Positions 1 to 28,340 of a stretch of 28,340 nucleotides of DNA are shown here, piece by piece. The stretch lies in IMG/VR virus record IMGVR_UViG_3300011339_000373, positions 1 through 28,340 of that record; one strand, given 5' to 3'. The notes under the pieces are model-generated. The model was not told the origin of the DNA. It was given only the letters and a program-made list of their open reading frames with translations, and ran no database searches. Source of the stretch: a virus. Taxonomy: Duplodnaviria > Caudoviricetes. Positions within the stretch are counted from its first letter, which is position 1. Every line of letters starts with the position of its first letter. Both the position numbers and the translations under genes were made by a program.

Positions 1-187
1 ACCGCCCATGTGTCGGGGTCAACACGACAGGCATGGGGGACAAGTGACTACTGTGGGAAAGCGTGAGAGAGTCACAGGGGCGGCGAAGATAGAACCCCTA
101 CGCGAACGTCTGTCGGGCATGTGCGGCTCCGTCCGAGTGTGTAGAAGGCTAGTCCCTTTCAATGGGGAGGGCTAGGCTTTGCTCACC
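1..187 (+). ncRNA. Putative multi-stem structured RNA or cis-element, probably truncated at the window start
   Basis: GC-rich with no ORF in the track. Successive stems: CCCATG-TGTCG/CGACA-CATGGG (5-37), GTGACT/AGTCAC (44-75), AGGGG/CCCCT (76-99), TCGGGC/GTCCGA (113-136), CTAGTCCCT/AGGGCTAG (149-175). Strand is inferred from the downstream genes. Confidence 0.5.
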
Positions 188-201
188 ATCCGAGTGAGGG
201 T

Positions 202-301
202 TTAGAGTAGGTAGAAGGCTATAGTAGGTAAGGGATTAGAGTAGGTAGTAATCTTTTTTTTTAGAGGGTAAGACTATGGAAGAGTTCAAGACATTTAGAG
301 G
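202..301. repeat. Short purine-rich direct repeats
   Basis: TTAGAGTAGGTAG exact at 202-214 and 236-248; TAGTAGGTA at 222-230; TTAGAGG at 261-267 and 295-301; T9 tract at 254-262. Confidence 0.6.
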
Positions 302-368
302 TTTGCTAGCTTTCATCTTTTTTTTAGCTGGCTTAGTGTTAGTGATAGCTGCATGGTGGACAACATGA
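276..368 (+). CDS. 30-aa single-pass membrane peptide (MEEFKTFRGLLAFIFFLAGLVLVIAAWWTT)
   Basis: Read manually, below the ORF-track cutoff. GAGGGT upstream, hydrophobic helix, ATGA overlap with the next gene at 365. Confidence 0.6.
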   Translation: MEEFKTFRGLLAFIFFLAGLVLVIAAWWTT

Positions 369-634
369 CAGGCTATCAAAGTAAGAAGGCTGCGGCTTTA
401 GATGAAGAAGGCTTTTTTTTAGTACATCACACGGAGAATAGAAGAATGAAAGTACAGGAAATCATTGACTACGCATACCCCAACATGATGGCAGAGAAGC
501 ACCTACAGGCTGCCCATCAAGCTATGCTTATGAAGCAGTATGACGTTGCCCTAGACCACACGGCAGAGGCCATAGCACAGGCCAACATGATGATGGATGC
601 CATACGCTCCATGCGTAAGCTGGCAGGGCATTAA
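365..634 (+). CDS. Hypothetical phage protein; possible second in-frame start at 446
   Basis: ATGA coupling at 365; GGAG at 433-436 precedes the ATG at 446. Confidence 0.65.
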   Translation: MTGYQSKKAAALDEEGFFLVHHTENRRMKVQEIIDYAYPNMMAEKHLQAAHQAMLMKQYDVALDHTAEAIAQANMMMDAIRSMRKLAGH

Positions 635-651
635 CCCCTGTCTCTTTTTTT
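622..651 (+). terminator. Intrinsic terminator candidate
   Basis: GGCAGGG-cattaac-CCCTGTC stem followed by a T7 tract, at the end of the preceding gene. Confidence 0.55.
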
Positions 652-684
652 CCACAACTTTACAAACTATTTTACAGAAAGGAC

Positions 685-740
685 TTTACTGCACATAACT
701 TTGTAGGCTTATAATCGTACCCGTGGGAAGTTCCCCACTA
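685..740 (+). promoter_or_regulatory. Possible sigma70-type promoter for the recombination operon
   Basis: Perfect TATAAT at 710-715 in an AT-rich gap, no good -35, short GTGGG/CCCAC hairpin at 723-738. Confidence 0.4.
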
Positions 741-757
741 CTTAATGAAAGTTTCAA

Positions 758-976
758 ATGACCAAATACTGTGTAAATTGCAAGCACTTCCGTCCCAAGG
801 TGGGGGACGAACATCACGAATACGCTCGCTGCTCTGTCAGTACGCGCAACAACCCCATCTCCCTTGTCACTGGTCAACCAACGTCTGCTTACCTATTGCC
901 GTATGCAGAAGTAATGCGGCTCACTGGCGAGGACAAGTGTGGCCCAGAAGCCCTATTCTTTGAGGAGCAATTCTAA
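758..976 (+). CDS. Small Cys-rich, probably Zn-binding, hypothetical protein
   Basis: CVNCKH plus two further Cys; TAATG coupling to the next gene. Confidence 0.75.
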   Translation: MTKYCVNCKHFRPKVGDEHHEYARCSVSTRNNPISLVTGQPTSAYLLPYAEVMRLTGEDKCGPEALFFEEQF

Positions 977-1872
977 TGTCTGACTTTTCCCCCCAAACCC
1001 GTAACAGTGCATGGTGGTCAGGCGATAGCCGCCTAGCTGCCCAAGGCAAAGCTAACGTGGCTATCTTGACCAAGCAGGGAAAGATGGAGCGTGAAGACCT
1101 TTCACAAGTGGAAGCTGTCCAGATGGGGCATGTGATGGAGCCGGTCATTGGAAGGCTGGCTCAATCCAAGCTAAAGGTTGAGTTGACCAAGATAGAGGAT
1201 GCCTTGACCCATCCTAAAGAAAGCTGGCTCCGTTCTCACTTTGACTTTGTAGGAAAAGAAAATGGTAAGACATTTCTGGTGGAAGCTAAGAACTACAACG
1301 CAGCAATGCGCTCTAAATTTGATGCTGATACTGGACTTATGCCAGTTGCAGATATGGCTCAAATTGTCCATGAGGCCACGGTCTATGGTTGCGATACTGT
1401 TTATCTGGCCGTGCTATTTGGTGGTCAGGAGTTCGTCCTTATTCCTCAACAAATTACTGAGCAGATGAAGGAAGACCATATAAAAGAGATGGCAGTCCTG
1501 TGGGCGCATGTAGTAAGCGGTACTGCTCTCCCCCCTGAGTCTGTTGACCAAGCAAGGGCGCTATACCCTGTGTCCTCAGAAGCTACCAAATTAGCCTCTG
1601 CAAGCGTGGAGCAAGCCGTACTCATGCTGGCGGCTATCAAGCGTGAGATTAAGGCCTTAGAAGACCGCGAAGACCAGTATCAAACGCTAGTGCAGGGTTA
1701 CATGGAAGACAAGGCAACCCTAGCATCTATAGATGGAAATGTCCTAGCTACTTGGAAGTCTGCCAAGTCATCTATGAAGTTTGACTCTAAGCTGTTTGAA
1801 AGTGCTATGCCTGACATTTACCGCCAGTTTGTGCGGGAGATGCCCGGTAGCCGCCGTTTCCTGATTAAGTGA
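976..1872 (+). CDS. YqaJ/lambda-exonuclease-like viral recombination exonuclease
   Basis: Motifs GHVMEPVI, HPKESWLRSHFD, LVEAK, Q..H, YLAVLFGGQEF; C-terminal coiled coil and LATWK...SRRFLIK tail typical of long YqaJ-like proteins. Confidence 0.88.
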   Translation: MSDFSPQTRNSAWWSGDSRLAAQGKANVAILTKQGKMEREDLSQVEAVQMGHVMEPVIGRLAQSKLKVELTKIEDALTHPKESWLRSHFDFVGKENGKTFLVEAKNYNAAMRSKFDADTGLMPVADMAQIVHEATVYGCDTVYLAVLFGGQEFVLIPQQITEQMKEDHIKEMAVLWAHVVSGTALPPESVDQARALYPVSSEATKLASASVEQAVLMLAAIKREIKALEDREDQYQTLVQGYMEDKATLASIDGNVLATWKSAKSSMKFDSKLFESAMPDIYRQFVREMPGSRRFLIK

Positions 1873-1880
1873 GGTTCACT

Positions 1881-2072
1881 ATGTTTATGTTTTCTAATGA
1901 AAAGAATCGTCTGCTTGATGAGGTAGAAACTCTGCGAGGCCGTGTTGCGGTGCTGGAATCTTACATACGCAATCTGAAGCTAAAGGATTGGGAAATTGAG
2001 AAGCAACATCGTTACGGGTCAAAGCTGGACGGCACACCGAAAGCAAAGCCGGGAAGGAAACCAAGTAAATGA
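1881..2072 (+). CDS. Hypothetical coiled-coil protein with basic DGTPKAKPGRKP tail
   Basis: GAGGT RBS before ATG 1881; overlaps the next start. Confidence 0.7.
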   Translation: MFMFSNEKNRLLDEVETLRGRVAVLESYIRNLKLKDWEIEKQHRYGSKLDGTPKAKPGRKPSK

Positions 2073-2278
2073 TAGACAAAGCCTATCCCTTTTCCCACAA
2101 GCATCCTACTACTGGACTAACCACCAGCAGCGAGGGAATGGACTTGCGAGACATATTTGCTATCGCAGCATTGCCTGTGGTGCATGAAATTAGTGGTGGG
2201 TTCTACCGCAAGAAAGCGGAAGATGCCTACCGATTAGCAGATGAAATGATGAGAGCAAGGAGAAAGACAAATGAGTAA
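2069..2278 (+). CDS. Hypothetical phage protein of the GMxLRDxFA...AYxLADxM type
   Basis: Recurrent small phage protein motif; overlaps both neighbours. Confidence 0.75.
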   Translation: MIDKAYPFSHKHPTTGLTTSSEGMDLRDIFAIAALPVVHEISGGFYRKKAEDAYRLADEMMRARRKTNE

Positions 2279-3107
2279 TATTATTCCCTACAACGACATG
2301 CAACAGATGGCAGAGGTAGCTGCCAGTAGCAAGATGTTTGGGTTCAAGAACCCGCAAGAGGCATTAGCAATCATGTTGCTGTGCCAAGGCGAAGGACTGC
2401 ACCCTGCTATCGCTATGCGTGACTATCACGTTATCCAAGGCCGTCCAGCACTGAAAGCAGATGCCATGCTTGCTAGATTCCAGCAAGCTGGTGGTGCAGT
2501 CAAGTGGGATGTCTACACTGACCAAGAGGTGACAGGCACGTTCTCACACCCTTCTGGTGGCAGCTTGGCTGTAACGTGGACTCTTACCCATGCCAAACAG
2601 ATAGGGATAGCTTCTAAAGATAACTGGAAGAACTATCCCCGTGCCATGCTCCGTGCGCGGTGTATCTCAGAAGGCATCCGTGCTGTCTATCCCGGCTGCG
2701 TGGTGGGTGTCTACACCCCGGAAGAGGTACAAGACTTCCAGCCAGCCCCTGTCGGTAAAGACATGGGAATGGTAGAGGAAGTAATAGCAGAACCAGACGG
2801 GGCTTTTGAACTATTTGTTCCCGGCAATGATGAGGCTTACAACCGCTTCCATACTGTTGAGCAATGGCTGGAGGCTTACGTCACTATGGTGGCCCGTATC
2901 ACTAAGTCTGCCAAGATGGATGAGGAACTGAAAGCAGAGAAGATTGATGGCCTCAAGGCTTGCAACATGAACATGCTGGACTCTCTGGACAACATGCTCA
3001 AGGTCAAGATGAAGGGCATGTTAGTCACTGCTGGAGTGTCTGTTAGCCCAAAGCCGGATACGCCCCCTCTAAGTCCCGGAGTGGTACACAGCGTGACAAT
3101 ATCCTAA
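2271..3107 (+). CDS. RecT/Redbeta-like single-strand annealing protein
   Basis: HVIQGRPALKADAM and NWKNYPRAMLRARCISEGIRAVYP...GVYTPEE motifs; adjacent to a YqaJ-like exonuclease. Confidence 0.8.
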   Translation: MSNIIPYNDMQQMAEVAASSKMFGFKNPQEALAIMLLCQGEGLHPAIAMRDYHVIQGRPALKADAMLARFQQAGGAVKWDVYTDQEVTGTFSHPSGGSLAVTWTLTHAKQIGIASKDNWKNYPRAMLRARCISEGIRAVYPGCVVGVYTPEEVQDFQPAPVGKDMGMVEEVIAEPDGAFELFVPGNDEAYNRFHTVEQWLEAYVTMVARITKSAKMDEELKAEKIDGLKACNMNMLDSLDNMLKVKMKGMLVTAGVSVSPKPDTPPLSPGVVHSVTIS

Positions 3108-3286
3108 GACACTTGGAAGCTGGCAAGGCAATCTCTCCTATAGAGGCACTGAATTTATACGGGAGTTTTCGCCTTGCTGCTCACATAGAAGTGTTGCGGA
3201 GAGAGGGATACAACATCTTTACCCACATGGTCAAGGCCAATGGTAAAGAGTACGCAAGTTATACGTTAACGAAAGGAAGAGTATGA
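3047..3286 (+). CDS. Winged helix-turn-helix domain (HTH_39-like) with no start codon of its own; probably expressed by -1 frameshift from the annealase
   Basis: Manual translation gives ...TQRDNILRHLEAGKAISPIEALNLYGSFRLAAHIEVLRREGYNIFTHMVKANGKEYASYTLTKGRV*. It fills the 3108-3282 gap and its stop overlaps the next ATG (ATGA). Confidence 0.8.
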   Translation, partial: PKAGYAPSKSRSGTQRDNILRHLEAGKAISPIEALNLYGSFRLAAHIEVLRREGYNIFTHMVKANGKEYASYTLTKGRV

Positions 3287-3603
3287 GCAATCAACATCGT
3301 GAGATGCCAGGGTCAGGAGTGGCCTACTGGGAAGAGGAAAAAAAGTCAGAGAAGGGGCCAGACTACAAAGGCTTCATAGTCCTAGAGATGGACTACAAAG
3401 CTGGAGAGAAGCTGAAGTTTGCCGTCTGGCAGCGCCCTACTTCCAAAGGCACAACCCTGCTGTCTTTCAAGGAAGACAACTGGACTAAGCGTAAGAAGGC
3501 AGAGGAGCATGAGGCTCATCGTTCAGAGGTTGTCGAGGTGGTTCCAGCTTACCGCAAGCATGTTCAGCCTAGCCGTGTTGATGACGATGACGTACCCTTC
3601 TGA
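3283..3603 (+). CDS. Putative single-stranded DNA-binding protein
   Basis: K-x-PDYKG motif, acidic C-terminal DDDDVPF tail typical of SSBs, recombination-module context. Confidence 0.7.
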   Translation: MSNQHREMPGSGVAYWEEEKKSEKGPDYKGFIVLEMDYKAGEKLKFAVWQRPTSKGTTLLSFKEDNWTKRKKAEEHEAHRSEVVEVVPAYRKHVQPSRVDDDDVPF

Positions 3604-3923
3604 TGGCAAAGGAGTCACCCACCAGTAGGACGCTGGCAGTCTTGCGAGAGCAAGGTTACACAGTAGCTATCGTAGAGAAGTGGAACCCACACGCACGAAT
3701 ACGACAGGACTTGTTTGGCTTCATAGACATATTGGCTATCAAGCGGGATGAGACTCTGGCAGTGCAAGCTACAGCGTCCGGGGTGAGTGACAGGATAAAG
3801 AAGATTATGGCTAGTGAACTTTTACCGAAAGTGAGGGAAGCGGGATGGAAGATACAAGTGTGGGGCTGGCGCAAGTCAGCGAAGACAAACAAGTATGTAC
3901 TCAGGATAGAGGACATATCGTAG
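3603..3923 (+). CDS. PD-(D/E)XK nuclease, Holliday-junction-resolvase-like
   Basis: LREQGYTV...DLFGFIDILAI...LAVQAT pattern. Confidence 0.7.
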   Translation: MAKESPTSRTLAVLREQGYTVAIVEKWNPHARIRQDLFGFIDILAIKRDETLAVQATASGVSDRIKKIMASELLPKVREAGWKIQVWGWRKSAKTNKYVLRIEDIS

Positions 3924-3934
3924 AACTTATCAAC

Positions 3935-4012
3935 ATGTCTATCCAACAACTGTGGGATATGGCATACAAGGCCGGGTTTGAAGACGGCATGACTTTTATT
4001 TCTAAGGATTAA
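3935..4012 (+). CDS. Tiny ORF MSIQQLWDMAYKAGFEDGMTFISKD; alternative in-frame start at 3845
   Basis: Fills the gap and ends 2 nt before the next ATG; AYxAGFEDG motif. Confidence 0.4.
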   Translation: MSIQQLWDMAYKAGFEDGMTFISKD

Positions 4013-4014
4013 TC

Positions 4015-4827
4015 ATGGCAAAAGGTGGATTGGTAGTGAAAAAGGCATCAACAAAGGTTGCAGCTAAGAAGGTAAAAGAGCCGGTAAAGCCCCATATCTT
4101 TGTGGCTACGCCTATGTATGGAGGTATGTGTACAGGATACTTCTGTAACTCATTGATTAACATGACAAATGTTATGAAGAATGTTGGATGGGATATGTCC
4201 TTCTCTAGCATGTTTAATGAGTCTCTCATCCAGCGTGGACGCAACGCTCTTGTCCACCAGTATCTGAAGACACCTTGCACCCATCTATTGTTCATTGACG
4301 CAGACATTAAGTTTGATGCCAACGACATTCCCTTGATGGTGCAAGCAGACAAGGACATCATCTGCGGCATCTACCCTAAGAAAGAAATCAACTGGCACGG
4401 GGTAGAGCAAGCAGTCAAGCAGGGTGTACCGCCGCAAGAACTCTCTAAGCGTACAGGTGCGCTGGTGGTTAACCTAGTGGGCTATCAAGGGGCCGTAACT
4501 GTCCCTGCGGACAAACCTGTAGAGATATGGGCTGGTGGTACTGGCTTTATGCTTATCAAGCGCCGTGTGTTTGACAAGCTGAAGAAGAAGGTAAATGCCT
4601 ACAACAATGATGTGGCTGTCCTGTCCAACACTATCCAGCCAGCAGAACGCATTACTGAATACTTTGCTTGCAGTATTGAGCCGGGTACAGAGCGTCTACT
4701 GTCAGAGGACTATCACTTCTGCCGGGTAGCGAGAGAGAACGGCATCAAGATACACGCAGCGCCGTGGGTACGTCTGGGCCACTTTGGAACATATCTTTTT
4801 GAGGGCGGCTTGCTGCCAGCACCATGA
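4015..4827 (+). CDS. GT-A fold glycosyltransferase-like protein
   Basis: IFVATPMYGG, ESLIQRGRN, THLLFIDADI (DxD), GTGFMLIKR, LSEDYHFC, LGHFG. Confidence 0.85.
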   Translation: MAKGGLVVKKASTKVAAKKVKEPVKPHIFVATPMYGGMCTGYFCNSLINMTNVMKNVGWDMSFSSMFNESLIQRGRNALVHQYLKTPCTHLLFIDADIKFDANDIPLMVQADKDIICGIYPKKEINWHGVEQAVKQGVPPQELSKRTGALVVNLVGYQGAVTVPADKPVEIWAGGTGFMLIKRRVFDKLKKKVNAYNNDVAVLSNTIQPAERITEYFACSIEPGTERLLSEDYHFCRVARENGIKIHAAPWVRLGHFGTYLFEGGLLPAP

Positions 4828-5381
4828 AATTCTCACAAGATTGGTTTACTGAAAACATTCCCAACTTTGAGGCTTGCGCTGCCAAGCTGCCAAGCAACAG
4901 TTCATTCTTAGAGATAGGAAGTTTTGAGGGCATGTCAACGTGTTGGATGCTCCAGAACATGCTGTCCTATGATGGTGAACTGGTCTGCGTGGATACCTTT
5001 GATGGGGGGGATGAATACGCTGGTATTGACCTTTCTGACCTACGCACTACCTTTGACTCTAACGTGGAAGAAGCAGCAGATGAGAACCAATCCATAGAGG
5101 TCTTAGCCAAGACTTCTTGGGAGGCTTTGAGCGAGTTGGTGTATTTGGATTTCACGTTTGATTTCATTTATCTGGATGGCAGCCACAAAACACCAGAGGT
5201 TCTGTTAGATGCTTGTCTTGCATTTAAGTTGTTAGAGCCAAAAGGCGTAATGCTTTTTGACGATTACGGCGGTGGTGCTGGCGTAGGTGCAGCAGTAGAT
5301 GCCTTCTTAGAGGCATACAAGGGGCAGTACAAAGTAATTCTAAAGAATTACCAGTTAGCCATTCAGAAGACTAGCGTTTAG
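4824..5381 (+). CDS. Class I SAM-dependent methyltransferase (Methyltransf_24-like)
   Basis: LEIGSFEG, CVDTF, FDFIYLDGSH, GVMLFDDY motifs. Confidence 0.88.
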   Translation: MKFSQDWFTENIPNFEACAAKLPSNSSFLEIGSFEGMSTCWMLQNMLSYDGELVCVDTFDGGDEYAGIDLSDLRTTFDSNVEEAADENQSIEVLAKTSWEALSELVYLDFTFDFIYLDGSHKTPEVLLDACLAFKLLEPKGVMLFDDYGGGAGVGAAVDAFLEAYKGQYKVILKNYQLAIQKTSV

Positions 5382-5514
5382 CTGTCTTGGCTGCTTTGCG
5401 AAAAGATGCGGCAGTAGGGTAACCTTTCTGTCCGGGTCTTTTTGCTGGCAGACCAGCTTTCCTACGTTTGTTGATGTTGTAGTACAACCCACGCTTTGCT
5501 TTTGGTTTTTTCAT
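5371..5514 (-). CDS. 47-aa highly basic protein (MKKPKAKRGLYYNINKRRKAG...AAKTAKR)
   Basis: Read manually. ATGA coupling to the upstream gene; last gene of the - arm; overlaps the methyltransferase 3' end by 11 nt. Confidence 0.75.
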   Translation of the reverse strand: MKKPKAKRGLYYNINKRRKAGLPAKRPGQKGYPTAASFRKAAKTAKR

Positions 5515-5738
5515 CTGCATCCCCAACGTTTTCTAGCGGCCTTGCCACGTTCACCTGTCCAGCTTTTAGACCGGGCGCAGAAGGACTTGTGACGGGGGCC
5601 AGACTTAGTAGGTGCTTTCAAGTTACTACCTGTAGCCCTATTTGCCTTTGCCCTACCCTTGGCGGTAAGACCACCACCTTTTTTGACAGATAGCTTTTCG
5701 CCTCTGCCAACAGAAAGATTAGGGAACTTCTTTTTCAT
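5511..5738 (-). CDS. Small basic phage protein (DUF6321-like)
   Basis: GGLTAKGR...GSNLKAP...KSFCAR...WGC motif; coupled overlaps. Confidence 0.75.
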   Translation of the reverse strand: MKKKFPNLSVGRGEKLSVKKGGGLTAKGRAKANRATGSNLKAPTKSGPRHKSFCARSKSWTGERGKAARKRWGCR

Positions 5739-6073
5739 ACATTCCTTTCAAAGTGTGGGCAGTCCACAAGGCTTTTAAAGTTACCACCCCACCTATTTTT
5801 AGGGTACAGGCTTTCCCAATAAGCGCCAATAGGGGCAAGTATGCCCTTGTCCCAGATTATCTTTCCATCTTTAAAGAAGTTCAAGTCTATGGCGCAGCGT
5901 TTCAAGTGGATGGAATCCATAGTCTTGGAGCGCCCGGTCTTGAAGTAGATAGCCTGTTGTTCTGGAGTACGGGCTAGTTCACCACCAGTGACTACAAAAC
6001 CTTGGTCTGTGGCGTACTGGATGAGTTTGCACATGTCTAGCAAGAAGGCTGCTTGCTCTTGAGATAGGCTCAT
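5735..6073 (-). CDS. Endolysin, peptidase M15 family
   Basis: R-TPEQQ, SIHLKRCAID (SxHxxxxAxD), WGGNF...DCPHFE zinc-binding motifs. Confidence 0.88.
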   Translation of the reverse strand: MSLSQEQAAFLLDMCKLIQYATDQGFVVTGGELARTPEQQAIYFKTGRSKTMDSIHLKRCAIDLNFFKDGKIIWDKGILAPIGAYWESLYPKNRWGGNFKSLVDCPHFERNV

Positions 6074-6582
6074 TTTGCACCCCTTATGTCTGCAAGTTTC
6101 TCAATGGTTCTGCCTCCAAAGTAGGCTCCCATGATGAGCATTCCCCAATTGCCAAGCAGGGTGACGTAGCTTTGATTAGCATTTAAACCAAACGCTGACA
6201 TCATTGCAAACAAGAAATAGCCCATAAAAATGGCTACAAGGCTCAAGGGCCGTATGTTTTTGGACAACCAAGAGTCTGAACCCATATCTGATTTCCAGCG
6301 GTCAGATACGTTGTTGTCTTCATTTTGTGCTGCTTGTGCAAAGACTTTTAGGGTATCTAGTTCCATCCGGGCTTTTTGGATGCCAAGTTCTATCAGACGC
6401 TCTTCATGGTCAAATTGAAGCTGGCGCAGCTTGGCAACATCTTCCGGGGTAGGAGCATCTGGAATCTTGATGCCGAACGTGTTTTCAACTACTTCCTTGC
6501 CCTTGGCTTGAAGAGCAGAGGACAACAGTCCTAGACCGTTCTCAGCAAGGGTTCCAAGCAATGACGCGACTATAGGAATCAT
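6070..6582 (-). CDS. Putative holin (3TM gene-transfer-release type)
   Basis: SDSWLSKNIRP followed by hydrophobic helices and YFGGRTIEK; next to the endolysin; start at 6582 by TGATG coupling. Confidence 0.75.
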   Translation of the reverse strand: MIPIVASLLGTLAENGLGLLSSALQAKGKEVVENTFGIKIPDAPTPEDVAKLRQLQFDHEERLIELGIQKARMELDTLKVFAQAAQNEDNNVSDRWKSDMGSDSWLSKNIRPLSLVAIFMGYFLFAMMSAFGLNANQSYVTLLGNWGMLIMGAYFGGRTIEKLADIRGAK

Positions 6583-7055
6583 CAATGTTTCTCCATCAAT
6601 ATGGTAAGCCACCAGACACTAAATCCCAGCACTAGTAAGACTATCCCACCACCTAGCAGCCAGTTCATTATTTCGTCTAGTTCCTCTTTTTTTTTCTTAG
6701 CATTTTTCTCATCTAAGATTTCTTGCTTCTTGCGGCGTTGCTGTATGTTGTTGCGCTCAATCAGAAGCTGCTGCCAGAGGTCTGCGTGACCAGAGAGAAC
6801 CATCCACTGATTCAATTCTTTCTCAGCGTCATCCAGCCGCTTGGCATTCATGACAATCTCAAAAGCCTGTGCAGTGTCAGACTTGGCAAAGATAGACTTA
6901 GGCTTAGATGCTTCCCTTTGGACAATATCCTTGGCCTCAAAGAAGCGCATCATCTCCCCGCTGATAGCGTGGATGTCTTTGCCCATTTTGATTGCTGCTT
7001 GAACCCCTTTTATTGCGGCTTGGGCTGTCGCAAAAGCTGTGATGGGGTCAATCAC
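6582..7055 (-). CDS. Hypothetical protein with coiled coil and C-terminal TM helix
   Basis: MIDPITAFA N-terminus, C-terminal hydrophobic segment, adjacent to lysis genes. Confidence 0.75.
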   Translation of the reverse strand: MIDPITAFATAQAAIKGVQAAIKMGKDIHAISGEMMRFFEAKDIVQREASKPKSIFAKSDTAQAFEIVMNAKRLDDAEKELNQWMVLSGHADLWQQLLIERNNIQQRRKKQEILDEKNAKKKKEELDEIMNWLLGGGIVLLVLGFSVWWLTILMEKH

Positions 7056-7064
7056 AGTTACACC

Positions 7065-7415
7065 TTATACGCCTTCACCCGGTACAAAGTAGCATTCAGA
7101 AGCAGCTTCACCAATGAACGCAATGTACATAGGAGTAGAACTAAATTGGTAAGGTACGGTAAAGACTCTGGTACTTGCTGGCACAGAAACCAATGCGTAT
7201 TGCGGAGAACCGTTTGCTGGCACAGTGCAAGTAACGCTAGAGTTTGCGCTCACAACAAAGTAAGCCGGTTGTCCAGTAGCACCAGAAGGCTGGTGATTAA
7301 ACACCATTAGCTGATTGCATGGGCTATCAGCAGTGATGGTAATGGTTTGGGAAGCCGTAGTGACATTAGCCTTATACGTCTTTCCTTGGGCTTGGAAAGC
7401 GATATTGTTAGCCAT
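7065..7415 (-). CDS. Small beta-rich virion protein candidate; paralog of 15103-15432
   Basis: Start MANNIAF by TAATG coupling; C-terminal YFVPGEGV. Confidence 0.7.
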   Translation of the reverse strand: MANNIAFQAQGKTYKANVTTASQTITITADSPCNQLMVFNHQPSGATGQPAYFVVSANSSVTCTVPANGSPQYALVSVPASTRVFTVPYQFSSTPMYIAFIGEAASECYFVPGEGV

Positions 7416-7624
7416 TAGTACACCTTGCACCCGCCGCCAGAAGTGGGGCTTTTCTTAGTGTCATAACTAGGTGTTTCTGAGAAGTCAAACACAGCGCGAT
7501 AACCACCTTTAGGAAGCTGACCCGGCTCCCAACGTTCCATGCCTTTGCTGCCGTCACGGGGCAACTGAGGACGGGTTGACTTAGCTATCTGCTGATTGAT
7601 GTCGTGAGGACGTTGTACTGACAT
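7415..7624 (-). CDS. Hypothetical protein
   Basis: AAGGAG RBS; coupled to the downstream gene. Confidence 0.65.
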   Translation of the reverse strand: MSVQRPHDINQQIAKSTRPQLPRDGSKGMERWEPGQLPKGGYRAVFDFSETPSYDTKKSPTSGGGCKVY

Positions 7625-7814
7625 TACTTTTCTCCTTTGCGGTTACTACAAGATACGCGAAAACTACATAAATTGCTAGTGCCGAGACACGCTCCCATCC
7701 CAGCCCCCACATCGTCCAGCATCCAAGACCGAACGAAGTTAGAAGAGCGAGTATAGTGATTAGACGGTCTGATATGACACCTAACGCTATGCGTACGACT
7801 GCTGTTGCATCCAT
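7581..7814 (-). CDS. Small two-TM membrane protein
   Basis: Two hydrophobic helices; GAGGGT RBS. Confidence 0.65.
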   Translation of the reverse strand: MDATAVVRIALGVISDRLITILALLTSFGLGCWTMWGLGWERVSALAIYVVFAYLVVTAKEKSNVSTTSSRHQSADS

Positions 7815-7852
7815 GATGAATACCCTCTACTGGTTTAGAAGTAATCATCTTA

Positions 7853-8059
7853 TCACTTCTCATCATCATCGTCTAACCCAAAACCACTGCCCCACTCAGC
7901 ATCTGAGTCTTTTAGTTTCAATTGCTCTAGCTTTAAGGCACGGTCAATCACCCGCATCTTGTCAGTGATACTGGCGGTAGGGTCATTGGTAACGGAATCC
8001 ATCAGGCTATTGATAGCCTTTTCCAACTCAGGATTAATGCCTTTTTGTTTCTTGCTCAT
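7853..8059 (-). CDS. Hypothetical protein with acidic tail
   Basis: In-operon ORF starting 2 nt after the previous stop. Confidence 0.7.
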   Translation of the reverse strand: MSKKQKGINPELEKAINSLMDSVTNDPTASITDKMRVIDRALKLEQLKLKDSDAEWGSGFGLDDDDEK

Positions 8060-8061
8060 GG

Positions 8062-9435
8062 TTAATCCTGTCGTTTTGCTGGCAAAAGAGTATTTGCTTG
8101 CAAGTATTGTTGAGCGGGGGCAAGGGTTTGGGCAGTACCAGCAACGCCAGCCCCTCTCATCGGAACGCTTCGCTGCATAATTGTTCCCAATCCTTTTGAT
8201 AACGGGCTTTCTGTTGCAGATGCTAAAGCAGCACTTAAACCACCTGTAGGTTTAATTACTTGGGATTTTAAAATGTCGCCAAGTTCTCCCAAGTCTTTAT
8301 ACAGTGGATTAGAAGCCGCCCTACCACCTGTTCTGCGAGTAATCTCATCAAGCAACTTTTCTGGGTTAACTTGACCAGAAGCAGTGATGCCTGTCTTGCC
8401 TTCTAGCTGAATTAAGTCACTGATAGCAGACCAAGAGTTGTACTTTTTTCTCCATGCGTCATATTGTTTTGCCTCTGCACCTGTAAGATTTTTAGAAGCA
8501 AGTTCTTCTAAAGCATCTTTCAAATCATGCAAGACTTTTGCTTGTGGGCCTTTTGCACCAGACAATGCTGAGTTAACTTGAGTAATTGCTCCGCGCAAAT
8601 CTTCAGCTTTGAACTGAGGACTTAAAAGTTCACCGCCAGCACGTTGACCACCAATGTTCTTTTCAATAATTGTCCTAGCAGTGTTTCCTTGTTGACCAAA
8701 AATACTTTCAGCTTCATTGACAATATCTTGTATTTTTTGTGGAAAACCCGGTTTTGATGTAAATGTTTTTCCGGCGAACAAACGTCCTACTTCATTTCCA
8801 AGTTCAGCTTGCGTCTGTTCTACCCATGCCGCATTAACATTAGTTGTTGGTTTTCCAGCCCGTGCAGTAGCTTCTTCAGTAAATTTATCTAGATTTCTAA
8901 TGGCGCTCTGTGGAGTGCCACCAGAACCATATTTCATGCCTTGTGTAGCTTTTGCACCATAATCAATTTCATAACCTAAATTTTTTGCTTTTTTAGCTAA
9001 AACAGCAAGTGGCTTTTGAACGTACCCAAGAGTCCTACCCAAAACATCCGCAGTTCCTTGACCAACACCACCACCAACTATTTCAGCAACTGGTTGATAT
9101 GACTCAGGAACACCAACTTCTTCAGCAAGTTGTCCAAGTCCTGTTGCTCCTAAAAAACCAAGAGTAGAAGGAATGCCACCAGTAAAAGGAGCAGAACCTA
9201 AAGCATAAGGAAGATTACGCGCTGCTCTGCGAGTTAGTCTTTCTGTAAAAGTTTTTGGTTTTGGCAAACCAGCTTGCTCTGCAATTTTTTCACCAGTAAA
9301 CGGAACGGCCTCTGCTAATCCTCTTGCAGCAGCTTGTGTAGCGCCCTTAAACCCGCCAGCAGATTTGGGTGGCGGTAACAGTTCTACTCCGTCAGCAGAC
9401 TTAGGTGGAGGCAATAGTTCTATTTCATCAGACAT
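8062..9435 (-). CDS. Putative internal virion/DNA ejection protein
   Basis: 457 aa, Ala/Gly-rich helical with hydrophobic glycine segments; lies after the tail genes. Confidence 0.6.
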   Translation of the reverse strand: MSDEIELLPPPKSADGVELLPPPKSAGGFKGATQAAARGLAEAVPFTGEKIAEQAGLPKPKTFTERLTRRAARNLPYALGSAPFTGGIPSTLGFLGATGLGQLAEEVGVPESYQPVAEIVGGGVGQGTADVLGRTLGYVQKPLAVLAKKAKNLGYEIDYGAKATQGMKYGSGGTPQSAIRNLDKFTEEATARAGKPTTNVNAAWVEQTQAELGNEVGRLFAGKTFTSKPGFPQKIQDIVNEAESIFGQQGNTARTIIEKNIGGQRAGGELLSPQFKAEDLRGAITQVNSALSGAKGPQAKVLHDLKDALEELASKNLTGAEAKQYDAWRKKYNSWSAISDLIQLEGKTGITASGQVNPEKLLDEITRRTGGRAASNPLYKDLGELGDILKSQVIKPTGGLSAALASATESPLSKGLGTIMQRSVPMRGAGVAGTAQTLAPAQQYLQANTLLPAKRQD

Positions 9436-9437
9436 AG

Positions 9438-11021
9438 TTACTCCCGTATTTCTGTAACCACACCACCATACACGCGATATGTTTTTCCACCAGACCTAGC
9501 GCCTGTACCATCAGGTTTACCTTTTAAAGCAGATTCAATGTTTTCTGGAACACCAGATTTAGGCGCTCTTTCTTTAATGTAATCCGTTGTTGACCTTGCT
9601 TCCATCAAAGGAAATTGGTCTGGGTTGTTATGACGTTCTACATTTAATTTGTAAACACGCAAGTTTCTGTTGTTTTCTTCTGCACGTTCTTTAATGATGT
9701 TTATTAAAGTGTCTTGTCGAGATGCTTGGTCATACAAGTTTTGAAATTGTCTATCTAGATAAACAGAACCTCTTTGACCAGAACCACGAACATCAGATAA
9801 CGCTAAACCAAACAACTTCTTTTGTAAAATTTTTGCTGCTTCTGCATCGTCTTTAGCAATGTTTCCAGATTGAACAGCCCTATCAATTGCTGCATCAACT
9901 GCTTGCGCTTTTTCTGTTGCAGCAACTCCTTCATCATCATTTTTGATACTTTTGATAGCATCCATTTTGATAAAGTTTTTAATAGCAGCCATAGCGCCAA
10001 CTGCTTTTGGATTTTTTGCTATAAAGTCAGCAACTTGTTCTGATTCCTCTACTGCACGATAAGCACCTTGAACAATTTTTTTGTCTTCAGTAGAAGCACC
10101 AACTAGTTTGTCAGCAGAACCTTCTGCATAGTTTTCTGCAATGTTTCTTAGAGCAGGGCCAATGGCTTGCAATGCTTTTTCATCTCTGCGTCCTTGCGCC
10201 GCAGCTAATGTAGCCAAACGAATCCTCTCTTGAGAAGCCAAAGTATCACGATGGCGGCGTTCTGCTTGTGCGGCTTTCTCCGCATCTGAACGTAATCTAG
10301 ATTCTAAATTTAATGCAGATTCAGCACCTTTTTGGCTCTCATCTACTAACTTGTAGGCATCTACTAACCGGCCTTGGTCAAGCATTGTTTTAACAATACT
10401 GCTTCCAGCTTTAGCAGCAGCAAGCCTAGCGTTTGCCATGCCAGCCTCTTTGTTGGTTGCAGCCAGCTTCACAGCGTCTTCCATCTCTTTGCGAAACTCT
10501 GCATGTTTCTGGAGCATAGCTTTAAAGTTTTTATCAAACTCTATAGACTCTTTTTTGTACAAATCAGCACGGCCTTTTTGGTGGCCTTCCAACATGCCGT
10601 TCATGGCATTCATAGCCAACATAGAGTTTTGTTTACCGCCACCGCCAATAAGCATACCTATGACGCTTACAAGGGAAAACAAACCAGCAATGTCTTTAAC
10701 ATTGTCTTTGGTAGGAATAAAAGCGGGAAGCGGCTCTGCTTCTAATTTTTGTTTATACGCTTCTTTTGCACCTTTTTCTTCTTCTGCGTATTTTTTAATT
10801 GCTTCTTCTTCACCAGCAAGACCTGTAACTTGTTGTTCTTGTTTTGCTGTTTCTACTGCGCCTTTTGCCTCAGTAATTTTTGGCAACAATCTGGCTTTTT
10901 CTTGTAAAAAAGGTTCAGACACGCCCAATGCTTCACTCATACCAATCTGCCCTTTTGTGGGCAATGGTTTTGGCTTGATGACTTTGGGGAGTTCTGGTGT
11001 AGCTAAATTGTCTGCCATCAT
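9438..11021 (-). CDS. Putative internal virion/DNA ejection protein
   Basis: 527 aa, coiled-coil rich, one hydrophobic segment (IAGLFSLVSVIGMLIGGG). Confidence 0.6.
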   Translation of the reverse strand: MMADNLATPELPKVIKPKPLPTKGQIGMSEALGVSEPFLQEKARLLPKITEAKGAVETAKQEQQVTGLAGEEEAIKKYAEEEKGAKEAYKQKLEAEPLPAFIPTKDNVKDIAGLFSLVSVIGMLIGGGGKQNSMLAMNAMNGMLEGHQKGRADLYKKESIEFDKNFKAMLQKHAEFRKEMEDAVKLAATNKEAGMANARLAAAKAGSSIVKTMLDQGRLVDAYKLVDESQKGAESALNLESRLRSDAEKAAQAERRHRDTLASQERIRLATLAAAQGRRDEKALQAIGPALRNIAENYAEGSADKLVGASTEDKKIVQGAYRAVEESEQVADFIAKNPKAVGAMAAIKNFIKMDAIKSIKNDDEGVAATEKAQAVDAAIDRAVQSGNIAKDDAEAAKILQKKLFGLALSDVRGSGQRGSVYLDRQFQNLYDQASRQDTLINIIKERAEENNRNLRVYKLNVERHNNPDQFPLMEARSTTDYIKERAPKSGVPENIESALKGKPDGTGARSGGKTYRVYGGVVTEIRE

Positions 11022-12025
11022 GTTGCTCCCGGTGTTCCAGCAGGTGCGCCAGCTACTTGCGGTGCAGCGCCATACATGGTTCTGGTAATGTTGTTGAAAT
11101 AGTTGCTAGTCAACTGGTTAACGTACTGGTCAGCTTGTAAACCAGTTTTAATAGCACCCATAGCAATGTTGTCTGCAATGCCAGACAGTTTTAGACCGTA
11201 GTCATACTGCTGTTGCAACAACTGCTGACGGAAAGCCTCTACTTGCGCCATAGACTGTTGTGCGCCTACGCCACCACGTTTCTCCGCACCCTGCGCTGCC
11301 TGTGCTTGTACTGCTTGCAATTGTTGTTGACCAACAGGAGTAAGTTCTCCACGTTGTGATTTTGCAATGATGTCTTGTCCTTGCTGACGGTAAGGTGCAG
11401 CCATTGCCATCATCTCTTCTCTTGCAGCTTGTCCAGCTTGTGCAGCCTTGTTAGCCTGATAACCGCCAACAAGTGCTTGTAAACCACCAATGCCAAGTTT
11501 TGCAAGTGTTTCTTCTTTTAAGCCTGTAGATTTTGCAATCCTACCTAACAACTCAGGGTCACTTCTTGCCTCTGTAGGTTGCACTGCGCCTAACGCTGCC
11601 GCTTGGTCTGCGTACTGTCTACCAGCACCGTATTGTTGATATTGCTGTGGAATGTCAAACTCAGGACGGTATGCTTCTGCCGCTTGTCTGCCAGCCCCAT
11701 ATTCCGCATATTGTTCTGCAACACTTGGTTGAGCAGTAACATCAATTGCTGGAGAAGTGCTATCTGTTGGAACATCAGGCAATTCTGTTTGAGTTTGCGT
11801 TACTGGAGTTTGAAAACTGTCATATCCAGCTTCTTCATCCTCAAAAGAAGGAACACCTGTATCTGCATGTGGTTTGCCAGAGCCTCCCCGTGCTTTTAAC
11901 AGGTCTGCTTCCTCTTGGTTGATATACGCAAGCATGTGACCGGGCGGGGCTTTCTTTTGCAAGAGCCGGGCAATTTGACGAACATCGCCGCCAACAGAAG
12001 TTAGTTTTCTGACTGCTGATACCAT
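11018..12025 (-). CDS. Putative internal virion/pilot protein
   Basis: HMLAYINQEEADLLKARGGSG N-terminal motif; Gln/Ala-rich C-terminus. Confidence 0.6.
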   Translation of the reverse strand: MVSAVRKLTSVGGDVRQIARLLQKKAPPGHMLAYINQEEADLLKARGGSGKPHADTGVPSFEDEEAGYDSFQTPVTQTQTELPDVPTDSTSPAIDVTAQPSVAEQYAEYGAGRQAAEAYRPEFDIPQQYQQYGAGRQYADQAAALGAVQPTEARSDPELLGRIAKSTGLKEETLAKLGIGGLQALVGGYQANKAAQAGQAAREEMMAMAAPYRQQGQDIIAKSQRGELTPVGQQQLQAVQAQAAQGAEKRGGVGAQQSMAQVEAFRQQLLQQQYDYGLKLSGIADNIAMGAIKTGLQADQYVNQLTSNYFNNITRTMYGAAPQVAGAPAGTPGAT

Positions 12026-12027
12026 GA

Positions 12028-13956
12028 TTAAATTCCTAGCGCGTCTTTTAGACGCAGTGACGATTCATTCCACACGTTGCTACGCTTCTTCCCTGTTGAC
12101 GGGTCTTCTATCTCACCAGCCCCCCGGTAAGCTGATATTTTTAATGCCTCTGACAAAACTTTAGAAGGCGGTGTTACTGTTGGCTTTGGTGGCGTAACAG
12201 TAGTAACTATCTTAATTGTAGGACTGTACTTAACGGTAGGGCTAGGGCTAGGCTCTACAGTAATTATTGTTGGTGAAACTTTAACAGTTGGTGTTGAAAC
12301 AATATCAACGCTAGGAAATACGGTTTGGGTTGCTCTAACGGTAACTGGAGAAAGAGTAGGAGTTACAGTAACTCTACCAACAGTTGCTGTAGGAGACAGT
12401 GAAGGGGTTACTGTTGTAACTATTTCAACAGGAATTAACGAAGGCGTAACCGTAATTCTTCCTACAGTTGCAGTAGGAGATAACGTAGGAGTAACAGTAA
12501 TTCTGCCCGTTGTTACCGTAGGAGACAAAGAGGGCGTAACAGTAGTAATTACTTCAACAGGATTTAACGTTGTAGTTACGCTGCGAGTTCCTACTGTTGC
12601 TGTAGGTGACAATGTAGGAGTAACTGTAGGTGTAGTGCCACTAACAGTAACTGAATTAAGTATTTGTTCTATCAGTTGTTGAGTAACATTTTGAGTTACT
12701 TGAGTTCCTACTGTTGACTGTATGGTAGGACTAACACTGACAGTAGGAGTTGCAGCCACTGTCACTTGTTGCAACACAGAACCCGGAATAGGAGTAGGAG
12801 TTGCAGCTATCAAGTTAATAATTGATTGCGTGACGTTCTGAGTTGCTTGAACAGTAACGCTGGCAAACATATTGTTTACTGCTGCATCTGCATCATCAAG
12901 AGCCTTTTGTTTTTCGTACGCTATGTCTTCAGCGGTTTTAGTTCCTGTTGGCGTTACTGTTGCAAACGCTTTTTCTACCGCAGCGTCAGCTTCATCAAGT
13001 GCTACAAGTCTATCTTCTTCTATATCTGCTGCTGTTTTATATACACCAGTTAATGTCTTTTTACCAACTCTACTTGCTAATTGGTTTAACGCAGCAGTAA
13101 TAGCGCCAGCTTCACCGCCAGTAACAGCGCCACCAACGGTAGCGCCTATCAAGTCAGAAGTAGCTTGGCTTGCACCATCAACAGCAGCAATGTATGCAGA
13201 GGAGGCAGCAGAACTTACAAGGCCAGCAGTAGCTGCTCTTGCAATGTCATCTGCACTACCACCCATAAGAGATGTTTTAACGGCAGAGCCAGCAGTAGAA
13301 ACAATAGCATTAGTGATGTCTGCATTGCCAATAATTTCATTGACAGCACCAGCAATTTGTTGAGAGCCAGTGCTAACTACAGAATTAACAACAGCATTTC
13401 TTAAAGCTGTTTCTAAAGGAACACCTTGTGCAACAGACACTGTTGCGTTGGCAATAGCAGCACCTAACGCATTTGCAAAAGCACCAGCAGAAACAACACC
13501 AGCACTTACAAGAGAAGCAGTAATAGCTTCACCAAGACCGGGAACAATAAAATTTAACGCTACGCCAATAAGAGGCTCAAAACCACTAAGAGCACCACCC
13601 CGTTTTATTGTATTGCTGTAGGTTCCATTAGCATCAAAATTTACATAGGTGCTGTTGCCGGGGTCAATACGGTAACCTATAGGTGGGCCGTAACTAACTG
13701 TTTGTGTTGAACCGTGTGGGCCAGCAATTTGTTTTTGTGCATAAACAGTATCAAACGTATTGCCAAGTTGTTTTTCTAAAGCAAGTATTGACGCTGGTTT
13801 TGGTTTCTCAATAATCGGAGGGGCATAGTTAGGGTCAGGTTCATACCCCATCAATATCTGTTGACCACCACGATTAGATTGATAAACAGGCAGCATTCCT
13901 ACCCCACCTGTTGCGGATAGTGGTGTTATTTCTTGTGGCCTACTATTACCCGGCAT
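12028..13956 (-). CDS. Large virion-module protein with Ala/Gly hydrophobic region and mucin-like Thr/Pro/Val repeats
   Basis: 642 aa ORF with TVTP(T/S)LSP repeats. Confidence 0.7.
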   Translation of the reverse strand: MPGNSRPQEITPLSATGGVGMLPVYQSNRGGQQILMGYEPDPNYAPPIIEKPKPASILALEKQLGNTFDTVYAQKQIAGPHGSTQTVSYGPPIGYRIDPGNSTYVNFDANGTYSNTIKRGGALSGFEPLIGVALNFIVPGLGEAITASLVSAGVVSAGAFANALGAAIANATVSVAQGVPLETALRNAVVNSVVSTGSQQIAGAVNEIIGNADITNAIVSTAGSAVKTSLMGGSADDIARAATAGLVSSAASSAYIAAVDGASQATSDLIGATVGGAVTGGEAGAITAALNQLASRVGKKTLTGVYKTAADIEEDRLVALDEADAAVEKAFATVTPTGTKTAEDIAYEKQKALDDADAAVNNMFASVTVQATQNVTQSIINLIAATPTPIPGSVLQQVTVAATPTVSVSPTIQSTVGTQVTQNVTQQLIEQILNSVTVSGTTPTVTPTLSPTATVGTRSVTTTLNPVEVITTVTPSLSPTVTTGRITVTPTLSPTATVGRITVTPSLIPVEIVTTVTPSLSPTATVGRVTVTPTLSPVTVRATQTVFPSVDIVSTPTVKVSPTIITVEPSPSPTVKYSPTIKIVTTVTPPKPTVTPPSKVLSEALKISAYRGAGEIEDPSTGKKRSNVWNESSLRLKDALGI

Positions 13957-13957
13957 G

Positions 13958-14296
13958 TCAGACTCCCAACTCCGCAGCTATTTGCTGGTGAATAGACAGG
14001 TGAACACCCAGCCAATCGTAAAAATCATCCTCCACATTCCAATCAACGTCTAGCAGTTGGAAAGGGTTATCAAGCAAAAGGATAGAAGCCAGAGCCTCAT
14101 GCTCTTGGTTATGCACAAAAAGCCAATCATCAAGGTTTGATGGGTCTGCATCTATGATGGGGTACTTAGGATAAGTAACGCCTGTATCAGTAACTATTTG
14201 ATGAAACAGACGATGCTGAACACCGTTCTCCCACAGCATCTCCGCTAGGCCTTCTTTGTCCCCAAATTTGACGTAGCTTAATGAGTCCATGTTCAT
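13958..14296 (-). CDS. Hypothetical acidic protein with several spaced His residues
   Basis: In-operon; repeated DW...H...H pattern. Confidence 0.75.
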   Translation of the reverse strand: MNMDSLSYVKFGDKEGLAEMLWENGVQHRLFHQIVTDTGVTYPKYPIIDADPSNLDDWLFVHNQEHEALASILLLDNPFQLLDVDWNVEDDFYDWLGVHLSIHQQIAAELGV

Positions 14297-14466
14297 TCTT
14301 TATCTCTCCAAAACTCATCACGGATAAGAATGTAAGTTTTCAGAATAGTGAAAATGATAGTAGCCCACACCATCAAGTCAGATGACGTAATGTGACTTGC
14401 AACAGTCCCCACCCAGATGATGAACAAATCTAGGACAGAAGCGTTGGAGTTCTCAGTGGTTTCCAT
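14293..14466 (-). CDS. 57-aa membrane protein, holin-like (METTENSNASVLDLFIIWVG...RDEFWRDKE)
   Basis: Read manually. Fills the gap exactly, ATGA coupling, hydrophobic helices with a charged C-terminus. Confidence 0.65.
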   Translation of the reverse strand: METTENSNASVLDLFIIWVGTVASHITSSDLMVWATIIFTILKTYILIRDEFWRDKE

Positions 14467-14467
14467 A

Positions 14468-15100
14468 TTAGACGGCGTAGTAGGGTATTTTTACGGTTGT
14501 ACCGTTCAACAAAATAGGAATGTAGCCAGCAGGGACTAGAGGCAAGCTGGACGTTGCAAACGTCACTGTTGAGGAAGTAGTGGCAGAGATGTTCGCACCA
14601 GCAAGGGTGAGATTGCCTATGTTTGTTACGGTAGAGCCAAGAGCAATAGTGGTATTGCCGATAGTGACACTAGAGTTTTGAAGGTTAGCGTTGGTGACCG
14701 CAATAGTGACGTTGGCAGAAGCAGTCAACCGTCCTTGCGCGTCTACTGTGTACTGTGGAACAGCGGTAGCCGTGCCGTAAGAACCAGCAGCAACAGCGGT
14801 GTTATCCAGAGAAATAGTGCCGGTAGTAGTAACAGGGCCACCAGTAAGACCCGTACCTGTAGCTACGTTGGTAACAGTACCAGTTCCAGCAGCAGGGCCG
14901 TTAGCAGCAAGGGTGATACGTCCTTGTGCGTCAACAGTTAAGTTTGCACTGGTATAAGTACCGGCAGTAACAGCAGTATTGGCAAGAGAGATGGTTCCCG
15001 TAGTCGTGATGGGGCCGCCCGTCAACCCTGTGCCGGTTGCTACGTTAGTGACGGTTCCGCTACCGCTACCACCAGTTCCTGTCTGTACTGTTTTTAACAT
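14468..15100 (-). CDS. Tail fibre-like protein with tandem repeat
   Basis: Two copies of GTVTNVATGTGLTGGP(I/V)TTTGTISL...TVDAQGR. Confidence 0.75.
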   Translation of the reverse strand: MLKTVQTGTGGSGSGTVTNVATGTGLTGGPITTTGTISLANTAVTAGTYTSANLTVDAQGRITLAANGPAAGTGTVTNVATGTGLTGGPVTTTGTISLDNTAVAAGSYGTATAVPQYTVDAQGRLTASANVTIAVTNANLQNSSVTIGNTTIALGSTVTNIGNLTLAGANISATTSSTVTFATSSLPLVPAGYIPILLNGTTVKIPYYAV

Positions 15101-15102
15101 GG

Positions 15103-15432
15103 TTATAGTCCATCGCCGGGAGTGATATAAATAGCAGCCGTACTACTACCCGTTATGCCTGTGAAATAAGCATTAGGCACAAACGAAAGAATTTCATCTG
15201 TACCCGCTAGTAGTGGGTAAGCAGGGCCAGTAGATGTAACAACAGTTGCATTGTTAGTAGCATCACCAGAGGCAACACCGTATCCTAGAAACACGGTAAC
15301 ACTTCCACTATTGATAATGCGGTACTGATTGCCGCCAAGAGTAGTAGAAGAGGCTTGCACAGGCGTAGGAGCAGACGTAGCAGCCGTGAAGACTACCGTG
15401 TTTCCTGTTCTGGTAAATGCGTTGGTACTCAT
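15103..15432 (-). CDS. Small beta-rich virion protein candidate; paralog of 7065-7415
   Basis: Thr/Ser-rich; C-terminal YITPGDGL. Confidence 0.75.
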   Translation of the reverse strand: MSTNAFTRTGNTVVFTAATSAPTPVQASSTTLGGNQYRIINSGSVTVFLGYGVASGDATNNATVVTSTGPAYPLLAGTDEILSFVPNAYFTGITGSSTAAIYITPGDGL

Positions 15433-15433
15433 C

Positions 15434-15754
15434 TTATGCTCCTGTAGTGCCTACTTGGACTGTATCAGTAGATTCCCATTGGCATGTATCTTCATTCAAC
15501 ACCCAGTTGCCATCTGGTTTTGGCGGTATAAAAGCATCGCGGCTGCTGTCATAGGTGTACCCAATACCAGCAAAGTTTTTACGGATGTTTCCGTTGTAAG
15601 AAGTCTTTTTCCAAGTTCCTCCTAACAAACGTTCACAAAAAGCTACACCAATAGACTCTTTTTCTTCTCCTGTTGCGGTAGAAGTATCTGCGTTAGAAAC
15701 AACAATTACACGCAACACTATGTTGTTGGTATCTAGTTCAGCAAAATGTGCCAT
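15434..15754 (-). CDS. Tail-fibre-associated hypothetical protein of the MAHFAELD type
   Basis: MAHFAEL...WKKTSYN..IRKNFAGIGYTYD..RDAFIPPKP; follows the Gly-rich fibre gene. Confidence 0.8.
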   Translation of the reverse strand: MAHFAELDTNNIVLRVIVVSNADTSTATGEEKESIGVAFCERLLGGTWKKTSYNGNIRKNFAGIGYTYDSSRDAFIPPKPDGNWVLNEDTCQWESTDTVQVGTTGA

Positions 15755-15765
15755 GTCAACTCCAA

Positions 15766-16017
15766 TTAAACTTCTACAACTTGTTCCATACTTTTCTTTT
15801 GCGCCGTGATTGTTTCAATCTGGTCAGGCAAAAAAATTGTATTTATTGACTCTTCAAAAGCCTTAATCTTTCCCATAGTCTCCCAAACTTCACTCATGCT
15901 TGGACAAGGCCGTGGGTCTTCCCAATAGGTAATTTGATTGTTTTCAATTCCCCATTTAGCACCCGGGCGTAACAAGTGCATAGCTGTATCAATGCCGTAG
16001 AGTTGGTAGATTTTCAT
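15766..16017 (-). CDS. Small tail-associated protein, possibly a fibre chaperone
   Basis: LRPGAKW...WEDPRPCP motif; lies directly after the fibre gene. Confidence 0.65.
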   Translation of the reverse strand: MKIYQLYGIDTAMHLLRPGAKWGIENNQITYWEDPRPCPSMSEVWETMGKIKAFEESINTIFLPDQIETITAQKKSMEQVVEV

Positions 16018-16018
16018 G

Positions 16019-17605
16019 TTAGTTCAATTTCAAAATAACAATACCAGAACCACCAGCGCCAGAATCAAAAGGCCCACCTCCAGCATTGCCGCCTCCACCG
16101 CCACCGCCTCCAGTATTTGCAGTTCCCGCAACACCGTTAGAAACGCCATATTCTCCACCAGCACCACCGCCACCGGCTCCACCTGTTCCAACGTGATTGC
16201 CAGAATAAGCACATCCACCACCACCACCAGCATACGTTACAGACGTTCCAGAGATAGAAGATGCAGCCCCAGCGCCACCATTACCAGAATTATTAACGGC
16301 ATAACCACTTTGTCCAACAGCACTAGCACCGCCGCCACCACCAGTTCCATACGGAATAAAATCTCCTCCCGCATATCCTTGTCCAGATGTACCAGTTCCT
16401 CCCGTTGCTGATACAACGGTTGCTGCACCACCACCAGAACCACCATTGCCAACAGATGCGTTTCCAGAACTTGAACCACCACCACCTCCACCGCCTCCAG
16501 TAGAAGTTATAGAACTGAACACAGAGTTGCTTCCGTTGTTTCCAACAGAACCAGAAGAAACTAATGCACCGCCAGCGCCCACTGTAATTGTGTAAGTAGT
16601 TCCCGGTGTTACAGACAAACCAGAACCAACACGCATACCGCCAGCACCACCGCCTCCACCAATACCGCTGTTAAAACTTTCACGGCCTCCACCGCCACCA
16701 CCGGCTACTACAAGATAGTCAACAGTAGATATACCAGCGGGTGCAGTCCATGTTGTAGTGGATGTAAAAGTAAAAGAAGCTCCGGGAGAAACTTTGTAAC
16801 TCAAAACAACAATACCAGAGCCTCCGCTACCCGCTATTCCTCCTGTAGCGCCAATACCACCACCTCCACTGCCTGTGTTTGTTGTTCCTGATGTTGCATT
16901 ATTACTACCACTATCCGAACCAGCACCGCCAATGCTAGAGCCTCCAGCACCACCACTACCAGAATAAGCACCGCCGCCACCGCCACCAGCGTAGGTTACA
17001 GATGTTCCAGAAATACTTGAGGCCACGCCTATGCCGCCAGAAGTTCCTCCAGACCCACTACCATCAATTCCAACAGAACCAGCGCCGCCTCCACCGCAAG
17101 CGCCATAAGTGGCTGGAGTACCTGTTCTGCTGCCGCCAGCATAACCTTGTCCAGATGTTGCGGAGCCTCCCGAATGATTATCAGCACCACCGCCACCACC
17201 AGAACCTCCTGATACACCATTAATAGATGATGCAGTTGCTGGGCCACCCCCACCTCCACCAATTGCCGTTAAAGAAGAAAAAACAGAATTTCCACCTGAT
17301 GTGCCTGCTGTTGCGTTTTGATTTGGAGCGCCTGCGCCACCAGCGCCAACAGTAATTGTGTAAGTTGTTCCAGACGTTACAGAAAAAGCAGTTCCAGTTA
17401 ATAAACCACCAGCGCCGCCACCGCCGCCGCCACCGTTAAATGCTGATACATTACCACCGCCACCACCGCCACCAGCAACAACTAAATAATCAACAGTTGT
17501 TACACCTGTTGGGCAAGTCCATGAATTAGTAGACGTAAAAGTAGAAATTATGGTGTATTGGCTAACACCATAAGTTCCAAGAATAAATTGGAGAACACCG
17601 CTCAT
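16019..17605 (-). CDS. Glycine-rich-domain tail fibre/adhesin with two tandem domains
   Basis: Two copies of W-T-x-P-x-G...VDYLVVAGGGGGG...GGSGIV; start at 17605 by ATGA coupling. Confidence 0.8.
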   Translation of the reverse strand: MSGVLQFILGTYGVSQYTIISTFTSTNSWTCPTGVTTVDYLVVAGGGGGGGNVSAFNGGGGGGGAGGLLTGTAFSVTSGTTYTITVGAGGAGAPNQNATAGTSGGNSVFSSLTAIGGGGGGPATASSINGVSGGSGGGGGADNHSGGSATSGQGYAGGSRTGTPATYGACGGGGAGSVGIDGSGSGGTSGGIGVASSISGTSVTYAGGGGGGAYSGSGGAGGSSIGGAGSDSGSNNATSGTTNTGSGGGGIGATGGIAGSGGSGIVVLSYKVSPGASFTFTSTTTWTAPAGISTVDYLVVAGGGGGGRESFNSGIGGGGGAGGMRVGSGLSVTPGTTYTITVGAGGALVSSGSVGNNGSNSVFSSITSTGGGGGGGGSSSGNASVGNGGSGGGAATVVSATGGTGTSGQGYAGGDFIPYGTGGGGGASAVGQSGYAVNNSGNGGAGAASSISGTSVTYAGGGGGCAYSGNHVGTGGAGGGGAGGEYGVSNGVAGTANTGGGGGGGGNAGGGPFDSGAGGSGIVILKLN

Positions 17606-18090
17606 GTCAAAGCACTTCCAGAAATTATCCAAGTTGTGTTTGCCGTTTTTAATGCTGTTGCTACGCCATATTGGGCCAGTGAACGTGAGCCTGTAGTGCC
17701 AGCACTAGACAAATACATGGTGTCAGTAGTGATAGCAATGGTCACTGCGTTGGCAGACAAATTTACAAAGTTGACTGCCGTGCCAGTTGCATACGACACA
17801 GAACTGTTAGCCGGTATTGTGTAAGTAGCAGCCGCTGAACCAGACGCATGGTAGATGTGTTTGCCAGCATCAGCCGCAACAAGCGTGTAGTTGCCTGTCT
17901 GTGGGTTTTGAGGAATGGTCAAAAATCCAATAGCGTTTGTTCCATCCACTGTGCAATTTGCAAGTGTAGTAATGGTGTTGCCAAGCTGGACTGCCGTGTT
18001 TCCAATAGTGATAGTTGTAGCAAAGTTGCTATCCAACTGGGACAAAGGAATAGCTGCTGTAGCTGTGCCAAAGGTATAGGGGACTGCCAT
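17602..18090 (-). CDS. Tail fibre proximal/anchor protein
   Basis: IPLSQLDSNF N-terminus; YTLVAADAGK...LAQYGVATALK...WIISG. Confidence 0.7.
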   Translation of the reverse strand: MAVPYTFGTATAAIPLSQLDSNFATTITIGNTAVQLGNTITTLANCTVDGTNAIGFLTIPQNPQTGNYTLVAADAGKHIYHASGSAAATYTIPANSSVSYATGTAVNFVNLSANAVTIAITTDTMYLSSAGTTGSRSLAQYGVATALKTANTTWIISGSALT

Positions 18091-18091
18091 A

Positions 18092-20113
18092 TTAGAACCT
18101 CACTCTTAATTCATGTTCAAATTCAAATGTGTTGTACACAAAAGCTGAATTGTTACTGGTTATTGTCAAACCAAGATATTTGCCGTATTGCTGCGCGTCA
18201 CTCTTGTATAACGCATACCCGTTGGAAGTTATCCAGCCTATAGTTGTGCCGCTGTTGTTTTTCCAAGTTATCGTTGTACCGTTATTGTTATACCAAGTGA
18301 CCGAATTGTCTAGTACATAAGTGGGGCTGGAACCCGCCTCACTGTCTACAGTCACATTTAGGGTTGCCGCATTAGTCAAAGTGGCTTCAATACCAAATTT
18401 GAGGGCTTGTTTTGTCCGTATAGGGTCACCCATAGGCATAAGAGCGGTGCGAATAGTGCTGGTTATAGCTGCCGTAGCGTTTCCATACAACCTATTCAAA
18501 TCTAACCCGGTAGTGCCGTACAGGTTTATCAGGCCGGACAGGGGGACGGAGGTAATGTAGGAAAGACTGCCTTGGCTGGTGACAAACCACTTCTTTTCAA
18601 AAAAGATGCACTGAATTTGCCGGGGCGAGGACAGTGGGTCATTGTAGGTAAAAGAGAAAGCCGCGCATAGGATGTTATTCAGCAGCACCTGACCGCCAGA
18701 CACCGGCTTGGTAAAGTCAATGTTTGGAAAAATGCCGTCCAACTGGTCAGAAATCTTGCTGGTGGTAGAGCCAACAAGGGCGTACATACCGTAGTCGTTC
18801 ATAAACAGAACGGAACGGAAGTACGGGAAGATAGAGTAAATCCTTCTTGTACCTACGCTGGCACTGACATTGGTGTTGGTGAACAAGGTTGCACCCGTGC
18901 TAGTAACACGCAAGTCTGAGAACACGTTGATACTGTCATCGCCAAACACATACAAAAAGTTATTGGCAGATAACAAACCTTGTATGTTGCCGTGCAGCGT
19001 AGAGTCTGTCAGGGTAAAAGACCCGGCAGACACGGATGTAAAGTCACTATAACTTCCAGCAGCAGAGTAGTACACAGTACGTCCAGCCGCTACCCATGCT
19101 CTGCCTGAGAAGGTGGCAACGTCAACAATCTGGTCTGTATTGATAATGCCGGTAGCGGTAGCACCAGAACCAGCGGGAGAACTGCTATCTGCTAATACTA
19201 CCGTCACGTTGGAGTTGGATGTGTATCCAGCCCCGGCATTTGACATGATGACTTGGGTAATTTGACCGCCACTGACAATAGCATTACCTGTTGCTCGTGT
19301 TGTCCAGCCGTTTCCATCCCCGATAGTCACTGTGATGTTGGATGAGTTGGTGTAACCCGTGCCAAAAGTGTTCATCACTACAGACACTGTACCTGTTTTA
19401 AAAGTAATCAGCGAGGCTACGGCGGTAGCATTAACAGTGGCATTGCCGCCAGCAATAGTGATGGTAGGCGGGGACGTATATCCTTGACCGGCGTTTGTCA
19501 GGGTGATACTGCTTACTACATTGCTACCAGCAACATTGCTTATAGTAGCTACAGCAGTTGCTTGTATGTTTCCTGTTAACTCTTGCGGAGCAGAAAGGGT
19601 GATAGAGGGAGTAGTGACGTATCCGTTACCCGCATTCCTAATACCTATAAGGCCTACAGAACCAATGCTGGATAGGTTAGCCCCATCCCAAGTAAACAAA
19701 CCTTGGCTTGGGTCACCAATGATGACACGCTGGTTCTTGTATTGGGCCGCAGACACACCAGAAGCAGAGAACGTCCCTGCCGCAGTTATATTGCCTCTGT
19801 TGGCAGTTCCGCTGCTGTCTAATTTGACGTACTGCGCTGCGCCGTTGGTTTCAAAACCAACAACGTAATCATTAACATCAATGTTGGCAGACGTAAGGTA
19901 GCTGACAGTATTAGAAAAAGTAATGGCGTTGCCGGTAGAGTCTTTGACAGCAGACTGCGCCGGAACAATCTTAATATTGGCGTGACCAATCGGCATGGCA
20001 TTTTCAATCCACGCAAATTCGTCTTCTTTGATTGCCGTCCTGTTAGCCTTTGTGTTTAGGCTAGTGAAGTTTTTAACGACAGCATAAGACTTTTTTTGTT
20101 CTGCCGCTGCCAT
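18092..20113 (-). CDS. Putative tail nozzle/stabilisation protein (tail tubular B-like)
   Basis: 673 aa, beta-rich, follows the adaptor; FSGRAWVA and YYSAAGSYSDF propeller-like segments. Confidence 0.65.
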   Translation of the reverse strand: MAAAEQKKSYAVVKNFTSLNTKANRTAIKEDEFAWIENAMPIGHANIKIVPAQSAVKDSTGNAITFSNTVSYLTSANIDVNDYVVGFETNGAAQYVKLDSSGTANRGNITAAGTFSASGVSAAQYKNQRVIIGDPSQGLFTWDGANLSSIGSVGLIGIRNAGNGYVTTPSITLSAPQELTGNIQATAVATISNVAGSNVVSSITLTNAGQGYTSPPTITIAGGNATVNATAVASLITFKTGTVSVVMNTFGTGYTNSSNITVTIGDGNGWTTRATGNAIVSGGQITQVIMSNAGAGYTSNSNVTVVLADSSSPAGSGATATGIINTDQIVDVATFSGRAWVAAGRTVYYSAAGSYSDFTSVSAGSFTLTDSTLHGNIQGLLSANNFLYVFGDDSINVFSDLRVTSTGATLFTNTNVSASVGTRRIYSIFPYFRSVLFMNDYGMYALVGSTTSKISDQLDGIFPNIDFTKPVSGGQVLLNNILCAAFSFTYNDPLSSPRQIQCIFFEKKWFVTSQGSLSYITSVPLSGLINLYGTTGLDLNRLYGNATAAITSTIRTALMPMGDPIRTKQALKFGIEATLTNAATLNVTVDSEAGSSPTYVLDNSVTWYNNNGTTITWKNNSGTTIGWITSNGYALYKSDAQQYGKYLGLTITSNNSAFVYNTFEFEHELRVRF

Positions 20114-20115
20114 GA

Positions 20116-20961
20116 TTAGTACGCTGAAGAGTAAGGGTCTGGAATACGCCGTGTAAACACAGAGTTCAACACTGCATTGACATGCTTGCCGTACTCTTGT
20201 TTGTAAATTTCAGCTTCACCGTAGCTTTGTTCTTTGTACTTGGCTTTGTAAGCCGCATAGAAAGCTACAGGAGTTGTGTAAGGAGCAACTATAGAGTCAG
20301 TGATGTTCGGGTCTGTTGTTGTCAAAGCCGTAGGCATAACAACCGTGTCCAACTCTATGTAATAGCTTTGGTCTGGCACTGGAGAGATGTAAATCTGCCC
20401 CTGACCATAAACGCTATAACAAATAGGCCGTCCAACGTAGTTTTGCCAGTAACGTAACTGAGCATTAAAGTTTGACCAAGGCAAATAGCGTAGCGGGATG
20501 CGGCTGTTTCCCCAATACAAATTGACGTTGATGATGTCTAACGTGTACTGAGCATTAGGCATTGCGGCATAGCTAATAATTTCCGCATTGCTGGAATATT
20601 GCAGAGTAGCCGTACCATCTGTGAAAGGAGCAGCCGGTGGGAATGTGCTTCCAGAGGCCGGGTATGGCGGGGGAGATGAGCCAGTTGTACCGCTGGCAGT
20701 TACCGCATAGATAAAAATATTGGAGAAAAGGAACTGACCGGCTGTTACAGCGGTATTAGCAGTCCAAGATGTTGCTGCAACCCCTGTCGTAGACAAAGGT
20801 GTTTGGGTAATTTGTAACGTGCGAAGGCAACCAGTATCTCTGACTACTCGCTGACGGGCATCATTAATGTAGTCCGTTAACTCGCCGTCAGACCAGAAGT
20901 TCCCGTTAGCATCGTGTAAAAGCCGCCGGACTTCCGTAATGTAGGAAGAAAGTGTTGCCAT
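20116..20961 (-). CDS. Putative head-tail adaptor (tail tubular A-like)
   Basis: MATLSSYITEVRRLL...LTDYINDA N-terminus, GRPICY, IYISPVPDQSY, helical C-terminus. Confidence 0.7.
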   Translation of the reverse strand: MATLSSYITEVRRLLHDANGNFWSDGELTDYINDARQRVVRDTGCLRTLQITQTPLSTTGVAATSWTANTAVTAGQFLFSNIFIYAVTASGTTGSSPPPYPASGSTFPPAAPFTDGTATLQYSSNAEIISYAAMPNAQYTLDIINVNLYWGNSRIPLRYLPWSNFNAQLRYWQNYVGRPICYSVYGQGQIYISPVPDQSYYIELDTVVMPTALTTTDPNITDSIVAPYTTPVAFYAAYKAKYKEQSYGEAEIYKQEYGKHVNAVLNSVFTRRIPDPYSSAY

Positions 20962-20973
20962 GTGGCTTCCATT

Positions 20974-21315
20974 TTAGGCTGCCCTTTGATTAACTTTTCC
21001 CCCCGCGTGTTTTTCAACACGCAGAGGTACTACGCTAACCGCCGAGGGTAGGGAGCGGTCTTGTTGGGCCGACTGATAAGTTATCTCAAACTTGTTCAGT
21101 CTCTCAATCCCAGAATTTAAGTCTGCATGAGAACGTATCCAACCCAGACGGGCCAGATACGGTTCTTTGTCTTCTGCACCGTAACCAAATACATGCTTTG
21201 CAACATGCAGAGGAACTTCTACGGGTTTACCCCTAAGAAACTCATAAAAGACTCCACCGTACCCGTCTGTGAGTGCGGAGTCGCTTTTGTTGGTTACGAT
21301 TACAGTTTCGGTCAT
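20974..21315 (-). CDS. Hypothetical virion-module protein
   Basis: In-operon, ATGA coupled. Confidence 0.7.
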   Translation of the reverse strand: MTETVIVTNKSDSALTDGYGGVFYEFLRGKPVEVPLHVAKHVFGYGAEDKEPYLARLGWIRSHADLNSGIERLNKFEITYQSAQQDRSLPSAVSVVPLRVEKHAGGKVNQRAA

Positions 21316-21716
21316 AGGTTCACAATGTCACCGTACACCGTAATATCAACTGTTGCATCATTAGCAGTAATCACTTTGACCCACAGAGCGCCAGACGAGT
21401 ACACGTTAGAAACGGCATTCGCGGTAATGACGGCATCTTGGTAAGTGGAGTTGCTTACAACATTAGATAGTTTGGCAGTAGTAATCACAGCATTGGCAAG
21501 CGAACCATCGCTAGACGTAATGATACTTACGTTAGCGGTGGCAGCACTTGCGTTTGCGTTATTAAAGGTGACACGGCGCACTATGTAGGACGTACCAACC
21601 ACAGACATGACGGCAGCAGTATTGCTGACGGTATTCAGTGGAACATTAACGGCAGTTGCAATGGCAAAGTTGCCAAAGGAATCACCGCGCAGTGGGCCTA
21701 CTTGGTTTGCGTTCAT
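21312..21716 (-). CDS. Putative capsid decoration/minor structural protein
   Basis: Beta-rich, downstream of the major capsid gene, AAGGAG RBS. Confidence 0.6.
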   Translation of the reverse strand: MNANQVGPLRGDSFGNFAIATAVNVPLNTVSNTAAVMSVVGTSYIVRRVTFNNANASAATANVSIITSSDGSLANAVITTAKLSNVVSNSTYQDAVITANAVSNVYSSGALWVKVITANDATVDITVYGDIVNL

Positions 21717-21725
21717 GTCTGCTCC

Positions 21726-22100
21726 TTAAGTATTGAACGTACCGGGAGCGTTGTTGCCGCCGTTAGACGTATACAGAGTCAAAGTCTGAGTAGATGTTGT
21801 TGCGTTTCCACGCACGTTCCATCCATCAGAAATAACTGTACCGCCAGTGTTAGCTGCAATGTACGTTATCCAAGAGTTTGCATTCGTATTGGTATACGCA
21901 TTTACCTCAATAGTCACGTTGTTCGTGGTTTGAGGAAGAATGTATGTACCAGCCGGAATGAACTGAGCAGACGATGTGCCAGCATTCATCGCAGTAGCAT
22001 TACCAATACCAACAGCGGTAATGGTGATACCTTGAAGGAACGCACCAGCCGTGTTAGTGGCTGCATTGGCAAGTAGGATTTTATTTAGAGCTAATGACAT
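21726..22100 (-). CDS. Putative capsid decoration/minor structural protein
   Basis: Directly after the major capsid gene, AAGGAG RBS, Thr/Asn/Ala-rich. Confidence 0.6.
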   Translation of the reverse strand: MSLALNKILLANAATNTAGAFLQGITITAVGIGNATAMNAGTSSAQFIPAGTYILPQTTNNVTIEVNAYTNTNANSWITYIAANTGGTVISDGWNVRGNATTSTQTLTLYTSNGGNNAPGTFNT

Positions 22101-22112
22101 GTTTTATGCTCC

Positions 22113-23123
22113 TTACAGTGAGAGGTAGTTGTAACCTGTCACCTTGGTCATCGACTTAGGTTTGACGTTCACCAGTTCGGCAATCATCAAAACTGCACCG
22201 ACATAACCAATCTGCCAGTTCGGGAGTGTGGATTCAAATCCTGTAAACACAAACGAACCTTGCTCATGGATGTAGAGCGACAGATAGTTAGTGTTGAGGA
22301 AGTAAACCGTACCTTCTGGGCAGTAGGGGTCAGGATAGATTGGCACACCGGCAACCATCAAAGCGCGGAAAGCTGCTTGAGGGCCGTTGTTGTCGCCATC
22401 AAAGCCGGAACCGGGAGTGATGACATATTGCTCTTGACCTACGAAGTCTTGAGCCAACAGTGTCCATGTACCAAAGCCGCAAACACCAAAGCTAGGCATT
22501 TCAGCACCGTTCTTCACAGTACCAGAAATGTATTGCAGAATGTTTTGACGGGTAGGGTTAACAGAACCGGCAGCGTACTGCTTGGATTTCCACCATGTGT
22601 AGGTAGAACGGTTGATGTTACCGTAGGTTTGCAGAGTTGTACCGTCATCCACAGCACCGGGCAGTCCAATGAACTGTTGGGTGTTGGTGGTGTTGTTGTA
22701 CAAAGCCGTAGCCATTGCGTCCATCATCACGTTGGTGGCATCGTTCATACGAGCCTCAATCAACGGGATAATCGCTGCATCTTGTTGAACTGCGCCTTCC
22801 ATACCGAGGAACGGCACGGGAGAAATCATCAGTTTCAAGTCAAATTCAGCGTTGTAAGCACCCTGTTGAACTGACGGCTGGGCAAAAGAGCCGCTGTAGT
22901 CAGACCACTGAGCATTTACAAACTGTGCGCCCTGTACGGGAACAGTTACAGAAGAAACACCGCCGGAGGCTTGCTGACTATTGCTAATCAGTGCTGCCAA
23001 CAAAGGTGTTGAGTTATAAAGCTGGACAACCAGCTTGGGAATAAAGGCTCTACGAGTTACATAGGTCAGTTCAGTAAACTGATTCGACCCTGTAGCTGGT
23101 AGGATGCCGCCGCCAATAGCCAT
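22113..23123 (-). CDS. Major capsid protein (HK97-fold candidate)
   Basis: 336 aa, strong AAGGAGG RBS, follows the scaffold; GLPGAVDD, YGNINRS, GVPIYPDPYCPEGTVYFLNT. Confidence 0.85.
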   Translation of the reverse strand: MAIGGGILPATGSNQFTELTYVTRRAFIPKLVVQLYNSTPLLAALISNSQQASGGVSSVTVPVQGAQFVNAQWSDYSGSFAQPSVQQGAYNAEFDLKLMISPVPFLGMEGAVQQDAAIIPLIEARMNDATNVMMDAMATALYNNTTNTQQFIGLPGAVDDGTTLQTYGNINRSTYTWWKSKQYAAGSVNPTRQNILQYISGTVKNGAEMPSFGVCGFGTWTLLAQDFVGQEQYVITPGSGFDGDNNGPQAAFRALMVAGVPIYPDPYCPEGTVYFLNTNYLSLYIHEQGSFVFTGFESTLPNWQIGYVGAVLMIAELVNVKPKSMTKVTGYNYLSL

Positions 23124-23161
23124 AAGGCCTCCTTACGTCTTGATAGACAAACAATACCCTC

Positions 23162-23692
23162 TTATAAACCGATTGGGCGAGTGGGCTTACGCAAATCACT
23201 CAATGCCCGTGCTGCTTCTTCACGCGCTGCACCTACCGGGTTCTTCCAATACTTGTTGAGGTCAAACTGTTTAACAGGTGACGGGTTGTATCCAGAAGAG
23301 GTAGGCACTGCGGCTTGTTTCATCCAGTTGTGATACTGGGCTGCTGTTTCATGGTTTGTAATACCTTGCTCCAGCATAATCTTTTCTACGTCCCTGACTT
23401 CCTCTTCAGAAGAGATAAGTCCCTTCTTCACAAGAGAATTACGGCGGCTCTGCAATTCTGCAATTGCATCACGCTCACGCAACTTTGCTTCTAAGGCTTG
23501 TACACGCTGTTCTGACTGATTGACAGCATTGCGCGTAAAGTCTTCCATCTCAAGTTCTGGAATAGGAAGGTCTGGTTTAACCTTCTTGGTCATCCGCAAG
23601 AACTCTTTACGAGTCTCTGGATTCTCAGCCAGCATTTGAGACAGGGAAGCCAGTTCATCACGGGCTTCAAAAGATACGTTTTCAAGTGACAT
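23162..23692 (-). CDS. Putative capsid scaffolding protein
   Basis: Charged helical protein directly upstream of the major capsid gene. Confidence 0.65.
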   Translation of the reverse strand: MSLENVSFEARDELASLSQMLAENPETRKEFLRMTKKVKPDLPIPELEMEDFTRNAVNQSEQRVQALEAKLRERDAIAELQSRRNSLVKKGLISSEEEVRDVEKIMLEQGITNHETAAQYHNWMKQAAVPTSSGYNPSPVKQFDLNKYWKNPVGAAREEAARALSDLRKPTRPIGL

Positions 23693-23712
23693 AGTTTTAC
23701 CCTCTTAATGTC

Positions 23713-23895
23713 TTAAATTACTTTTTTACCGTCACCGGGCTTTTGGACAGCCATTCCAGTTTTTCCAACTTTAGCGGGACTGTTAAGTCCACCAAATTGA
23801 GCAAAACGGGGAGTGTTGACCATTACGCCGTTATTCTGATTGTTGTCAGTAGGACGGCGGGGGGCTGCTGCGCCACGGGGTTTAAATAAATCCAT
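23713..23895 (-). CDS. 60-aa hypothetical protein (MDLFKPRG...)
   Basis: AAGGAG RBS before ATG 23895. Confidence 0.7.
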   Translation of the reverse strand: MDLFKPRGAAAPRRPTDNNQNNGVMVNTPRFAQFGGLNSPAKVGKTGMAVQKPGDGKKVI

Positions 23896-23905
23896 GATGG
23901 ACTCC

Positions 23906-24373
23906 TTACATTGGGGGGGGTTGTGGTGCGCCGGGTGAGGGCATACCGGGAATCGGCGCGCTTGCCATTGCTTTTCCCTCTGGGCTTGCGCCACCAGCTT
24001 GAGGTAGAGTTTGCAGCATTTGCAGAATCTCTGATTGCTGCAACTCATTGGTTTTGTTCTTGCGTGGCCCCATGAGGCCCGTCAGCGAACGAATAGCAGC
24101 CAATGCTTTTTGGCCTTCTACAGATTCTGAACCAAGTGCGGGAAGGGACTGCTCTAGCAAGTCCATTGCCATGCCAACATTAATCATGGCAGCTTCTTTG
24201 CTGCCCATCTTAGGTTCTGGAGTAGACATAGGTGAGGACATTGGAGGCGTTTCCGCATCCGACATCGCACCAGCACCGCCGGGAATTTCACCGGGAGGGG
24301 GGGCTGGCACAGGCGCACCCGCTGAGCGGTCACCCTTCATTAACTCCATCAATTTATCTGACGGTACACCCAT
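23906..24373 (-). CDS. Pro/Met-rich hypothetical head-module protein
   Basis: AAGGAG RBS before ATG 24373. Confidence 0.75.
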   Translation of the reverse strand: MGVPSDKLMELMKGDRSAGAPVPAPPPGEIPGGAGAMSDAETPPMSSPMSTPEPKMGSKEAAMINVGMAMDLLEQSLPALGSESVEGQKALAAIRSLTGLMGPRKNKTNELQQSEILQMLQTLPQAGGASPEGKAMASAPIPGMPSPGAPQPPPM

Positions 24374-24391
24374 AACTAACTCCTTTGTGGC

Positions 24392-24420
24392 GTTTGTACC
24401 ACATACAAACACTTTGTCAA
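24392..24420 (-). promoter_or_regulatory. Promoter-like site with overlapping palindrome
   Basis: TTGACA-16 nt-TACAAA on the - strand; inverted repeat GTTTGTA-N5-TACAAAC (24392-24410). Confidence 0.45.
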
Positions 24421-24490
24421 TAGGTGGCGGTTATTTATCATCCAACCGCCAATGATGTGCTGCTCTAGGCAATCAGGGTTTAACCCCTGA

Positions 24491-24529
24491 TTACTTGCGA
24501 GACTTACGTCCTTTACGACCTTTACGCAT
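24491..24529 (-). CDS. 12-aa basic micropeptide MRKGRKGRKSRK
   Basis: AAGGAG RBS 6 nt upstream of the ATG; hairpin overlapping the stop. Confidence 0.65.
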   Translation of the reverse strand: MRKGRKGRKSRK

Positions 24530-24599
24530 AGTGCGCTCCTTCATCAAGGCGGCCACTTACTTTATAGGGGAAGCAGCCATACCCTTTCCTTACGGAACC

Positions 24600-24641
24600 T
24601 TACCGGCGAGTCTTCCGACCCCGTTTGTGTGCTTTGTACAT
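24600..24641 (-). CDS. 13-aa basic micropeptide MYKAHKRGRKTRR
   Basis: GGAG RBS 6 nt upstream of the ATG; followed by a TTCC-GTAA-GGAA hairpin. Confidence 0.6.
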   Translation of the reverse strand: MYKAHKRGRKTRR

Positions 24642-24657
24642 ACTTTACTCCAGTTAA

Positions 24658-24828
24658 TTAACGGCGAGCGTAATCACGTTGACTGCGCCCACTGTTAGTT
24701 TTATATCCAACTTGACGGTATGTCAAGTTAGGGCTGCTTTCTCCACGCTGCAAACTAGAAGTGCCTACCCTTGGCTGGTCTGCCTTGGGTTGAGTAACGC
24801 CACTAGATGCTGAACCTTGTGTAGCCAT
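24658..24828 (-). CDS. 56-aa hypothetical protein (MATQGSASSG...RDYARR)
   Basis: Read manually. TAATG coupling to the portal stop; AAGGAG RBS. Confidence 0.7.
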   Translation of the reverse strand: MATQGSASSGVTQPKADQPRVGTSSLQRGESSPNLTYRQVGYKTNSGRSQRDYARR

Positions 24829-26447
24829 TATTGCTCCTTTGGGGGTGCTTTTTCCTTGGGCGGGGGCTGTTGGGCGGCTTTTTCCGCTTGTTTTTGCTCC
24901 ATTACCTTCAGTCTATCTTTGAGCAATTGTTTCATTGGTGGCTCAAGTAAGTCAAGCAGAGATTCTTTGTCAATAACTTGTGCCTTGAACAAATTGAAGG
25001 CCAACTGGCGCAAATCTTCCATAAAGATGGGCGAATTGCTGTGTGCATCTACTTTGACCACAAAATCCTTGGTGAACTGCTCGGCAATGAACGGTGTACC
25101 CTTTACATCCTTGAAATGGGTGTTGTCATAGGCTTGCATACACTTGAGGTACAAGGTAGCCAGTTTTTCTAAGCTGTCTTCAATGACTAACGCCCGTTTT
25201 TTGGCACGGCTAGAGCCTAGACGAGCAAGTTGGCTGGCGTGACCAGTAGAGCGCACCCCGGATTCGCCCTTGCCTTGAAGGATAGACGAAATACCAGATG
25301 CCTCTTCAAACATGGCATCAATCTCACCAATCTCTTTGAACAAGTCAGGCGGGATAGTAGGTGCTAGTTTCTCTACCTTGGCATTTGGCATGTCAGTTGC
25401 CAATAGTCCACCAGCGCGGTTGAGGGCAAAATTCTTTTCGTCTAGGATGCCGGTAAAGCCAATCAGGGCGGTAGGCGGCGATACCTGTTTACTCAGCAAG
25501 TCTAAGATTTCAGACATACGCTTAGTGCGTAGCTGCTGCAAGTAAATCAGACGGGCAACTTCAGATGTTCCCCAGAAATAATCGTATTGTGGGTTAGGAC
25601 AGATTTGGACAAAAGGCAACTCGCCTTTCAAGAACACAGATTCTCCGGGGCGGTCATAGATGATGATGTCCGGCTCTGCTCTGGTGACAACCTGATAGTC
25701 ACTGGTGTCATCGTTCCACACCCACAACTCTGTCATTTCCACTGTCTCTTCCGCAACAACAGCCTTGTACCTATTCATGCCGGACAAATCCAGATTGACG
25801 TTACCGTACATAGTGGGGTTGCTGGCAGAGAGAATAATTTTCTCTACGCCGTTAGAAACTTCTGTGCGCTCATGCTGCGTTGCGCTGACACGCTTAACAA
25901 TCTTGTCCCGCTTCGGGTGCGAGTACAAACGGGCATACAACTCTGACTTGGTGATGTAGTACGTCTGGACAATTGCTTCTTGTCTGTCAGTGTACGGGCT
26001 GTCTTCTCGCAACACACCCATGCAACCCGGCTCCACCATGTAGGGGTGGATACCGTTGTTCATGATTATTTTTACAAACGTAGAACTGTAAGCCAGTGAC
26101 CAAGAAACTGCTTGCGAGAAAACTTGGTCAGCATTGCTGTTGAGCCACTCATCATTGAGCGCACGGGTCAGCGTTGGAATCTTGGTGTGTTCTGCTTCAT
26201 TGACGGCAGCACCAATATTGATACTGAACCTTGTTGTTTCTGCTGAGTACAGGAAGGAAGTCAGTTGGTCAATGTGTGGAAAGATTTTGTTGTACAGGGC
26301 CGGGGTTTCACTTGGCCCGTTTCCAAACAAATACCAACTCCGCAGCGCCGCATAGTCAGGCTTGCGTTCATCCCTTGACACCAGACACTTTTGTATCAGG
26401 TCAAGGTAGAAAAGTTCCCTGTCTAGTGGTGCTGATGGAATTTTCAT
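24828..26447 (-). CDS. Portal protein
   Basis: 539 aa, between terminase and capsid; LPFVQI...YFWG, ASGISSILQG, Pro/Gln/Lys tail. Confidence 0.85.
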   Translation of the reverse strand: MKIPSAPLDRELFYLDLIQKCLVSRDERKPDYAALRSWYLFGNGPSETPALYNKIFPHIDQLTSFLYSAETTRFSINIGAAVNEAEHTKIPTLTRALNDEWLNSNADQVFSQAVSWSLAYSSTFVKIIMNNGIHPYMVEPGCMGVLREDSPYTDRQEAIVQTYYITKSELYARLYSHPKRDKIVKRVSATQHERTEVSNGVEKIILSASNPTMYGNVNLDLSGMNRYKAVVAEETVEMTELWVWNDDTSDYQVVTRAEPDIIIYDRPGESVFLKGELPFVQICPNPQYDYFWGTSEVARLIYLQQLRTKRMSEILDLLSKQVSPPTALIGFTGILDEKNFALNRAGGLLATDMPNAKVEKLAPTIPPDLFKEIGEIDAMFEEASGISSILQGKGESGVRSTGHASQLARLGSSRAKKRALVIEDSLEKLATLYLKCMQAYDNTHFKDVKGTPFIAEQFTKDFVVKVDAHSNSPIFMEDLRQLAFNLFKAQVIDKESLLDLLEPPMKQLLKDRLKVMEQKQAEKAAQQPPPKEKAPPKEQ

Positions 26448-26953
26448 GGTTTAGGAACTGAAAGGTTTTCGTGGTCTGGAATATATGACGCAGGTTTTGG
26501 CCCTGTCAAGTTCCCCGCTTCTTTCGGATTAATCCCCACAGATTCTCCCATGACAGACTTAAATTGTCCACCAAGGACGGATTTCATAGAGATATTACCG
26601 CCATTTCCCCAGATTGCGGAGTCACCAGCCCGTCCTTCTTTCTGTTTTTGGCTCTCAAAGTGCTCACTGGCGGCTGTAGCCTCTGCATATTGCTTGTCAT
26701 TGAGTTTGTTCTTACGCTTAAGGTATCCACTCTGGTGTTCTCCCTCTTTGGTAGACTTGATGTCCGTCATATCAAAGTCTTTTGCCAATCCTTCCAACGT
26801 TTTGTCCGTTTTGGCGGTTTTTGCAGACCTTGTACCCACTGGTTTCAAGTGAATGATAGATATGGTGGCTTTGCAGTGCTTCATGGGGCATTCAGCCTCC
26901 CATGCTTCAAATACACCGTGTGATTCGCAATAATAGTCTCGCAAGATAGCCAT
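26444..26953 (-). CDS. Hypothetical protein with N-terminal zinc ribbon (FmdB-like)
   Basis: DYYCESHGVFE...CPMKHC. Confidence 0.7.
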   Translation of the reverse strand: MAILRDYYCESHGVFEAWEAECPMKHCKATISIIHLKPVGTRSAKTAKTDKTLEGLAKDFDMTDIKSTKEGEHQSGYLKRKNKLNDKQYAEATAASEHFESQKQKEGRAGDSAIWGNGGNISMKSVLGGQFKSVMGESVGINPKEAGNLTGPKPASYIPDHENLSVPKP

Positions 26954-26955
26954 AG

Positions 26956-27345
26956 TTACCCTCTAAGTGCTTCGTTAAGGTCAATTTCACTGTAATCATG
27001 GCGGTTGACCATTCCCACCTTGATTTTTATCCCGTCAGAGGTAACTTTTAGCCCCATACCCGCCATCATGGGGGGTTCTGGAACCTTTCTGTACTCCACA
27101 TACCGGGTTAAATCTTTGCGCCGCATTACTCTCACGTTCCCTGCTTTCCACTGCGTATAGGCTTTGTTGACCCGCATCTGGATATATTCGGTCAGAGGTT
27201 CGCACTGCCGGATGAAAACATCCCGGAAATGCTCCTTGTGTATCCCCGCTAACTCGCAAAACAAGGGGATAGAGATGCCTCTTTCCTTGTCAGCATGGAA
27301 CTTTTGTATCTGCCGTATCAATTCTTTCTTGGGTAGGATAATCAT
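26956..27345 (-). CDS. Hypothetical protein, possible N-terminal HTH
   Basis: GISIPLFCELAGIHKEHFRDVF; coupled to the terminase stop. Confidence 0.65.
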   Translation of the reverse strand: MIILPKKELIRQIQKFHADKERGISIPLFCELAGIHKEHFRDVFIRQCEPLTEYIQMRVNKAYTQWKAGNVRVMRRKDLTRYVEYRKVPEPPMMAGMGLKVTSDGIKIKVGMVNRHDYSEIDLNEALRG

Positions 27346-28340
27346 GAGCCATACATCCCTATCTTTTTAAGGTAGTCGCTTACGTTTCTGCCCACAGAGA
27401 TTTGTTCCGGGGTGTAGTCTTCCTGAGATTTGCTTACTTCACGGGTAATTCTGGCAGAGATGAGGCGGGGCTGGACTTGCTCTGCGTAGGCAACACAAGC
27501 CAGCGCCGCAGCAATAACCCGGTCATCCTTGGCTCTGCCGGGTGCGCCGATAAACCCGTCCTCACGCACAATGGTCTTCATCTCTTCCAATAAGTCCATG
27601 CTGCGTACTCCCATCATAGTACGCTCAAAATAGTCTTTCATGTACGCCAGCATCCGCTCTTTGGTAGAACTGGTGGTCAAGAATCCTATGCTCATGCTTG
27701 GGCCACCTAGCGAGTCATTACGCCGCCAGAGGTAGTTGGACATGTTGCCAAGTACGTCCATCAAGTCAGAACCCATCTTGTTGTTCATGCTGACAGCCAT
27801 TCTCTTGAGAGTACGAATCTCATTGATGACTGCTTGTCCGGGGCCGTTGATTTCCAGATTGAGGGTAGAGTTCTTGTACGCTCCAGCCAAGTGCGCTATC
27901 ACCCACGCAAACTGGTAGGTGTTCATCTCGCTGGTGGCAAACTCTGCAACTTGGTCTAGCCCGTTGGCGTAGCAGCGGAATACTTGGATACAGAACCTGT
28001 CTGCCCAATCACTGCTGCCGTAAGCCGGGTCTGCGCCTATAACGTAGTACGCAGTGTCCAGCGGCTCTTCCCAGACCTTTAAAGTGCCAAGGCGCTCAGT
28101 AGACTTGATGACTTCCGTGTCTTGAAAGGATTGACCAAAGACATAGCGGTAGTGGTCAGGCAATAGCTTCTTAGATTCTTTGGCAGCTTCCGTGCAGCGG
28201 GTGTGGGAGAAGAAGCTGGTTCCTGTCATCACAAAGGCGTAGTCTTCTGTAGGTGGAAACTCTTGGTACATCAGGGTTTCGTCTTTGATACCTTCTGCTA
28301 ACTTCCAGCGCCACCATGCCATTTGCCGGGAGTTAATCTC
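27342..28340 (-). CDS. terL: Terminase large subunit, C-terminal nuclease part (5'-truncated by the window)
   Basis: QEFP...AF, YVIGADPAYG, LEINGPG, DDRVIAAALA RNase H-like motifs; frame is open to the window edge. Confidence 0.9.
   Translation of the reverse strand, partial: EINSRQMAWWRWKLAEGIKDETLMYQEFPPTEDYAFVMTGTSFFSHTRCTEAAKESKKLLPDHYRYVFGQSFQDTEVIKSTERLGTLKVWEEPLDTAYYVIGADPAYGSSDWADRFCIQVFRCYANGLDQVAEFATSEMNTYQFAWVIAHLAGAYKNSTLNLEINGPGQAVINEIRTLKRMAVSMNNKMGSDLMDVLGNMSNYLWRRNDSLGGPSMSIGFLTTSSTKERMLAYMKDYFERTMMGVRSMDLLEEMKTIVREDGFIGAPGRAKDDRVIAAALACVAYAEQVQPRLISARITREVSKSQEDYTPEQISVGRNVSDYLKKIGMYGS

Follow-up and report, generated by a model that had tools for sequence, protein, structure and literature searches.

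Programmed −1 ribosomal frameshifting is a mechanism already known from dnaX, the IS3 elements, copA and the phage tail chaperones; the slippery site of copA is CCCAAAG, and IS3 elements carry an N-terminal helix-turn-helix (HTH) in OrfA, to which the frameshift adds the catalytic domain. The most efficient slippery motifs in E. coli are C_CC.A_AA.G, G_GG.A_AA.G and A_AA.A_AA.G (Sharma 2014; PMC4066793), of which the first reaches up to 54% in combination with the IS3 pseudoknot, and an element resembling the Shine-Dalgarno (SD) motif and located 6-17 nt upstream has served as the criterion for SD stimulation (PMC4066793). A stem-loop or pseudoknot on the 3′ side belongs to the dnaX and IS911 signals, but not to every prokaryotic one. 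Phage annealases, for their part, oligomerise via their N-terminal domain, bind exonuclease and SSB through their C-terminal domain, and have been proposed to act in replication and concatemer formation (PMC11611040).

The window analysed here, that is, the full 28,340-nt stretch of IMG/VR record IMGVR_UViG_3300011339_000373, derives from a tailed phage with an estimated completeness of 80%. The record's sequence is found in river and lake metagenome runs, and the freshwater lineage is abundant, with annealase clusters numbering 6,846 among the 8,000 scored. As judged from sequence comparison, the annealase gene of its recombination module likely ends in an SD-stimulated programmed −1 ribosomal frameshift, giving a 278-aa and a 338-aa form of the protein. 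The relevant features are as follows:

976..1872, + strand: YqaJ/RecE-like exonuclease (PF09588, E 2.4e-7; phrog_434, E 3e-41)
2271..3107, + strand: RecT/Redβ-like annealase, 278 aa (phrog_561, E 2e-23; PF03837, E 1.9e-4)
3033..3036, + strand: internal Shine-Dalgarno-like GGAG, predicted 5′ stimulator, 10 nt before the heptamer
3044..3046, + strand: TAG closing the −1 frame right before the heptamer
3047..3053, + strand: slippery heptamer C_CCA_AAG (Ser-Pro-Lys in the annealase frame), the predicted site of the −1 shift
3047..3286, + strand: start-less −1 frame ORF encoding a short linker and an HTH_39 winged helix (PF14090, E 1.3e-10)
3283..3603, + strand: SSB-like gene with an acidic C-terminal tail (phrog_18154, E 0.005, a weak match)

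The exonuclease is likely the partner of the annealase. Against the Pfam RecT family (PF03837) the annealase scores 21.5 bits, under the cut-off of 24, and it is laid out as an annealing domain (residues ~1-155), a linker, a helical C-terminal domain (~178-255) and a 17-aa tail after Lys261. The N-terminal domain of Redβ (7ujl) ranks top for its structural model in both Foldseek (E 0.003) and VIA-align (Z 6.0, rmsd 2.8, 79 aligned), with modest scores, and RecT, Rad52 and Sak are also among the structure matches. Together, the modelled fold, the profile match and the partner exonuclease in the operon point to membership of the RecT/Redβ/Rad52 superfamily; as in λ Redβ and RecT, an annealing-domain fold, a nearby partner exonuclease and a separate helical C-terminal domain are present, the latter with no family match and no clear fold match. 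In 102 of 117 junctions the next ORF after the HTH is SSB-like, and in the window the HTH stop overlaps the SSB-like ATG (ATGA, 3283-3286).

The annealase stop lies at 3105-3107, and the TAG immediately before the heptamer closes the −1 frame, so that an upstream start for the HTH is excluded. Shifting by −1 at C_CCA_AAG would fuse 261 residues of the annealase with 77 from the −1 frame, the predicted products being 278 aa (30.4 kDa) and 338 aa (37.3 kDa) long, and would exchange an acidic 17-residue tail (pI 5.1) for 77 residues of basic character (pI 10.0). One gene would therefore encode two protein forms, with some ribosomes slipping back by one base and thus adding a domain that has no start of its own. 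By extension from the E. coli cases, tRNA-Pro and tRNA-Lys would re-pair from CCA AAG to CCC AAA while 16S rRNA pairs with the internal SD, and a fraction of ribosomes would trade the short acidic tail for the basic winged-helix domain. The positions given in the original prediction for the GGAG, the TAG and the heptamer, together with the 10-nt spacing and the ATGA overlap, all proved correct, and its phasing of C_CCA_AAG in the annealase frame is, by conservation in relatives, more than chance.

This arrangement resembles that of E. coli dnaX, in which a heptamer ending in A_AAG likewise follows an internal SD 10 nt upstream and one gene likewise provides long and short forms (tau and gamma) of a DNA-metabolism protein (PMC5009743). 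The dnaX shift, however, truncates its product and uses a 3′ stem-loop, whereas that of the annealase would lengthen its product by an entire domain, and a search for a conserved stem-loop gave none. With the IS3 family (IS911, IS3) the locus shares the motif hierarchy and the upstream SD stimulator (PMC4066793), as well as a shift that fuses two ORFs of a DNA-rearranging protein; unlike in IS3, the HTH forms the C-terminal addition here, and what it is added to is a phage annealase. E. coli copA/CopZ is similarly an efficient bacterial frameshift with two products (PMC9548414, PMC7558416), but it truncates a host transporter with the help of a pseudoknot and the nascent chain, in which the annealase shift would differ. 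Finally, λ gpG/gpGT and the capsid and tail extensions also rely on a −1 shift near the gene end that places a C-terminal domain on a minority of subunits (PMC5009743), and the G_GGA_AAG used by HCTV-5 g-t recurs at two of the junctions described below; shifts of this type act in virion assembly genes, whereas that of the annealase would act in an exonuclease-annealase-SSB module. By analogy, the present signal would work like that of dnaX or IS911, short of a demonstrated 3′ element. No account of a frameshifted annealase was found in the literature, where supplementary cluster tables could still list one: term searches of the accessible text of PMC3711429, PMC10885494 and PMC11611040 returned no passage on the subject, and in the last of these, a 2023 review of annealases, the terms ‘frameshift’ and ‘winged’ are absent from the text searched. 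The locus would extend phage ribosomal frameshifting from virion-assembly genes to a recombination/replication module.

The domain encoded in the −1 frame scores 41.4 bits against HTH_39 (cut-off 21.3), and its model, with three helices and a beta-hairpin (pLDDT 85), is a confident winged helix (wHTH) with other wHTH folds as neighbors, the closest of which include MarR/PadR regulators and a Sulfolobus plasmid-virus protein; the claim that a complete HTH_39-like domain resides there is thereby borne out, and no solved structure was found among its sequence relatives. The domain is also start-less, as claimed: no ATG, GTG or TTG occurs in the −1 frame of the window before TTG 3113, which encodes residue 23 and lies within the first predicted helix (residues 15-24). 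Neither ATG, GTG nor TTG is present between the upstream −1 stop and the HTH domain in 103 of 117 junctions, while 49 of 50 distinct HTH genes in annealase-free loci have an ATG or GTG, the remaining one being a cut locus with a heptamer. Gene callers miss or shorten such an HTH, and GenBank entry MW202825.1 annotates only its last 37 residues.

Alignment of related loci revealed conservation of the XXXYYYZ pattern, of an SD-like site upstream of it and of the start-less HTH. A first set was made up of the window, the 80 best of 304 loci retrieved by the annealase alone and the 80 best of 181 retrieved by the HTH; in all 161 loci, which represent 83 distinct junctions, the HTH lies in the −1 frame behind an in-phase heptamer, and the first six heptamer columns of the alignment are invariant where the nine preceding columns carry 0.2-0.5 bit. 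A wider sample of 422 loci, after removal of 60 without an annealase and 9 that were cut, left 353 loci with 231 distinct 3′ ends, 118 of them HTH-linked and every one in the −1 frame with X_XXA_AAR. From an additional 195 loci (81 duplicates and 28 cut loci dropped) came 86 new 3′ ends, 26 of which are HTH-linked, 22 with a perfect heptamer. Overall, the HTH is in the −1 frame in 144/144 distinct annealase-HTH junctions and a perfect in-phase X_XXA_AAR is present in 140/144, counts that overstate independence because the junctions are related: the 111 full-length linked annealases from the 422-locus sample form 33 groups when clustered at 80% identity and 9 when clustered at 60%, and the heptamer is found in all 33 representatives of the former. 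By type, the heptamers read CCCAAAG (117), CCCAAAA (7), AAAAAAG (14) and GGGAAAG (2), such that the first triplet swaps as a block between CCC (124), AAA (14) and GGG (2) and the amino acid varies (Pro, Lys, Gly) while the slippery pattern stays constant. The four exceptions comprise three with G_GAA_AAG after an SD-like site and a CTG at the old start, and one with its own GTG. In loci L347, L353 and L362 the annealase stop directly follows the heptamer on its 3′ side and could itself stimulate shifting.

Upstream of the heptamer an SD-like site is present in 91% of the 33 representatives, vs. 6-27% in windows farther upstream, with anti-SD pairing peaking 9-21 nt before the heptamer (mean duplex −7.9 kcal/mol) and an SD-heptamer spacing of 10-11 nt in 23 of the 33; at 10 nt, the GGAG of the window falls inside the 6-17 nt range for SD stimulation. 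On the 3′ side, the hairpin proposed at 3062-3085 folds no better than shuffled sequences (z 0.28 and −0.20), and RNAalifold returned no consensus pairs in a pseudoknot-free fold of the junction alignment. A candidate GTCCC/GGNAC helix is 73.6% paired vs. 71.7% when shuffled, with covariation equalled by 84 of 500 shuffles, and was rejected as a 3′ stimulator, since Val-Pro and Gly-Thr codons in the −1 frame account for the match; folding downstream of the heptamer exceeds background only slightly (mean z −0.43 and −0.73, against −0.17 and 0.06 in controls). Of the dnaX/IS3-like architecture put forward for the locus, the SD and heptamer thus hold, but the 3′ hairpin, for which neither folding nor covariation speaks, does not, and the signal looks like an SD plus heptamer rather than the full three-part cassette of dnaX. 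Because no conserved 3′ stimulator was found, frameshift efficiency may be low.

Pro-Lys coding cannot explain the heptamer, because only 41 of 445 other Pro codons stand in a C-CCA context and only 1 of 19 other Pro-Lys pairs reads CCCAAAG; in addition, 84 of 98 annealases that share the C-terminal domain but are devoid of the HTH have no heptamer. Across 98 junctions of equal spacing, compared in pairs that are non-independent, the 0-frame synonymous share of codon differences drops from 0.22 upstream to 0.09 in the overlap, and the −1-frame share rises from 0.04 upstream of the heptamer to 0.22 in the overlap. Synonymous change hence switches frame at the heptamer, which points to selection on the −1 ORF and to a signal kept beyond amino-acid constraint. 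These results bear on the possibility that the HTH is translated alone, through reinitiation that uses either TTG 3113 or some near-cognate codon, with the heptamer kept for protein reasons. Such reinitiation could draw on the position of TTG 3113 only 5 nt after the annealase stop and on the seven junctions with an ATG, and one with a GTG, at the start of the HTH domain; yet the corresponding Leu reads TTG in only 38 of 117 junctions, initiation there would remove most of helix 1, and, with Pro-Lys coding unable to fix C-CCA, the AAA and GGG variants and the SD spacing would be left unexplained, so that we regard it as highly improbable. Elsewhere in the window, a second in-phase CCCAAAG with an SD-like site occurs at the 3′ end of the portal gene (24837-24843, − strand); it was rejected as a frameshift site and is probably due to chance, without conservation in relatives, as CCCAAAG recurs in 2 of 63 distinct portal ends and any such heptamer in 5 of 63. 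Also on the − strand are an in-phase GGGAAAA at 23972-23978, with an SD-like site upstream and a −1 frame open for 51 codons, and an in-phase TTTAAAA heptamer at 8266-8272, again with an SD-like site upstream.

The idea that an in-frame fusion gene was split, whether by an assembly error of one base or by a recent indel that made it a pseudogene, is hardly credible. Contigs of two other runs, X9 and X11, neither of them flagged as a potential source, cover positions 2700-3180 and 2700-3193, respectively, with no differences and no gaps, which answers the concern over a 1-nt error raised in the original prediction, and the −1 arrangement is common to all 144 junctions. One database protein from one contig, P0003, does join annealase and HTH in frame; its frame change, however, falls ~30 codons upstream of the heptamer, too early for such a split, and it was rejected as a genuine fusion and treated as a probable error. 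Six longer HTH proteins were likewise dismissed as fusions, none of them matching an annealase family. In-frame annealase-HTH fusions, which had been considered a possible finding in homologs, were thus not credibly found among the 144 junctions, the top 120 annealase matches or the longer HTH proteins, an absence that is weak given the search's size of only 8,000 scored candidates. Sequence comparison alone cannot separate a ribosomal shift from transcriptional slippage that adds one base and yields the same fusion, and slippage of this kind is used by T. thermophilus dnaX (PMC5009743). It is nonetheless very improbable here, even more so than reinitiation: the base runs are only 3+3, the fixed-spacing SD-like site and codon-phased heptamers favor the ribosome, and a relative's contig from an RNA library runs across the site with no indel listed there, although contigs hide minority forms and give no measure of expression level. 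In light of the conserved heptamer, the SD-like site upstream of it, the start-less HTH and the lack of an indel, the comparative tests favor a programmed −1 ribosomal frameshift, as originally predicted.

Independent starts for the HTH, which in homologs devoid of the heptamer were expected to speak against a frameshift, do occur in part. Seven junctions (L207, L209, L383, L516, L520, L525 and L529) keep an ATGA-coupled HTH start, but together with the heptamer, and in these the HTH may be made alone; L646 has its own GTG and no perfect heptamer. In L512-L514 the ATG is replaced by CTG alongside G_GAA_AAG, and a CTG also stands in place of the HTH ATG in a close relative of one ATG-retaining group. 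Since a gene coupled through an ATGA overlap is from the outset in the −1 frame, a likely path leads from a coupled gene through a shift site to start loss: a free HTH gene, once ATGA-coupled, would have gained the upstream shift site and then lost its ATG, in what we infer to be this order. A quick tree of 68 annealases requires 9 changes of the HTH label, at least 6 of them forced by well-supported branches, and the HTH tail has therefore been repeatedly lost, gained or exchanged; L383, which has a different N-terminal domain, sits on a branch that cannot be placed. The comparison suggests that a CTD-HTH-SSB block, CTD being the annealase C-terminal domain, moves between genes. In L383 (1144-1995) the different N-terminal domain is joined to the same C-terminal domain and HTH.

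The HTH is absent from many members of the annealase family, and among the 14 such ends with a heptamer, 10 have CCCAAAC or CCCAAAG, in most cases preceded by an SD-like site, and continue into other −1 tails. The largest group, a sister clade, counts 31 distinct junctions with GGGGAGG and CCCAAAC (27) or CCCAAAG (4), followed by a conserved −1 frame of 59-60 codons in which the sole candidate start codon reads GTG at 16 junctions and GTA at 15. As 15 of the 31 thus have GTA where the others could start with GTG, this L214-type tail is probably also frameshift-expressed, and the signal would thus persist with a different payload. Its ~59-aa tail has no match among PHROG families, and the alternative −1 tails in general gave no family match and no clear fold match. 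Different conserved −1 tails of 51-85 aa are seen in L214 (2783-2962) and its 30 related junctions, as well as in L211, L166, L196 and L221. The family appears to hold each stage in the birth of a frameshift from two ATGA-coupled genes, plus a tail swap, by which the origin of recoding signals becomes directly testable.

Both predicted protein forms keep both annealase domains, and mixed oligomers are therefore expected. We propose that the 278-aa and 338-aa forms would co-assemble through the shared annealing domain, that the minority wHTH subunits would tether the oligomer to double-stranded phage DNA beside the single strands made by the exonuclease, and that the tethered oligomer would serve recombination-dependent replication or concatemer formation, a scheme whose chances we put at about even. 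Of the roles considered, DNA tethering by minority subunits would be the likeliest, followed by protein binding and regulation. The origin- or site-directed role that the original prediction suggested for the fusion is likewise hypothetical; no wHTH binding site or partner was identified, and comparison of non-coding DNA in three complete relatives was uninformative.

Somewhat unlikely, with the frameshift itself real, is a wHTH that acts as a protein-binding module, which would take hold of the exonuclease, of the phage SSB or of a protein of the host replisome and so load the annealase on coated single-stranded DNA. Such a module would fit the binding of exonuclease and SSB by annealase C-terminal domains (PMC11611040), the acidic-tailed SSB-like gene after the HTH in 102 of 117 junctions, the basic character of the added domain, and the appending of a non-HTH peptide instead in the sister clade. 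It would also fit the recognition helix, where the linked HTH mostly reads RLAAHI (102/117) and free relatives most often RLAARI, with the loss of a basic residue. Conversely, free HTH_39 genes are common and small, the closest folds of the model include the MarR/PadR regulators and the Sulfolobus plasmid-virus protein noted above, and the same type of SSB is also present without the HTH. That free HTH_39 proteins resemble small regulators and lie near recombination operons in other phages would instead suit a regulatory role of the frameshift, either through a fusion acting as repressor or activator and produced at a fixed ratio to annealase or through shifted ribosomes that set SSB translation at the ATGA, where the HTH stop of the window overlaps the SSB start. 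We consider this unlikely, as the HTH stop-SSB start distance ranges from −20 to +10 nt with ATGA in only 8 of 102 cases, and the wHTH is conserved in relatives as a folded domain, which translation coupling alone would not require.

Beyond tethering, the annealase 3′ end could be a modular recoding cassette that adds interchangeable targeting tails (the wHTH in most phages, the unrelated ~59-aa peptide in the sister clade) to a set fraction of subunits, with the wHTH subunits directing site-specific annealing as a replication initiator and the protein thus being a sequence-targeted annealase, a proposal that we regard as doubtful. In two relatives with terminal repeats, estimated to be complete, 66 of 120 called ORFs, chiefly on the early strand, were scanned against PHROGs and 46 against Pfam; no match to primase, helicase, initiator or integrase families was found among the scanned ORFs, many of which are matchless, and one is sliding-clamp-like with a marginal polymerase-family match. 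The annotation of MW202825.1 likewise lists none of these four, and an initiator of an unrecognised type may be present. For recombineering, a natural annealase whose DNA-binding domain is optional would be of interest.

Several further features of these genomes were observed. The early genes of relatives include an ORF resembling a sliding clamp (G004) and another resembling the alpha-CTD of RNA polymerase (G005) (L505:8400-9029; L507:10320-10709). In many relatives, the gene downstream of portal is followed by two very short ORFs rich in Arg and Lys and by an intergenic stretch that is conserved (window 24501-24621, − strand; L425-L503). Behind the recombination module, window positions 4015-5381 hold a glycosyltransferase-like gene (phrog_1574) and a methyltransferase, and the gene in the matching position of MW202753.1 is annotated as dpG-synthase-like, a hint of DNA or surface modification.
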